DNA of 64,000 bases from Truepera sp. (lineage in GTDB: Bacteria; Deinococcota; Deinococci; Deinococcales; Trueperaceae), in NCBI GenBank assembly GCA_965218435.1, contig CBDCKW010000009.1, positions 1,696,001-1,760,000 of the forward strand. The letters run 5' to 3'. Position 1 is the stretch's first letter. Each line of letters begins with the position of its first letter. Below are positions 1 through 64,000 of the stretch, piece by piece. Both the position numbers and the translations under genes were made by a program. A model generated the notes under the pieces. It was not told the DNA's origin. It saw nothing but the letters and a program-made list of their open reading frames with translations, and did not search any database.

Positions 1-2011
1 CTTCGTCCCACAGGGTTTCTTCCATCGTCAGCCAGCCCAAACCCTGCACGAAGCCGCCTTCAATCTGGCCTTGGTCAACGAGTGGATTTAGAGAGGTTCC
101 GGCGTCCTCAACGATATCTACGCGGCGGAGGCGAAACTGCCCGGTAAAGCCGTCCACCTCGACCTCGCTGACCGCTGCGCCGTAGGCGAAATAGTGAAAG
201 GGCCGCCCCGTGCCGGTGTGCGGGTCGAAGTGCAGGTCCGGGGTGCGGTAAAAACCGGTCGCAAACAGCGGAACCTGCGCCAAGTACGCCTGCCGCACCA
301 CGTCGAGAAAGAGCAAACGTTTATCCGGTTGCACCGAAGAGAAGACCTCGCCGTCCTCAAAGGTGAGACCGGCAGGTAAAAGCTCGAGCAACTTCGCCGC
401 AACCCCGGCAAGGCGTGACCGAAGCGTCTCACACGCCGCTCGCACTGCCTGCCCGTTGAGGTCACTGCCACTGCTCGCCGCCGTCGGCGACGTGTTGGGA
501 ATCTTGTCGGTGGCGGTCGGCATCGCACGAAACTGCGTGACGGGTACGCCGAGCGTTGTCGCAGCGACCTGCAGCATTTTGGTATAGAGCCCCTGCCCCA
601 TCTCGGTGCCGCCGTGGTTGAGCTGGACGCTACCGTCTTGGTAAATCAAGACGAGCGCCCCGGCCTGGTTCATCGGGGTGTTAGTAAACGAAATCCCGAA
701 TTTAACCGGCGTGACGGCGAGGCCGCGCTTGGTATGAGGGTGCGAGGCGTTAAAGCTGACTATCTCTTTTTTACGTGCCACGAAGTCGGAACTCTCAAGA
801 ACCTCGTGCCAGACCCGCCCCAACCTATTGTCGGTAATTTCCTGACCGTAGTGCGTCGTCGCCGTCTCACCCGTACCCCGGTAAAAATTGCGTTCGCGCA
901 CCTCTTCTGCCGGGAGTCCCAAATGCTGAGCGATTCGCGCCACGATTTCCTCGGCGAAGAACATCCCTTGAGGCCCGCCGAAGCCGCGAAAGGCCGTTTG
1001 TGAGACCTTGTTGGTTTTACACACCTGTCCGGTCACGTGCAAGTTGGGGACGAAATAGGCGTTGTCAGCGTGAAAGAGGGCGCGGCCCATGACCGGGAGC
1101 GAGAGGTCGGAAGAAAAACCGCCGTCGCTGTAGAGCTCAAGCTTTACGCCCTCCAATAATCCCTCGTCTGAGAAGCCAACCTCATACCGTCCCCAAAACG
1201 GGTGCCGTTTACCCGACAAGACCATGTCGTGTTCGCGCCGGAGCCTGACCCGCACGGGCCGCCCGGTTACGTGTGCGCCGAGTGCTGCGAGCGCCGCGTA
1301 AGGGGCGGCCTGCGACTCTTTGCCGCCGAAGCCGCCCCCCATCCGCAAACAGGTCACCGTAACCTGACTTGCAGGCACACCCAGCACGTTCGCCACGACA
1401 CCCTGCGTCTCACTCGGGTGCTGCGTCGAACTGGTGATATGGACGCTGCCGTCCGGGTCGGGAACCGCCCAGCTGACGTGGGTCTCTAAGTAAAAGTGGT
1501 CTTGACCGCCGACTGACAGGTCACCGGTGAGCCGATTCGCAGCACGCTTTAGAGAGGTGTCTACGTCACCTCTCGAGAGCACCTGTACAGGTTCGTGAAA
1601 ACTCTCCTGAGAAATCGCGTCCTGAATACTTAGTATAGGCGTGAGCGGTTCGTAAGTCGCGCGGACTAGCAGAGCCCCGGCCCTGGCCGCCGCATCGGTT
1701 TCGGCGAGCACCCAGGCGACGGCTTGGCTGTGAAACATGACTTCATGCTCGGGCAACAGCGGTTCGTCGCCTTTGTGAGCACTTACGTCGTTGGCACCGG
1801 ATACGTCAGCGTAGGTAAGTACATATACGACGCCGGGGACCTCTAAAGCGGGAGCCGTTTCCAAAGCTGTGATGCGGGCATGAGCGTGCAGTGCGAGCAC
1901 CGGCCACGCGCTGAGCATCCCGGCAAACCGCGCTTGGTCGTCCGTGTAGCGGGCCGTCCCCTGGACGTGCGCGGCGGCGCTCTCATGCGGCAGGGCTTTA
2001 CCGACGCTCAC
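1..2011 (-). CDS. xdhB: Xanthine dehydrogenase molybdopterin-binding subunit (runs off the window start; not in ORF track)
   Basis: GTG at 2011 overlaps the xdhA stop (GTGA). Manual translation begins MSVGKALPHESAAAHVQGTARYTDD and reaches DIVEDAGTSLNPLVDQGQIEGGFVQGLGWLTMEE at the window edge, both typical XdhB motifs. Confidence 0.93.
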   Translation of the reverse strand, partial: MSVGKALPHESAAAHVQGTARYTDDQARFAGMLSAWPVLALHAHARITALETAPALEVPGVVYVLTYADVSGANDVSAHKGDEPLLPEHEVMFHSQAVAWVLAETDAAARAGALLVRATYEPLTPILSIQDAISQESFHEPVQVLSRGDVDTSLKRAANRLTGDLSVGGQDHFYLETHVSWAVPDPDGSVHITSSTQHPSETQGVVANVLGVPASQVTVTCLRMGGGFGGKESQAAPYAALAALGAHVTGRPVRVRLRREHDMVLSGKRHPFWGRYEVGFSDEGLLEGVKLELYSDGGFSSDLSLPVMGRALFHADNAYFVPNLHVTGQVCKTNKVSQTAFRGFGGPQGMFFAEEIVARIAQHLGLPAEEVRERNFYRGTGETATTHYGQEITDNRLGRVWHEVLESSDFVARKKEIVSFNASHPHTKRGLAVTPVKFGISFTNTPMNQAGALVLIYQDGSVQLNHGGTEMGQGLYTKMLQVAATTLGVPVTQFRAMPTATDKIPNTSPTAASSGSDLNGQAVRAACETLRSRLAGVAAKLLELLPAGLTFEDGEVFSSVQPDKRLLFLDVVRQAYLAQVPLFATGFYRTPDLHFDPHTGTGRPFHYFAYGAAVSEVEVDGFTGQFRLRRVDIVEDAGTSLNPLVDQGQIEGGFVQGLGWLTMEETLWDE

Positions 2012-3392
2012 GCGGCGACCTCAGCAGGTTCAGTGTGTTCATAAAAAAACTTTTCAAACAAGTTACCGACCAAAGCGCGGCGGTACTCGGCGCTGCCGCG
2101 CAGGTCGCTCAGAGGCGTAAACAGTGATCGGAGACGAACCGCCGCTTCGGACGCCGTGTGTTCGTTCCAGGGTTTGCCCCGTAAAAACGTTTCGACCTCA
2201 TACGCGCGTAGGGGCGTTGCCGCGACGCCGCCGTAAGCCAAACGTGCCGAGACAACGACGCCAGCCGAGAGTTTTAGGCTAAACGCCGCTGCAACCGTCG
2301 AGATATCGTCCGCACCGCGTTTGCCGACCTTGTAGACAGCTTCCAACTGCCCCGTTTTCTTGGGTACCGTAACCGAGCGGATCAGTTCGCCGGGACGCTG
2401 TACCGTCGTCCGGTAGCCCGTAAAAAACTCGCTCAAGGGAAGCGTACGCTCGCCCTCAGCCGACACAAGCGTCACCGAGGCGTTACACGCGAGCAGGACC
2501 GGCGCGAGGTCGCCGACCGGCGAGGCGGTCGCTAAGTTGCCGCCCAGCGTAGCGCGGTTACGAATCTGCCGCGCGGCAAAGCTTTGCAGCATCGTTTCCA
2601 GAAGCGGAACACGGTCCCCGAGTTGTCGTTCGAGTTCAGAAAGCGTCAGGGCACTCCCCAAGATAAGCTCAGCGTCTGTCTCTGCAAGCTGCCGGAGTTC
2701 AGGGACGTGCTCGAGCGCAAGCAGCACCGGATAGCACCGTCCGAGTTTGTTGAGTTCAACCCCGACGTCCGTTCCCCCAGCGATGAGTTTTGCTTCGGGA
2801 TAAGTAGCAAGTAGAGAAAACACCTCTTCAAGTGATGTAGGGCAAAAATAGTATTCGTCGCTAAACTATAGGATTCAGGTTGGTAAGGTGCGTCGCCGGA
2901 CGTATGGAACGAATCATCCACCGAAACGCCTGCCAAACTCCGCGCCGCTTCACGGATGGGCCGGTAACCGGTGCAGCGGCAGAGGTTACCCTCGAGCACC
3001 GTATCGCCGGTCTCCCCCGAATACCCCGCCGCAAACAAGCTCATCACAAACCCTGGCGTGCAAAACCCGCACTGCGACCCGCCCGCTTCGGCTAGCGCCT
3101 TTTGGACCGGGTGCAGCATGCCGTTTTTGGCCAAGCCCGCCGCCGTGACGACCTCTTGACCGGCGACGGCGGCCAGCGGCACGAGGCAGCTGTTAATAGC
3201 CTTGAAGGTACCTTCACCCCGAACCGCGACGGTACACGCGCCGCAGTCACCTTCGGCGCAGCCTTCTTTCACCGCGACGTGGCCCGACACACGCAGATAA
3301 TCCAAGAGCATCTTGGAGGGAGACACCGCCGCAACCTGTTCTTGACCGTCCACCCATAGCTTTAGCACTGGTTTTGTCACGGCTGTCGTCAC
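2008..3392 (-). pseudogene. xdhA: Xanthine dehydrogenase small subunit (2Fe-2S + FAD domains), split by a 1-nt frameshift near 2865
   Basis: ORF 2646..3392 carries KEGCAEGDCGAC, QCGFCTPG and GNLCRCTGY. ORF 2008..2823 carries IAGGTD and QIRNRATLGGN. Adding one T at 2863-2865 fuses them through FSDEYYFCPTSLEEV. Could be a sequencing error. Confidence 0.85.
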
Positions 3393-3675
3393 GGCGTCCT
3401 CCTAGCTTTCATTGTGCCCCTTTACGGCCGAGTTACGCAAGGACAAGCTGCCTATCACGTTAAATGTAAGCGTCAAGTTATACAGAAGCCATCTCAAATT
3501 TGGGCTGAGGCCCAAAAGGGGTTAACCGAGCTAGGCGAGGTAGACTAGGACGCTCTAAGTCTGGGAAATCTTTGAGATAGCTGCACAGTCAGACAATGGA
3601 ACTAAGTAGAAGATGCGTTTAGCCAAACCTGTTAGCCGAAACGCTTCTGGTCAAAGAGACTAACGAGCAGGGCGT

Positions 3676-4563
3676 TCACCTTTGGCTCGACACGAGGTTG
3701 GATAAGTCGTGCGCAGCTTCGGCAACGCTCCTATACCGCACCCTTTTATCAGCAGATAAACATTTTTCTAAAATACGCTCGAGTTCATTCCAAGGTTCAG
3801 CGCCTGCGCCCACAAACCCTGCATCCACAAACGTGGTGCGGTGACCTTGAGCAATGCGTTCACGCTTTTCCTCGAGGTCAAGCTTTATACCTTCTTTGCC
3901 GTAGTCTACGCTCAGCTGCCCGGTATAGAGAAAAAACACCACCGCAGCGAGCGAATACAGCTCGGCTCGCTCGTCATAGCGCACAGGTGAACAGTGTCCA
4001 GCTGAGCTACCCGCCAACTGCTGCGCACAGACTTCAGGCGCACTAAAATGCACCAGGGCTCCTCGGTAGTCGAAATCTTCGTCGGTACGGTGCGTCAGCG
4101 CAAAATCGAGAAGCTGAACGGTGTTGTCTGCCACCCTGAAATGATCGGGTTGCAGGTCGCCATGAAGATAGCCTGCAGCGTGCAACTCGGCGACTTTGGC
4201 GAACATCGCGGCAAAGAGCTCGAGGCGTTTCGGCTTCGTGTCAGGCTCCGGGCGGTCGCGCAACCCGTTGACGTAGCGGTAGACACTCTGTCCGGCTACC
4301 CAAGTGAGCAGCAGCCAGGAAAAACCTTGATCGTCGCCGCTGTCAACGTAAATCGGGGTAAAGTCGCGGAGTTTTTGCAAAACTGCGGCTTCTGGGGCCG
4401 TTGACGCGTCGGTTTTAGTTGCCACCTTGAGGCCGAACCGCCGCTCACCCACTGCCAGCTTGAGCATTTTAGCCCCGCGACGGTTGCTCACTTCCGCTTC
4501 CAGCTCGAGCGATAGGCCACTACGTTCTGAAACATGAGCAATCAGTCTTTGGTCATTGTTCAC
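3676..4563 (-). CDS. Protein kinase-like (Ser/Thr kinase fold) protein
   Basis: FGLKV (beta3 Lys), YLHGDLQPDH catalytic loop, LLDFAL, FSAPE, ELYSLAAV and ILEKCLSADKRVRY. Confidence 0.8.
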   Translation of the reverse strand: MNNDQRLIAHVSERSGLSLELEAEVSNRRGAKMLKLAVGERRFGLKVATKTDASTAPEAAVLQKLRDFTPIYVDSGDDQGFSWLLLTWVAGQSVYRYVNGLRDRPEPDTKPKRLELFAAMFAKVAELHAAGYLHGDLQPDHFRVADNTVQLLDFALTHRTDEDFDYRGALVHFSAPEVCAQQLAGSSAGHCSPVRYDERAELYSLAAVVFFLYTGQLSVDYGKEGIKLDLEEKRERIAQGHRTTFVDAGFVGAGAEPWNELERILEKCLSADKRVRYRSVAEAAHDLSNLVSSQR

Positions 4564-4670
4564 CAGTTCAAACCTCGCAGCCGATTACCGTAAGTTACGG
4601 CAGGTTAACGATGACGAAAGCTCGCAAAAGCTACTACACGAACGAAAATCCGTTCAAGTCAAACTGCCTT

Positions 4671-5906
4671 TTACTCAGCCAGTGCCGCCAGCGTCCGCGC
4701 CAGCACCTGCACCCCCTGCGCAATCTCTTGCGGACTGCTGTACTCGTCGGGGCGGTGGCTGAGCCCATCTTTAGAGGGGATAAAAATCATTCCGACCGGG
4801 CACACACGGGCCATGAACAAGGTGTCGTGATAGGCGCGGCTAACGAGCGTTTGTGACCCGAGACCTTCAGCCTCGGCAGCAGCACAAACGGCTTCGATAA
4901 TGTCAGGTGCGCAGGTTGCGGGCGGGTCGGCGTTGAGCAGCTGGACTTCGGCCTCGACGCCTCGTTGTTGAGAGGTTGTTTTGATGTTTTGCTGAATCCT
5001 CGAGACCATCCCGTCACGCCGTTCCAAATCTGTATCGCGCACGTCTACCGTTAAAAAGACCCGGCTGGGAATGCTGTTCACCGCGCTCGGGAACACGTCA
5101 AACACGCCGACTGTCGCAACCGAGTCGGGTGAGCCCGTCCCTCTAGCCGCCGCCTCGACCGCGACCGCGATCTCCGCCCCGGTGAGGAGCGCGTCGCGGC
5201 GCTCCGGCATCAGCACCCCGCCCGCGTGTCCGCCTGCGCCGGTCAGCGTGACGTGCAGCGTCGCAGGCGCGGCAACGCTACTGACCACACCGATAGGGAC
5301 ACCCGCAGCCTCGAGCCTCGGTCCCTGTTCGATATGCAGCTCGACAAATGCGTGATAGTGTCCGGCGCTGAACTTGAGTGCTTCAGGTTTCCCCGTAAAA
5401 CCCGCCTGCTGAGCCGCCCCTAAAACACTCAGCCCGTCTTCACCTTTAAGTTCGGCGAGCGCGTCCGGGCTCAAAACACCCGCCAGCGCCCGACTGCCGA
5501 AACAGCCCACGCCAAAGCGGGTCGGTTCTTCGGCGGTAAAAAGGATAAGTTCCAGACTCCGGCGCGGCCTAAAGCCTGAAGTTTTAAGCGTACGGATAGC
5601 TTCTAAACCCCCTAATACCCCAACCGTGCCGTCAAAACGCCCGGAAAACGGGATAGCGTCAATGTGAGAACCCGTCGCAACGGCAGGTAACAAAGGCTCG
5701 AGCCCTTCCCAGCGGGCGAAAAGGTTCCCGAGGGCGTCTTCACGTATAGACAGCCCGACCTCAGCAATCAGGGTTTTAAGGTACGCCCTTGCGTCCAAAT
5801 CGGTTTTTGTATAGACGACGCGGGTCACCGCCGGGGCAGGAGCGTCGGAGAAGGTGGCTAGGGTCCCTAGCTGCGCGGTCAGCCTTACGGTATCTACCTC
5901 AAGCAC
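4671..5906 (-). CDS. allC: Allantoate amidohydrolase-like M20 Zn hydrolase
   Basis: GSHIDA, GRFDGTVGV, EEPTRF, ELHIEQGP, GHAG and SHRPDE motifs; located in the purine catabolism cluster. Confidence 0.8.
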   Translation of the reverse strand: MLEVDTVRLTAQLGTLATFSDAPAPAVTRVVYTKTDLDARAYLKTLIAEVGLSIREDALGNLFARWEGLEPLLPAVATGSHIDAIPFSGRFDGTVGVLGGLEAIRTLKTSGFRPRRSLELILFTAEEPTRFGVGCFGSRALAGVLSPDALAELKGEDGLSVLGAAQQAGFTGKPEALKFSAGHYHAFVELHIEQGPRLEAAGVPIGVVSSVAAPATLHVTLTGAGGHAGGVLMPERRDALLTGAEIAVAVEAAARGTGSPDSVATVGVFDVFPSAVNSIPSRVFLTVDVRDTDLERRDGMVSRIQQNIKTTSQQRGVEAEVQLLNADPPATCAPDIIEAVCAAAEAEGLGSQTLVSRAYHDTLFMARVCPVGMIFIPSKDGLSHRPDEYSSPQEIAQGVQVLARTLAALAE

Positions 5907-7359
5907 TAGATTTTCCTAAAGCTTTGCGTGCTTTTTCTTCTAGTCCCGCTAATATCTCATCCACAATTCTTTGGACGAATATGTCAAGTCTCATTTGAGT
6001 TGTGGCACTAAGGTTTGGCAAAAGTTCTGAGACTCTAACCTCAAACATCCCTTGGTTCTCCACATTGGTCATTCCTAAAAAGTAATCAGCGGTTTGAATA
6101 ACTATATCATCGTCTATCCCGCTATCAGCAGGAACTGATACTCCGTAAGTCTGCTGCGTTGAAACATTTTGTGGCAGCGTTTTTGTACTGATATGTATCT
6201 GTGTATAATCGTCCCCTTTACTGATGTTTCTATAGCTAGAGTGAGCAAGCTTAAAACTTCCACGCGATTTGGAAACCGTTGAGTTTAGCAGGTCTTCACT
6301 CCCTGCAAGATTCTGTTTGAAGCTTTTGCTCAGTTTCGAGACTAGTTCATTGAGTAATAAAGTTGCTGCCTTGTCTATTTCGACATGTGTATATCCGCTT
6401 TGCGTCCGGTTTAGATTTTGCAAACGCTGTAAGCTCTGCTCACTTGGTGCGGACAGCGCAGCTCTTATGCTTTCCTCGACAAGTTGAATAGGGTCCAAAG
6501 TTCTCTCTAAAACGAAGTTGATGAAACCTTGTGGTTTGCCCTGATCAGCTTCACTTAAAGCATCCAAATATTCGTCACGCTTTTCTGCAAGGATAAGCAG
6601 GGGTACAGATTGAGCTTTATAGGTAAAAACTGATGCTAACGCTCGAGCTACCCTGCCGTTCCCATCTGCAAAGGGGTGAATAAGTACGAAGCTGTAATGT
6701 GCGTAGGCCGCCTGCAACGCGGGATGGGCGTCTGCGAATGCTTCTGACCTCAACTCTTGGCACAAACGGTGCATCTCACTAGAGGTGACATCAACCGGAG
6801 CATAAGCGTGAATGTTTCCATTTCTATCTCTTACATGATTTGGAGAAGCTTTATAAGTACCCTTTCGTAACTTGATAGGTTGTGGCCCTATTTCAGTAAC
6901 CGCTATGTAGTTCTCTTGATTACGGCAGATAATCTCATGAAGGCTACGAATTGAAGCTTCGCTAATCGGCGTTTCGCCCGTGGCTAGATTAAGGATGTAT
7001 TCATAAGCCTCGAGTTGCGCTTCGATATATCCCCTAACCTGTTCGCCTTTTTCGTCAAGCTTGACCTGCCAGAAAGCTGCTTCTGTCGCTACCGTAAAGG
7101 TAAAACCACGGTCTACTTCATAAAGTCCCTCGAGCGCCCCTGTATCAACAGCCGCCGCACGCCTAACGATGTTTTGAGCTTTTTCCAGAACCTCACGCGA
7201 AGCTGTTTTTCGGCGTTGCTCGAGCTCTGTTGTATACCGCTGCCAGCGCACCGAATCAATTTTGAATGCGAGCCATTCTTCAAACGCCGGAAATGGTTTG
7301 TAGGTAGAGTCAATAGCCCTTGGATCCATAGGTACTTCTAACTCAGATGATAAATACAT
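5899..7359 (-). CDS. Fic-domain protein (AMPylase family, class II-like)
   Basis: Fic motif HPFADGNGRVAR; N-terminal TGALEG matches the (S/T)xxxE(G/N) inhibitory motif; visibly AT-richer than its neighbours. Confidence 0.9.
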   Translation of the reverse strand: MYLSSELEVPMDPRAIDSTYKPFPAFEEWLAFKIDSVRWQRYTTELEQRRKTASREVLEKAQNIVRRAAAVDTGALEGLYEVDRGFTFTVATEAAFWQVKLDEKGEQVRGYIEAQLEAYEYILNLATGETPISEASIRSLHEIICRNQENYIAVTEIGPQPIKLRKGTYKASPNHVRDRNGNIHAYAPVDVTSSEMHRLCQELRSEAFADAHPALQAAYAHYSFVLIHPFADGNGRVARALASVFTYKAQSVPLLILAEKRDEYLDALSEADQGKPQGFINFVLERTLDPIQLVEESIRAALSAPSEQSLQRLQNLNRTQSGYTHVEIDKAATLLLNELVSKLSKSFKQNLAGSEDLLNSTVSKSRGSFKLAHSSYRNISKGDDYTQIHISTKTLPQNVSTQQTYGVSVPADSGIDDDIVIQTADYFLGMTNVENQGMFEVRVSELLPNLSATTQMRLDIFVQRIVDEILAGLEEKARKALGKSSA

Positions 7360-7379
7360 AAAATTATTGTAGTTGGAAA

Positions 7380-8134
<755 letters not shown>

Positions 8135-8135
<1 letters not shown>

Positions 8136-9457
8136 CAGGTCCTTTCGGGAGTGACGAGTTTGCCGGACGGTGCGGCGACTACCTTGCCATCAGCAAAGAC
8201 AGCTTGACCACGCAAATAGGTCGCCCGGACACGGCCCTTAAGCGTTTCGCCAAAATAGGCCCCGTCTCTGTAACGCGTCAGCAAGGTGGTGTCGTCCAAG
8301 GTCATGGTGCCGCGCAGGTCAACTAAAGAGAAGTCGGCGTCGTAACCGGGCTCGAGCTTTCCCTTGGTCTTGAGGCCGAATCGCTCAGCCGGACCTTTGG
8401 CCGTCAGCCTGGCGATACGCTCCGGTGACACGCCCAAACTCAGCAGCACGCCCAACGTCGCCTGAACGCCTGAAATCCCGCCCCAAACCTCGAAAAAGTC
8501 AGGGTCGGTTTTAAGGTCGGGCGGCGCGGGCGAATGGTCTGAGGCGATCAGGTCAAGGTCCCCTAAAACGTTTAGCAGCGCCAAACGTTCGGTGTCGGCG
8601 CGAAGGGGCGGCGCACATTTGAGGGGTGCACCTTTGGCGAGCAGATCGGCTTCAGAAAAGTACAGGTAGTGCGGGCACGTCTCACAGGTAGCGCGGACGC
8701 CCCTGGCCGCGGCCTCACGGACGAGCTCCACACCCCGCGCTGTGCTGACGTGGACGATGTGCAGGTCAGCGCCGGTCTCTTCAGCAAACAGCAGGGCGCG
8801 CACGATAGCCTCGAGTTCAGCGACCACGGGTCTCGAGGCCAGATAGTCCTGGGCGCTCCGCCCCCCGGCCGCGCGAAGCTTGGCACTCAAACCTTTGGTT
8901 AAGCTTTCGCTCTCCGCGTGAACCGCGACGGGGAGTCCCAACGCGGCGGCCTGCTGCATTCCCGTAAGTAACGTCACGTCGTCCACTGCGCGAAACTCCG
9001 GGATACCGCTGTCCGCCATAAACGCTTTGAAACCCACCACGCCGCACGCGGCGAGGGCTTCCAACTCATCCAAATTGTCCGGCGTCAGGCCGCCCCAGAG
9101 AGCAAAATCAGTGAGCGACGACCGCTCCGCCGCCGCGCGTTTGGTGGCGAATTCGGCGGGTGTCAAGAGCGGCGGGTGAGCGTTTAAGGGCATCTCAAAA
9201 AAGAGCGTGCCGCCGCCCGCGGCAAGTGCCGCGCTGCCTGAGGCGAACCCTTCCCACTGCGTCCGGCCGGGTTCGTTAAAGTGAACGTGCGCGTCAACAA
9301 GACCCGGAAAGACGTGCAACCCGTCGGCGTTGACTTCGCTCCGCCCGCTGCCGACCGTCCCTAACCCGACGATGACGCCCCCTTCGACGGCGAGGTCGGT
9401 CTGCGTCACACCAGCCGCTGAGACCAACGACCCGCCACGAATGACCAGTTCAGCCAT
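8135..9457 (-). CDS. allB: Allantoinase
   Basis: DAHVHFNEPGR, EMPLN, GFKAFM, VHAE, HIVHVS, KCAPPLR and SDHSP. Confidence 0.93.
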
Positions 9458-9807
9458 CAGCTGCCCCGGTAGGTGCTGTACCCGTAAGGGGATAAAAGGA
9501 GCGGCACGTGAATACGCGCTCCGGCGTCCGCGACGCCGAAACGCACGATGATCTCATCCAAAAAGGCAGGGTCAGGTAAGTTCTGGTAAGTACGGAGATA
9601 CGCTCCGGCAAAGAAGACGAGTTCGTATACGCCGACCCGGAAGGCGTCCCCAGTGAGCAGCGGGGCGTCGGTACGGCCGTCCCGGTTCGTCGTCAGCGTT
9701 TTTAGATGGGTGCGCCCCTCCCCGTCAAGTTGCCACAGCTCGAGCCTCAGCCCGGCAGCAGGCACCCCTCGAGCGGTATCTAAGACGTGGGTGCTTAACT
9801 GACTCAT
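9457..9807 (-). CDS. uraH: 5-hydroxyisourate hydrolase
   Basis: LSTHVLDTARG start and C-terminal YSTYRGS signature. Confidence 0.95.
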   Translation of the reverse strand: MSQLSTHVLDTARGVPAAGLRLELWQLDGEGRTHLKTLTTNRDGRTDAPLLTGDAFRVGVYELVFFAGAYLRTYQNLPDPAFLDEIIVRFGVADAGARIHVPLLLSPYGYSTYRGS

Positions 9808-9824
9808 TGGGGTTAGCCCACGTC

Positions 9825-10790
9825 CTAAAGGGTTTCCGGGTCTGTCAAGGCGTCAGCGGTGAGCGTCAAACCGATCCGCCCATACGGGGGGCGCGGGTCG
9901 GTACGGACCTGAACAGTAGGGTGAACAGTGGGGTCGTCCGAGGCAAAAGCCGGGTCCCAGAGACGGTTTTGCGCTTCGAAACGAACTTCGGCAAGTTGCG
10001 GAAACCGGGCCAGCAGGTTCTTGCCCATTTCATAGACAAGGTGCTGAATCGAACGGCTGTTAAAGTCGTGAAAGGTCACGGCGGCGAGGTCGCGGACTTG
10101 TTCGGCGGGAACGTAGTGCGCGGTGTCGTCCGAGACCATGTGCGCGGAGTCGGCGTAGCGCCAGAACACGTCCAAGTAGACGAAAAGGGGCCGGTCCTCG
10201 GTCTCGGGCAGGGTCGTGTGGTCGTCGCGGGCAAACCGGGCGAACGAGCTCCCGGTCGTTTTAACGAGTTGGAGCTCGAGCCGCCCGCACTCGTGGTCGG
10301 TCAAGGCGACGCCGCTCGGGGTGCGCTCTAACATCAGTTCAGCCGCGCCGTAATCGTTGCGTGAACGCGAAAAAAGCACTGTACTCGGCGTAAAGCCGTC
10401 CCCGTCCGGGACCAAGGCCGCCGTAAACGGCAGTTCGCGCCCGGTCACGTGGAGCGCCCCCATAGCCGGATACGCCCCTAAAAAGGCCCGCCCGAGAAAA
10501 TCTAGAAAAGACTCGAGGGTACTCCCGCTAAACTCTAAAGCCCGCTTTAAGACAAAGTTTTTCATGGTATCGGTCGCCACGACGTTGTGGTTATCGCCCT
10601 CGGTATAGGCCGCCGTAAAGGGGCCACCTAACACCTGCACGTCAACCTCCACGCTAAAAAGCTCGTTGCCGCGCCCCGTAAAGGCTGATTCGGGGATACG
10701 GGCGACAACCAGGGGCGCAGCCTTAAAGCGGTAGGTTCCGATACCAGCCTTGCCGTAGTCAATGGACGCGAGCTGCACTTTTCTCGTCAT
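9825..10790 (-). CDS. pucL: Factor-independent urate oxidase (uricase)
   Basis: YGK, VATDTMKNF, LVKTTGSSF, SIQH and PPYGRI motifs. Confidence 0.93.
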   Translation of the reverse strand: MTRKVQLASIDYGKAGIGTYRFKAAPLVVARIPESAFTGRGNELFSVEVDVQVLGGPFTAAYTEGDNHNVVATDTMKNFVLKRALEFSGSTLESFLDFLGRAFLGAYPAMGALHVTGRELPFTAALVPDGDGFTPSTVLFSRSRNDYGAAELMLERTPSGVALTDHECGRLELQLVKTTGSSFARFARDDHTTLPETEDRPLFVYLDVFWRYADSAHMVSDDTAHYVPAEQVRDLAAVTFHDFNSRSIQHLVYEMGKNLLARFPQLAEVRFEAQNRLWDPAFASDDPTVHPTVQVRTDPRPPYGRIGLTLTADALTDPETL

Positions 10791-11305
10791 ACTGCCCCCA
10801 AAAGCGCCGCCAAGCGGAAACGCGCGATTTCGTAGATTTGTTCCAGTGCCTCGCCCTGTTCGGCTTCGGGTGAGTTGGGCAATCTGACCGCAAACGCGGC
10901 CAAGATGCTCGTTTTGTTGTGACCTTTGACCGCCAAGATAAAAGGAAAGCCGAAACGCGCCCGGTACGCGTCGTTGAGTTCGTGAAACCGCCGGTACTCA
11001 GCTTCGGTCAACCGGTCCAGCCCCGCCCCGGCTTGCTCAAAGCTCGAGGCTTCGGTCAACGCCCCGGCCAGCGCCGCTTTGCCCGCTAGGTTAGGGTGGG
11101 CACGAATCAGCTCGAGCTGAGCTTTAGTAGTTGCGTTAGAGACAGTTTTACACATGGCGCGGTGAAGTTCGTCTAGTGAACCGAACGGACGAGCGTCATA
11201 GGCTCCGGCAGCGACCCACGGCGAGTGCTCGAAGATGTCGGCCAGCACAGCGGTGAATTCCGCTTTGGAAAGTTCGCTGAGCTTGGGGGCTGAGAGGGGT
11301 AACAT
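10787..11305 (-). CDS. uraD: OHCU decarboxylase
   Basis: FEHSPWVA, IRAHPNL, EQAGAGL and YRARFGFPFI. ATG at 11305 with a GAGGAG RBS is preferred over the ORF-track start at 11392. Confidence 0.92.
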   Translation of the reverse strand: MLPLSAPKLSELSKAEFTAVLADIFEHSPWVAAGAYDARPFGSLDELHRAMCKTVSNATTKAQLELIRAHPNLAGKAALAGALTEASSFEQAGAGLDRLTEAEYRRFHELNDAYRARFGFPFILAVKGHNKTSILAAFAVRLPNSPEAEQGEALEQIYEIARFRLAALLGAV

Positions 11306-11363
11306 CGGTCTCCTCGGGGGTGTCCGGGCAAAGCGTAACAGCATGCACAGAAACCATAAACTG

Positions 11364-11392
11364 AGTATAAGTTTTGTACAAAAAAGCGTCAA
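11364..11392 (-). promoter_or_regulatory. Sigma70-type promoter of the urate/allantoin operon with a palindromic operator in the spacer
   Basis: Minus strand TTGACG-17nt-TATACT; perfect palindrome TTTTGTACAAAA at 11372-11383. Confidence 0.7.
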
Positions 11393-11517
11393 TGCGGCGG
11401 GCTATTCTGAAACAAGGCGAGAAATAATAGTGGCCAAACGGTACGAAGAATATAGAATTAAGAAGATGAAATTTAGAGCACCGGTATTTCTCTACCAGCG
11501 GGTTGGGCTAGCTTACG

Positions 11518-11799
11518 TCAGTCGGGCCACGCCCTTGTGCCGCCCGCCAGATGGTAGACGTGCGTAAATCCGGCGGCCTCGAGGTAGAGCCCCGCGAGTT
11601 CCGAAACCTGACCGCGTTCGCAGACGAGGTAAAGAGGCGTGTCTAACGCCAACTCGGGCAGCTCGCCCCGTTGCAAGGCGGTTAGCTCTAAAGGGCGGGG
11701 CTCGAGGCCGAATACCCGTTTGGGGACGGGCCGCACATCGAGGAGCACGCCCCCCACCGCTATTCCGGCGGCGAGTTCAGGTCCTGACACCGCTTCCAT
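11518..11799 (-). CDS. Rhodanese-like domain protein
   Basis: LLDVR, LVCERGQVS and HLAGGTRAW. Confidence 0.85.
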   Translation of the reverse strand: MEAVSGPELAAGIAVGGVLLDVRPVPKRVFGLEPRPLELTALQRGELPELALDTPLYLVCERGQVSELAGLYLEAAGFTHVYHLAGGTRAWPD

Positions 11800-11802
11800 C
11801 CG

Positions 11803-12720
11803 CTAGGAGGGCACCGACGGCCCCGCGACCGCCGACAACTCACGCGCTGCCACCGCCGCCGCCCCGATCACCCCGGCGTCGGTTCCGAGTTCAGCCAGTA
11901 GTAGCCGCACCGACGGGAACCCCACCGTAAAGCTGTCCGCCGCCGCCTTGATTTTGTCCAGGTAAAAGCTACCGGTTTGCATCATGCCGCCGCCGAGCAC
12001 AAATGCGTCGGGATCAAAAATCTTAAGGAGGTTGCTGAGCGCCAATCCGGTATACAGCGCGGCCTGGTCAACGACCCTGAGCGCCAGCCGCTCCCCCGCG
12101 CGTGCCCGCTCGAACACCTCAAAGGTCGTCATCAAGGTGCCGTAAGCGTGAGAGCCGTCCCTGGCAATCGCGCGGCCCGCAGCGACGGCTTCCAAGCAGC
12201 CGTACTGCCCGCAGCCGCAGAGCGGCCCGCCCGGTTCGACCGTGATATGACCGACCTCGCCAGCGACCCCGTACGCGCCCCGCACCACCTTGTCGCCGAC
12301 GAAGAGCCCGCCGCCGATGCCGGTCGAAACCGTGACGTAGATGCTGCTTTGCAGCGCCTTGGCCGCGCCGTAAAGGTGCTCGGCGTAACCAGCAGCGTTG
12401 GCGTCGTTTTCCAGGGCGACGTTGCGGCTCAGGCGCTCACCCAAATCGCCTGCGATGGGCACGTCCTCGAGCCCCGGAATGTTGGGCGCAAAGACAACTT
12501 TGCCCGCCCGCAGATCGAGCGGCCCCGGCGAGCCGAGCCCGACCCGGCTGATGTCCGGGTAGTCGTGGAGCAGAGGTTGCGCCGCCTCAGCGAGCGCACT
12601 TAAGACTGCGGGGTAGCCTGTACGCGGCGTCGGCAGCTGCTGCCGCGCGAGAATCTCTCCATTTTCGACCACGGCGGCTAAAACCTTCGTGCCGCCCAGG
12701 TCAATCCCTAGCGTTTTCAT
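11803..12720 (-). CDS. ROK family kinase (glucokinase-like)
   Basis: GIDLGGTK, ENDANAA, STGIGGG, GEVGH and CGCGQYGCLE. Confidence 0.9.
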   Translation of the reverse strand: MKTLGIDLGGTKVLAAVVENGEILARQQLPTPRTGYPAVLSALAEAAQPLLHDYPDISRVGLGSPGPLDLRAGKVVFAPNIPGLEDVPIAGDLGERLSRNVALENDANAAGYAEHLYGAAKALQSSIYVTVSTGIGGGLFVGDKVVRGAYGVAGEVGHITVEPGGPLCGCGQYGCLEAVAAGRAIARDGSHAYGTLMTTFEVFERARAGERLALRVVDQAALYTGLALSNLLKIFDPDAFVLGGGMMQTGSFYLDKIKAAADSFTVGFPSVRLLLAELGTDAGVIGAAAVAARELSAVAGPSVPS

Positions 12721-12793
12721 GCTGCTTACGCTATCACGGTAAGCCGAACCGGGCAGCGAAGAACGCTAAAGGTACATACAGTCAATGGTGAAG

Positions 12794-14275
12794 CTAACGC
12801 GGCCAAAACGCGGCTGCAGGAAAAGCGCAGAGACTAAGACGTGCGCTGCCCGACGCCGCTTTAGGAAGGTCTAAGGAGATCGCCTCGAGCCCTTCGTCCG
12901 GGTGTCCCTCCAAATATCCCCCGAGGTCTAAAAAAAACTCACCGGTGTTGGGAACGCGGGTGGTGCGGGCAATCCTGATCGGTTCGGTATGGTCCGGGTA
13001 ACGCAACCTAAACTCAAAACGCGTCAGGGTGCGGTCGTCGAACACGAGGTGCGCGTAGAGCCCATCCGCAGAGGCGTCCGGCACGTCCAGCAGCTTCGTC
13101 CAGCCTTTAGGCAAAGCCTCAAACTTACGCCGCGCCAAAGGGTTTGAGCACGCACCGTAAATGCTCGGCAGCACCTGCCGCAGCTCAGCGGCGAGGCTGG
13201 GCCGGTGTTGCCAGCTCATATAGAGCGTTTCCCACAGCAGGACCACCGGGGGATGTTGGCGGAAGTCATTTGAGCGCACATACGCGTCGAGCGAACCGTA
13301 AACGCCGCTGCCGGAGAAGGAGACGTTAAGGACCTCGAGCCCGAGCGACGCTTGCAAAAACCCACCGAAGTCAAGCTCCGGTTGGCCCTCCCCCCGGTGA
13401 CTGTTGCTGGTTCCGGCCAGGACGACGCGCGGCGTTTGGTCGGCAAAAAGCGCCTCACTAACAGGTTCTTGTGTCTTTTTAGGCCGCGTTTCAAACTGCG
13501 CGACGCGTTCACGTGGCCACGAACCGGGGCAGCGTGCTTGCGCCTGCCGCTGGAGCGTTCCCAGTTGCTTTCGGGGTGGACGTAACCGGGTCACGAAGCT
13601 TGTTTTGGGCAGCGGCCCCAGCTGCGTGCTTAGCTGCGTTTTGAGCTGGGCGGCGACCGCTTGGGCGACCGCTCGAGCCGCCCTCGGGGTCCAGTGATGG
13701 TCGCGCTTAAAAAAGAAACCTTCACCTTCTGAACGCGCTACCTCGAGCAGGTCGGGCGCGATAAAGCCTGCTGCTCGCAGCTGGGTTAAAAAGCTCTCGT
13801 AGCCGCGTACGGCGGCCTCGGGGTCGTAGCTGGCCAGCGCCGGATTTAGGTTCATATGGCGGTAGGCGACTGTGCCCCGCGTCGGCACGATGAGCGCAAC
13901 CGGCGTCACGCCTTTGGTTTTAAGCGCCGTGGCGATACGCTCCAGATAGCCCGGAACCGCCGCCGGTAACGCCAAACCGGTGATCAGGTCGGGCCGACCG
14001 AAAAGCCAGCCTTGACTTCCCGCCCAGATGGGCCGCACAGCAGCCTTTTCCGACGCAGCGCAGAGCCGCACGACATTTTGCTTCGGGGCATCTTTCTGTA
14101 CGGCATTTCTCTGGGCCGTATCATTCTGTGTAGTAGCTGTCTGTGTAGTAGCTGTCTGTACAGTATTTCTTTGGGCAGCATTTTGCAGCTTTGCGTCGGC
14201 CAGTGGAGCCGTCACGAGCACACTTAAAATAACGGTAACGAGTACGGCGGTCCACTGGGACAGCCTTACGCCCAC
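12794..14275 (-). CDS. AlgX/AlgJ-like SGNH polysaccharide O-acetyltransferase, exported, with C-terminal CBM-like domain
   Basis: Signal peptide, GSQGWLF, FFKRDHHWTPRAA (D-x-H), LAGTSNS and PVVLLWE motifs typical of AlgX. Confidence 0.8.
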   Translation of the reverse strand: MGVRLSQWTAVLVTVILSVLVTAPLADAKLQNAAQRNTVQTATTQTATTQNDTAQRNAVQKDAPKQNVVRLCAASEKAAVRPIWAGSQGWLFGRPDLITGLALPAAVPGYLERIATALKTKGVTPVALIVPTRGTVAYRHMNLNPALASYDPEAAVRGYESFLTQLRAAGFIAPDLLEVARSEGEGFFFKRDHHWTPRAARAVAQAVAAQLKTQLSTQLGPLPKTSFVTRLRPPRKQLGTLQRQAQARCPGSWPRERVAQFETRPKKTQEPVSEALFADQTPRVVLAGTSNSHRGEGQPELDFGGFLQASLGLEVLNVSFSGSGVYGSLDAYVRSNDFRQHPPVVLLWETLYMSWQHRPSLAAELRQVLPSIYGACSNPLARRKFEALPKGWTKLLDVPDASADGLYAHLVFDDRTLTRFEFRLRYPDHTEPIRIARTTRVPNTGEFFLDLGGYLEGHPDEGLEAISLDLPKAASGSARLSLCAFPAAAFWPR

Positions 14276-14529
14276 AGTGACCTCCCTACGTCCACAGCTT
14301 CAAAACGAATAGGGACGAACATATGTACTTGAATATACCCAGGATTTAGGCAACGACGCCACTGCAGCTCGAGACAGACAGCTAGAGAAACTGGCCATAG
14401 CCGACCCTAACGTTTACCAACCTTTACTTTTGTGTCCATAACCTATGAAGCTCTATTGACATTGTTCTGTTGACTTTTTGGAATCAGCTCGAGCGTGTTC
14501 CAACGCCGCTCGACATCCCCTCTCTCGTC

Positions 14530-14559
14530 TTGACAAACTAACGTAATTAGTTATAGACT
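14530..14559 (+). promoter_or_regulatory. Promoter with TetR-type operator
   Basis: TTGACA at 14530, TAGACT at 14554, and inverted repeat AACTAA-N5-TTAGTT at 14536-14552 upstream of an operon ending in a TetR gene. Confidence 0.65.
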
Positions 14560-14577
14560 AACGATGTGAGCAAGGAG

Positions 14578-14748
14578 ATGTATATGAAGATGAATTCGGT
14601 AACCACGTATTTGCGTTTAGAAGGCGGAGGGGTGTTCGCGCTCAGCATCGGCGCAGATCATCTCTTAGGGTACGGCCTCAAACGGCCCACAGCGTTCCGT
14701 GATACCCATCTCAGCCAACAGCAGCCCGATAAGGTCGTGCCGGCATGA
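14578..14748 (+). pseudogene. Internally deleted DUF4260-family membrane protein
   Basis: N-terminal YLRLEGGGVFALS is joined directly to C-terminal IGADHLLGYGLKRPTAFRDTHL; the central transmembrane segments are missing. Confidence 0.7.
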
Positions 14749-15635
14749 CCACTACGCCGCACGCTTCTAAAACCGACTTTTTGTCCGAGGTTCCAATTAT
14801 GACGTCCACCGAGCTTCCTCAACCGGCAATCACCCAGTTTTTTCAGCGGCCGGACGGTGTACTCGCCTACGACGACCAGGGCAGCGGTCCATTGATTGTG
14901 GCTGTGCCGGGTGTCGGTGATCTCCGGCGAAGCTACCGCTGGCTCACTCCTCGGCTGGTGGCCGCCGGTTATCGGGTGGTGACCCTCGACCCGCGCGGCC
15001 AGGGCGAATCGAGCGCCCGCTGGCCCGACTATTCTCCGGGGGCCATCGGTGACGACATCAGCGCCTTTATCAAATATCTGGACAGCGGCCCCGCCGTGGT
15101 GATCGGCAATTCCTACAGTGGCGGTGCAGCCGTCCAGACGGCCAGCAAGACGCCGTCCCTGGTGGCGCACCTGATCTTGATTGGTGCGTTCGTTCGCGAT
15201 CCGAAGACCACGGCCCTGCAAAACCTGATGCTGGGCGTGATGTTCAATGGCCCCTGGAAAGTCAACGCCTGGCTGATGTACTTCGGAACGCTCTTCAAAG
15301 GCGGGAAACCCAGCGACGACGTGGCTTACCGAGCGCGCCTGAGTGCGAACCTGCGCGAGCCGGGACGGTTCGCCGCCCTGAAAGCGATGCTGGGAGAAAC
15401 CCGCGCGCCCATCGAGGCGCAACTCGGTGAGGTCCAAACGCCAACCCTGGTGATAATGGGCAGCGCCGATCCTGATTTCTCCGATCCGGCAGGTGAGGCC
15501 GTTTTCATCGCCGGAGCACTACACGGGGAAAAAGTGTTGCTGGATGGGGCCGGACACTATCCCCAAGCCGAACGCCCGAACGTGACGGCGGACGCGATTC
15601 TCAGCTTCCTCGCGGCGCACTCCGATGGCGGCTAG
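14745..15635 (+). CDS. Alpha/beta fold hydrolase (true start possibly ATG 14799)
   Basis: DPRGQGES, GNSYSG nucleophile elbow and GAGHYP. Confidence 0.9.
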   Translation: MTTTPHASKTDFLSEVPIMTSTELPQPAITQFFQRPDGVLAYDDQGSGPLIVAVPGVGDLRRSYRWLTPRLVAAGYRVVTLDPRGQGESSARWPDYSPGAIGDDISAFIKYLDSGPAVVIGNSYSGGAAVQTASKTPSLVAHLILIGAFVRDPKTTALQNLMLGVMFNGPWKVNAWLMYFGTLFKGGKPSDDVAYRARLSANLREPGRFAALKAMLGETRAPIEAQLGEVQTPTLVIMGSADPDFSDPAGEAVFIAGALHGEKVLLDGAGHYPQAERPNVTADAILSFLAAHSDGG

Positions 15636-16233
15636 ACCTGGGTTGGACACGGCCCAGATTATCGGCGCGGCGGCGGAGCTGGCCGACACGGTGGGCCTTT
15701 ATAACTTCACGCTCAAGGAGCTGGCAGAAAAGCTCAAAGTCAAGACCCCGTCGCTGTACAACCATGTTTCCAGTCTGGACGCCGTTCACCGAGGCCTCAC
15801 CCTACGTGCGTTGCAAGACCTTGCGAACAGTATGCGCGCCAGCGCCGTGGGGTTGGGAGGGGTAGACGCCTTGCAGGGTATCGCCTACGCCGAACGAGAC
15901 TACGCCCACCATCATCCAGGCTTGTTTGCGGCCATCCAACGTACTACCGAGGATCAGGATGAGGAATTACGTTTGGCCGCACACGTCCTGCTCGACATCG
16001 TGCTGGCGGTGCTACGCGGTTACCAGCTCGAGGCTGAGGCCGGCGTCCATGCCGCCCGTGCGTTGCGGGCGGCCCTGACGGGCTTCGTACTGCTGGAATC
16101 CAAGCATGGGTTTGGCTTGCCAACGGAGGTGGATCAAAGTTTCGAGTGGTTGATCGTGATGCTCGATGCCGGGCTGAGGGCGTCCAGAACGCCTGACCTT
16201 GCTCTAACTTCGGGTGAGCCGACCCGGTTCTGA
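15625..16233 (+). CDS. TetR family regulator (WHG-type C-terminal domain)
   Basis: LAEKLKVKTPSLYNHV HTH; ALTGFVLLE...GFGLP. Confidence 0.9.
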   Translation: MAARPGLDTAQIIGAAAELADTVGLYNFTLKELAEKLKVKTPSLYNHVSSLDAVHRGLTLRALQDLANSMRASAVGLGGVDALQGIAYAERDYAHHHPGLFAAIQRTTEDQDEELRLAAHVLLDIVLAVLRGYQLEAEAGVHAARALRAALTGFVLLESKHGFGLPTEVDQSFEWLIVMLDAGLRASRTPDLALTSGEPTRF

Positions 16234-16256
16234 TGACAGCTCCGTCATCAGAACCG
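16225..16256 (+). terminator. 13-bp perfect hairpin at the tetR stop
   Basis: CGGTTCTGATGAC-AGCTCC-GTCATCAGAACCG; no U-tract. Confidence 0.5.
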
Positions 16257-16561
16257 TAGTAACGAGTTGCACTTTGTCCACCTGTTAACCCTGCCAGAAA
16301 GACTTGAACCGCTTGTCAGCTCAGTGTAACGAACCGTATGTTGAAGGTTCTCAACAAAAGCCAAAGACGAAAGTAACTATCAGCAGAGCTCACCTGCGAA
16401 CAGGACAAGGACAGCCAAAGCAAAGATAGCTGACAACGACAAACCGGTTTAGCTCAGCTTTCCCAGTCCACACGCACCGAACATGATTAGCAACACAGCG
16501 TAGTCGGTAGGCTTTACCATGTTTAACTACCGCCGCCGCATTCCGAGTACGCTTAACGCCT

Positions 16562-17578
16562 ATGACTGACGCTGCCTCCTATTCAATCCCGAATTATTCG
16601 AAACCGCTCCCCAACCCCGGTATCCGCGTTAAAAATCTGCAGGGGTGCGCCGATGAGAGCTGGGAGGGGCAAAAGCAGCACGTCTGGGTAGACGTTGAAG
16701 CGCCGACGCCGGAACAGCTCGGGGCGCTCAAAGCGCAGTTTGTTTTTAACCCGCTGGCGTTAGAAGACGTGGTGGCAACAGACCACTGGAGCCGCTTTGA
16801 ACGCTATCCCGAGCACCTCTTTTTAATCTTTCGCACGCTGGCCGAACCCGAGCAGCTGAGTGAGCAAACCTAGGAGCTGGACGTTTTTTGGTTTCCTGAA
16901 CAGCACGCACTCATTACCTTTCGTGATGAGCCGGTCAGCTACTTAGAAAGCGTTTGGAACGACCTCACGACCTTTTCGCAGCGGACCCCGGTGGAGATTC
17001 TTTACGACCTGCTGCAGCGCGGCACCGAGACATTTTTTACATTTTTAGACGGGCTCGAGAGCCGCACCGAAGAGCTCGAGCAGCGCCTGTTTACGGGTTC
17101 ACCCGAACGCCGGAGTGAACCGCGGGAGGTCCGCGCCAAACACCTGTATCAAGAAATCTTTGCTATTAGACGAGCCCTTAACACAACCCGCAAACGCGTG
17201 TTTAGCGCCCGTGAATACGTCACCCAGTTCTCTCGCTACACCGCCGAGGTCTCCCCGGAGGGCGGTATCTATCTGCGCGACGTCGCTGACCATCTTTCCC
17301 GGGTCTATAGCGGCCTAGACGCGGCTCGTGACATTTTAGGCGGACTTTTAGAGGTCTACCTCAACGTCGAAAATCAGCGTCTCAACGAGGTTATCCGCAC
17401 CCTGACAACCGTTTCGACGATCTTTTTACCGCTGACGTTTTTGGCCGGTGTCTGGGGGATGAATTTTAGGTTTCAGCCGGAGTACGGCTGGCCCTACGGT
17501 TACCCGCTCGCATGGGCGCTGTTTATCCTGATCAGCGTGTTGCTGCTCTGGTACTTTAAGCGCAAAAGGTGGTGGTAA
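16562..17578 (+). pseudogene. corA: CorA-family Mg/Co transporter interrupted by an in-frame TAG at 16871-16873
   Basis: WVDVEAP, NPLALEDV and later NQRLNEVIRTLT...GVWGMNF. ORFs 16562 and 16991 are in the same frame with a single TAG between them. Confidence 0.85.
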
Positions 17579-17765
17579 AATCCTTTTTACAAGCCTTTTA
17601 TTCCAAGCTAGCATAGTTTCTGCTTCTGTCCTTTGTAAGCGCGTAAGAGACGCTGTACTGTTTGGTCAAGCCACCGCCGACCGGCTTACGACTCCTTTTA
17701 CGCACCACGCTGCAGACGCTCCCAGCCGAGTTTAGCAGGTCAATAAAATCCGGCTGCCCCCGAGC

Positions 17766-19037
17766 TCAACCCTGGCCTTTTCGCGCCGCAAACGCTGCCA
17801 ACCGCTCCCGTACGCGGCTCTCCCAGCCCTCGCCGTCGGCTGTGTAATACTCACCCCGCACTTCAGCCGGTAGATACGCCTGCCGAAAGCTCGAGTCCGG
17901 GTCGTCGAAGTAGTAGCGGTAACCCTCGCCGTAGCCGAGGCGTTTCATCAGGCCGGTGGGCGCGTTACGCAGGTGCAGCGGCACCGCGGCTGCGGAGAAC
18001 GTTTCAGCGTCACGTCTCGCGGCTTTCCAGGCCGTATAAACCGCGTTGGATTTGGGCGCGACAGCAAGATACACCGCAGCTTCGGCGAGCGCGAGTTCAC
18101 CTTCGGGAACCCCTAAAAACTGCGCGGCGTCACGGGCCGCGAGCGCCAGCCGCAAGGCGTTCGGGTCGGCGAGCCCAACATCTTCAGAAGCGATCCGCAC
18201 GAGCCGACGGGCAACGTACATGAGGTCGGCCCCGCCGGTTAAGAGCCGCGCGAGCCAGTAGAGCGCCGCGTCGGGGTCGCAGCCGCGGATGGACTTATGC
18301 AGGGCGCTCGTCAGGTTATAGAAATGCTCACCGCCTTTGTCGAAGGCCAAGCCTTTGGCCTGCAGCGCAGCCTTGACTTGGGGCGCGTCCAGCACCCCGG
18401 CCTCGGCGTAAGGTGCGGCGGTCTCGAGCGCCCCCAACGCGCGTCGCCCGTCCCCGTCGGCCCAAGCCGCGAGCATAGCGAGAGCTTCAGGCGTCACGGC
18501 CAAGGCTCCGGCAAACCCGTCCGGGTGAATGAGCGCACGTTCCAGCATGAGTATCAGTTCAGCGTCACCCAGCGCGTTTAAGACGAACAGCTGCAACCTC
18601 GAGCGGAGCGCCCCGTTCACCTCAAACGACGGGTTCTCGGTCGTTGCGCCGATAAAGAGCAGCGTCCCGTCTTCGACAAAGGGCAACAGCAAATCTTGCT
18701 GCGCCTTGTTAAAGCGGTGAACTTCGTCTAAAAAGAGCAGCGTCGCTTGGCCCCTATCCCGCGCCGCGCCCGCCTCCGCCGCCACCACGCGCACCTCTTT
18801 AACCCCCGCGGTTACCGCTGAGAGCTTGATAAAACGTGCGCCGCTGGCCTCGGCTAAAAGCTGCGCCAGCGTCGTTTTGCCGACGCCGGGAGGTCCCCAG
18901 AGCAGGAGCGAACGCAAATTATGGTGCGTGACAGCAATAGTAAGAGGTTTGTCCGGGCCGAGCAGGTGCGTCTGACCGACAAATTCAGCTAGCGTGCGGG
19001 GCCGGACGCGTTCAGCTAGGGGAGCGGTAGAGATCAC
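17766..19037 (-). CDS. rarA: Replication-associated recombination protein A (MgsA/RarA)
   Basis: [47 protein letters not shown] and [10 protein letters not shown]. Confidence 0.95.
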
Positions 19038-19153
19038 GGCTCGAGTCTATCACGCGGTGTCGGGCAACTTGATACGCCTACACTCAGGTTTTGTATAAAG
19101 TGTGACATAGTTGTAAGACGCTCGGGGCTATAGTTGGAGGGTGAGGTGGCAAG

Positions 19154-19582
19154 ATGTATAAACTTTTTACCCCGTCCCAGGCAACCGAACTTATCGGCGT
19201 CGTGGACCCGATGCTCCGCGACCTGCAAGGGGCACTGAAAGACGTGCAGCGGTTGCAGCAAGAACGTGCTGCGCTGCGTCCGGACAGCCTGCGCGCGCAG
19301 CAGCTGGCCGCCGAACTCAAGTTCGTCATCGAAAGTGCGCAGCTGACGAAAGGCGAACTCGACCGTTTGGGGGTCTTCGTTAAGGACCTTGAAAAAGGCG
19401 TCGTGGACTTTCCCGGTAAGCTCGGCGCGGAGGTCGTTTACCTCTGCTGGGCGCAGGGTGAAGACGCTGTCACACATTATCACGCGCTCAGCCAAGAGGT
19501 AAAAGAGCGGCAACCCTTGCCGCCAACCGGCACACAAACCGGGACGCAAAGTTCGGCACTTTTGGGGGCGGCGCAGGCTTAA
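19154..19582 (+). CDS. DUF2203-family protein
   Basis: FTPSQATELI, VKDLEKGVVDFP and VYLCWAQGE...YH; RBS GAGGTGG. Confidence 0.8.
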   Translation: MYKLFTPSQATELIGVVDPMLRDLQGALKDVQRLQQERAALRPDSLRAQQLAAELKFVIESAQLTKGELDRLGVFVKDLEKGVVDFPGKLGAEVVYLCWAQGEDAVTHYHALSQEVKERQPLPPTGTQTGTQSSALLGAAQA

Positions 19583-19645
19583 CCACGTGCGTCACACTTA
19601 AAGGTTAACTTTGTAGCGTAATCTTGACCCGGAGGTGGTGCGAAG

Positions 19646-20608
19646 ATGATTAAACGGCTTAAGCCGCAGCTCGTCGCCGGGACGCTGCTGGCAGTTTTTC
19701 TGATAGTAGTTTTTCCGGCACCGGTCGCGGCGCAGAACGCGCCCTTTTACGACCTGCCTGAAAACCACTGGGCGTACAACTCGGTTCGTGAACTTGCCAA
19801 CCTAGGTATCTTGACCGGTTACCCGGACGGGCGTTTTGACGGTACCCGCGCGGCCACTCGTTACGAAGTGTCGGTGATCGCGGCGCGGCTTTTAGAATAC
19901 GCGAGCGGCAACATCCCGACGAGTGGCGGCACCGCGGCGGCGCTCTCTAAACGTTTAGGAACCGTCGAAAATGCCCTGCGCAACGCGACGGCACTCGCCT
20001 ACACGCAGCGCCTCGAGACGCGCATCTCCGCGCTCGAGACTGCCCTCAACATTCAGAGCCCACCACCCTCAGTGCCGGAGGCGGCAGCATCTTCGGCAGC
20101 CGAAGATGCTGCCCTTACCCCCAGCACGCCCAGCGGAAAGGGCAACACGTCGCCGACAAAAGACTCGCTGACCGGACTCAGACTCGTTGACATCCGTTTT
20201 AGCGTTCGCCCCGACTACCCCTTTTATGTCGGCATTTCGCCCGGGGTCATCTCGACTGCCGGTGACGTCTACCTAGGTGTCCAAGCCGGTTACGACGGCC
20301 TTATCGGGCCTCTGGGACCCGTGACGCGGCTGACCTTTAACGGCGGCAACCGCGAACTGCGGTTTAGCGCCGACGTGCTGGCAAAAGCCGAACTGCCGGT
20401 CAACGAACTCCGCGTCTACGGCGGTTTAGGTTTAGGCGGTACGATGCGGCCCGAGGGTAACTCGCTCTTGCTCGAGGCTCCCTTCGGCGGCGAGTACGCC
20501 CTTACCCCCCGCGTCGGGCTGTTCGTTCAGCTCATTACCTCCTACGGCTTCGCGCCTGTTAGCAACATTGACGCCGAACTCTCGAGCGGTATCAACTTGC
20601 GTTTTTGA
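19646..20608 (+). CDS. SLH-domain outer-membrane protein (signal peptide, SLH, coiled coil, small beta-barrel)
   Basis: FYDLPENHWAY...GILTGYPDGRFDGTRAATRYE; alternating beta-strand pattern and C-terminal Phe (INLRF). Confidence 0.8.
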   Translation: MIKRLKPQLVAGTLLAVFLIVVFPAPVAAQNAPFYDLPENHWAYNSVRELANLGILTGYPDGRFDGTRAATRYEVSVIAARLLEYASGNIPTSGGTAAALSKRLGTVENALRNATALAYTQRLETRISALETALNIQSPPPSVPEAAASSAAEDAALTPSTPSGKGNTSPTKDSLTGLRLVDIRFSVRPDYPFYVGISPGVISTAGDVYLGVQAGYDGLIGPLGPVTRLTFNGGNRELRFSADVLAKAELPVNELRVYGGLGLGGTMRPEGNSLLLEAPFGGEYALTPRVGLFVQLITSYGFAPVSNIDAELSSGINLRF

Positions 20609-20632
20609 GCTAAACCTGCAGCCTGATCTTTG

Positions 20633-20660
20633 GGTCTCCCCTTACCGGGAGGCTTTTTCT
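20633..20660 (+). terminator. Intrinsic terminator
   Basis: GGTCTCCC-CTTACC-GGGAGGCT followed by TTTTCTT. Confidence 0.6.
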
Positions 20661-20971
20661 TTGCTTTGGCAGTTCACGCCTAAACCCAACGCCTCAAAAG
20701 CCTAAACAGTACATTGAGGTTCCGCCAGGGGGTACAAATACGGTTAGCAGTCCCTCTCAACGTTGCTACACTTTTTCGCAGATTTCATTACCGAAAATGC
20801 TTGCTAGACGATGTTCTTTTCGGTAAGAGTGTAGCAAACCAGATGATGCTTGCTGGGTTTTGGTCTCACACGGTTTTGTGATAGGTGCAGCGGCAGGCGT
20901 TTTGCTGTAAGAGGGAGAAACGGCTATTTTTAGACCTCTAAGAAGCGGGCAGTTCGAGTTTGTGAGAATGG

Positions 20972-21865
20972 TTAATCTCGAGGACTGGCAGCGGTGGGTG
21001 CGCCAGCGAGGGGAGTAGAGGACGGCGTAGCCCGCAACTGTCCGGCGACCACGCTGCTTAAAATAAGCAGCACGCCGACGCTCTGCCCTAAATTAAACCC
21101 CTGCCCGAGTACAAGGTAGCCGAGCAGCGCCGCCACAACAGGGCTGAGTAAGCCCAGAAAGATCACAGACACACCCAGCTTCTCAATCCCGCGAAACCAC
21201 AGCGCGTAGGCTAACCCTGTACCGATAATGCCCAGGTAGAGAAACCCCAACAGGTTAGGGGGAGTAAGGCGCGGCGGTAAACCCTCGAGCACGAGTGAGA
21301 GCAGCCCTAAAAAGAGCCCCCCGACGACGAGTTGCCAGGCCGTAAAAAGCAGCACCGGTACGTCAGGCTGCGCCCAGCGTTTGGTCAAGACAAGCCCCAC
21401 CGCGAAGCTGAGTGCCCCACCAGAGGCTGCTATCACGCCGAGCGGATCGAGCGCCGCGTGTGGGCCGAGAACTAAAAACCCTACGCCGATCACACCGCCG
21501 ACGCCCGCGAAGAGCGTGACGGCGCTCGGTTGCTGAGCCAACCAGAACCACGCTAAAACGGCAACGAAGAGCGGCCCGACGGCCCCGAGGATCGCCGCAA
21601 CACCGCCGGGTAAGCGGTACGCCCCGACAAATAAACACGCGAAAAAGAGCCCGATGTTAAAAAACCCGAGTACGCTCACGCGCCATAGCCATCTTCTCTG
21701 CGGCAGTCGGCGGTAGAGCAAAACAATAGCTAGTCCTATCGGCAACGCGCGGAGCATACCGGCGAGTAGTGGCCTGTCAGAAGGCAAGAGTTCTGTCGTA
21801 ACCAAGTAGGTACTTCCCCAGGCGATGGGAGCTAGAGCCGTAAGCAAAAAATTTTTTAGGTACAT
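20972..21865 (-). CDS. pecM: EamA/DMT exporter (PecM-like)
   Basis: TALAPIAWGSTYLVTTELLP, AYRLPGGVAA and about 10 TM segments; divergent from a MarR gene. Confidence 0.8.
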   Translation of the reverse strand: MYLKNFLLTALAPIAWGSTYLVTTELLPSDRPLLAGMLRALPIGLAIVLLYRRLPQRRWLWRVSVLGFFNIGLFFACLFVGAYRLPGGVAAILGAVGPLFVAVLAWFWLAQQPSAVTLFAGVGGVIGVGFLVLGPHAALDPLGVIAASGGALSFAVGLVLTKRWAQPDVPVLLFTAWQLVVGGLFLGLLSLVLEGLPPRLTPPNLLGFLYLGIIGTGLAYALWFRGIEKLGVSVIFLGLLSPVVAALLGYLVLGQGFNLGQSVGVLLILSSVVAGQLRATPSSTPLAGAPTAASPRD

Positions 21866-21879
21866 CTTGACATCAAGAT
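21864..21879. promoter_or_regulatory. Palindromic MarR/PecS operator
   Basis: ATCTTGA-CA-TCAAGAT overlapping the pecM start codon; imperfect copies follow within the intergenic gap. Confidence 0.7.
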
Positions 21880-21928
21880 ACTTTATATAAAGCTTAATGT
21901 CAAGAATCTCGATATAGAGGTAAACTGA

Positions 21929-22423
21929 GTGATGGCGAACGACGGTGTAAAGACGATTCTCGAACAGTGGCGGCGTGAACGCACGGACCTGGACGCCTCG
22001 AGCATGGCCATTCTCGGGCGGCTTGCTAGGCTTGCAAAACGCACCGAACAGCGGCTCGAGGCCAACTTCAGGCGCTATGACCTACAGGGAAGCACCTTTG
22101 ACCTTCTAGCCACACTGCGGCGCAGCGGCGACCCGTTTACCCTCAACCCGACCCGGTTACAGAGCGAGATGATGCTCTCTTCGGGCGCGACCACGCACCG
22201 CATTGACCTGCTCGAAACGCGCGGCCTGATCGAACGCCTGCCCGACCCCGGCGACCGGCGCGGCACCCTCGTCAGACTGACCCCGGCGGGAAAAACACTC
22301 GTTGATGAGGTGGTCGTGGCGCATTTAGCGGTGCAAAACGAACTTCTAGCCGGACTGACAGAGCAAGAACGCCAAAGGCTAGCTGAACTTTTGGGCAGCT
22401 GGTCGGAAAGCCTCGAGCTCTGA
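21929..22423 (+). CDS. pecS: MarR family regulator, PecS/UrtR-like
   Basis: EQWRRERTDLD, FDLLATLRRSG, TTHRID and DPGDRRGTLVRLT. Confidence 0.8.
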   Translation: MMANDGVKTILEQWRRERTDLDASSMAILGRLARLAKRTEQRLEANFRRYDLQGSTFDLLATLRRSGDPFTLNPTRLQSEMMLSSGATTHRIDLLETRGLIERLPDPGDRRGTLVRLTPAGKTLVDEVVVAHLAVQNELLAGLTEQERQRLAELLGSWSESLEL

Positions 22424-22425
22424 TA

Positions 22426-23118
22426 CTACTCCGGCAAAATCAGTTTAGGGATAAACGCCAGGGCGTCGGCAGCGACCAGATACGCCGGTGTCTCCCCGAT
22501 CATGTCAACCGCGCGGCGCTCTCCGTGAAGATGGCCAAAGACCACCGCGTCGGCCCCGGCTCCCGCTAAAAGTTCGGTAAACCCGGAGGGCTCGAGCCGT
22601 AAATTTGTCGGTGGGTAATGCAGCATCACGAGCAGGCGGTCACCGGGTTGTCTGAGCTTCGCTGCTGCCGCAAGTGAAAGCTGTAACCGACCAAGTTCGC
22701 GCTCGTAAATTTTCTCGTCCTCAGTGCTAAAATCGCTGCCCCCCGGCGTGACCCAGCCCCGTGTCCCGGCCACCACGACCGAATCAAACCGCAACGCGTC
22801 GTTTTGTACCGCGAACATCCCCTCGGGCAGCGCCGCGCGAAGTTTAGAAACCGACGACCACCAGTAGTCGTGATTGCCGCGTAAGAGCACCTTTTGCCCC
22901 GGCAACGCGGCGAGGTCTTGCAGGTCGGGGAGCGCACCCGCCAGGGTCATCGCCCACGACACGTCGCCGGGAACGAGCACGAGGTCACCGTCTGAAACCG
23001 TCTCGCGCCAGCCGCTAAAAAACCGTTCGGGGTGACCCGCCCAGCCGTCGCCGAAAATCGTCATGGGTTTGGGGTCGGCGCTCGAGAGGTGAGGGTCGGC
23101 GATGGCAAAGACGCGCAT
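22426..23118 (-). CDS. Calcineurin-like metallophosphoesterase
   Basis: ADPHLS, GDVSW, GNHD, HYPP and GHLH. Confidence 0.9.
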
Positions 23119-23145
23119 AAAGGGGCAGTCTACCGCGAGAGTTGT

Positions 23146-23673
23146 CTAAGCGTCAGCCCAACGGAGCGCCGTGCGCGTCACGCCTGAGTGCCCCAACCGG
23201 CCCAAAACCGTACACGCATTTTCCCCAGTCACAGGATGACGCCATCCGGGGGCAACGTCGCAAAGCGGAGCCAAGACGAACGCCCGCCCCAGCAGCCTCG
23301 GATGCGGCAAGGTCAAGTTCGGCGTATTTAGCACCCGGTTGCCGTAAGCGAGCAGGTCGAGGTCTAACGTGCGAGCTGCCCAACAGACGCTGCGGGTGCG
23401 GCCTTGACGGGTCTCGAGCGTCAGCAGTGCTTGCAGCAGCGTTTGCGGGTCGTTCATCAGCGGTTTCAGGGCGATAACGGCGTTGAGATAGTCCGCTTGC
23501 CCCGGTGGGCCGCCTACGGGCACGGTGCGGTAAAGGCTCGAGGCTCCCGTCACCTCACCCAACGCAGCTAGCGCACGCCGCGCTCGCCGGAGTTGCGAGA
23601 GCGGATCGTCAAGATTGCTGCCGAGGGCGATGTAAGCAGTTTCAGGGGGGGCGTTCAGGTCGGCTCGAGTCAT
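23146..23673 (-). CDS. folK: HPPK (6-hydroxymethyl-7,8-dihydropterin pyrophosphokinase)
   Basis: IALGSNL, YLNAV, RTLDLDLL and LPHPR. Confidence 0.95.
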   Translation of the reverse strand: MTRADLNAPPETAYIALGSNLDDPLSQLRRARRALAALGEVTGASSLYRTVPVGGPPGQADYLNAVIALKPLMNDPQTLLQALLTLETRQGRTRSVCWAARTLDLDLLAYGNRVLNTPNLTLPHPRLLGRAFVLAPLCDVAPGWRHPVTGENACTVLGRLGHSGVTRTALRWADA

Positions 23674-24095
23674 CTGAGTTCTAAACGGTGCGTCGCGTTG
23701 GGTTCGGCTGTGGGGATAAAGCCCAAAGCCCCGTAAAACCGGGCCGCTTCGGGGGTCGTCGTTCGCAAACGTAAAACATCGTAGTGTCGCCCAGCTTCTG
23801 TGATGATTGCGGTGACTAATTTCTGTCCGACTTGTTGACGGCGATACTGAGGTAAGACATACAGATGCCGCAGCCGTCCGGTTCTCGGCTCAGCGCCCAG
23901 GTACGGGTCAGGGGTAAGGCCGCCGACCCCAACGAGTTCGTCAGCTAGGCAGCCGTAAAGAGCTGCGCCCGGTTTGGTAAAATCGCTCCGATGTAGCTCG
24001 AGCTGTAACCGCGTCACAAAGTTGAACCCCTCAGCCTGACTCGCCTCGATCAAGGGGCCGAGTTGTGCGTCTCGGGTGAGTTTAGTCACGTTCAC
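23670..24095 (-). CDS. GNAT N-acetyltransferase
   Basis: LRHLYVLPQYRRQQVG and AARFYGALGF. Confidence 0.88.
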   Translation of the reverse strand: MNVTKLTRDAQLGPLIEASQAEGFNFVTRLQLELHRSDFTKPGAALYGCLADELVGVGGLTPDPYLGAEPRTGRLRHLYVLPQYRRQQVGQKLVTAIITEAGRHYDVLRLRTTTPEAARFYGALGFIPTAEPNATHRLELR

Positions 24096-24444
24096 GCCGC
24101 ACCTCGGCGTAAACGTCGCGGACGATCCCCGGCAGCGGTGCGTGCGGTTTGTGGACGCGGACCAACACCGCTTGCGCGAGCGGTTGCGCCGCCAAAATCA
24201 CAGTAGCGAGCTTGTGAGCCAGGGCTTCGATAAGATAGTAACGCGTCTCGGTAACGTGCGCCCGCACGAGGTCGTAGACGGCGCTGTAGTCCACCGTCGC
24301 CGCTAAGTCGTCACGGCCTGAGAGGGACAAACTCAGTTCAACGTCAACCACAAAGCGTGCGCCGAAGTGCGTTTCACTTTCAAAGACGCCGTGCCGCGCG
24401 TGAAACTCGAGCCCCGCCAAAACAATTTTGTCAAGTTCAGCCAC
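24082..24444 (-). CDS. folB: Dihydroneopterin aldolase
   Basis: FHARHGVFESE, TVDYS, LIEALA and KPHAP. Confidence 0.95.
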   Translation of the reverse strand: MAELDKIVLAGLEFHARHGVFESETHFGARFVVDVELSLSLSGRDDLAATVDYSAVYDLVRAHVTETRYYLIEALAHKLATVILAAQPLAQAVLVRVHKPHAPLPGIVRDVYAEVRRERD

Positions 24445-25321
24445 GCAGCGCCTCCCAGACCCGAAGGGCCTGCGCGTGCGCCCGTACGTTATGAACCCGC
24501 ACCATCGCCACGCCTACCGCTGCGCCCCAGAGGTGCAAAGCGACGCTGCCAGGGTCGCGTTCAGCGGCAGGAATGTCTGCAGCACTCTCCCCTGCCAATG
24601 CCCGAATCAAGCCCTTGCGCGACGCCCCGAGCAAGACCGGATAGCCGAGCGCGACCAGGTCGGGTAGCCCTCGGAGCAGCGCCAGGTTGTGCTCCGCCGT
24701 TTTGCCAAAGCCGATACCGGGGTCGAGCATGACCGACGGCAGTCCCGCTGCGAGTGCCCGCACCGCTGTTGTCTTCAGGTAGGTTTGAACCTCGAGTAGA
24801 GCGTCGTCGTAATGCGGACTAGCCTGCATTGTCCTCGGCGTTCCCTGCATGTGCATGACCACCGCAGGTGCCCCTGCCGCCGCACAGACCCGCATCATCT
24901 CCGGGTCGCGGAGCCCCGACACGTCGTTGATCAGGTGCGCCCCGGCATGGAGGGCTGCAGCCGCAACTTCGGGTTTGTAGGTGTCTACGCTCAAGATCAC
25001 CTCAGCACTGCGGAGTTCACGTAACACAGGCAACACGCGGTCAAGCTCAACCTCAGCACTTACGGGTTCCGCCCCGGGCCGGGTTGATTCACCGCCCAAG
25101 TCGAGCACCTGTGCGCCGTCTTTAACGAGTGTCCGCGCGTGGCCCAGCGCAGCGTCTAACTGGTTAAACTGCCCACCATCGGAAAAGCTGTCCGGCGTGA
25201 GGTTGAGAATGCCCATCAGCGCCGTGCCTGCCCAAGACCAGGCAAAGGTACCTGTCCCCTGCGCGGTTCCGAGTGGAACAGGGTAGCCAAAAGTCAGGCT
25301 CGAGGGTTGCGCCGTTTTCAT
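24437..25321 (-). CDS. folP: Dihydropteroate synthase
   Basis: GILNLTPDSFSDGG, GGESTRPG, DPGIGFGK, ASRK and RVHNV. Confidence 0.96.
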   Translation of the reverse strand: MKTAQPSSLTFGYPVPLGTAQGTGTFAWSWAGTALMGILNLTPDSFSDGGQFNQLDAALGHARTLVKDGAQVLDLGGESTRPGAEPVSAEVELDRVLPVLRELRSAEVILSVDTYKPEVAAAALHAGAHLINDVSGLRDPEMMRVCAAAGAPAVVMHMQGTPRTMQASPHYDDALLEVQTYLKTTAVRALAAGLPSVMLDPGIGFGKTAEHNLALLRGLPDLVALGYPVLLGASRKGLIRALAGESAADIPAAERDPGSVALHLWGAAVGVAMVRVHNVRAHAQALRVWEALRG

Positions 25322-25411
25322 AGCCTTTATGCTACCGCAACAACTGGCTAGGTCTACCGTAAGTGATTAGATTCACAATTCTCTTGCTCGTGAAAATTTC
25401 GTTTCTTCAAG

Positions 25412-26728
25412 CTATTGAAATCTCGGCCATAGCTCGGCCTTGGCGTCTAGCAGCAGCGGCCTTATCTCCCCTACGAGATAAAGGCTCCCCGCCACTGCGA
25501 CGACTGCGCCGGGTGCGGTGTAAAAGAGAGCTTCTTTAAGCGCCTCTGCCGGGTTGTCGGTGACGTAAACGGATGGCGCGTAAGGCGTCCAGAGTTCGGC
25601 AAGGGTTTCAGGTAAGGCGGCCCTGGGGCTCAGCACGGCGCGGGTGACGATCACCTGGGACACCACCGGGGCCAACTCGGTTACGAGTCCCGTCAGGTCT
25701 TTGTCCGCTGCGGCTCCAAAAATGAGGGTAACAGACTTTTTACTTAAACGTTTTAGAGCGGCGGCGAGCGCGTGCGCGGCTTGCGGGTTGTGGGCACCGT
25801 CGAGGAGGAAGGTACGGTTTTGATACGGGAGGGGCTCGAGCCTCCCCGCCCAACGGGTCTCTGTCACGCCTTGTTGAATCACAGGCTCGAGCACGCCCAA
25901 TGTTTGTGCCGCTGCAACGGCTAAGGCGACGTTACGGGCCTGATGAAGCCCCAAGAGCGGCGTCGTAACGGTGACGCGCCCAACAGGACTCGCTACCACG
26001 CAACGAACGCCCGACCAACCCAGGTCGGTCGCCTCGAGTGTGATGTCATCTCCCACTACCCAAAGTGGCACGTCCCGCTCAGACGCGGTGGTGCGGAGAG
26101 TCGTAAGCCCTTCCCCTTCCGCGCCTGTAAGGGTCAGAACGTTCGGGCGCATGATGCCCGCTTTTTCAAAAGCAATTTTTGCCAAGGTATCGCCCAAAAT
26201 CTCGGTGTGGTCGAGGGCGACGCCGGTGATGATACTTAAACGCGGCGACAGAGCGTTCGCCGCGTCGAAACGGCCCCCGAGACCGACCTCGAAGACGGCC
26301 ATGTCAACGCCTCGCTGAACAAATAAAACACAACCGAGCGCCGTGACGATCTCAAAAAAGGTTGCGCCGGTGGCCTCGGCGTGTGGGCGCACAAGCTCGA
26401 GACCCGCAAGTAGCTCAGCCGCCGCCACGTGTTCACCGTCAACTAAAAACCGCTCAGCGAAGTGTGTCAGGTGTGGGCTGGTGAATAGCCCTGTACGGCG
26501 TCCGTCAGCCTGTAAAGTCGCCGCGAGCGTCGCGGCGCAGCTGCCTTTGCCGTTCGTTCCGCCCACCAAGATGACTTTGAGGGTGCGTTCAGGGTGCCCC
26601 AAACGCGCTAGGAGCGCCTCAATCCGCCCTAAGCCGAGCTTGACCCCGAACCGCTGTTTGGCAAAGAGCCACTCGAGCTGTGTGTGGAGCGCCGCCAACT
26701 CGGGCGACCCGTCAGTAACGGGCATCAA
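25412..26728 (-). CDS. folC: Folylpolyglutamate synthase/dihydrofolate synthase
   Basis: GTNGKGS, FTSPHL, EVGLGGRFDA, DGAHNP and GSLYLVG. Confidence 0.95.
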   Translation of the reverse strand: MMPVTDGSPELAALHTQLEWLFAKQRFGVKLGLGRIEALLARLGHPERTLKVILVGGTNGKGSCAATLAATLQADGRRTGLFTSPHLTHFAERFLVDGEHVAAAELLAGLELVRPHAEATGATFFEIVTALGCVLFVQRGVDMAVFEVGLGGRFDAANALSPRLSIITGVALDHTEILGDTLAKIAFEKAGIMRPNVLTLTGAEGEGLTTLRTTASERDVPLWVVGDDITLEATDLGWSGVRCVVASPVGRVTVTTPLLGLHQARNVALAVAAAQTLGVLEPVIQQGVTETRWAGRLEPLPYQNRTFLLDGAHNPQAAHALAAALKRLSKKSVTLIFGAAADKDLTGLVTELAPVVSQVIVTRAVLSPRAALPETLAELWTPYAPSVYVTDNPAEALKEALFYTAPGAVVAVAGSLYLVGEIRPLLLDAKAELWPRFQ

Positions 26729-27209
26729 TCTCCTGCAACCGCGCCGCCTCCGCGTCCCCCTCGGGTCGGTGATGACGCGCGACGAGTTCAGCGACGCGCG
26801 CGTCGCCGCCCGCTGCTAAGATCGCCTCAGCCCCGTAACAGTCGTGATGACGCCGCAGCTGCCACGCGCCCCGTAATCCTGACAGGCGCGGCGTCGCGGG
26901 TACCCGGCGCGGCGTGTAAAGAGCGACCAAGATGCGCTGCCACGGCCTGTAGCTACGTCCCGCCTTACCGACGTCGTGCAGCAGGGCGGCGCGGCGCAGC
27001 GTATTTGACGCGTCCGGGTAACGAGCACTGAGCCGCCGCGCGACAGCGCAAGCATGGGCGCGGTCGCGGACATCCATCTGCTGATATAAAGCGTACTCGG
27101 GGCCGGAGAGCGTCTTTTGAGCAAAGGTGTCGTCGGGCCGCGCCAGCTTCGGAAAAAGCGCCATCAGGGTGCGCCACGCCGCATTACCCCACCACTCCGC
27201 AGGTCTCAT
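26712..27209 (-). CDS. HD-domain protein
   Basis: DRAHACAV, AALLHDVGK, HDCYGAE and VARHH; overlaps the folC start. Confidence 0.8.
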   Translation of the reverse strand: MRPAEWWGNAAWRTLMALFPKLARPDDTFAQKTLSGPEYALYQQMDVRDRAHACAVARRLSARYPDASNTLRRAALLHDVGKAGRSYRPWQRILVALYTPRRVPATPRLSGLRGAWQLRRHHDCYGAEAILAAGGDARVAELVARHHRPEGDAEAARLQEIDARY

Positions 27210-27395
27210 AGCCCCAGTCTACCGGACGGCGGTGTATCACGTTTTGTGTATGGAGCCCGACAAAGTCCCTAAGAACAAAGCCCGTAAGAGAGGCAATCAG
27301 ATATGCACAAACGTGATTCTACCGGACAGGTCACGCTGAGCTATTTTGCGAGGTAGTTCGCAGCGTCAGTAGCTGGATAAACCAATACGTGTGCG

Positions 27396-27962
27396 TTAGG
27401 GTCCGGCAGTCACAGCTCTCAACTCACCGAGTGCGTTTTGGACAAGCTGCGAAAAATCGTATGGATCAGACGCGTCAGTCCAGCGTTCAAACGCAACCTT
27501 GAAAACGGCTATCCCGGCGTCAGCCGTCAAACCTGCCGTGGGGTCTTGGGTACCCCGGTTTCGCAGCGCCTCGGCAAGCGCCGTAGACAACGACGCGAGC
27601 TTCAGCAACTCACGCTCTCTGAGTTCTGCGTTTGCGGCGATGATACGTTGGCGTTGCCGCGAGGCTTCGCGGCGCTCCAGGAAAAGGCTTTCGGCAGCCC
27701 CGAGAGCCGCAGCAACCGCGTCAATCGGAGCCAGAGAAGCAGGCGCTTCGGCAACCTTTTCGACAAGAAACGCTTGTAAGACGCTCGAGCCCCCAAAAAG
27801 TACCTCGCGTTTATCGGCGAAGTGCCGGAAAAACGTCCTTTCTGTTAAGCCTGCACGCGCCGCGATCTCAGCTACCGTGGTCTGCTCGAACCCTTTGGCA
27901 CTGTAGAGGTCTAAAGCCGCCTGCTCGAGCCGACCGCGGGCGTTGGACTTCCATCTAGCCAT
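27396..27962 (-). CDS. TetR family regulator
   Basis: TTVAEIAARAGLTERTFFRHFADK HTH. Confidence 0.92.
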   Translation of the reverse strand: MARWKSNARGRLEQAALDLYSAKGFEQTTVAEIAARAGLTERTFFRHFADKREVLFGGSSVLQAFLVEKVAEAPASLAPIDAVAAALGAAESLFLERREASRQRQRIIAANAELRERELLKLASLSTALAEALRNRGTQDPTAGLTADAGIAVFKVAFERWTDASDPYDFSQLVQNALGELRAVTAGP

Positions 27963-27978
27963 AGTTGTAGTTTAGCTG

Positions 27979-28026
27979 ATGACAATGACTGTCATGATGT
28001 ACTACTCTGATGTCAGCCGCTGCCAT
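27979..28026. promoter_or_regulatory. Tandem TetR operators between divergent tetR and SDR genes
   Basis: ATGACA-N5-TGTCAT at 27979-27995 and an imperfect copy ATGTCA-N5-TGCCAT at 28010-28026. Confidence 0.65.
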
Positions 28027-28082
28027 GATCTTTTCTCGCATATGCCGGGGGTTAAAGCAGTCGGCCACTGGAGGTTTTACCC

Positions 28083-28991
28083 ATGCGTATTTTTGTCACC
28101 GGCGCAACCGGCTTTATCGGCTCTGCCGTCGTTCCTGAACTTATCGGCGCGGGTCACCAGGTCGTTGGGTTCGCTCGCTCGGACCGTTCTGCAGACGCTC
28201 TCGCCGCTGCCGGAGCGGAGGTGCGGCGCGGTTCCCTCGACGATTTGGACAGTTTGCACCGTGCTGCTGCCGCGTCAGACGGTGTAATTCACCTTGCGTT
28301 CAAGCACGACCTTGCTTTTTCAGGAAATTTCCAGAGTGCCGCCGACGCCGACCTACGCGCTATTGAAACTCTTGGTGACGCACTTAGCGGTTCGGAACGG
28401 CCCCTGGTCATCGCCTCGGGTGTGCTTGGAATCGCACCGGGACGCGTTGCCACTGAACAGGATAGGTCCGGCGCAGAAGCTGGACCCAGGGCTGTCTCTG
28501 CGCTAGCAACCCTTGCCCTGGCGTCTCGGGGTGTGCGCTCGTCCGTCTTACGGCTCGCCCCGACGGTTCACGGCGAAGGCGACCAAGGCTTCGTGGCGTC
28601 TCTGATCGGCGTCGCCCGCGCTAAGGGCGTCTCCGGCTACGTCGGCGACGGGTCCAACCGCTGGCCCGCCGTACACGTCCTAGACGCCGCTAAGCTGTTT
28701 CGTTTAGCACTCGAGAAAGCACCCGCCGGTGCGGTGTTGCACGGGGTCGCTGATGAGGGTGTGCCGGTTCGCACCCTTGCTGAGGTTATCGGTCAGCACC
28801 TGGGTCTTCCGGTCGTTTCTATCTCACCTGATGATGCGGGCAAACACTTCGGTTGGCTGGCAGGCATGGTTGAGGCCGACAGTCCGGCCTCGAGCGCACA
28901 GACCCGCGCGCTGCTGGGCTGGCAGCCGACCCATCCAGGACTCCTTGAGGACTTAGATCAAGGCCACTACTTCGTCACGCCGTCTGCATAA
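28083..28991 (+). CDS. Atypical SDR / NAD-dependent epimerase-dehydratase
   Basis: TGATGFIG Rossmann motif and RWPAVHVLDAA. Confidence 0.9.
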   Translation: MRIFVTGATGFIGSAVVPELIGAGHQVVGFARSDRSADALAAAGAEVRRGSLDDLDSLHRAAAASDGVIHLAFKHDLAFSGNFQSAADADLRAIETLGDALSGSERPLVIASGVLGIAPGRVATEQDRSGAEAGPRAVSALATLALASRGVRSSVLRLAPTVHGEGDQGFVASLIGVARAKGVSGYVGDGSNRWPAVHVLDAAKLFRLALEKAPAGAVLHGVADEGVPVRTLAEVIGQHLGLPVVSISPDDAGKHFGWLAGMVEADSPASSAQTRALLGWQPTHPGLLEDLDQGHYFVTPSA

Positions 28992-29125
28992 CCAGCTCTA
29001 TAGACAGGCTCGAGTATTATTGCCCGAGCTGTCCGGCGTTGCGCTGACATAAAGCGTCAAAAATCCCGCGCTACCGCTCTATTCATCACGACTCGAGCCA
29101 TCCTACCAACCCAAAGGAGACAACG

Positions 29126-30051
29126 ATGAAAGCAGTCCGTTTTGACCACTACGGCGACCTCGACGTCTTGTACGTCGGTGATATCCCCACACCGACCGCC
29201 GAGCCGGGGCGGGTCGTCGTTGACGTCCGCGCCGCCGGTACCAACCCCGGTGAGGCCACGATCCGTAAGGGCGAGCTGGAGGCGATGTTTCCCGGAACGT
29301 TTCCCTCCGGCCAAGGTACGGACTTTGCGGGCATTGTCGCCGCAGTTGGCGACGGCGTAAACTCCGTGTCGGTCGGCGACGAAGTGATGGGCTGGAGCCA
29401 CGAACGCTCGAGTCAGGCCGAGCAGGTGTCGGTACCCGCCGAGCAGGTCATCCCCAAACCACCGGAGCTGTCCTGGGAGGTCGCGGGCTCGCTCGAAGTC
29501 GCGGGTATGACCGCGTATGCGGCCATGCAAGCCGTCGGCGCTAGTCAAGGTGACACCGTGGCCGTCTCTGCCGCTGCAGGTGGGGTAGGTTCTTTGGTGG
29601 TGCAGATGCTGCGCCGAATTGGTGCCGACGTTATCGGCGTTGCTTCAGAATCCAACTTTGCGTGGTTGCGGTCGGTGGGAGTCACGCCGGTAGCTTACGG
29701 CGATGGACTGGCCGACCGCTCCGTCAGGCCGCGCCGGGGGGTCTTGACGCCTTTGTGGACTGTTTCGGGGGCGGCTACTGCCAGCTGGCCCTCGACCTCG
29801 GGGTCAGCCCACAACGTGTAGATACCATTATTGACTTTGAGGCCGCTCAGAAGCTTGGCGTCAAAGCTGAGGGTGCTGCGGCTATACCGGCAGCTGACAC
29901 CCCGCGAGTGTTTGCTGAGATCGCCGGTATGGTGGCGCACGGTGAGGTGGTCGTACCTATTGAAGCAACCTACCCTCTGGAGCGGGTGCGCGAGGCTTAC
30001 GCTGAGTTAGAGAAGCGCCACACTCACGGGAAGATTGTACTTATTCCGTGA
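29126..30051 (+). pseudogene. NADP-dependent (quinone) oxidoreductase, MDR family, with a 1-nt frameshift near 29719
   Basis: AAGGVG motif in ORF 29126..29821; C-terminal half (...RHTHGKIVLIP) in ORF 29662..30051. One extra C restores ADRLRQAAPGGLD. Confidence 0.85.
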
Positions 30052-30186
30052 GCTTTAGATTATAAAACCAGGCTCGAGCGTCTCTAGCTCTAAAAACCTG
30101 AACAAGATGTCAACAAGGCTGGACTCGAGCCCTCCTCCCCGTCTATAACTGCGGCGGCCCGAGCTGCCACGGTATGCTGGACGCAC

Positions 30187-30723
30187 ATGGATGTACTTGA
30201 CCTCTATACGCGCAGCGGCGGTTACCTCGAGGGGCACTTTCTCCTCGCGTCGGGCCGCCATTCACCCAAGTTTTTACAATCAACCACGGTGTTTCAGTAT
30301 CCCGACTACGCCGAGGCGTTAGGGGGTGCGCTCGCCGCCAAGTTTGCGGACCTGGGGCCGGACTTTGTGCTCGGTCCGGCAATGGGCGGCGTGATTTTAG
30401 CACACACCGTCGCCCGCGCCCTCGGCTGCCGCGCCATCTTCGCCGAAAAGTTCAGCAACCGGATGATCGTCAGAGACGCGTTCAAAATCGCGCCGGGCGA
30501 GCGGTTTTTAGCCGTTGAGGACGTGATTACGACCGGCGGCTCACTCCGCAAAGCGATCCGCGCTGCTGAAGACGAAGGCGCTGAATGTATAGACGTGGGC
30601 TGTATCGTTGACCGTTTGGGCTCCCCGCTTGCACCGCGCTCGCTTCTGAGCCTCGAGTTTCCCTCCTACGCACCAGAAGACTGCCCGCTCTGCCGGGGCG
30701 GTATCCCGCTAGCAGAAGTATGA
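30187..30723 (+). CDS. pyrE: Orotate phosphoribosyltransferase
   Basis: GHFLLASGRHS, GPAMGG and VEDVITTGGS PRPP motif. Confidence 0.93.
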   Translation: MDVLDLYTRSGGYLEGHFLLASGRHSPKFLQSTTVFQYPDYAEALGGALAAKFADLGPDFVLGPAMGGVILAHTVARALGCRAIFAEKFSNRMIVRDAFKIAPGERFLAVEDVITTGGSLRKAIRAAEDEGAECIDVGCIVDRLGSPLAPRSLLSLEFPSYAPEDCPLCRGGIPLAEV

Positions 30724-31883
30724 AGCTGTTTTGTATGAAGCTGTTTTTTTTACCGCTCCTTTTCATCAGCTTGAACGTTGGTGGGGTTTTGGCTGCGTCC
30801 GCCATACCCGCACAACCGCAAACCTTGCAAACAAGGCCGCAAGCAACAAACCAGACGAACGCCCCGGCAGCTGTCGCCGACAACGCGGTACGGTCGTGGC
30901 TTAAACGCCCACCGCTTAACCCGGCTAGCCTCGCGGGTCTCCCCGCTGAAGAGGTGTGTAGGGAGCTGCCGACCCTGCTCAACAATCCTGCCCCACCTGC
31001 CGGGACAACCGTTAACTTTCAAAACCGCGTCGCCCGCGAAAACACCCAGACCACGCGCCGCTACACCTACCCGATAACGTTTCCCGGCAACCGTTTGAGC
31101 GTGCTCGAGGTCACCTTAAAACGTCAAAACGGACGTTGGCAAGCCCAAAACGTCGGGGTGCAAACTGCAAACCAAGCTCCAACGATTCCGGCCGTATTGC
31201 AAGGCCCCGCCGCCGCCTGGATTTTTGCGGCCTTCAGCCTGGTATTTTTGTATCTGCTCGTGCGCCCATCATTTTTTCGCCGCTGGCTCGCTGAGGGTTG
31301 GGGTTACCTACGCGAACACCGCCGCCTCAGCGTCATCACCGTCTTGCTCCTCTACGGGCTTTTCGGACTCGGCGTCTTTACCGGGGCGAACCTGCCTCCG
31401 GTCTGCGCTCAGACTGTAACGCAATTTGTTGAGCAGGGCGTTTCGCAGCTCGGTGCGGCGCAAGCCTACGAAAGTGGGAACGTCGCGCGGGCCGCCGTCG
31501 TCACGCTTTATCAAAACTTTGTGATGGGAACCATCGTTACCACCTACGGCGTCGCCTTCGTCTCGTTCGGTGTACTCGCCTATGTCCTTAACGCTGCCCG
31601 CTTTCTTGTGCTTGGCGTTCCCTTTGGCTTTTTGACGCAGAGCAGTCCCGCAACGCTTCTCTCGGTCATCATTTTGATCTTGATCGAACTGATGGCCTAC
31701 GTGCTGGTCACAGCAGGCGGCGGGATGCTCCTCGTTACACTGATTCGTGGCGGCTTTCCGGCATTTCGTTTGGCCTTTCGCAAACTGACGCTCATGCTCC
31801 CTATCGCCTTTTTGCTGCTCGTGATCGGCGCGTGGTACGAAGCGGCGGTTATCATCTTGCCGCGGCTGCTAGGCGGGAACTAG
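30720..31883 (+). CDS. Exported domain fused to a SpoIIM-like multi-TM domain (start may be ATG 30735)
   Basis: Signal peptide, soluble region, then TM region with IELMAY and LLLVIGAWYEA pattern. Confidence 0.65.
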   Translation: MKLFCMKLFFLPLLFISLNVGGVLAASAIPAQPQTLQTRPQATNQTNAPAAVADNAVRSWLKRPPLNPASLAGLPAEEVCRELPTLLNNPAPPAGTTVNFQNRVARENTQTTRRYTYPITFPGNRLSVLEVTLKRQNGRWQAQNVGVQTANQAPTIPAVLQGPAAAWIFAAFSLVFLYLLVRPSFFRRWLAEGWGYLREHRRLSVITVLLLYGLFGLGVFTGANLPPVCAQTVTQFVEQGVSQLGAAQAYESGNVARAAVVTLYQNFVMGTIVTTYGVAFVSFGVLAYVLNAARFLVLGVPFGFLTQSSPATLLSVIILILIELMAYVLVTAGGGMLLVTLIRGGFPAFRLAFRKLTLMLPIAFLLLVIGAWYEAAVIILPRLLGGN

Positions 31884-31888
31884 ACCTA

Positions 31889-32767
31889 TCATTCAAGCTG
31901 CAAAATGCGGCGTAGTGCCGGGGTGACCTCGAGCAAACTCGTCGCGCCCCTCAACACGTCAGCGTGCGGGCCGACAGCCAAAAGCGGCACCGGATTACGG
32001 GTGTGGCTCCGCGTTGACTTGTCCTCTAAGTTCCCGTGGTCAGACGTTAACAAGAGCGTCGTATCACCGAGCGCCGAAATCACGCCAGCCAAAAAGCCGT
32101 CGAGTTTTTCAACGAGCTTGACTGCTTCGGCAAAGGTCCAGCGGTGACCCGCAGTGTCTGAAAGCCAAAAGTCAAAAAAGGTCAGGTCGGCTTCGCCTGC
32201 GAGCCGCGCCAGCCGTGCTCCGGCCTCAGCGAGTGACTGGGGTGCGCCCAAGTACTGCCCGTCGAGGTCGGCGCTGACGGCGTTTCCGGCGTCGTAGTCG
32301 GCTTGCGTTAAAAGCCCTACCCCGGCCCGCTGCGCCGCGTAAACCGGGACATTGACCTTTTGCTTGCCCGTCTCGAGTGCCCGAAAGTAACCGGGCGGAA
32401 AGGCGTTGGCGAGCACCACGCTGCCCCCGGTAGCGACGACTTCAGAGAAGATCGTGCCTTGCTCGAGCACGCGTTTAAGCGTCGGCCCCGGCCACGGCCC
32501 GTAATGCCGCCCCATCAGCTCAGCCCCGTTCAGTCCTGTTAAAAGCGTCGTCTGACCCGTGGCAGACTGTGGTAACCCGTCTTGCGAGAGCGTCGCCGAG
32601 AGAGGCCGGAACTGCAGGTTGGGCTGGTCAACAAGGGTCCGCTCAGCAGTCAGCGGGCCGCCGAGCAGAGACGAAAGAAATGGCGTTTGCGCCGCCGCGA
32701 ACGGATTGACGGTCGGCTCGGACGTACCGAGCCCAACCCCGTCCAAAAAGAGAAAGAGAACGCTCAG
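31889..32767 (-). CDS. Alkaline phosphatase-superfamily metalloenzyme (phosphoglycerate mutase-like); probable CTG start
   Basis: VLFLFLDGVGLG, PQSATGQT, DTAGH, TSDHGN and HTRNPVP. Confidence 0.85.
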   Translation of the reverse strand: MSVLFLFLDGVGLGTSEPTVNPFAAAQTPFLSSLLGGPLTAERTLVDQPNLQFRPLSATLSQDGLPQSATGQTTLLTGLNGAELMGRHYGPWPGPTLKRVLEQGTIFSEVVATGGSVVLANAFPPGYFRALETGKQKVNVPVYAAQRAGVGLLTQADYDAGNAVSADLDGQYLGAPQSLAEAGARLARLAGEADLTFFDFWLSDTAGHRWTFAEAVKLVEKLDGFLAGVISALGDTTLLLTSDHGNLEDKSTRSHTRNPVPLLAVGPHADVLRGATSLLEVTPALRRILQLE

Positions 32768-33801
32768 CTCAGACCCGTAGCCGCGCGAACCCTAGTCATT
32801 GTTGCAGCAGCAATCTCACGGGCACGTTCGGCGCTACTCTCTAAAATACGGTGCAACCCCGCCTCGTCCGCCATAATCTCGGCGTAACGCGTCTGCAAGG
32901 GTTGAAGCGTCGCTAAAATCTCGCCGAGGAGCGCCTTCTTAAGTGCCCCGTAGCCCTGACCGTCAAGCTGCGCTTCGATGTCAGCCATTGGCATATCCGT
33001 CAGCACTTTGTAGAGCGACAAGAGATTTTTGACCCCTGGCGAGGCCGTCTCAAACCGGGTGTCGCGTCCCGAATCGGTCACCGCCGACATCACGGTTTTC
33101 TTGATCGTCTTTTCGTCATCGAGCAAGTTAACGGCGTGCCCCGGCTGCGTTACCGCGAGGCTTTTGCTCATCTTGACGGTGGGGTCGTCAAAACCCATCA
33201 CCCGCGCACCTTCTTCGGGAATGGTCGCGTTCGGCAACACGAAAGTCTCACCGAACATGTTGTTAAAACGCGTAGCGACGTCTCTGGTAAACTCGACGTG
33301 CTGGCGTTGGTCGTCACCGACCGGAACCGAAGTCGTGTCGTAGAGCAAGATGTCAGCGGCCATCAGCGTGGGGTAGGTTAAGAGCCCCGAACCGACACTC
33401 TCGCGCCCTTCGGATTTAGACTTAAACTGCGTCATCCGGTAAAGCCAACCGAGTGGGGTGAGGCAGTTCAAAACCCACGCGAGTTCGCTGTGTTCGCGCA
33501 CGTGCGACTGGATAAAGATCAGGTTCTTTTCGGGGTCGAGGCCCGCAGCGAGGTACAAGGCGGCGACCTCTAAAGACTTCTCCCGCAACACCGCCGGGTT
33601 GACCGCTTCAGGGACGGTTAAGGCGTGCAGGTCCACCACACAAAAGATGTTGTCAGCTTCGTCTTGGCGGGCGACCCAGCCTTTAAGTGCGCCCAAATAC
33701 GTGCCTAAATGCAGGTCGCCGGTCGGTTGGACGCCGGAAAAAACGCGGTTGCGCTTTTTGGCCACCTGAGAGGTAGAGATTTTTTCAGCAGCTTGCGTCA
33801 T
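32764..33801 (-). CDS. trpS: Tryptophanyl-tRNA synthetase
   Basis: SGVQPTGDLHLG, VPVGDDQRQH and KMSKS. Confidence 0.97.
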   Translation of the reverse strand: MTQAAEKISTSQVAKKRNRVFSGVQPTGDLHLGTYLGALKGWVARQDEADNIFCVVDLHALTVPEAVNPAVLREKSLEVAALYLAAGLDPEKNLIFIQSHVREHSELAWVLNCLTPLGWLYRMTQFKSKSEGRESVGSGLLTYPTLMAADILLYDTTSVPVGDDQRQHVEFTRDVATRFNNMFGETFVLPNATIPEEGARVMGFDDPTVKMSKSLAVTQPGHAVNLLDDEKTIKKTVMSAVTDSGRDTRFETASPGVKNLLSLYKVLTDMPMADIEAQLDGQGYGALKKALLGEILATLQPLQTRYAEIMADEAGLHRILESSAERAREIAAATMTRVRAATGLS

Positions 33802-33899
33802 AAGGTTAAGTATAAGACCTGAGCGAAAGTCAACGTGACGTTAGAGCGGTAGCGAGCCCAACCGGTCGGCATGTTTGTCCCAAGCCTTTGTAAAACGAC

Positions 33900-34640
33900 C
33901 TAAAGCTCAGCCGCCAACGCTTTAAGTTGCGTCCCACCGTCTTCGACCACACCACCGTGATAGGTCAAGACGGTTCCCACATCCAGCTTTGCCAGCTTAA
34001 CGACCGAAGCGTGCGCCTCGGCCATGTCAGGTGTAGCTCGTTCCGGCGGTCCCAGCAGCCGACCTTCTGAAGAGGCCAACGCGTCGCCACTGATCAGTAC
34101 GCGGCTCCGCTGCAAATACAAGCTGATATGACCCGGTGTGTGACCGGGCGTAAAGATTACCTGGACGCCGCCCCCTAGCTCGAGCCTCTCCCCGTCTTCT
34201 AACGTTCGGTTGACCGTGACAGGCGCAAGCGGCTGGCTAAACGCTTCACGTACCTGCGGCGGCAGGTTGGCGAACATAGCTTCGCGCTGCTCGGGTGAGG
34301 GCAGCTTGAGCAGCGGCAAGCGCCCTTCGATATAGGGTGCGTCGTCCGCGTGTGCCAGCACCTCAGCGCCGCTGACGCGGACGACCTCGGCGAGTGACCC
34401 GATGTGGTCGAGGTCTTGGTGAGTCAGAATAATGCGCTGCAGGTCCGTAACCTTTAGCTGCAGCTCGGCGAGCGCCGCTTCTAAAGCGTCCAACTGACCG
34501 GGCACGCCGGTATCTACCAACGTAGGGCCGTGCTGCTCATCTAAGATCAGCGCCAAATTGAGGGTCGTCGGGCCGTTCATCATCTCGGTGGTCAGCGGCA
34601 AAGCGTACAGGTCGTCACTAACTTTGACAGGTTTTGTCAT
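33900..34640 (-). CDS. MBL-fold metallo-hydrolase
   Basis: THQDLDHIG, TPGHTPGH, SGDA and YHGG. Confidence 0.9.
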   Translation of the reverse strand: MTKPVKVSDDLYALPLTTEMMNGPTTLNLALILDEQHGPTLVDTGVPGQLDALEAALAELQLKVTDLQRIILTHQDLDHIGSLAEVVRVSGAEVLAHADDAPYIEGRLPLLKLPSPEQREAMFANLPPQVREAFSQPLAPVTVNRTLEDGERLELGGGVQVIFTPGHTPGHISLYLQRSRVLISGDALASSEGRLLGPPERATPDMAEAHASVVKLAKLDVGTVLTYHGGVVEDGGTQLKALAAEL

Positions 34641-34811
34641 GAGGTGCCTCCGCTACACACCATACGAGTTCTTTTAGCGCGTTCTGTTGCTCGGCCTTGC
34701 ATTTGTGGAGCCGTCTTTTTGCCTAACAGTGTCACACTTCTGAAAGATGCCCCTTCCCCAAGTGCGAGTTTAAGGGACAAACTTCCCGCATTTGAAGCCG
34801 TAAAATAAGGC

Positions 34812-35645
34812 ATGGTCAACCTGATGAGTTTGTGGCGGCTCGAGCCCCTTCCCATTGCAGCGACGCTCGTCGCGGTACTCTTTTACACGCTCGGTACCGG
34901 CCCGCTCAGAGCGCGCTTCTTTCCAGGTGAAGCCTACCCAACCAACAAAGCCGCGCTGTTTTACCTCAGCATGGCCCTGCTCACGCTGATTTTTGTCTCA
35001 CCGCTCCACACCATCGGTGAGCTGTTTTTACTCTCCGCTCACATGCTGACGATGATGCTCGTGATCTTTGTCGTCGCACCCATTTTTTTACTCGGCGTCC
35101 CCGGTTGGCTGATCGCGCCCGTGGCGCTCCACCCCATGATCAAACCGATCTTGCGCTTTTTTACGCGCCCGGTTGTAAACATCATCCACTTCAACCTGGC
35201 GTTTTTAATCATCCACATCCCTTTACTCCTCAAAACGCTGATGTTTACCGGCGATTTGCTGCACTATTACACGTATTTTGCGATCTTCGGCGCGGCCGTC
35301 CTGATGTGGTGGCCGGTGATGAACCCGCTTCCGGACGCACTTCCGAGCCCGTCATACAAAGTGCAGCTCATCTACTTAGTGGTGTTAATCTTCGCGCACA
35401 ACCCGTTTTCAACCATTTTTTCGTTTTCGACCGGCCTGATCTACCCGTGGTACGAACGCACCTCGCAGCTGGTCGGCGTTTCGGCGCTAAAAGACCAGCA
35501 GCTCGCCGGGGTGATTATGGGCGTGCTGTATATGACGGTTATGCTGATTGCGATTGGGACGGTGTTTGTGCGGTGGTTTAGTGGTCGGGGCGAGCCAACA
35601 CAGGCACTTGCGAGTGAAGGGGGGCTCGAGGCCGCTCACGACTAG
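34812..35645 (+). CDS. ctaG: Cytochrome c oxidase assembly factor (caa3-type CtaG)
   Basis: SPL...LLSAHM, MWWP and DQQLAGVIM; multiple TM segments. Confidence 0.8.
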   Translation: MVNLMSLWRLEPLPIAATLVAVLFYTLGTGPLRARFFPGEAYPTNKAALFYLSMALLTLIFVSPLHTIGELFLLSAHMLTMMLVIFVVAPIFLLGVPGWLIAPVALHPMIKPILRFFTRPVVNIIHFNLAFLIIHIPLLLKTLMFTGDLLHYYTYFAIFGAAVLMWWPVMNPLPDALPSPSYKVQLIYLVVLIFAHNPFSTIFSFSTGLIYPWYERTSQLVGVSALKDQQLAGVIMGVLYMTVMLIAIGTVFVRWFSGRGEPTQALASEGGLEAAHD

Positions 35646-35820
35646 GTTGTATTAGCGTCTGCTCTTGTTATCCTGCTTTAAGTACGTGAGAGACGCTGGT
35701 TTCATTGTTTAGATAGCGGTTTAGTTAGCGCCTCCCTGCTTCCTGCTTGATTCTTGCTTTTTTGGTGTGACGCGCTGCTCACGACGCTCGCTGTCTTTAC
35801 AACGTCAACAGAACTTGGTT

Positions 35821-37344
35821 TTATTCTCCCTCGAGCACCCGCCTGCGCCGTTTGGTCACAACACTTACCACGAGCGGCGCGACCAGACTCGCCACGGTCA
35901 AGCCCCAAAAGGCCAGCGTGATAGGCCCGGTAAAAAAGGTGGTCCAGTCGCCGTTACTGAGCGCGAGCGCCCGCCGCAAGTTGACCTCCATGAGACTCCC
36001 CAGCACCAGCCCCAAAATAACCGGGGCCAGCGGAAACCCCGTTTTGCGCATCAGAAAGCCGAGCAAGCCGAAGCCGGTCATCAGTAAAAGGTCAAAGGCG
36101 CTGTTATTGACGGCGTAAACACCTACAAAGCTGAGGGTAGCGACGAGCGGCATCAGGACCCATTTGGGCACGAGCAGGATGCGTGCAAAGACACCGACCA
36201 GCGGCAAGTTGAGCACCAACAGCATGAGGTTGCCGATAAACATCGAGGCGGCCAGGCTCCAAAAGACGTCGGCGCGCGTTTCTAAAAAGAGCGGTCCCGG
36301 CGTTACGCCGAGGCTTAGCAGCGCCGCGAGCATCACCGCCGTCGTCCCACTCCCGGGTACGCCCAGGGTCAACATCGGGATAAACGCGCCCACCGCCGCC
36401 GAATTGTTGGCCGATTCGGGCGCAGCGACGCCGCGGATGTCACCCTTACCAAAGGTGTTGTGACGGTCAACCAGCTGCTTTTCGGAGGTGTAGGCGATAA
36501 AGCTGGCGATCGTCGCGCCCGCACCGGGCAAGACGCCGATCAGAAAACCCGAGATGTTGCCGCGCAGCATGGTGCCAAGGGCCGACCGAAACTCCTTCGC
36601 GCTTACAAAAACGCGCCCGATACGCGTTTCGACCTTCTCCTCGCCTTGGCCGCTCAGCCGCTCAACCAGCGCCTGAATCACCTCGCTGATGGCAAAAAAG
36701 CCGATGGTTACAACGACAAAATCCATACCGTCTAACAGCTGCAACTGCCCGAAGGTAAAACGCGGCACTGCGCCCTGAGAATCTAAGCCGACTGTCGAAA
36801 GAACCAGGCCGAACACGGCGGCGGCGATAGCTTTTAAGGTGCTGCCCCCGGTGAGACTCGAGAGTGACGAAAACGCAAAGATCATCAGTACGAAGTATTC
36901 TGCCGGACCAAACTTAATCGCCCACTGCGAGAGTAGCGGCGCGAGCAGCATCAGCCAAAAAATCGAGAGCGTCCCGCCAAAGAACGAGGCGATAGCCGAC
37001 ATCGCGAGTGCCGGTCCCGCACGTCCTTGCTGCGCCATCGGGTACCCGTCGAGCGCGGTTACAACCGCCGACGCGGTGCCGGGGACGTTAAGTAAAATCG
37101 TGCTGATCGAGTTGCCGTACTGCGAGCCGTAATAAATCCCGGCAAACATAATAAGCGCCGAGGTCACGGGCAAACCGAGCGCAAAGGTGATAGGAATTAG
37201 AATGGCAATGGCGTTGATCGGGCCGACACCCGGTAACATACCGATTACGGTGCCGAGAAACACCCCGATAAACGCAAGTAAAATATTGGTAGGTTGCAGC
37301 GCGATGGCAAAACCATTGCCCAAAAGTTGAAAGATTTCCGTCAC
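35821..37344 (-). CDS. tctA: Tripartite tricarboxylate transporter, large permease
   Basis: GMLPGVGP, NVPGTASA, DGYPMAQQGRAG and APESANN. Confidence 0.93.
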   Translation of the reverse strand: MTEIFQLLGNGFAIALQPTNILLAFIGVFLGTVIGMLPGVGPINAIAILIPITFALGLPVTSALIMFAGIYYGSQYGNSISTILLNVPGTASAVVTALDGYPMAQQGRAGPALAMSAIASFFGGTLSIFWLMLLAPLLSQWAIKFGPAEYFVLMIFAFSSLSSLTGGSTLKAIAAAVFGLVLSTVGLDSQGAVPRFTFGQLQLLDGMDFVVVTIGFFAISEVIQALVERLSGQGEEKVETRIGRVFVSAKEFRSALGTMLRGNISGFLIGVLPGAGATIASFIAYTSEKQLVDRHNTFGKGDIRGVAAPESANNSAAVGAFIPMLTLGVPGSGTTAVMLAALLSLGVTPGPLFLETRADVFWSLAASMFIGNLMLLVLNLPLVGVFARILLVPKWVLMPLVATLSFVGVYAVNNSAFDLLLMTGFGLLGFLMRKTGFPLAPVILGLVLGSLMEVNLRRALALSNGDWTTFFTGPITLAFWGLTVASLVAPLVVSVVTKRRRRVLEGE

Positions 37345-37415
37345 GGTCGTACCTACCTTGATGAAATAGTCAAGCTACTACGTTTTTTACGGCCAGATAT
37401 TACAACCTAACGACG

Positions 37416-37901
37416 CTACCGCCCGCCGAAGATGCTGCCTACAGGCAGAGGAATACTAAGCCCAAAAACGAACAGAGCGTAGAGGCTTAAACTCACCAGC
37501 AAACCTGTTAGCAGAGCTTGCCAGAGCTTTGCGCCGAAGCGTTGGCTGATAAAGCCTGTTTCTAAGGTCGTCGCGGCGATAAAGCCGATAGGGATCAGAA
37601 GAAAAGCGTAGGCGACAAAACTCACTAACAAGAGCCCCGTGTTTAGCCAACCGCCGGGCGTAGGCCACCCTACCGTCTCGCTCGCCGGAGCCTCATCCGA
37701 GGAGTCGCTATCGGGCAACGCCTTGTTCGCCGAGGGTGAAAAGAAGATAGCGATACCCGTTAGACCCAAGATGACTGCCAAGAGCAGCGGAAAGCTCCTC
37801 GGTGTGATCGGGCCGGAACCGAAGCCGGATTTGAGGCCCAGCGCCTCAAATCCGTACCAGAGCGCAAACGCTAGGGTCAGTGCGCCCGTCACGCGGTTCA
37901 T
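37416..37901 (-). CDS. tctB: Tripartite tricarboxylate transporter, small permease
   Basis: PRSFP, four TM segments and C-terminal LSIPLP; lies between tctC and tctA. Confidence 0.88.
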   Translation of the reverse strand: MNRVTGALTLAFALWYGFEALGLKSGFGSGPITPRSFPLLLAVILGLTGIAIFFSPSANKALPDSDSSDEAPASETVGWPTPGGWLNTGLLLVSFVAYAFLLIPIGFIAATTLETGFISQRFGAKLWQALLTGLLVSLSLYALFVFGLSIPLPVGSIFGGR

Positions 37902-38869
37902 TCCTGGATGAGCCCCAGCTGCTGCGAAATCTCCTGTATCTGAGCGACCTGCTCGTCAACAAACGTGGTAAAGTCCGCGCCGAAACTCTCGAAAGCCGAC
38001 AGACCGTTTTGCTCGCGCAGCGTCGCCCACTCTTTAGAGTCAGCCACCTTACGCACCGCCTCGACCCAGTAGTCGTACGCCTCATCCGAGATGCCGGGGG
38101 GCGCGTAAAACGCACGCCAGTTGGTGCCGTCAACCTTATACCCGGCTTCTTGAGCGGTGGGGACATCCCCCAGCGCGTCAATCCGGTCAGGCCCGAGAAT
38201 ACCCAGCACCCGGATGTTCCCCGCTTCAACCTGGCTTAAAACCTCAGACGCGTCGCCGGTAAAGGCCGTCACGCGTCCGCCGATCAGCTCGACCATCGCC
38301 GCGCCGCCGCCATCAAAAGCGATATAACGAACCGCTTTGAGGTCGTCTATACCCGCCGCCCGCGCCAGCAAGAGCACTTTAAGGTGATCCCAACCACCCG
38401 TGGCGCTGCCCCCGGCAAAGGTAACGTCACCCGGAGAGGTTTTCATCGCCTGGACAAAATCCTTCAGGTTCTGATAAGGCGAGTCTGCAGCGACGGCGAT
38501 GACGCCGAAGTCCGCGCCGACCGCGCCGAGCCAGCGCACGTCCGCCGCGCTAAATCCGGCGTAGACGTTTTGCGCCAAGCGCGTCGCGGTCGAGGTGCTC
38601 CCGGCTACGATCAGGTTGTCGTCACCCTTGCGCTGGGTCACGATATTGGCAAAGGCGATACCGCCACCGCCACCGGCCATATTGGTGACCTGCATCGTAC
38701 CGGGGATAAGCCCCAACTCTTTCATCACCTGAGCGCCGGGGATGCGGCAGGTAAAGTCCCAACCGCCACCGGGGTCTGCCGGGGCGATACACTGCGTATT
38801 TTTCGGTTCAAACTGAGCCAGCGCGGTGCTGGCGACGAAGACCAAGCCTAAAATCCATAAACGCTTCAT
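37898..38869 (-). CDS. tctC: Tripartite tricarboxylate transporter, substrate-binding protein
   Basis: Signal peptide, APADPGGGWDFTCR and NWRAFYAPPG. Confidence 0.92.
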   Translation of the reverse strand: MKRLWILGLVFVASTALAQFEPKNTQCIAPADPGGGWDFTCRIPGAQVMKELGLIPGTMQVTNMAGGGGGIAFANIVTQRKGDDNLIVAGSTSTATRLAQNVYAGFSAADVRWLGAVGADFGVIAVAADSPYQNLKDFVQAMKTSPGDVTFAGGSATGGWDHLKVLLLARAAGIDDLKAVRYIAFDGGGAAMVELIGGRVTAFTGDASEVLSQVEAGNIRVLGILGPDRIDALGDVPTAQEAGYKVDGTNWRAFYAPPGISDEAYDYWVEAVRKVADSKEWATLREQNGLSAFESFGADFTTFVDEQVAQIQEISQQLGLIQE

Positions 38870-38904
38870 GACGCCTCCTTGGGGTACTGAAATATACTTC
38901 AGGA

Positions 38905-39315
38905 TTACAGTTGAGCTTTTAGGAGCCTATCAGATACGCTAGAGATATGCAACGCTTGACCAACTTTGGAGCCGCCCACGATCAGCTTTTGTAGCTCTGA
39001 TTGATTGCGTAGAGAGAAAGCCTTACAGCTGCGCAAATGAGTATGACCGAGAGCTGAGAATTGCTCCACAGAATTCGAGTCGGATTGTCCAGTGGATTTT
39101 CTAGGTCTACAAGGTAAGGAAACGGCGGGCTGTCCGGCATACCGATACAGGCTGCTCGAGTCCTGCACAATAAAGTAAACCAGAAGCCTAAGTTTAACCT
39201 GTCCAAGCTCCGCCCGGTCATCAACTTGGGTCGGAACAGCCAAAGAACCCAGCACGAGCCAAACAGCCACGAAAAGCATAGCCACCTCTTTGACGGTACC
39301 TTTCAGTACAACCAT
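38905..39315 (-). CDS. Hypothetical protein (AT-richer, N-terminal hydrophobic stretch)
   Basis: ORF fills the gap and has AGGAG upstream; no recognisable motif. Confidence 0.35.
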   Translation of the reverse strand: MVVLKGTVKEVAMLFVAVWLVLGSLAVPTQVDDRAELGQVKLRLLVYFIVQDSSSLYRYAGQPAVSLPCRPRKSTGQSDSNSVEQFSALGHTHLRSCKAFSLRNQSELQKLIVGGSKVGQALHISSVSDRLLKAQL

Positions 39316-39351
39316 GTCTTATACTCCTAGCAGTCGCTACCGGTAAAGCAG

Positions 39352-40857
39352 TTAGGGAAGCTCGAGCACCCCCAGCCCCAACTCCCCTAACGTCAAGGTC
39401 TCCCCCACCGTTTGCCCGGTCAAAAGCTCCGTTGCACCCACATAACTTGACGTATCAACCTGCGTCTCATCGTCAAAGTTTGCCAAAATGACGACTTGTT
39501 CACCCCCAAACTCGCGGACAAACTTGAGCACTGACTGGTTAGCTTGAGGGACTAATCTGAGCGTCCCTTGTGACAGTGCCGCGTGCGTATTGCGCAGGGC
39601 GATAAGCTTTTTGTACCAGTTCAAAACCGAATTTGGGTCGGCGGCTTCAGCCTTGACAGTAAGCGTTTTATCGTCGGAGGAAAAGGCGTACCAGGGCGTT
39701 CCCGTCGTAAAGCCGAAGCTCGCGGACGTGTCCCACGGCATCGGCGTGCGTTTTTCTTCGTCGGCATCGCCGGAACCGTTGGGAAGTCCGAGTTCTTCAC
39801 CGTAGTAGATAAACGGCGTTCCCGGCAAGGTCAACAGGAGTCCGGCGGCGAGTTTAAGCCGCGCCTCGTCACGTTTTAAGAAGCCTAAGGCCGTACCGGG
39901 CCGAATCTGGTCATGGTTGGAGATAAAGGTCGCCTGATGTGCGGAGGCGGGATAGAGGGCGTTGTCTTGCGCCAAAACATCTATCAGCGCCCCCGGTTTG
40001 CGGTCTTGTACGGATTCTATCAGCGCCGAAAAGAGCGGATAATTAAACGCGTAGTCGAGTCCGGTGCGCTCAAAGTAGCGCGCAATCGTCTCGGTATCCG
40101 TCCAGGTTTCACCGACCAAATAAGCGTCCGGGTTGACGGCGTGGATAAACTTTTCAAACCGCCCCACCCACGCGAAGTTTTCCGGGGTGTTGGCAAACGC
40201 GCCGGTTGAACTCTCGATGATGTGCTGAATGGCGTCTACCCGAAAGCCGTCTACGCCGAGCCCCAGCCAATACCGCGCCACGCCCTCCATCTCCTGCATC
40301 ACCGCCGGATTGCAGTAGTTGAGGTCGGGCATCTCGCTCCAGAAAAGACCCAGGTAGTACGATCCGTCAGGAGCTTGATGCCACGCAGGGCCGCCCAGAC
40401 CGCGCCAACCGGGATCGGTCTTAGAAAAACTATAAAATTTGCGATATTTGGGATTGCCCGCCTCCGCTTGTAAAAACCACGGATGCTGTGACGAGGTGTG
40501 GTTAACAACCAAATCCATCACCACGTCCATGTTGCGTTCGTGGGCAGCGGCTACAAAAGCTTTGAAGTCTGCCAGCGTCCCGTAGTCGGGGTTGACGCCC
40601 TTATAATCGGTCACGTCGTAGCCGTGGTAGCTCGGTGACGGGTGCAGGGGCATCAGCCAAATCCCGCCGACGCCTAAACCTTGCAAATAGTCGAGCCGCT
40701 GCGTTGCGCCTTTAAGGTCGCCTACGCCGTCGCCGTTACTGTCTTGAAACGAACGCAAAAAGATTTCGTAAAAGACGGTGCCTTCGGCGGGCCGAGCGTG
40801 AGCCGCGCCCCCAAGACCCATAACGAGCGCCAGCCAGACCAACAGATGTTTTGTCAT
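39352..40857 (-). CDS. Secreted GH13 alpha-amylase family glycosidase
   Basis: DSNGDGVGD, DLVVNH, DGFRVDA, VGE and SNHD. Confidence 0.93.
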   Translation of the reverse strand: MTKHLLVWLALVMGLGGAAHARPAEGTVFYEIFLRSFQDSNGDGVGDLKGATQRLDYLQGLGVGGIWLMPLHPSPSYHGYDVTDYKGVNPDYGTLADFKAFVAAAHERNMDVVMDLVVNHTSSQHPWFLQAEAGNPKYRKFYSFSKTDPGWRGLGGPAWHQAPDGSYYLGLFWSEMPDLNYCNPAVMQEMEGVARYWLGLGVDGFRVDAIQHIIESSTGAFANTPENFAWVGRFEKFIHAVNPDAYLVGETWTDTETIARYFERTGLDYAFNYPLFSALIESVQDRKPGALIDVLAQDNALYPASAHQATFISNHDQIRPGTALGFLKRDEARLKLAAGLLLTLPGTPFIYYGEELGLPNGSGDADEEKRTPMPWDTSASFGFTTGTPWYAFSSDDKTLTVKAEAADPNSVLNWYKKLIALRNTHAALSQGTLRLVPQANQSVLKFVREFGGEQVVILANFDDETQVDTSSYVGATELLTGQTVGETLTLGELGLGVLELP

Positions 40858-40875
40858 AACTGAGTTTAGCAGCCT

Positions 40876-41502
40876 TTAACAGTTCTCGGCTGCGGGCGTT
40901 TCGGTACGCTTAACTGACGGAGCCAAGAGCTCGAGCGCCCCCCGATACCGCCCCTCGATCAGCGTTTTGGCTTCAGGCAGAAGTTTTTGGTAGCTACGCT
41001 CCAGCTTCGCCCGAACCCACGCAGTGCCCTCGTCTATGTCCAACCCTTTACGAATATACGCGAGGTGTAAAAGCGACGGCACCTGCAAGATATGCGCCGC
41101 CGCGTCAGCCGAGGCGAGTACACGGGCCTCGAGCGTCTGTGGCTCTAACTGTGGCTTAAGGTTTTGACTGGCCCGGTGAGTCAAGATACAGGCGGCGACC
41201 CGTTCAACCCGAGCTTCGGGGTAGTTCAGTGTTTTTAAGAGCTCTCGAGCCAAAGCCGCGCCGTGCAGGTGGTGGTCGGGCTCGAGCCTTACATCTTTAA
41301 TTCCGGCGTAATCGTGCAGCAAAGCGGCGAGTTCAACGATTTCAACATCGGCTCCGGTTGAGTCAGCCAGCTCACGGCCGAACCGCACCACGCTCACCAG
41401 GTGGTGCGTCCAGATGCCGTAACCAAAGGTGTTCGCCGGGGCCGCGCACGCCGCTTCGACGAGTTTGCTGACAGCAGCGACGATCTCAGATTCACGCATG
41501 AG
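40876..41502 (-). CDS. HD-domain protein
   Basis: HHLVSV, ALLHDYA, HHLHGA, ILTHR and SADA; exact start uncertain. Confidence 0.85.
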   Translation of the reverse strand, partial: LMRESEIVAAVSKLVEAACAAPANTFGYGIWTHHLVSVVRFGRELADSTGADVEIVELAALLHDYAGIKDVRLEPDHHLHGAALARELLKTLNYPEARVERVAACILTHRASQNLKPQLEPQTLEARVLASADAAAHILQVPSLLHLAYIRKGLDIDEGTAWVRAKLERSYQKLLPEAKTLIEGRYRGALELLAPSVKRTETPAAENC

Positions 41503-41582
41503 GCATTTTACATAGCATCTCATCCGGCACAAAAGGTCACCTGACAGGGGCTTCTAATCTACTTGGTGATACGCTTTGGCCT

Positions 41583-42449
41583 ATGAAGACGCCTTTCAAG
41601 ACGCCTATCAAAACCTGGCACATGGCGCTGCTCCTGAGTTTGGCGCTCGCGGGTTGCGGCGATCTCAATACCCCCGGTGATCCGCTCGTGTTATTTGCCT
41701 CGACGGTTAAACCGGCCTACCTAAACGAAGACTACACCTTTGACTTTGTAGTCTCGGGTGGGCTGGCTCCCTACAATTTCGAGATGCGTGACGGCAAGAT
41801 GCCCCCCGGCCTAAAGCTGGAAAACGGCTCACTCAGCGGCACCCCGACGCGAGCAGGCAACTACACCTTTACCCTGCAGGTCAGTGACGCGAGCTTGTCA
41901 CGGACCGTCGAAGATTTTACCGTTGAGGTTACCAAAGCGCCGCCCGCAGAACTCGTCTTAAACGTCCCGCCGACGACGATTGCCGACGCGGTGCGGATTC
42001 CCATCAGTGTGCAGGAGGCCCGAAACTTGCAGGCGCTCAGGACGCAGATTACCTGGGACGACACCTTATTTAAGTTTGTCGGCGGCAGCGTCCGCTCAGC
42101 GCAGGGCAGCTTGGCGCTGTTGCAGCAGGCCAAACCGGGACAACTCAACGTAGACGCGGCCTTTTTAGGGCCGAGCTTAAACGGCGACGCGGAGCTGTTT
42201 TCGTTCGAGTTGCGGCCTACCGAACCCAATACGCTGACGCTCGAGGCCCGCACCGAATACCGCACCAGGGACGGGACCCACGGGTTCTCGAGCACCCAAG
42301 ACAGCGCCACCCCCCAAGACACCCTGAACAATCAGACAGGCACCGACCTGAACGGCACCGGAACAGGTTCAACCGGCGGCACCCAAAACGGCGGCTCGCC
42401 AAACGGTACACCTACAGACACTTTACCCGGAGGAGGTTCAACCCCATGA
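41583..42449 (+). CDS. Lipoprotein with putative Ig domain, cohesin-like domain and Gly/Thr-rich tail
   Basis: Lipobox LAGC (Cys25); SGGLAPY...PPGLKLENGSLSGTPTRAGNYTFTLQVSD (He_PIG-like); VRIPISV...LQALRTQITWDDTLFKF...GQLNVD...LNGDAELFSFEL (cohesin pattern). Confidence 0.75.
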   Translation: MKTPFKTPIKTWHMALLLSLALAGCGDLNTPGDPLVLFASTVKPAYLNEDYTFDFVVSGGLAPYNFEMRDGKMPPGLKLENGSLSGTPTRAGNYTFTLQVSDASLSRTVEDFTVEVTKAPPAELVLNVPPTTIADAVRIPISVQEARNLQALRTQITWDDTLFKFVGGSVRSAQGSLALLQQAKPGQLNVDAAFLGPSLNGDAELFSFELRPTEPNTLTLEARTEYRTRDGTHGFSSTQDSATPQDTLNNQTGTDLNGTGTGSTGGTQNGGSPNGTPTDTLPGGGSTP

Positions 42450-42997
42450 AACGGCCCTTAGCTTTAGCCGCCCTGATCCTGGGCTTCACGCTGAGCTTCG
42501 CCTCAGCGACGACGTACCGAGCCATGACGTTAGACGAGCTGATCAGCCGCACCGAGTGGGGTTTTTTTGGTAAGGTCTCAGCCCTTGACGTGACTACCCA
42601 AGCGGGCGAGCCTTACACGCAGGTGACCTTTGAGGTTTTACGGCGGCTGACCGGTGACCTCGGGTCCGGCGATACGGTAACAGATACCGGGACAGATACT
42701 GTAACGCTCAGCTTTTACGGCGGTACCCTGCCGAACGGTCGCAGCGTCAAAGTCGAGGGAATGCCCGAATTTAATCGCGGCGACGAAGTGTTGGTGTTTG
42801 CCTACAATGCGCCCTACTACTCGCCCATCGTCGGATTTTCGCAGGGCTTCTGGCGGGCGACGCCCGACGGCTTCCGGGACCTAAACGGGCGTCTGCTCAG
42901 CCTCAGCGATGATGGGAACCTCTTACGCGACGGTGAAGGCAGCGACCAGACAGCGGTGCTGGGCGAGCTCGAGGCTCGCTTTGGAGAGGTGCCGTGA
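42446..42997 (+). CDS. Secreted protein resembling the N-terminal OB/TIMP-like domain found with matrixin-type proteases
   Basis: Signal peptide ending ASA; ATTYRAMTLDELI...GKV...YTQVTFEVLRRLTG...GGT...VEGMPEFNRGDEVLVF. Confidence 0.6.
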   Translation: MKRPLALAALILGFTLSFASATTYRAMTLDELISRTEWGFFGKVSALDVTTQAGEPYTQVTFEVLRRLTGDLGSGDTVTDTGTDTVTLSFYGGTLPNGRSVKVEGMPEFNRGDEVLVFAYNAPYYSPIVGFSQGFWRATPDGFRDLNGRLLSLSDDGNLLRDGEGSDQTAVLGELEARFGEVP

Positions 42998-43791
42998 ACC
43001 GGCCGCCAAAACTCGCCAGATGGGTGAAGTGGCCCCTTCTGGGACTGCTGACGCTCGGCAGTCTGGCGTTTGCCCTCGACTACCGCGTTGATTCGGCGGG
43101 CGGGCCGGACACCTTGCGGGACCGGATCGCCAAAGCTGCGGCGGCCTGGTTAGAGGTTCCCGGCGGCGTCGTCAACCTCAAAGAGACGCCAGACGCGCCG
43201 AACGTCATCGGCTACGGCGACGGTACCAAGTTCGGCCCCGACACCTTTTCGCTCACCGTGCAAAAAGGTCCTGAACCCGCAACCGACGTGCTGCTCAACC
43301 CGTCCGAGCCAAATCAGCGGGCGCTGACCCACGAACTCGGGCTGTTAGCCGGGCTGAGTCCGGCCCCCAAAGCCAGCGGCGTGATGAACCCGGCGATTCC
43401 ACAAGAGTCGAACGCCGACCTCACGCCCGCCGACGAAGAGGCGCTCCGCGCCCTCGCCGCGTTCGTCCCTGAAGACGTCAATCAAGACGGTGTGGTGGAC
43501 TTTTACGACCTCGCCGACTTCGGCGCAGCGTTCGGCGAAACGGGCGTCAGTTTACCCGCCGATATTGACGAAAACGGCGTCGTCAACCGCGCCGACCTGA
43601 GTTTGCTCGAGGCCGCCTACACCTTCGGTGCCCCCGCTGAGACAGCTCCCGACGAAGCGTTGGCCGCCGCGTCACTTGAATCTGGCGGCGCAGCATCGGG
43701 CGGCGCAGCGTCAGGGGGAACCGTCTCCGGGGGCGCAGCGTCGGGTGGTGCGGTATCAGGCGGTGCCGCGTCGGGTGGCGCGGGCGGCTAG
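42994..43791 (+). CDS. Secreted degenerate metzincin-like domain, type I dockerin and SGGAA repeat tail
   Basis: LTHELGLLAGL...GVMNP; duplicated Ca loops DVNQDGVVDFYDL and DIDENGVVNRADL. Confidence 0.75.
   Translation: MNRPPKLARWVKWPLLGLLTLGSLAFALDYRVDSAGGPDTLRDRIAKAAAAWLEVPGGVVNLKETPDAPNVIGYGDGTKFGPDTFSLTVQKGPEPATDVLLNPSEPNQRALTHELGLLAGLSPAPKASGVMNPAIPQESNADLTPADEEALRALAAFVPEDVNQDGVVDFYDLADFGAAFGETGVSLPADIDENGVVNRADLSLLEAAYTFGAPAETAPDEALAAASLESGGAASGGAASGGTVSGGAASGGAVSGGAASGGAGG
43681..43788 (+). repeat. About 7 degenerate 15-bp repeats encoding SGGAA
   Basis: SGGAA SGGAA SGGTV SGGAA SGGAV SGGAA SGGAG. Confidence 0.9.
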
Positions 43792-43912
43792 GGGCTATTT
43801 TGGGCGTTGGTGACACGCTAAAAGCTGGCAGCGTGCCGCCTGGAAAAAGTAAGAATCAGGAGAACCCAGCAGTTTCTGTACTAACACAGCTCGAGCTACT
43901 TGATCGGGCCAC

Positions 43913-45049
43913 TCACTCCCTATGGCGACCTGCTCCGGGTGTTTGGGCCAGATAGTCAAAAACACCTGCCAGAACCTCTACGGCACGCCTTAGTTCAGCA
44001 AAGTCAACGTGTTCGTCCGGCGTATGGTCTAAAGCCGAGTCGCCGGGGCCGTAGGCCAGCACCGGCACGTCCCAACGCGGCGCGGCGACGTTCATGTCTG
44101 AGGTACCCGTTTTGACCTTGAAGCGCGGCGTTCCGCCGACAGCGCGAATCGCCACCCGAAAGGCGCGGGTGAGGAGCGTATCTTTCGGCCCCCGGTAGGC
44201 AGTCTCGTGTCCCTGGAAGGTGAGGTCCAGCGTGCTCCCTTCAGGGACGGCTTGCAGCGCCCGCCGCAGCCCTCGTTCGGCTTCAGCCGGTGACAAGGCG
44301 GGCGGGAGCCGCAAACCGACGACTGCGTGAGCTTGTTGGCTGAGCCCGTCGGACGAGGTGTTCAGGCTTTGCAGCGCAAGCTGAACGCGGTCGAACAGGC
44401 CGGGAGTGGCGGCCCTTACACCTTCGGCCCAGGTTTTGGCTTGCTGCCAGCAGGCGACGAGGTCTTCAGCGGCCGTGGCGTCCTCTCCGGCACTGTGAAA
44501 GGTGGGTTTGGTCAGTATGAGCTTGACGACCAACCGCCCCTTATACCCGAGCGTCATCGCGTCCCAACCTGAGGGTTCCCCGATCACGAGCAGATCGGGT
44601 TTAGGGTAAGTTGCTAGGGCGAAGCGCGCACCTTTACTCGAGGGCACCTCTTCTTCAACCGCGCCGATGAGCGTCAGCGTCAGGGCGTCTTTCACCTCGG
44701 CGGACAAGCGTGACGCAGCGGCAATCGCCGTACAAAACGGGCCTTTGGCGTCAACTGTGCCGCGCCCGTAAAGCTTGCCCGCTTCGACGCGAACCGGCAC
44801 CACACCGGGAACCGTGTCAATGTGGCCCAAAAAGGTGACCTGCAGCGGCCCCGAACCCACGCGCCCGACCGCGTTACCGGCAGCGTCTACGGACGCCTCG
44901 TCGCAAAACGTCGCCATTTGCGAGACTAAAAAATCGGCCACTGCGCCTTCGGAACCTGATACGCTTTCGAGGCGGGCGGCGTGCTCGAGCAAAACGGCGA
45001 TGTCTAAAGCTGTGGCGGCCACGCCGACTACTCTACCTGATAGGCTCAA
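43913..45049 (-). CDS. lysK: [LysW]-lysine/[LysW]-ornithine hydrolase
   Basis: GHIDTVPG, GRGTVDAKGP, EEEVPSSKGA, LGYKG, KTGTSDMN and YGPGDSALDHTPDE. Confidence 0.9.
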   Translation of the reverse strand: MSLSGRVVGVAATALDIAVLLEHAARLESVSGSEGAVADFLVSQMATFCDEASVDAAGNAVGRVGSGPLQVTFLGHIDTVPGVVPVRVEAGKLYGRGTVDAKGPFCTAIAAASRLSAEVKDALTLTLIGAVEEEVPSSKGARFALATYPKPDLLVIGEPSGWDAMTLGYKGRLVVKLILTKPTFHSAGEDATAAEDLVACWQQAKTWAEGVRAATPGLFDRVQLALQSLNTSSDGLSQQAHAVVGLRLPPALSPAEAERGLRRALQAVPEGSTLDLTFQGHETAYRGPKDTLLTRAFRVAIRAVGGTPRFKVKTGTSDMNVAAPRWDVPVLAYGPGDSALDHTPDEHVDFAELRRAVEVLAGVFDYLAQTPGAGRHRE

Positions 45050-45311
45050 CCTGACGACGTAGCAAGTGAGCGGTACTCAGCGCCGCACAAAACAAACCAT
45101 TATTAACCTTAGTAGAGACAGCGAGTAGGGGCGGCTCGAGCCTGCCCCGAAAACGACGCGGCAAAGTCCCTGTAGACGCTACGAAGGCAGGGCAAAGCCG
45201 AGCGCCTTAGGCGTACCCCAACCCCCAAACTCACCGCCGGACTTGCGGTAGCGTAGGGGCTGACGTCGCAGCTGTGCGACTGCCTAAACGCCGAACAAAA
45301 AGGAGAAGACG

Positions 45312-45677
45312 ATGATCCGAACCGCTGTTGATTCAGAACACACCTTGGTCACCATGACCGCTGAAGATGACCTGACCGCCCAAGACTACGACAAAATTAC
45401 GCCGGAGTTAGAAGAGCTTATCAGCGCGTACGGCAAACTCAACCTGCTTTTTGACATGAGCGGAGTTGAAAAGGTGGACCCGGCCGCCGCCTGGAAAGAC
45501 CTTAAATTTGACGCCACGCACCTCACTGACTTTAAGCGCGTGGCGATTGTCGGAGGCGCGGGCTGGCAAGAGGCGTTTACCCGGCTCGGCAATCCCTTTA
45601 CAAGCGCCGAGGTCAAGTATTTTAGCAGTGTGGGCGCAGCAACCGACTGGCTGGGCGAAGAAATGGCCGGGTCGTAG
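45312..45677 (+). CDS. SpoIIAA-like (STAS/SEC14) small protein
   Basis: LTAQDY...AAWKDLKFD...RVAIVG...EVKYF...ATDWL; AGGAG RBS. Confidence 0.85.
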   Translation: MIRTAVDSEHTLVTMTAEDDLTAQDYDKITPELEELISAYGKLNLLFDMSGVEKVDPAAAWKDLKFDATHLTDFKRVAIVGGAGWQEAFTRLGNPFTSAEVKYFSSVGAATDWLGEEMAGS

Positions 45678-45744
45678 TCGTTCCTGTGGGTGGGCTCTGA
45701 AGGACGCTCTACGCTCCCTGGTTTCGACGAAAGAGGTTTTTCCG

Positions 45745-46959
45745 CTGACGAAGATTTTAGTTTTGAACGCAGGCTCGAGCAGTCAGAAGTGCAGCCTTTA
45801 CACCCTGCCGGACACGGGCGTCTTACCGGCTGAACCCCTCGCACCGACCTGGGAAGCCCACGCCGACGGCGCTGATCTTGCTGTCTCAACCTCGAGCGGA
45901 GCGAAATTTGAGCGGACGCTCCCGTCAGCGTTCCCCGCCGAGGCGCTCCCGCAGCTGTTAGAGACGCTCTGGCAGGGGCCGACGCAAGTGATCGCCGGTC
46001 CCGGTGAGGTCACCGCCGTCGGGCACCGCGTCGTTCACGGGGGCCGCGCCTACCGGGAAAGCACACGCATCACCCCTGAAGTCGAACGGGTCATCGGCGA
46101 GCTTTCGGCTTTAGCACCAGCCCATAACCCCGCTGCCCTGGCCGGTATCAGGGTCGCTAAAGAGCTGTTTGATGACGCGCCGCAAGTGGCTGTGTTTGAC
46201 ACAGCTTTTCACGCCACGCTGCCGGACGCCGCGGCCATCTATCCCGGCACTTACCGCTGGGCGGAAGAGGGCGTGCGGCGTTACGGGTTTCACGGGATCA
46301 GCCACGCCTACGCTGCAAGCCGCGCGGCTCAGCTGCTAGGCAAACCACTTACGAAGCTAAAACTCATCACCTGTCATTTGGGAAACGGCTGTTCGCTCGC
46401 GGCAGTGCGTGAAGGCAAGAGCGTTGATACGACGATGGGCTTTACGCCCTTGGAGGGCCTGATGATGGGTACGCGCTCAGGCACGCTCGACCCCGGTCTG
46501 CTCGTGTACCTGCTCCGTGACGGCGGTTACAGCGCCGCCGAACTTGATCGGATGCTCAACCAAGAATCGGGACTTAAAGGACTTTCCGGCGTGTCGGGTG
46601 ATCTGCGGGCGGTGAGCGCGGCAGCGGCAGCGGGTAACCCACAAGCCGACCTTGCTTTAGCGGTCTATAGTCACCGGCTACGCTTTTTTATCGGCGCGAT
46701 GCTCGCGAGTCTCGGCGGCCTCGACGCGCTCGTTTTTACGGCGGGCGTTGGTGAGCATAGCGCGTGGGTCAGGCGAGAAGCTTGCGCCGCGTTCGAGTTT
46801 TTAGGCGTCCGGCTCGACGCAAGTAAAGAAGAGGGCAGTGAAGATAGAGACGTTGCCGCCGCAGACGCACCCGTTCGCGTCCTCGTCGTTCACGCGCAGG
46901 AAAACTGGGCGATTGCCGAGAGCTGTGTGCGCCTCTTGGGAGCGTCTCATGCAGCGTAA
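45745..46959 (+). CDS. ackA: Acetate kinase; probable non-canonical CTG start
   Basis: KILVLNAGSSS, GHRVVHGG, FDTAFH, RYGFHGISH, HLGNG and FTAGVGE. Confidence 0.93.
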   Translation: MTKILVLNAGSSSQKCSLYTLPDTGVLPAEPLAPTWEAHADGADLAVSTSSGAKFERTLPSAFPAEALPQLLETLWQGPTQVIAGPGEVTAVGHRVVHGGRAYRESTRITPEVERVIGELSALAPAHNPAALAGIRVAKELFDDAPQVAVFDTAFHATLPDAAAIYPGTYRWAEEGVRRYGFHGISHAYAASRAAQLLGKPLTKLKLITCHLGNGCSLAAVREGKSVDTTMGFTPLEGLMMGTRSGTLDPGLLVYLLRDGGYSAAELDRMLNQESGLKGLSGVSGDLRAVSAAAAAGNPQADLALAVYSHRLRFFIGAMLASLGGLDALVFTAGVGEHSAWVRREACAAFEFLGVRLDASKEEGSEDRDVAAADAPVRVLVVHAQENWAIAESCVRLLGASHAA

Positions 46960-46983
46960 CGTCAGCAAACCCAGAGGAACCCC

Positions 46984-49113
46984 GTGGCACAGGCGATTCT
47001 AGTCGTCCCGACGGGGCCGCGCGTCGGCCTGACGACAGTCGCCGTCGGTCTCGTTCACGCGCTCGACCGCCGCGGCGTCCGGGTCGGGTTTTGTAAACCC
47101 ATCGCTCAACCGCACGAGGGAGACACTGGGCCGGAACGCTCGAGCCGCCTCGTCGAGATCGTCGCCGGATTTACCCCGCCGCCGCCCCTGTCCGCCGCCG
47201 AAGCCGCCGACTTTTACGCGCACAGGCAGCGTGGCCGACTTTTTGAAGAGGTCGTCGCGCGCGTTGAAGCGGCCGGGAGCCGCGCCGACGTGATCATCGT
47301 CGAGGGCCTCGTCCCGTCTCCGGAACAACCCTATACGGCGGCGCTTAACGCTGGCTTGGCGAGCAGTTTGGACGCTGCGGTCATCTTGGTGGCAGCCCCG
47401 CACGGGTCTCCTGAAGAGCTTTCGGACGCGCTCGAGCTCACCGCACAAGACTTCGGCGGTGTGTCCGGCAGCCGCGTGGTGGGCTGCATCCTCAATCAGG
47501 TCGGCGCGCCCGCCGGGGCGCACAGCTTGATGCGGCTCGAAGCGCACAGTGAAGCCGCGCCCACCGACTACCGAGAAACGCCGGTGTTACGGCGCGGCGA
47601 CCTCAGGTTGCTCGGCACGATTCCCTGGGAGCGCGACCTGCTCGCGCCGCGCGTCGCGGACGTCGCGGCCTTTTTGGGAGCCGAAACCGTTTATCAAGGG
47701 GATACGGGCCGCCGCGTGACCGACGTTGCGCTCGGCGCGAGTACGGTCTCGAACGCCGCGCAGCGCCTCTTGCCCGGCACGCTCTTTATCACCTCGGGCG
47801 ACCGCGAAGACCTGGTGCTCGCCGCTTCGATGGCGGCGCTGAGTGGGCGGCCGATTGCGGCCCTGCTGCTGACCAACGGCCGCAGACCGGGTACGCCGAT
47901 GCTCGAGCTGTGTGAGCCGGGGCTCTCCACCGGCCTGACCCTGCTGCTCGTCCCCGACGATTCGTTTCAGGCTGCGCTGCGGGTCCGCGAGATGAACTTA
48001 GAGGTGCCCCTAGACGATACCGAACGGATCGAACTGCTCATCGAGCGGGTGGCTGAGGGCTTGGCGGTCGAGACCCTCGAGGCGTTGACCCGAACCTCGA
48101 GCAACCGCCGCCTGAGTCCACCGGCGTTTCGGCATCTGCTCGTCGAACGTGCCCGCACCGCCGACAAACGGATCGTGTTACCTGAAGGCAGCGAACCGCG
48201 TACCCTGCAGGCCGCGTGCATCTGTACGGAGCGCGGCATCGCCCGCTGTGTGTTGCTGGGTGACCCAGACGAGATTCGGAGCGCGGCGGCGCGGGCCGGG
48301 CTCAACTTACCGGCGGGGCTCGAGCTCCTCTCCCCCACCGAACAAGTTGACCGCTTTATTGGGCCGTTGGTCGAGCTGCGCAAACACAAGGGCCTCAACG
48401 CGCCGATGGCGGAAGAGGCGCTCCAAGACAACGTGATGCTGGGGACCATGATGCTCCAGCAAGGCGAGGTTGACGGGCTCGTCTCCGGCGCGGTTCACAC
48501 CACCGCCAACACGATTCGTCCGGCGCTGCAGCTGATTAAAACGACGCCCGGCGTCCGGGTCGTCTCGTCCGTTTTTTTTATGTGTTTGCCCGAACAGGTG
48601 CTCGTTTACGGCGACTGCGCCATCAATCCTGACCCGACCCCCGAAGAACTTGCCGATATTGCCGTGCAGAGCGCGGATTCGGCGCTCGCCTTCGGGATTC
48701 CGGCGCGGGTAGCGATGCTCTCTTACAGTACCGGCGCTTCAGGAACCGGCAGTGACGTGGACAAAGTGCGCCGCGCCACGCGGCTCGCCAAAGAACGCCG
48801 TCCCGACCTCTTGATTGACGGGCCACTGCAGTACGACGCGGCGGCGATTGCCGAGGTCGCCAAAAGCAAAGCGCCGGACTCTCAAGTGGCGGGGCGCGCG
48901 ACCGTCTTTATTTTCCCCGACCTTAACACCGGTAACACGACCTATAAGGCGGTGCAGCGGAGCGCCGAAGTCATCAGCATCGGGCCGATGCTCCAAGGGC
49001 TTAAAAAGCCGGTCAACGACCTGTCACGGGGCGCACTCGTCGAAGATATCGTCTACACGATCGCCCTCACCGCGATCCAAGCTCAGCAGGTCATAGAGCG
49101 AGACAACGTTTAG
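46984..49113 (+). CDS. pta: Phosphate acetyltransferase (long form with DRTGG domain)
   Basis: IVLPEG, SGAVHTT, YGDCA, DGPLQYDAA and KPVNDLSRG. Confidence 0.96.
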   Translation: MAQAILVVPTGPRVGLTTVAVGLVHALDRRGVRVGFCKPIAQPHEGDTGPERSSRLVEIVAGFTPPPPLSAAEAADFYAHRQRGRLFEEVVARVEAAGSRADVIIVEGLVPSPEQPYTAALNAGLASSLDAAVILVAAPHGSPEELSDALELTAQDFGGVSGSRVVGCILNQVGAPAGAHSLMRLEAHSEAAPTDYRETPVLRRGDLRLLGTIPWERDLLAPRVADVAAFLGAETVYQGDTGRRVTDVALGASTVSNAAQRLLPGTLFITSGDREDLVLAASMAALSGRPIAALLLTNGRRPGTPMLELCEPGLSTGLTLLLVPDDSFQAALRVREMNLEVPLDDTERIELLIERVAEGLAVETLEALTRTSSNRRLSPPAFRHLLVERARTADKRIVLPEGSEPRTLQAACICTERGIARCVLLGDPDEIRSAAARAGLNLPAGLELLSPTEQVDRFIGPLVELRKHKGLNAPMAEEALQDNVMLGTMMLQQGEVDGLVSGAVHTTANTIRPALQLIKTTPGVRVVSSVFFMCLPEQVLVYGDCAINPDPTPEELADIAVQSADSALAFGIPARVAMLSYSTGASGTGSDVDKVRRATRLAKERRPDLLIDGPLQYDAAAIAEVAKSKAPDSQVAGRATVFIFPDLNTGNTTYKAVQRSAEVISIGPMLQGLKKPVNDLSRGALVEDIVYTIALTAIQAQQVIERDNV

Positions 49114-49229
49114 AGTAGGCGGCCTTACCGAGCCGCCGGTTCAGCTAGTTGCAATGTGGTAACAGGTTTATTTAGCACATACAGGGCTGAAGTCTGTTAT
49201 GGTAGCCCAAACTTTAAGGAGGCCACACC

Positions 49230-49511
49230 ATGGCAAACATTTCTAAAGCTGACCTGATCAAAGAACTTTCCGAAACCACGAGCATGGGCCAAAAAGACGT
49301 CAAGACACTCGTTGACGGGATGCTCTCGAGCGTCGCCACGCATCTTAAAGCCGGTGACAAGGTGCAGCTAACCGGTTTCGGTACCTTTGAAGTCCGTGAA
49401 CGCAGCGCCCGCACCGGCGTCAAACCGGGTACGAGCGAAAAGATCGAGATCGCCGCCAGCAAGTATCCTGCGTTCAAGGCGGGCAAAGGGCTTAAAGACA
49501 CGCTCAGCTGA
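49230..49511 (+). CDS. hup: HU family DNA-binding protein
   Basis: VQLTGFGTF, RTGVKPGT and PAFKAGK; AAGGAGG RBS. Confidence 0.95.
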   Translation: MANISKADLIKELSETTSMGQKDVKTLVDGMLSSVATHLKAGDKVQLTGFGTFEVRERSARTGVKPGTSEKIEIAASKYPAFKAGKGLKDTLS

Positions 49512-49592
49512 GCTGAAAAGCCGGTAGCGGCAGAACGTTTCAAGCTATAACTGCTAGATGCTGAATATTGCTGCACAGATTAAAAATAAGCG

Positions 49593-49623
49593 AAAGGACG
49601 CCAGATTACCTGGCGTCCTTTTC
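49593..49623. terminator. Bidirectional intrinsic terminator
   Basis: AAAGGACGCCAG-ATTAC-CTGGCGTCCTTTT between convergent genes. Confidence 0.85.
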
Positions 49624-49640
49624 TGTACGAGTTTGTATCC

Positions 49641-51836
49641 CTAATTTATGGCTCCGGTAGGTTCTTTGTCCCGGTATTTAGCGAACTGCGGATGCCTATC
49701 AAACCACCTGGCCCGAGCCGTTTTCCAGACACCTAAGTCGGTCGTCACGTCAAAGCATTCCGGCGCAGCTTCGCGCAGCTCTTTTAAGTACCAGCTTTCA
49801 CCCCCGGTATAGACGATCGTGTTTTTGTGTCCGCGGCACGCACCCCGGTCGAGGATGTCGTACTTGACTCTAGGATCTTCCGACGGATCGACCTTCCCGG
49901 CGTAGCCCGAGATTAAGAATACATTGTCTCTCAGTACGAGTCGGCAGCCTTTGGTAACTTCCTTGGTGACCTTGAAAAGTTCGTTGTGGCTGGCTGGGCC
50001 GCTGCCCCCGCGAGACCGACCATACGTCCCTTTTTGTGGTTTCAGCGCGAGCAGCGTGTTTTGCACCTTAAAGCTGTAGTTGACGTTCCTGGCATCTTTC
50101 TGCTCTTTACGGCACGATAGGCCGGTATACGCCCAGTCAATCAGTACATCGTCAACCGTGCCGTCGTTAAAGCGGTCGTTTTCCACCCCGTCATCCCCGG
50201 CGTGGCGAATATACGAGTTGCGGAACAGCCAGTTGGGATTGTTGTTCTTAAAGGTGATGCCGTCGCCGGTATGAATAATCGTCATGTTTTCGACCGTCGC
50301 CTTGGGCGTATCGTAAAAGAGCAGACCAGGCGAGCTATGGAAGGTGTCCCAATCGGTGTCGTCACTTAAGCCGTTGTCGAGAAAGCCGCCGGAGAGACAC
50401 AGTGAGCTGTTGTCTTCCGCTAAAAACGCCGACCTCGCCAGCAGTTTGGCCTCGCGAGCATCAACCCTTATGCCGACACTTTTTTTAGCGATGTAGACCC
50501 TCGAGGTATAATCTCCAGCTAACGTAAGGAGCGGGGCGTCACCCTCAAGACAAGATGCGGACACTGCCGGTGTAACGGGGGCGGGAGTAACAGGTTCAGG
50601 CGTAGGGGCGGGTAGAGGCTCAGGCGTCGGTTCCGGGGCTGGCTGAGCTTCATACGTAATACTTAGAACCGGCGCGAGCACGCGACTCTTATCCCTTGCG
50701 TACGCCGAACGCTTGGCGCTGCCGTCACCGGTGACGTAAAACGCCAGCGCGTTCCCGGAGTTCCAACCGCCACGTGAAACAACCTCTTGGACAACGCCAC
50801 TTAGGTCGGGCGTGCGCACAGCTTGGTCTCTCTTCCAGGGTTCGGGCTGCCAGGGTGCCGAAGCTGCTGTTTGAGCTCGAGCCGTAAAGCTACCGTTAAA
50901 GGGGGCGGCGGTGTCGGCCGCTTCAGCCCGTACTTGCAAGTTGACCGGCGCTGAGTCGTCAGCGATGGCGGTAAAGCTGACTGTCGCCGCTTTGATCTTG
51001 GCCCCTTGCGGGAGGCTAACGCTGGTAAAGCGTAGGGCAACCGTTTGTCCATTTTGCGAAAAGTCGAGCGCCTTGCCGGTGGTTGTCAGGCTCGAGCCCT
51101 CTTCAGCGTCGTCTTTAGGGTCGGCCAGCTTGAGCGTCAAAGTGCCGCTCGTCGCAGTGGCTATGGGACCGCCGGAGAGCGCAGGCGCAGTTGCCCGCGT
51201 GTCTCCCCCGGTATAGGTCACCACGAGTTCGGGCGCAGCGCCGTAAGGATTGCCGAAAGCCATAGCTGAACGTTCACCGGCACTGCTCGAGCCGTCTACA
51301 AAGAGCGCCAAGGCGTTGCCGGACTGCCAACCGCTCCGGCTGACGATCTCTTGGACAACAGAAGCCAGGTTAGGCGTTTGGTAAGACTTACCGACTGCCC
51401 AACTACCCGGGTTCCACGCCGACATTGCCGACGTCTTGGTACGGCGACTGAGATTATTTTTAGCGGTAGAAAAGGTGTCGGCGTTGTTGCTCGCCTCACC
51501 GTAAAGGTTTAGGCTGACAGCCTCCGCGTCGTTGATGCCTGCCTTAAACACCAGGTAGGCGTTTTCAATCTTCGCGCCCGGCGGTACCTGAAGGTTTTGA
51601 AACCTCAATCCGGTCAGCTGCAAGACGCCACCTTTAGCCCGCAGATCGAGGAGCGAACCAGTCAGCTGGACAGAACGGCCTTCTATCTCTTCAGCGTCAT
51701 CGGAGGCGCTGACGATAGACGTGCGCACGGTCGTCGGCGTCGCCAACGTTTCTAACGCCGGTTCAGGCTCGAAACCGCTGCTGCACGCGGCAAGTAAGAC
51801 CAGCGAACCCAAAAGGTAACCTCTAGCGGATTTCAT
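49641..51836 (-). CDS. Large surface lipoprotein: two tandem DDAEE beta-sandwich modules, Pro-rich linker, right-handed beta-helix
   Basis: ATG 51836 with GGAGG RBS; lipobox LAAC; two copies of DDAEE...LRF...P.GAKI..A...TPxL..VVQE.VSR.GW.SGNALA; PEPTPEP linker; DGITF and DDGVEND beta-helix-like repeats. Confidence 0.75.
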   Translation of the reverse strand: MKSARGYLLGSLVLLAACSSGFEPEPALETLATPTTVRTSIVSASDDAEEIEGRSVQLTGSLLDLRAKGGVLQLTGLRFQNLQVPPGAKIENAYLVFKAGINDAEAVSLNLYGEASNNADTFSTAKNNLSRRTKTSAMSAWNPGSWAVGKSYQTPNLASVVQEIVSRSGWQSGNALALFVDGSSSAGERSAMAFGNPYGAAPELVVTYTGGDTRATAPALSGGPIATATSGTLTLKLADPKDDAEEGSSLTTTGKALDFSQNGQTVALRFTSVSLPQGAKIKAATVSFTAIADDSAPVNLQVRAEAADTAAPFNGSFTARAQTAASAPWQPEPWKRDQAVRTPDLSGVVQEVVSRGGWNSGNALAFYVTGDGSAKRSAYARDKSRVLAPVLSITYEAQPAPEPTPEPLPAPTPEPVTPAPVTPAVSASCLEGDAPLLTLAGDYTSRVYIAKKSVGIRVDAREAKLLARSAFLAEDNSSLCLSGGFLDNGLSDDTDWDTFHSSPGLLFYDTPKATVENMTIIHTGDGITFKNNNPNWLFRNSYIRHAGDDGVENDRFNDGTVDDVLIDWAYTGLSCRKEQKDARNVNYSFKVQNTLLALKPQKGTYGRSRGGSGPASHNELFKVTKEVTKGCRLVLRDNVFLISGYAGKVDPSEDPRVKYDILDRGACRGHKNTIVYTGGESWYLKELREAAPECFDVTTDLGVWKTARARWFDRHPQFAKYRDKEPTGAIN

Positions 51837-51913
51837 TGTTCCTCCACCCCAGATGAAATTGGACCTGTATTCAGATTCAGGTCGGGTTGCATGATGTGAG
51901 GGGGAGCAGGGGC

Positions 51914-51993
51914 TCTCCTCGGCCGGTTGCGCTACTGGCTCAGACTGTTTCAAGCGCCCAAATGAGAAACAGTCGTCATCGCTTCCGAGGGGC
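51914..51993 (-). ncRNA. Cyclic di-GMP-II riboswitch
   Basis: Minus strand CCTCGG-AAGC-GATGAC-GACTGTTTC-TCATTTG-GGCGCT-T-GAAACAGTC-TGAGCC-AGT-AGCGC-AACCGG-CCGAGG. It has a P1 stem, a kink-turn-like element, a 9-bp stem and a GCGCT/AGCGC pseudoknot, matching the class II architecture. Confidence 0.9.
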
Positions 51994-52300
51994 GGGGTAA
52001 CCCTTCGGTAAGGTTGAGAATACGGCAGAAATTCTTACAAGTTTCTTACAATCAGTGAGGCTCCGCGCGGCCCTAACACAGTATAAAGAGCAGCAAAGAG
52101 CGCAGCTGTTCGTTTTACTTTCCCCCAGTGAAGGCTAGACGAGCAGTCGCTTTTTGAACACAACCGCCGTTCAGCACACATCTTTACAAGGTAAGACCAA
52201 AACCTGCAGGCGTTTTATCCGCAGGGCAGGGCACGGAGGTAAGTACCTGTAGCCCGAAGCTTCTTGACTTTCCCTTACAGGTAACTGCTAAGGTGCGGTC

Positions 52301-53686
52301 ATGACAAAAATAAAGTTTTTTTGCCTGTTGATCGCCATCTCGGTAGGGAGCGCGGCCGGCGCACAAGAACTGGCAGGACGCTGGCACGGAGAGCTCGAGC
52401 TGCCCGGAACACCCCTTGCCATCGGCCTGACCTTTTCGCAAACACCGGGGGGTTTAGGCGGCACGATAGACATTCCGGCGCAGGGCGTGAGCGAGTTACC
52501 GCTGACCAACCTCACGAAAAAAGGCCGTTCGGTCACGTTCGGCTTGCAGGGCGTCTCCGGTAGTCCCCGCTTTGACGGTCAGCTTTCAGGCTCAGGAGAT
52601 AACGCCAAACTCGCCGGTACGTTTTCGCAGAGCGGTCAGTCGTTCCCTTTTACGCTCTCCTCCGGCCCTTTGCAAAGCGCCACGCGGCCCCAAGAACCTA
52701 CACCACCATTTCCTTACCGGAGTGAAGAAGTTACGCTCAAACATGACGGGGTTACGCTTGCCGGAACGCTTACGCTGCCCGAGGGAAACGGGCCTTTTAC
52801 CGCCGTGCAGCTGATTACCGGCAGCGGCCCGCAAGACCGCGACGAAACCATCGCCGGACATAAACCCTTTTTACTCTTAGCCGATACGCTGACCCGGGCG
52901 GGGTACGCCGTTCTCCGCTTTGACGACCGTGGTGTCGGGGGCTCGAGCCCCGGTAGCCGTGCGCCGACCTACCATGACCTGACCGGAGACGTTTTAGCGG
53001 GCGTCACCTATCTTAAAAACCGGGCTGACATCAACCACATCGGGCTGTTAGGGCACTCTGAAGGGGGCTACCTCGCACCTTTAGCGGCGGCGCGTTCGCG
53101 CGACGTGGCGTTTGTTATGTTGATGGCAGGCCCGGCCGTTTCCGGTGAAGCCGTACTCATCTTGCAAAACCGGCTGATCGGTGAGAGTGTAGGACAGTCC
53201 CAGGCACAGATTGGGGCACAGGTCAGCTATCTTCGGGAGCTTACCGGACTGCTCAAAGGAAAAGATTACGCGGCGGCCAAAGCTCTATCGCGTAAGCGTG
53301 TCAGAGTACAGGTTAACGACTTGCCTAAAGCGCAGCGCCCCAGTCCCGCTGTCCAAAAACAGACGATACAAGCCTACCTTGCTTCTCTACCCAGTCTACG
53401 CGAGTTTCTCATTTATGACCCGAAAGCCGCGTTAGAGGCGCTTCACGTGCCCGTTTTCGCCTTTTACGGCGGTAAAGATATTCAGGTTCCCGCAAGTCAA
53501 AACGCCCCAGTGATGCGTAAGCTGCTCAAAAACGACCCCGACGCAACGGTGCGGGTGTTTCCGGGTCTCAACCATCTGCTGCAACCCGCACCAACGGGTG
53601 CGCTAGACGAATACGCTCAGATCAAAACGACTATTGCGCCCGTAGTGCTAAAGGCGCTTACAGGGTGGTTAGGGGCGCGTTTTTAG
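52301..53686 (+). CDS. Secreted alpha/beta hydrolase with N-terminal beta domain
   Basis: Signal peptide, GSGPQDRDE, DDRGVG, GHSEGG, DIQV and LNH. Confidence 0.88.
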   Translation: MTKIKFFCLLIAISVGSAAGAQELAGRWHGELELPGTPLAIGLTFSQTPGGLGGTIDIPAQGVSELPLTNLTKKGRSVTFGLQGVSGSPRFDGQLSGSGDNAKLAGTFSQSGQSFPFTLSSGPLQSATRPQEPTPPFPYRSEEVTLKHDGVTLAGTLTLPEGNGPFTAVQLITGSGPQDRDETIAGHKPFLLLADTLTRAGYAVLRFDDRGVGGSSPGSRAPTYHDLTGDVLAGVTYLKNRADINHIGLLGHSEGGYLAPLAAARSRDVAFVMLMAGPAVSGEAVLILQNRLIGESVGQSQAQIGAQVSYLRELTGLLKGKDYAAAKALSRKRVRVQVNDLPKAQRPSPAVQKQTIQAYLASLPSLREFLIYDPKAALEALHVPVFAFYGGKDIQVPASQNAPVMRKLLKNDPDATVRVFPGLNHLLQPAPTGALDEYAQIKTTIAPVVLKALTGWLGARF

Positions 53687-53866
53687 CTCTTTACCCTTGA
53701 GCTGTCTTTTTAGCGTCGCGTAGAAGAGCGCATAGCTAGCACCCTTTTGCTCAACACAGCGTTGAAGGATAACGTGACAGTCTAGAATTCGGCAGCGTAG
53801 TCCCAGCAAAAAGCTCAGAGGCGGTAAGAACGCGTGAACTATAAAACAGCAAAGCCGACCCACTGG

Positions 53867-54478
53867 TTATTTGTAAACGCGGCGTTGCCGGAGCCTTCTT
53901 AAGAACCAGCCGAGAGCGGCTAAAAGTGCAAAACCTGCGACCCAGAGCGTTGCTATACCTAAGTAGCGGCTAACCAGCTGATAGTTTTGCTGTAAGACGA
54001 AACCCAATAAGACCAGCAGCGACGTCCACGCCACTGTTCCGAACAGTGAAAAGGCCAAGAATATGGTGACCGGCATCCGGCTCAGGCCCGCAGGCAGCGG
54101 AATTAACATCCGGAGCCCCGGCACCAAACGGCCGAAAAAGACCGCCCAACGGCCGTAACGGTCAAACCAGTGGTCGGCGCGTCTGATGTCGGTGCTCGAG
54201 AGCAGCAGCCAGCGCCCGTAACGGTCGGTCCATAAAAAGAGCTTTTCTTCGCCGACCCAGTAACCGAGCGCGTAGTAAGGCAGTTGTCCCAAAAGTGCCC
54301 CGAACGACCCCGCTAAAACAACCCCGACGAATGAGAGGTTGCCCTGCGCGGCGGCAAACCCGGCGAGCGGCATAATCAGTTCTGAGGGCAGCGGCGGGCA
54401 GATGTTTTCAGCAAACATCAGGAGCATAATGCCCGGATAACCTATCGCAGTGGTGGTGGTGTAAAGCCACTCGAGCAT
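53867..54478 (-). CDS. DedA family protein
   Basis: ENICPPLPSE and FGRLVPGLR. Confidence 0.92.
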   Translation of the reverse strand: MLEWLYTTTTAIGYPGIMLLMFAENICPPLPSELIMPLAGFAAAQGNLSFVGVVLAGSFGALLGQLPYYALGYWVGEEKLFLWTDRYGRWLLLSSTDIRRADHWFDRYGRWAVFFGRLVPGLRMLIPLPAGLSRMPVTIFLAFSLFGTVAWTSLLVLLGFVLQQNYQLVSRYLGIATLWVAGFALLAALGWFLRRLRQRRVYK

Positions 54479-54718
54479 CTCGTCACTTTACCTGAGCTGG
54501 GCGCAGGCGTGCTGCGCCTTTAAGACACATTAAGTTGTGGGAGCGCAAACCTAAATTCATCATAAGTGGTTTAGATCGCACAGCCGCAAAGGTTTATGGC
54601 TAGCACCCTGTGTGTCAGACAGGCGTTTGTAGTTACGCAGATGAGCCGGACGCGTAAACTAAAACGCACCCGGCTCGTTTAACGCCTTGGTTAAGTCTGT
54701 TTAGATTTGAACTGACGG

Positions 54719-55918
54719 CTAATGGACCTCTTGCAGCACCGCGGCGCGGTAGACGGCGTTGGGCGTCGGGTCGGGGGTCATCGCCCGGTAGATCGGGATA
54801 GCCGCCGCGCCGAGCGCCGCCGCGTCTTCGCCGGTGCTGCCGCGCAGCAGCTGCGGCGCGTAGGGTTTGGCCGGGTGGCGGTAAGCGGGGAGGCGCGCAC
54901 CGACTTTAGCAAGGAGCGCGTCGGTGAGGTTGACCGGTAACCTGCCACCAAAAATAATCGCTTTAGGGTCGAGCAGATATTCGGTGTACACGAGCGCGGG
55001 AGCGAGCGCGTCGGCGGCACGCTCGAGCCACACCGTGACCGCTTGGTTGCCTTCGCCGTAAAGCCTGCCCAAGTCCGTAACGCTGAGGGACTCGCCCCTA
55101 GGCTCAGCCTGGGCGAGTTGCTTGAGCAGTTCGCCGGGTGCCGCGTAAAAACTCAGGTCGTGAGCCTGATCTTTGGCGCTCGTTACCGGCAGCAGGCCAA
55201 ACTCACCGCTGAAACCGCCGTAACCGAGGTAAGGTTGACCGTCTAAAATAACGCCGCCCCCGATACCATAGGCGAAAAACACCAAGAAAAAGTCTTTGAG
55301 GTCGCGTCCGACCCCGTACCACCGTTCACCGATGGCGGCGGCGGTCGCGTTGTTCTCTAGGAGAACCGGACACCCGAACTGCGCACCCAAGGTCGCGGCG
55401 ACCGACACGTCTTGCCAGTCGCTGAGGTCATCCGCTAAGGTTGACGTTATTTTGCCGCTGTAGAGCGGTATGGGCATCCCGACCCCGATTCCTAGAAGTA
55501 GCCGTTTAGGAACGTCTTGGTCGCTAAGGAGCGTTTCCGTCGTACGCGTCATCAGCGGCAGAACGTGCGCGGGACTAGAACTGTCTAGCGGGGTATGGCG
55601 GCGTGCGAGCACCTCACCTGAAAGGTCAACGAGAACCGCCGAGAGCTGGTCACGGTCGAAGTTAAGACCGATTGAAAAGGCACTTTTGGGGTTGACCTCG
55701 AGTTCGGTCGGCGGTTTGCCCATGCCGCCGCGCCGTTGCCGCTTTTCAGCTACGAGGTCCCGTTCGATCAGCTCACCGATAATCCGCGACACCGACGGGA
55801 AGGTCAGGCCGGACAAACGCACGATGTCAGCTCTGGAAATAGGTCCTCTGGTACGGACGAGCTCGAGTATGGTGCGCTGGTTGTGAGAGGGCATATAAGG
55901 GCGGTTAGGATAAACCAT
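54719..55918 (-). CDS. ROK family transcriptional repressor
   Basis: N-terminal HTH ISRADIVRLSGLTFPSVSRII, ENNATAAAIGE and GEFG. Confidence 0.9.
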   Translation of the reverse strand: MVYPNRPYMPSHNQRTILELVRTRGPISRADIVRLSGLTFPSVSRIIGELIERDLVAEKRQRRGGMGKPPTELEVNPKSAFSIGLNFDRDQLSAVLVDLSGEVLARRHTPLDSSSPAHVLPLMTRTTETLLSDQDVPKRLLLGIGVGMPIPLYSGKITSTLADDLSDWQDVSVAATLGAQFGCPVLLENNATAAAIGERWYGVGRDLKDFFLVFFAYGIGGGVILDGQPYLGYGGFSGEFGLLPVTSAKDQAHDLSFYAAPGELLKQLAQAEPRGESLSVTDLGRLYGEGNQAVTVWLERAADALAPALVYTEYLLDPKAIIFGGRLPVNLTDALLAKVGARLPAYRHPAKPYAPQLLRGSTGEDAAALGAAAIPIYRAMTPDPTPNAVYRAAVLQEVH

Positions 55919-56325
55919 AATTTCCTTTCAGCGAGGTTGCGAAATAAGGTACAACGACACACAGGTATAGCAAGAGAGTACTATGTACGTCAAGCAAAGT
56001 AAATGAGGACAAATGCCCTGGCACCGGGTTATGTTGTTTATTTATGTTGACTTTACCCAAGCTCACCACACAACTTAGACTAGACAGAAAGAAACCGCAT
56101 CTATAGACTAACCTCAAGGCTGTCATCACGCCGAGAGAACGCGGGCAACAGCGGCGCATTTTCTCAACCGTTAAACCTACCTGCCGAAGGTTCCCACTAC
56201 GCCTTTACTGGCCCACAGCTGAGGAACAAGAGTTACCGCAAAACTAAGGAATATACCGGTTTATTTCATAAATTTTTCATGTTGATAGGGCTTTCGGGCT
56301 GAGCAAGTATACTTTAGAAAGCACG

Positions 56326-57387
56326 ATGTTTTCTTCTCCCGACAGACCCACTCGCAAAGCCCGTTGGCCCGGAACCGCGCTGCTGTGGGGCACACTCGTG
56401 CTCGCCGGTATGGGCGCAGGGCTCGAGTTCGCCCGTGCGGGCATAAGCGGAATCGGCCTCATCCTCTCATGTGTCGCCGTTTTCAACCTCACCGCCCTCC
56501 TCAGTACTCACAGCTGGCGGCAACCCCTTAGGGCCGTAGCCCCGTACTTGTACCTTACCCTTTTGCTGGTGGGTTGGTTATACGCCTTTTATTTTGGCCG
56601 TTCGTCCGGGCTGGCGCAGCAGCTTATCCTTACGACGGTCCTGCTGTTACCGGTCCTTTACGCCCAGTTTTTCGACCGTCTGCCGGGGCCACAAGCCCTT
56701 TTGCAGGCTGGCACCGTCTTGCTCTCTTTTGCGCTCCTCAGCTTGCCCCACGCGCTTACGACCATAGCCGGTCCAGCTCTTTTTGACGGGCTCGGCTTTT
56801 TAGGTTTGTTTACGGTAGCTAATATTTTGCTCTTGACTTTTATCAGTGCGCCGCTGTGGACAGACGGCGAACTCGCCCATCTGCGCCGCGACGCCGCTTG
56901 GTTTCAGCGGCTGGCTCACCACGACTTTTTAACCGACCTACCTAACCGGCGGCAGCTCGAGCAGGTGCTAGGGGTCAGCCTCGCGCAATCGTCCCGTAGC
57001 GGAGTACCTTGCGCCGCACTGGTGATTGACATCGACCATTTCAAACGCCTTAACGACAGATTTGGTCACCCGGTCGGCGATAAGGTCCTCCGCGAAATCT
57101 CACGTCGCTTGCAAAACGAACTGCGGGCGGGCAGCACTTTGGGCCGCTGGGGGGGCGAAGAGTTTGTGGTCGTCGCGCCGCAAACCGAGCGCCACGAAGC
57201 GCAGCAGCTCGGGGAGCGGCTGCTCTACGCTGTTCGCGCCGATCCTATCGCCGGTGAGCACCTCGTCACCGTCTCCATCGGGATTACGAGTTACCGCCCC
57301 GGTGATACCCCGGAAACGCTGATCGCCCGCGCCGACCGCGCGCTTTACCGGGCCAAACAAGCCGGCCGCGATAGGCTCGCAGCGTAA
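56326..57387 (+). CDS. Membrane-bound diguanylate cyclase
   Basis: Several TM helices, DFLTDLPNRR, DIDHFKRLND, RWGGEEF and ADRALYRAK. Confidence 0.92.
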   Translation: MFSSPDRPTRKARWPGTALLWGTLVLAGMGAGLEFARAGISGIGLILSCVAVFNLTALLSTHSWRQPLRAVAPYLYLTLLLVGWLYAFYFGRSSGLAQQLILTTVLLLPVLYAQFFDRLPGPQALLQAGTVLLSFALLSLPHALTTIAGPALFDGLGFLGLFTVANILLLTFISAPLWTDGELAHLRRDAAWFQRLAHHDFLTDLPNRRQLEQVLGVSLAQSSRSGVPCAALVIDIDHFKRLNDRFGHPVGDKVLREISRRLQNELRAGSTLGRWGGEEFVVVAPQTERHEAQQLGERLLYAVRADPIAGEHLVTVSIGITSYRPGDTPETLIARADRALYRAKQAGRDRLAA

Positions 57388-57488
57388 CGGGTTTTGTGTA
57401 TACTTACCTAGTACTCAAGCATGACCGGGGGGTTTAATGTGAGTGACGCCAACCGAAAAAACATGTTCAGCCACCGAAAGAACGCCTG

Positions 57489-59936
57489 ATGGTGTGGACG
57501 CAGAGACTCCTCACAAAACTTCACGCCCATCCCGGTCCTATCTTGCTCGAAGGGGGTGAGGCTTTTGGCGCACCCTTTTTGATCGAAGCCCTCAGCCACG
57601 CCCAAAGAGTCGCTTGGTTGCAGCTGACGCCCACTGAAGCGAGTGACTCGGTAGCTATCGGAAACCGCCTTGCAGACGCTGTAAACGCGGCGTTGGAGGC
57701 GAACTTTTTACCCCACGCCTTGCCTTTTAGCTACAGCATCGAGGTGTTGAGAAAACGCCTCCCGCTCCTCGGCAGTTTAACGATTGTCTGCTCAAACGCC
57801 GACTACACACCGCTCTTTCGTGACTCTTTACTCGAGCTCTCCGAAGTCGGCGCGAAAATTATTTTAATTACCAGTGGTACGACCCCTTCGTTTACAGGGC
57901 TGCATCTCCGGCAAGAAGACCTCGCCCTCACCCCGGAAGAGGCCGAACTTTTAGCGGGCCATTTTCTTAGCGAAGCCGAGCAGCGCACCCTACGGCTTTC
58001 ATCGGGAGGTGCCTATTTAACCTTTATGTGCAGCGTCTGCCGGTTGCGGGGAATGGCGCTGCCGCACGTTCCTTCACCAAGGGGGGCGCTCACCGCGCCG
58101 GGCGACGAAACGCTGGTGTCACCGGTGGTGCTGCTCGAGGTACTGCAAAAGCTCGGACGCTACGTCGAGGCGCTCGAGCTCGCCGTAATGAGCGTGCCTG
58201 AGCGGGTCGCTGAACTTATCGAAGAGGCGGGACCGGCGTATCAAGAGCGGGGACTACTTGCGCGTCTACACCTCCTTTTAGAAAGCTTAGACGATCCCTA
58301 CCAGAAAGCTGAAAAGGTGCTCGAGTGGCGGTTAGTTGCAGGCTTTGATCAATCAGATTACCGTCACATCATTGCTGTTATTAAAGCTCACTTAGAAGCT
58401 AACGAAGCGCCGGAATTACGTGCTCGTTACGCGGGTGTTTTTCCAAACTCAGAAGAAAGCTTCGTTCAAGCACAGCGTGCGGCAGCAGCAATGACAACGC
58501 CACTTACTCTATATCAGCTCGGTCGGTTGCACCGGAATGCAAAAATAGGTGTAACGATCTTACATCAGAGTGTCAAGCTTGCTGAGTCACTTGGACGGCA
58601 CTACGATGTCACCCGTAATGCAAGAGCATTGGCTGAAAGCCTTAACTATCTCGGTAGATTTCATGAAGCCGCTAACTGGAGTAACTGGGCATTACAAACC
58701 TTTACAAAAAAAGGATTACAGGACGGTACTGCGCGGCTACGCCTTCTTTATATCTACGCAACAGCCCATACCATTGTAGACCGTACTAACGGTTTGCAGC
58801 TTCTTCTCTTGGAAGCGAAAGATGCTGCTGACTCTGCGGAACTCGGTATAGCTACTGACATCCGGACTACGCTGGCAAATCTCGAGCTTGTACTAGGTAA
58901 CCTTAACGAGGCAGAAACTCTGGCCGCTGAAAACTTTGCACAGAGCCCACGCTGGCGACTTGGGGACTCTGCCGTACCACTTGTACGGATTTTACTCGAG
59001 CAAGGAAAATTTGATGAAGCCCTCGCCAAAGCTCAGTACGCTGTAACCTTGACCGACGGTGAGGATGATTTCGTTACACTCCCAGCATCTTTGGCACTCG
59101 GTATGGTTTATGCAGCGCAAGACCCCAAAGCGGCTCGAGAACATCTGCTTAAGGTACTCGAGGCACCCGACATCGAAGCGTCTTTCCGAGTGACGGCAGC
59201 CCTGCACCTGCTCAAAATTGGGGTACTCCGTTTCAGTGAGCTTGACGCGACTTTGCAAGAGATTTTGAAAGAGCTCTCACCGACCGGTTTTCGGCTTTTC
59301 TGCGGTCCCGAAGACGACTTTATCGGTGTCTGGAACATGCTCTCAGCTCAGCATACGCCTTTAAGGATCAAGGTTTTGGGCAAAGCAGAAGTGTGGCTAA
59401 ACGACAAACGTCTCTCGCTTAGCGCACGCGCTTTAGAAACACTCGTGCTGCTCGCGCTGCACCCCGAAGGTCTGATCCCCGAAGTGCTGCACAGCTACCT
59501 TTATGACAACGAAGACACAACGCTCGTGGCACTGCGCTCAGCCGTTTCCCGCTTGCGTGTACTCGTGCCCATCAGTGCTCACCCCGAGCCGTACCGCATC
59601 ACCGTGCCGTTTACCTTTGATGCAAACGACTGCGAGGCCGCGATTGTAGCCGGAGATATAAGAGCAGCCCTCGAGCTCTACCGCGGACCACTCCTGGAGA
59701 AAAGCGACGCACCCGGTATCCGTGAGGCGCGGCTTTACCTCGAGGAAAGGCTACGGCAAAGTACACTCCACTCCGGCGACGCCGAGGCGCTGCTACCGCT
59801 AGCAGAAACGCTTAGAGACGACCTCGAGCTGTGGCAAGCAACGCACGCGGCGCTCCCTAGCAGCGACGTTCGGCTGCCCCTTGTAAGGGCGCAGCTCCAC
59901 AGGGTAACCCAAGAACTGCGCCCAACCTATAATTAA
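57489..59936 (+). CDS. Large transcriptional activator: degenerate MalT-like STAND N-terminus, TPR-like helical sensor, C-terminal wHTH-BTAD
   Basis: ILLEGGEAFGAP (degenerate P-loop), VAWLQL, EDLALTPEEA; TPR-like LAESLNYLGRFHEA, LGNLNEA, QGKFDEA; LRIKVLG...LVLLALHPEG...LRSAVSRLR...ALELYRGPLL. Confidence 0.8.
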   Translation: MVWTQRLLTKLHAHPGPILLEGGEAFGAPFLIEALSHAQRVAWLQLTPTEASDSVAIGNRLADAVNAALEANFLPHALPFSYSIEVLRKRLPLLGSLTIVCSNADYTPLFRDSLLELSEVGAKIILITSGTTPSFTGLHLRQEDLALTPEEAELLAGHFLSEAEQRTLRLSSGGAYLTFMCSVCRLRGMALPHVPSPRGALTAPGDETLVSPVVLLEVLQKLGRYVEALELAVMSVPERVAELIEEAGPAYQERGLLARLHLLLESLDDPYQKAEKVLEWRLVAGFDQSDYRHIIAVIKAHLEANEAPELRARYAGVFPNSEESFVQAQRAAAAMTTPLTLYQLGRLHRNAKIGVTILHQSVKLAESLGRHYDVTRNARALAESLNYLGRFHEAANWSNWALQTFTKKGLQDGTARLRLLYIYATAHTIVDRTNGLQLLLLEAKDAADSAELGIATDIRTTLANLELVLGNLNEAETLAAENFAQSPRWRLGDSAVPLVRILLEQGKFDEALAKAQYAVTLTDGEDDFVTLPASLALGMVYAAQDPKAAREHLLKVLEAPDIEASFRVTAALHLLKIGVLRFSELDATLQEILKELSPTGFRLFCGPEDDFIGVWNMLSAQHTPLRIKVLGKAEVWLNDKRLSLSARALETLVLLALHPEGLIPEVLHSYLYDNEDTTLVALRSAVSRLRVLVPISAHPEPYRITVPFTFDANDCEAAIVAGDIRAALELYRGPLLEKSDAPGIREARLYLEERLRQSTLHSGDAEALLPLAETLRDDLELWQATHAALPSSDVRLPLVRAQLHRVTQELRPTYN

Positions 59937-59977
59937 CCGACTCACCAATTAGTGCGGCCCAGCTTGCGAGTAAAGTC

Positions 59978-60163
59978 TTATGACGCCCGTAGTGATTGTG
60001 CCTGAGCGTACTCGCGTGGCGAAGATGGCCCGGCCGAACTTACCGCTTCATGCGCGTACACGGCTTCAATCAACTCAACTTCACGTAAAGCGACAAGCTC
60101 ACCGACACAGCTAAAGCGCCCGGTTTCAGCCAGGGCTTTTTTGGCTTCATCTCTAGTCATCAT
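59978..60163 (-). CDS. Small hypothetical protein (61 aa, MMTRDEAKKALAETGRF...)
   Basis: Strong AAGGAGGA RBS directly upstream of ATG 60163. Confidence 0.55.
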   Translation of the reverse strand: MMTRDEAKKALAETGRFSCVGELVALREVELIEAVYAHEAVSSAGPSSPREYAQAQSLRAS

Positions 60164-60230
60164 AGTCCTCCTTATCAAAATGTAGACGCTACTGTGACGC
60201 AGGGATGTTGCAATACGCACAGCGGAAGCT

Positions 60231-60262
60231 GTAACACTGCGGCAACAGAGGTTTTGTACAGT
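60231..60262 (+). promoter_or_regulatory. Putative activator-dependent promoter of the peptide gene
   Basis: GTAACAC-N4-GCAACAG-N8-TACAGT: heptamers 11 bp apart, 8 nt before a -10-like hexamer. Confidence 0.5.
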
Positions 60263-60288
60263 TAAAGACAGTTAAAGGAGGCAACAAC

Positions 60289-60405
60289 ATGTTCAAAAAA
60301 GCCCTTATCATCGGTATGATTTGCTTAAGCGTAGGTAGTGTCGGCTTTGCAAGACCTAGGACCGGGGACCCTGGCTGTATCTCTCCTATGTCATCACGTA
60401 AATAG
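60289..60405 (+). CDS. 38-aa secreted pro-peptide MFKKALIIGMICLSVGSVGFA-RPRTGDPGCISPMSSRK (below ORF-track cutoff)
   Basis: AAGGAGG RBS 7 nt upstream; basic n-region, hydrophobic h-region and G-F-A cleavage site. Confidence 0.8.
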   Translation: MFKKALIIGMICLSVGSVGFARPRTGDPGCISPMSSRK

Positions 60406-60488
60406 CGTCTTAATATCCACGAGAAAGGTCACGGTCACACACTATCAAACCTGAACCCTCGCGAGCAGTTTCCCAAACCCGTGTTTGT

Positions 60489-60520
60489 AGGTGAGCGTGA
60501 ATACGACTTCGCGCTCACCT
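60489..60520 (+). terminator. 13-bp hairpin downstream of the peptide gene
   Basis: AGGTGAGCGTGAA-TACGAC-TTCGCGCTCACCT (one G-U pair); no U-tract. Confidence 0.45.
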
Positions 60521-60729
60521 GACGCGTGTGTGAAGGTAGCCTCTATCTATTGCCCGAAAACGGATCGTCGTTTTACCGGGAGGTGTCACTTGTGTGCGTT
60601 CAAGTAGACTTTACAAACCGGGTGAGGCATTTCGGGAAGCAGCGGTGTTTTGGTTGGTAACAGCCCGTTTTGGTGCGTCACTGGTCAAACTGAGTTAATC
60701 AAAAGCTTGTGCGACTTTGCCACACGTCC

Positions 60730-61062
60730 TCTTGTGAAGAAACGCGGCGGTCGCTGCGCGTGTCGTCAGGTTTGCTTACCTCGTTAGAGAGTAGGCGGTT
60801 ATCTGGGATTGACCGGACGCCTCGAGCAGCTCGGCCTCGCCGCATACCTGCACGACTTGGAAAAACCCAGCTTATCAGCTGCGCTACTGCAAACACCCGA
60901 ACAGTTGACGACAGACGGATGGAAGCAGATGAGGCGGCACCCCGTGAGGGTGAACGTCTTTTAGGGGTGCCGCCGCCGCTTTTGGGCACAGTTATAGCGC
61001 AGCATCATGAACGGCTCGACGGGTCGGTGACGATCTACGACCGTCTTTCGGTGCATCTGTGA
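60730..61062 (+). pseudogene. Decayed HD-GYP (c-di-GMP phosphodiesterase) gene
   Basis: LGLAAYLHDLEK, QLTTDGWKQMRRHP and IAQHHERLDGS occur in order but not in one continuous reading frame; the GYP segment is missing. Confidence 0.8.
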
Positions 61063-61161
61063 TCCAGATAGAACACTTGCCGAGTTGCGCTACCGTAACA
61101 GCGTGTTTGAGCTAGGGGCTGTCGCCGCTACTTTTGCAGAGATGACAGGAACATTTCCAGT

Positions 61162-62598
61162 TTAAGTCTCGCGGTAACGCCTCAACGCCTCCTGGTAAAG
61201 CTCACTCTGGGCGGGCTGAAAATCGTGATCGCTTTCCAGCTGCGCCAACGACGCTGCCTGCTCCGCAACGCCCAAACCTTGCAAGGCTAGCAGCGCCGCG
61301 CCGTAAGCCGGTCCCTGGCTCTGCTTGGGCCGGGTGAGCGGTAGCCCCAGTACATCTGCGGTAAGTTGCAACCACATCTCCGAACGAGCCCCGCCACCGG
61401 TGGTAAAGGCTTTGGTCAGCGGCGCGAGCGGTGTGATGATGTCGAACGCGTCACGGAGGCTGAAGGCGACGCCCTCGAGCACCGACCGCACCAAATCAGC
61501 TTGCGTGGTGGCTAAGCTCAGACCCGTCCACGACCCGCGCAGATCAGGGTCTAAGTAAGGCGTGCGTTCCCCGGCCAGGTACGGCCTAAACGTGACGCCG
61601 TTGGCTCCCGGTTGAGAGGTCGCTGCTTCTTGCGTCAGCTCGTCAAACCTCACCCCCGGCCTTAAGGTATCGCGGTACCACTGCAAACTTCCGGCGGCGG
61701 CGAGGGTAACGCCGAGAAGGTTGTAACCGCCGTCCGCGTGACAAAAGAGGTGGACGCGCCCCTCCGGGTCGGGGGTCGGTGCGCCTAGTGGCGCGAAAAC
61801 GACGCCCGACGTGCCGAGGCTGACGCTGCCCACGCCGGGGGTAAGGCTCGAGAGTCCCAGCCCTATCGCAGCAGCGGCGTTGTCCCCGGCCCCGGCAACG
61901 ACCGGTAAATCTTTCGGCAAACCCGTTTGCCGGGCTAATTCGTCAGTCAGTTGACCGGTGACCTCATGCGACGCGACGATCTCCGGGAAAAGGTCGGTAG
62001 AGAGCCCCAGCGCCCCCAACACCTCAGCGTCCCAAACTTTTTGGGCGATCTCAAAGCAGTTCGTCCCCGACGCGTCGGTCGGTTCAGCGGCAATCACCCC
62101 GGTCAGTTTGAAGCCCAGATAATCTTTAGGTAAGAGCACGTGGCGAGTACGGGTGAAGTTGTCGGGCTCCGCTTGTCTGAGCCAGAGCAGTTTGGGCAGC
62201 TGAAAGCCGGTAATCGCTGGATTGCCGGTGCGTGCGACTAACGTTTCTCGAGGTACGGCGTCAGAAAGTTCTGCGACCCCCGAGCCGGTACGTTGATCGT
62301 TCCACAAGAGAGCAGGCCGGACGACCTCGCCGTGCGCGTCTAAGGGCACCATCCCGTGCATCTGCCCGGAAAGCCCGAGCGCCACAATGTCGTGCCCGCC
62401 GAGTTTTGCAGTCAACTCTTGAAGGGCTGCCACCGTCCCGGCAAACCAGTCTTCGGGATTTTGCTCCGTCCAACCGGGGCGCGGCGTCAGGAGCGGGTAG
62501 CTGCGGGTACTTTCCGCGACAACTGTGCCCGCCTCGTCAACGGCGAGTACGCGGACGCCGCTCGTGCCGATATCCACACCTAATGACAGCGCCGTCAC
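61162..62598 (-). CDS. xylB: Xylulokinase (FGGY family)
   Basis: [36 protein letters not shown] and GERTP. Confidence 0.93.
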
Positions 62599-62744
62599 GC
62601 CGTCCCCGCCCTTAAAGGTAAGCGAACTACTTTATTAGGGGCGACAGCTAACCTTACTACCGACATAATTCTCCCGTCTTGTACAAGCAAGTCTTGTGCA
62701 GTTGGGCCGATCATACCTGTTTGGGGACACTCCCATAAACCGGG

Positions 62745-63812
62745 TCAGGCCCGGTAACGCTGCGCCGGCAGCGCCCGGAGCCGTGCCGCCGCGTCCTCAG
62801 CCGTCAGGTCGCGCTGCGCCTCAGCCAACCACTCGTAGCTGGCGACGAATTTCTGTACGCTAGCTGAGCGTAAGAGCGGCGGGTAGTAGTGCGCGTGCAG
62901 CTGCCAGTGCCGCACGTCACCTGCGCTACCGGTAGGGGCACCGTGCCACCCCGAGCAGTAGGGAAACGACGTCTCAAAAAGGTTGTCAAAACGGACCAGC
63001 ATGATTTTGAGGATGTCTGCCAGCGCGTCTCGCTCAGTAACCGTCAGGTCGGGGAGACGCAAAACATGACGTTTGGGGAGGACCAAGGTTTCAAACGGCC
63101 AGTACGCCCAGTACGGCACTACCACGAGCCAGTGGTCGTTTTCGGCGACGGTGCGCTCGCTCAAGCTGCTCTCTCTCTCTCTATAGTCAACCAGCAGCGG
63201 ACTACCGTGCTGCTCAAAGTAACGTTTTTGCTGCGTGTCTTCTAGCAAAGCTTCATTCGGCAAAAAGTCGCTCGCCCAAATCTGCCCGTGGGGGTGCGGG
63301 TTCGACGCCCCGACCATCGCTCCTTTGCTCTCAAAAATCTGCACCCAGCGGTAATGTTCACCAAGCTCGAGAATCTGCGTCCCCCACAGATCAACGACTT
63401 TACGAATGGCCGAAACGTCCAGCTCAGCGAGCGTCAGGTCGTGGCGCGGCGAAAAACAGATCACGCGGCAGAGCCCCCGAACGCTCTCACCCTGAAAGAG
63501 CGGGTCGGCGCTGCCGCTAGTAGCACTGTGCTCCTCCGGCGTATCCGGCAAAAGTGCGGCGAAGTCGTTGGTAAAGACAAACGTGTCTCGGTACTCGGGA
63601 TTGTGGGCGTCGCCAGCGCGTTCGTTACCGGGGCAGAGGTAACAGGCCGGGTCGTATTCGGGCCGCTCGTTCCGGCTGGGCGCTTCAACTTTGCCCTGCC
63701 AAGGCCGCCGGTTGCGCTGCGGTGAGACCAGCACATATCCGCCGGTCAGCGGGTTGAGGCGGCGGTGCGGACCGGTGGGCGTGAAAATGTCTAGCCGTTT
63801 GTCTGTAGCCAT
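62745..63812 (-). CDS. galT: Galactose-1-phosphate uridylyltransferase
   Basis: [31 protein letters not shown] and [10 protein letters not shown]. Confidence 0.96.
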
Positions 63813-64000
63813 AACGCTATCGTAACGCGGCTTGGTAGAGACAAACCAAAAGGTTCGCTAAGCGCCAAGGGAAAGCCGGCACTCAGTAAGAACTTGGCGG
63901 TCAGGAGTCGAAATTCAGGAGTCGGTAAAAGGTCTAAACAACCTTATCTTTAGCAGGTGCTCAGGCCGCCCTAGCCAAGCAGCCAGGGCTTATACTTGTA

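Follow-up and report, generated by a model that had tools for sequence, protein, structure and literature searches.

The window (the whole stretch of Truepera sp. DNA analysed here, 64,000 nt) carries on its forward strand an 815-aa regulator gene at 57489..59936 and the ORF of a 38-aa pre-peptide at 60289..60405. The coordinates and strand of both ORFs in the first-pass annotation are confirmed, as is the strong RBS (AAGGAGG, 60275-60281) located 7 nt ahead of the ATG of the smaller one. That annotation paired the two as a cassette; they do lie close together on the same strand, but they are not direct neighbours, since the gene of a conserved 60-aa protein (59978..60160, RBS AAGGAGG at 60167-60173) intervenes on the reverse strand, divergent from the peptide gene and convergent on the regulator gene. 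Comparison of loci reveals the regulator, 60-aa and peptide genes as a set kept across Trueperaceae. Behind the peptide gene, on the forward strand, lies the broken gene of an HD-GYP c-di-GMP phosphodiesterase (60647..61023), which contains an internal stop and a frame change, and upstream of the regulator a membrane GGDEF protein is encoded at 56326..57387, also on the forward strand. The earlier reading had left out the 60-aa gene, the phosphodiesterase gene and the operator repeats described below. The hairpin that it placed after the peptide ORF is present as a 13-bp stem-loop (60489..60520, forward strand) between the peptide and phosphodiesterase genes, but has no U-tract and is not called an intrinsic terminator. 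The 141-nt stretch containing it folds at z -2.1; the hairpin is not a genome-wide repeat, and a stem with a different loop occurs at the same place in loci L002 and L003.

By fold comparison the regulator has three parts: residues ~1-207 form a MalT-like NOD that lacks the Walker A lysine, residues ~210-620 a helical arm and a TPR superhelix, and residues ~619-814 a C-terminal SARP domain composed of an OmpR-type wHTH and a BTAD. The NOD (residues 1-207) matches MalT (8bob) with Z 15.1 and rmsd 3.1 over 205 aligned residues. The motif GxxxxGK[ST] is absent from the first 70 residues of all 131 homologues and the protein is therefore likely to have no ATP cycle. The TPR part (residues 299-621) is closest to MalT domain III (1hz4; Z 21.7, rmsd 4.6, 317 aligned), followed by phi105 Rap-peptide (Z 18.8), NprR (15.8), AimR (14.8) and PlcR (13.3). 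The best Foldseek match to the regulator is PH0952 (6mfv, TMq 0.43), and Pfam TPR_12 is found with E=1.9e-10. The ligand of MalT is a sugar, and the first place of MalT among the TPR matches counts against a peptide as ligand. No RRNPP receptor is found among the 52 PDB sequence matches with E up to 1, and MalT outranks Rap by fold; the MalT-like body joined to a SARP domain bears out the proposal of a receptor scaffold other than that of RRNPP proteins. The C-terminal wHTH-BTAD stands by fold, because residues 619-814 match the SARP domain of AfsR (Z 15.1) and EmbR (Z 13.9), while the Pfam BTAD profile reaches only E=0.11; OmpR/PhoB sequence matches cover ~630-700 (best E 6e-4). A receptor 58% identical to the regulator (P0044) bears the source label Truepera radiovictrix. 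NCBIfam yielded no family for the regulator, the peptide or the 60-aa protein.

The pre-peptide consists of a signal-peptide-like segment (residues 1-21), a likely mature core (22-29) ending in D-P-G, and a tail (30-38). Signal peptides were called with a hydrophobicity rule of our own rather than SignalP, by which the precursors begin with basic residues, continue with a hydrophobic stretch and have Ala at the probable cleavage site. The 38-aa ORF is the only one in the 4.8-Mb genome to combine an ATG, an AGGAGG or better, a length of 28-60 aa and a signal-peptide-like N-terminus. Among the clade regulators with both flanks available, 44/57 have a strong-RBS signal-peptide ORF shorter than 61 aa within 1 kb, vs 2/527 control genes. 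A divergent signal-peptide ORF located 124-254 nt from the 60-aa gene is found by rule in 64/69 loci vs 13/527 controls, and in 63/69 loci vs 1/527 control genes when an RBS of GGAGG/AGGAG or better is added. The five loci missed by the rule comprise L049, which has no sequence there, and four in which the ORF was found by eye, among them L063, where it begins with ACG. A small secreted ORF beside homologous regulators, as the first reading would expect, is thus nearly always present in the window's clade. In codons 2-21, the comparison with one close relative gives 4 synonymous and no replacement codons, and that with another gives 8 and 2; pooled pS is 0.27 vs a pN of 0.10 across 19 peptide pairs. 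The peptides are under purifying selection. A chance ORF or an artefact is ruled out by the rates in control genes, the codon constraint and the uniqueness within the genome.

The 125 nt between the 60-aa and peptide genes contain, in mirror-image orientation, two 11-bp direct repeats like those that SARPs bind. The predicted promoter of the peptide gene (60230..60262, forward strand) comprises the heptamers TGTAACA (60230-60236) and GGCAACA (60241-60247), with an 11-bp period and 9 nt to the -10-like TACAGT (60257-60262), and ranks first in the genome. The predicted promoter of the 60-aa gene (60179..60212, reverse strand) comprises TGCAACA (60212-60206) and TGCGTCA (60201-60195), with the same period and 10 nt to TACATT (60184-60179), and ranks third; the genome-wide matrix was trained on close relatives. 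By an operator rule written after the motif had been seen, repeat plus -10 is found on the peptide side in 57/64 loci, on the 60-aa side in 51/64 and on both in 47/64; 20 shuffles gave a mean of 0.35 and a maximum of 2 for one side, and never both. Heptamer and recognition helix change together in five groups. SARP promoters are described in excerpts of PMC10936776 as having an 11-bp repeat spacing with the last repeat 8 bp from the -10, and the geometry here, with an 11-bp spacing close to a -10 box, matches them. The repeats are putative operators of the regulator at both back-to-back promoters. Besides the cassette, only one site of the wider regulon scan (C5:393821) scores above the shuffles (24.6 vs a maximum of 21.9), and no clear target gene was found behind it; the site before a 634-aa ORF (C9:910919) scores 19.5, below the shuffles.

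The explanation that we regard as probable is that the 38-aa ORF encodes the precursor of a signalling peptide, and that the 815-aa protein is its cytoplasmic receptor and at the same time a SARP-type activator acting on the cassette. Modelling of receptor with peptide, one of the checks first suggested, places the peptide of a type-B relative (L066; the window's locus is type A) in the TPR groove of its receptor with ipSAE 0.80, vs 0.02 for the best of three controls. The mark applied to ipSAE is reached by 116/157 solved complexes vs 2/215 mismatched pairs, although likeness to the solved TPR-peptide complexes that exist may explain part of this pass. At least 35% of contacts recur between runs, and the partner has a pLDDT of 43-46, its own fold being uncertain. 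In the model the D-x-G sits on conserved arginines, and the predicted pocket is formed by R313, Q343, R346 and R376. All four residues are kept in 71/71 clade members from genome loci, the window included; conservation is weaker in the protein collection, where 27/45 close homologues keep R346 and 40/45 keep Q343. The arginine at the C-terminal Gly of the peptide is present in 23/26 other peptide-linked paralogues vs 4/34 of those without any peptide candidate; the existence of these 34 paralogues counts against the signalling explanation. Covariation between TPR core and peptide, another suggested check, is weak when relatedness is taken into account (6 independent pairs, with a median p of 0.06), the column having been picked after the data were seen. 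As it draws on our own alignments, it is also no independent check on the model, and for 5/8 variable peptide positions the top column had no predicted contact. Binding of the peptide in the TPR groove is a prediction, and it concerns the pair of the relative.

The gene behind the peptide differs between the types. An EAL gene is present in 54/56 type-B loci, the other two being without sequence, and an HD-GYP gene in 5/9 type-A loci in addition to the remnant of the window, which shares 47% identity with its intact counterpart in the corresponding position of L002. The 59 ORFs downstream of the peptide in the window's clade comprise 47 EAL, 4 HD, 1 trypsin-PDZ and 7 without a family. No RiPP-type modifying enzyme stands beside the precursor in this clade; such enzymes are met only in sister clades, where radical SAM/SPASM or B12 radical SAM genes precede that of the peptide (L019, L112, L116, L119, L120, L122). 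The latter arrangement would fit a peptide that is a mere regulated product (matrix, antimicrobial or RiPP-like) of a regulator whose MalT-like TPR domain senses a small molecule, as would the first rank of MalT domain III and the operators, which mark the peptide gene as a target and not the peptide as a ligand. We consider this quite unlikely, in view of the phosphodiesterase that takes the place of a modifying enzyme in the window's clade, the position of D-x-G on the conserved arginines in the complex model, the loss of the glycine-contacting arginine from most paralogues without a peptide, and the TPR part being the most variable region among 45 close homologues.

The 60-aa protein is predicted to fold as helix, beta-hairpin and helix. 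Its gene occurs in 58/101 other genomes of the family and in 0/197 outside. No Pfam family is found in more than one of 53 members, there is no PDB sequence match and no usable Atlas match, and the best fold match has Z 2.5 on a model of pLDDT 68. Among the representatives listed, 148/150 are 49-106 aa long; no longer or fused form was found among 7,994 candidates, which is weak evidence. A suspected likeness to excisionase-type winged helices was not borne out. At a guess, by analogy with AfsS for AfsR, the protein could be an effector or feedback protein. It might instead be the partner of the regulator, as an anti- or co-activator, while the peptide would act on a different sensor, for instance the membrane GGDEF protein encoded upstream. 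In favour of this are the restriction of the 60-aa gene to clade and family, the operator that it has of its own, and the membrane GGDEF gene next to five type-A loci, which may be part of the type-A module. This alternative appears very improbable, since a GGDEF-motif ORF is found in only 5/131 loci (the window's, L002, L003, L004 and L111; flanks of 1.5-3 kb), 26 peptide-linked paralogue loci have no 60-aa gene, and the L066 model supports contact between peptide and receptor. A partner role of the 60-aa protein and recognition of the peptide by the receptor can both hold.

In the signalling explanation, Sec would export the pre-peptide, which would be cut down to some 8 residues (22-29, with the D-P-G end) and re-enter the cell. 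The re-imported peptide would then bind the TPR groove of the receptor, as predicted for the relative's pair, and the loaded regulator would occupy the paired 11-bp repeats at the -35 position of both back-to-back promoters. It would thereby turn on the peptide gene, the downstream phosphodiesterase gene, presumably co-transcribed with the peptide gene (an EAL or HD-GYP gene in relatives, and disrupted in this genome), and the 60-aa gene. Activation of the regulator by the peptide is somewhat favoured over inhibition. The signal would act between cells, and in relatives the outcome is likely to be a density-dependent fall in c-di-GMP; with its HD-GYP gene broken, this genome is missing the main output. 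The analogous peptide-signalling system that the first-pass annotation proposed is supported by the conservation of the genes, the selection on the peptide and the predicted binding in the TPR groove.

D-x-G ends 53/56 type-B peptides, 2 of the 3 others being N-masked, and is less regular in type A (5/8), in which the tail behind the core would have to be removed from the C-terminus. The propeptide has 38 aa here, within the 10-100 aa of RRNPP propeptides, and 38-69 aa in most relatives, with multi-copy forms of up to 116 aa, and the candidate ligand is 8-13 residues long. Tandem cores, in 2 to 5 or more copies, occur in 8 precursors on 4 branches of the receptor tree. Between L001 and L003 the peptide cores carry replacements at 10/17 codons. 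A metagenome scan returned one locus. A second allele is seen as one contig per run in two runs of one sample. It matches 60283-60345 and 60421-60492, and between these segments 89 other letters replace 75, so that peptide core and tail are exchanged. Omp85 is encoded in the genome, which fits the diderm host assumed at the outset. That the peptide would have to cross or avoid the outer membrane counts against the signalling explanation. The same parts and the same binding could serve a peptide that stays private to its cell: after passage through the periplasm and re-import it would work as a timer, or report on export, proteolysis or diffusion. A Sec-exported peptide would reach the periplasm first, and 16 family-5 solute-binding proteins are available for possible uptake (such proteins are also encoded in 11/14 control genomes). 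Such a loop is compatible with all sequence evidence for the signalling explanation, yet we hold it to be unlikely: it would need no diversification of the kind seen in the fast-diverging cores and in the presence of two alleles in a single sample, which a kin-specific signal would need, and the tandem precursors suggest selection on peptide amount.

A broader proposal, to which we give equal weight for and against, is a peptide system apart from RRNPP in origin. In it a bacterium with an outer membrane would use an ATPase-dead, MalT-derived STAND protein with a SARP domain to read an exported D-x-G peptide; this protein would induce its own signal via mirror-image SARP boxes and lower c-di-GMP, with competing peptide-receptor alleles in one population. 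No description of the regulator-peptide system was found in the literature searched, outside which lay most subscription papers and all supplements, including that of RRNPP_detector. The RRNPP papers found all concern Gram-positive bacteria by title and abstract, one further paper deals with NprR of Bacillus, excerpts of PMC12700828 make no mention of MalT or Deinococcus, and 10.1101/2024.03.06.583649, according to its abstract, concerns mycobacterial LuxR proteins and not this system. Excerpts of PMC10075063 assign peptide quorum sensing via a cytoplasmic TPR receptor to Bacillota. If true, another receptor scaffold in Deinococcota would mean either a repeated evolution of the design or its transfer to a STAND/SARP chassis; large SARP/STAND regulators would gain a class of ligand, and peptide signalling would be linked directly to c-di-GMP turnover.

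Among known Deinococcota TPR proteins is the CRISPR type III accessory family C3a198 (Mrub_1490, 'TPR protein'), the description of which, in excerpts of PMC6546367, is without mention of peptides; the surroundings of the window's cassette yielded no CRISPR gene. With the RRNPP(A) systems of Bacillota and their phages (Rap-Phr, NprR-NprX, PlcR-PapR, AimR-AimP) the cassette shares a small pre-peptide gene, here with a putative Sec-type signal, near the gene of a cytoplasmic TPR protein, the peptide gene being likely under the receptor's control. The set of receptor, peptide and small third gene presumably resembles aimR-aimP-aimX. The cassette differs in its receptor, which has 815 aa and a NOD and a SARP domain at its N- and C-terminus, respectively, in the third gene that separates receptor and peptide genes, in its Deinococcota host with Omp85, in its c-di-GMP phosphodiesterase output and in the occurrence of multi-copy precursors. 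The published RRNPP signature includes a receptor of 250-500 aa (excerpts of PMC10075063), and detectors that require this length and adjacent genes would miss the cassette, which lies outside the signature on both counts and yet likely works like an RRNPP system. With MalT and PH0952 the regulator shares the succession of N-terminal NOD, TPR sensor and C-terminal DNA-binding domain; it differs by the absence of GxxxxGK[ST], by a SARP domain in place of the LuxR helix-turn-helix and by a ligand predicted to be a peptide. With the SARP systems AfsR-afsS and EmbR the cassette has in common 11-bp direct repeats just upstream of the -10 and a small target gene nearby. AfsR is controlled by phosphorylation and nucleotide, with no peptide, and the SARP domain is N-terminal in SARPs (both from excerpts of PMC10936776), whereas here it is C-terminal (619-814), so that the order is NOD-TPR-SARP instead of the SARP-NOD-TPR of AfsR, and the spacer after the heptamer is 9-10 nt instead of 8 bp.

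The cassette is real and larger than the first-pass annotation described. The 815-aa regulator ORF (57489-59936, plus strand) and the 38-aa peptide ORF (60289-60405, plus strand), with its ribosome-binding site and hairpin, are present as annotated there. Absent from that description was a 60-aa ORF (59978-60160, minus strand) with the ribosome-binding site AAGGAGG, which diverges from the peptide gene and is convergent on the regulator. The 38-aa ORF was the sole return of a genome-wide census requiring our own signal-peptide rule, an ATG start, AGGAGG or better and a length of 28-60 aa. A hairpin with a U-run (60112-60146, plus strand; z -3.3) lies inside the opposite-strand 60-aa gene; it may terminate the regulator transcript, in which case that transcript and the 60-aa gene would overlap in antisense. 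Behind the peptide gene stands an HD-GYP gene (60647-61023) broken by an internal stop and a frame change; its intact counterpart at the equivalent position of the type-A locus L002 is 47% identical. One contig of sequencing run X1 spans 60463-61200, broken gene included, with no difference, so the break is not confined to the assembly (X1 may itself be the source sample). Two ORFs at 61162-63812 (minus strand) border the cassette, one resembling a sugar kinase (478 aa) and the other a galactose-1-phosphate uridylyltransferase (355 aa), both named by eye from their translations; the former adjoins the cassette in loci L003 and L111 too.

A protein search returned 72 relatives of the regulator, three of them with a more informative source label than "hypothetical protein", each leading to Truepera or Trueperaceae. 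Regulator matches occur in 113 of the 128 genomes of the family and, phylum-wide at 1e-20, in 177 of 299, spread over four of five families. The 131 loci examined came from the family genome search (30), its near-full-length match list (80), a metagenome contig (1) and other families (20); the FastTree regulator tree holds 126 of them, the short L008, L047, L093, L125 and L131 being left out. Loci with the 60-aa gene form a single clade of 69 rows (support 100), in which two rows are without it, L013 (contig break; the missing part is L138) and L052 (masked stretch). L008, from the unpublished genome G090, is included in both locus counts (the 69 that carry the 60-aa gene and the 71 clade members), and supplies one row of alignment A3 and two of the 13 matrix training sites; no conclusion rests on it. 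Members of the 60-aa family were found in 58 of the remaining 101 genomes of the taxonomic family and in none of 197 from outside. On contig C9 of the window's own genome (G000), an orphan second copy (418755-418883, minus strand; 53% identical over 43 aa) lies behind a transporter-like gene with no regulator nearby, and a 576-aa regulator paralogue without the NOD part (3460099-3461829, minus strand) lies upstream of a 572-aa lipoprotein-like ORF. At locus L123, a pair of regulator paralogues stands in tandem. L021 and L022, from genomes of two genera (g9, g19), have near-identical regulators and peptides, by either cassette transfer or a binning error.

The first-pass annotation proposed scanning homologue flanks for small secreted ORFs, and the scan was positive: of the 69 loci carrying the 60-aa gene, 64 have, under our own rule, a divergent signal-peptide ORF that starts 124-254 nt off on the other strand, against 13 of 527 control genes of the window's genome (one of 527 in the strict form). 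One of the five misses is without sequence and four were recovered by eye. Loci fall into two layouts: type A (the window, its genus and one further genus), where the regulator is followed by the peptide and 60-aa genes, and type B, where these genes sit upstream of it. Among 60 paralogues outside the clade, 26 have a different signal-peptide ORF, picked by eye and nearly always convergent on the regulator's end; flanks of the other 34, inspected by eye, have none. In L075 a single regulator is followed by a tandem pair of similar signal-peptide ORFs, and the peptide-less L124, L128 and L129 have beside them a 415-aa ORF whose HxxEH motif suggests, by eye, an M16-like peptidase. Another signal-peptide ORF, of 45 aa with a Cys-Cys pair, lies <1 kb from a control gene of G000.

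The 38-aa ORF is a gene, with its core (likely residues 22-29) as the variable portion. Over 19 type-B pairs, pS and pN pool to 0.27 and 0.10. Between the window and L003 the signal region shows 4 synonymous and 0 replacement codons, and core plus tail 4 synonymous and 10 replacement codons. D-x-G is the C-terminal end in 53/56 type-B peptides; type-A peptides are looser, with D-x-G in 5/8, followed by a tail. Because the core is repeated 2 to 5 or more times in eight precursors, on four tree branches, the repeated unit is likely the mature product. In X1 and X2, two runs of one sample, one contig each agrees with the window over the signal region, replaces 60346-60420 by 89 different letters and returns to the window's sequence ahead of the hairpin, at depths of 26 and 188 versus 41 and 192 for the window's form (contig depth is not equal to copy number). 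Read in frame by eye, the variant peptide keeps Ala21, Arg22, Arg24, Thr25 and Gly29; residues 23 and 26-28 differ, residue 28 being Val and residue 27 no longer Asp. Near 58357-58432, in the TPR region, depth drops to 42 and 206 and contigs depart from the window sequence, one with Ala at 317. The variants fit a second peptide-receptor pair, and no contig joins the two regions.

The ORFs behind the peptide (n=59) comprise 47 EAL, 4 HD, 1 trypsin-PDZ and 7 without assignment. Profile search placed EAL at 54 of 56 type-B loci, the remaining two being without sequence, and HD-GYP in five of nine type-A loci, the window's remnant being extra. The EAL consensus is without the usual DFGTG loop and keeps the acidic and lysine positions that we take to be catalytic; we infer that the protein would be active. 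In Deinococcus-type and some other paralogous loci, a small signal-peptide gene stands directly behind a radical SAM gene. Radical SAM/SPASM genes occur in L019 and four scanned loci of L116-L122, preceded in two tested loci by an MsnO8-type LLM oxidoreductase; in L112 a TIGR03975 RiPP C-methyltransferase precedes the signal-peptide gene. Peptides behind radical SAM genes may be modified signals or parts of peptide-controlled RiPP clusters.

The regulator model (mean pLDDT 91) matched, by fold comparison, the MalT NOD (residues 1-207), MalT domain III (299-621), phi105 Rap with its peptide (242-595) and the AfsR SARP domain (619-814), so that the different receptor scaffold proposed earlier is a MalT/SARP chassis. 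A Walker A motif was found in none of 131 homologues. The TPR part is the most variable segment among 45 close homologues (entropy 1.1-1.2 versus 0.7-0.9), and repeats may show high entropy for other reasons. Modelling of receptor with peptide, also proposed earlier, consisted of a single complex prediction, the receptor of the type-B relative L066 (205-640) with its precursor (19-48), chosen for the conserved motif at the end of its peptide. The pair scored 0.80 versus 0.02 for the best of three controls; on the benchmark, 116 of 157 solved complexes attain the mark, as do 2 of 215 mismatched pairs. Runs had at least 35% of contacts in common, with a partner pLDDT of 43-46. The prediction supports binding without demonstrating it, and part of the score may stem from likeness to solved TPR-peptide complexes. 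In the model the peptide's terminal Asp and Gly lie on residues mapping to window R313, Q343, R346 and R376. All four are kept in 71/71 clade members, 0/26 other peptide-linked and 0/34 peptide-less paralogues, and R376 alone in 23/26 versus 4/34 of the latter groups; of the 45 close homologues taken from the protein collection, only 27 retain R346, which counts against the predicted pocket. Window position 317, a predicted contact, is the receptor column that best tracks the penultimate peptide residue, with Ala or Ser alongside peptide Val in 16/16 and Thr alongside Ala or Pro in 25/26. Counted on the tree, the TPR-peptide co-variation suggested earlier comes down to only 6 independent pairs, none running the opposite way (median p 0.06), and the same alignments also fed the complex model.

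The intergenic DNA carries, once per direction, two copies of a heptamer with an 11-bp period and, 9-10 nt further on, TAnnnT. By a rule written after the motif had been seen, this occurs on the peptide side in 57, the 60-aa side in 51 and both sides in 47 of 64 loci; across 20 shuffles the mean for one side was 0.35, and no shuffle gave both sides. When a matrix derived from 13 sites in seven relatives was run over the genome, the window's two sites came first and third, scoring 26.1 and 23.4 against a maximum of 21.9 in three shuffles. The heptamer differs among five groups, and, as read by eye, the wHTH recognition helix differs along with it. An operator-like site at G000:C9:910919-912857 (plus strand) scores below the shuffle maximum before a 634-aa ORF with a PAS/LOV-like start by eye, and is a lead only.

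The cassette operators, predicted from sequence, share the geometry of SARP promoters as described in PMC10936776, the likeness being 11-bp heptamer repeats close to a -10-like TAnnnT. The RRNPP-like reading of the first-pass annotation holds in that the cassette likely works alike, yet it departs on two points from the published RRNPP signature, as given in PMC10075063, and for that reason is not filed as a member. It is likely a peptide-sensing design built on a MalT/SARP chassis.
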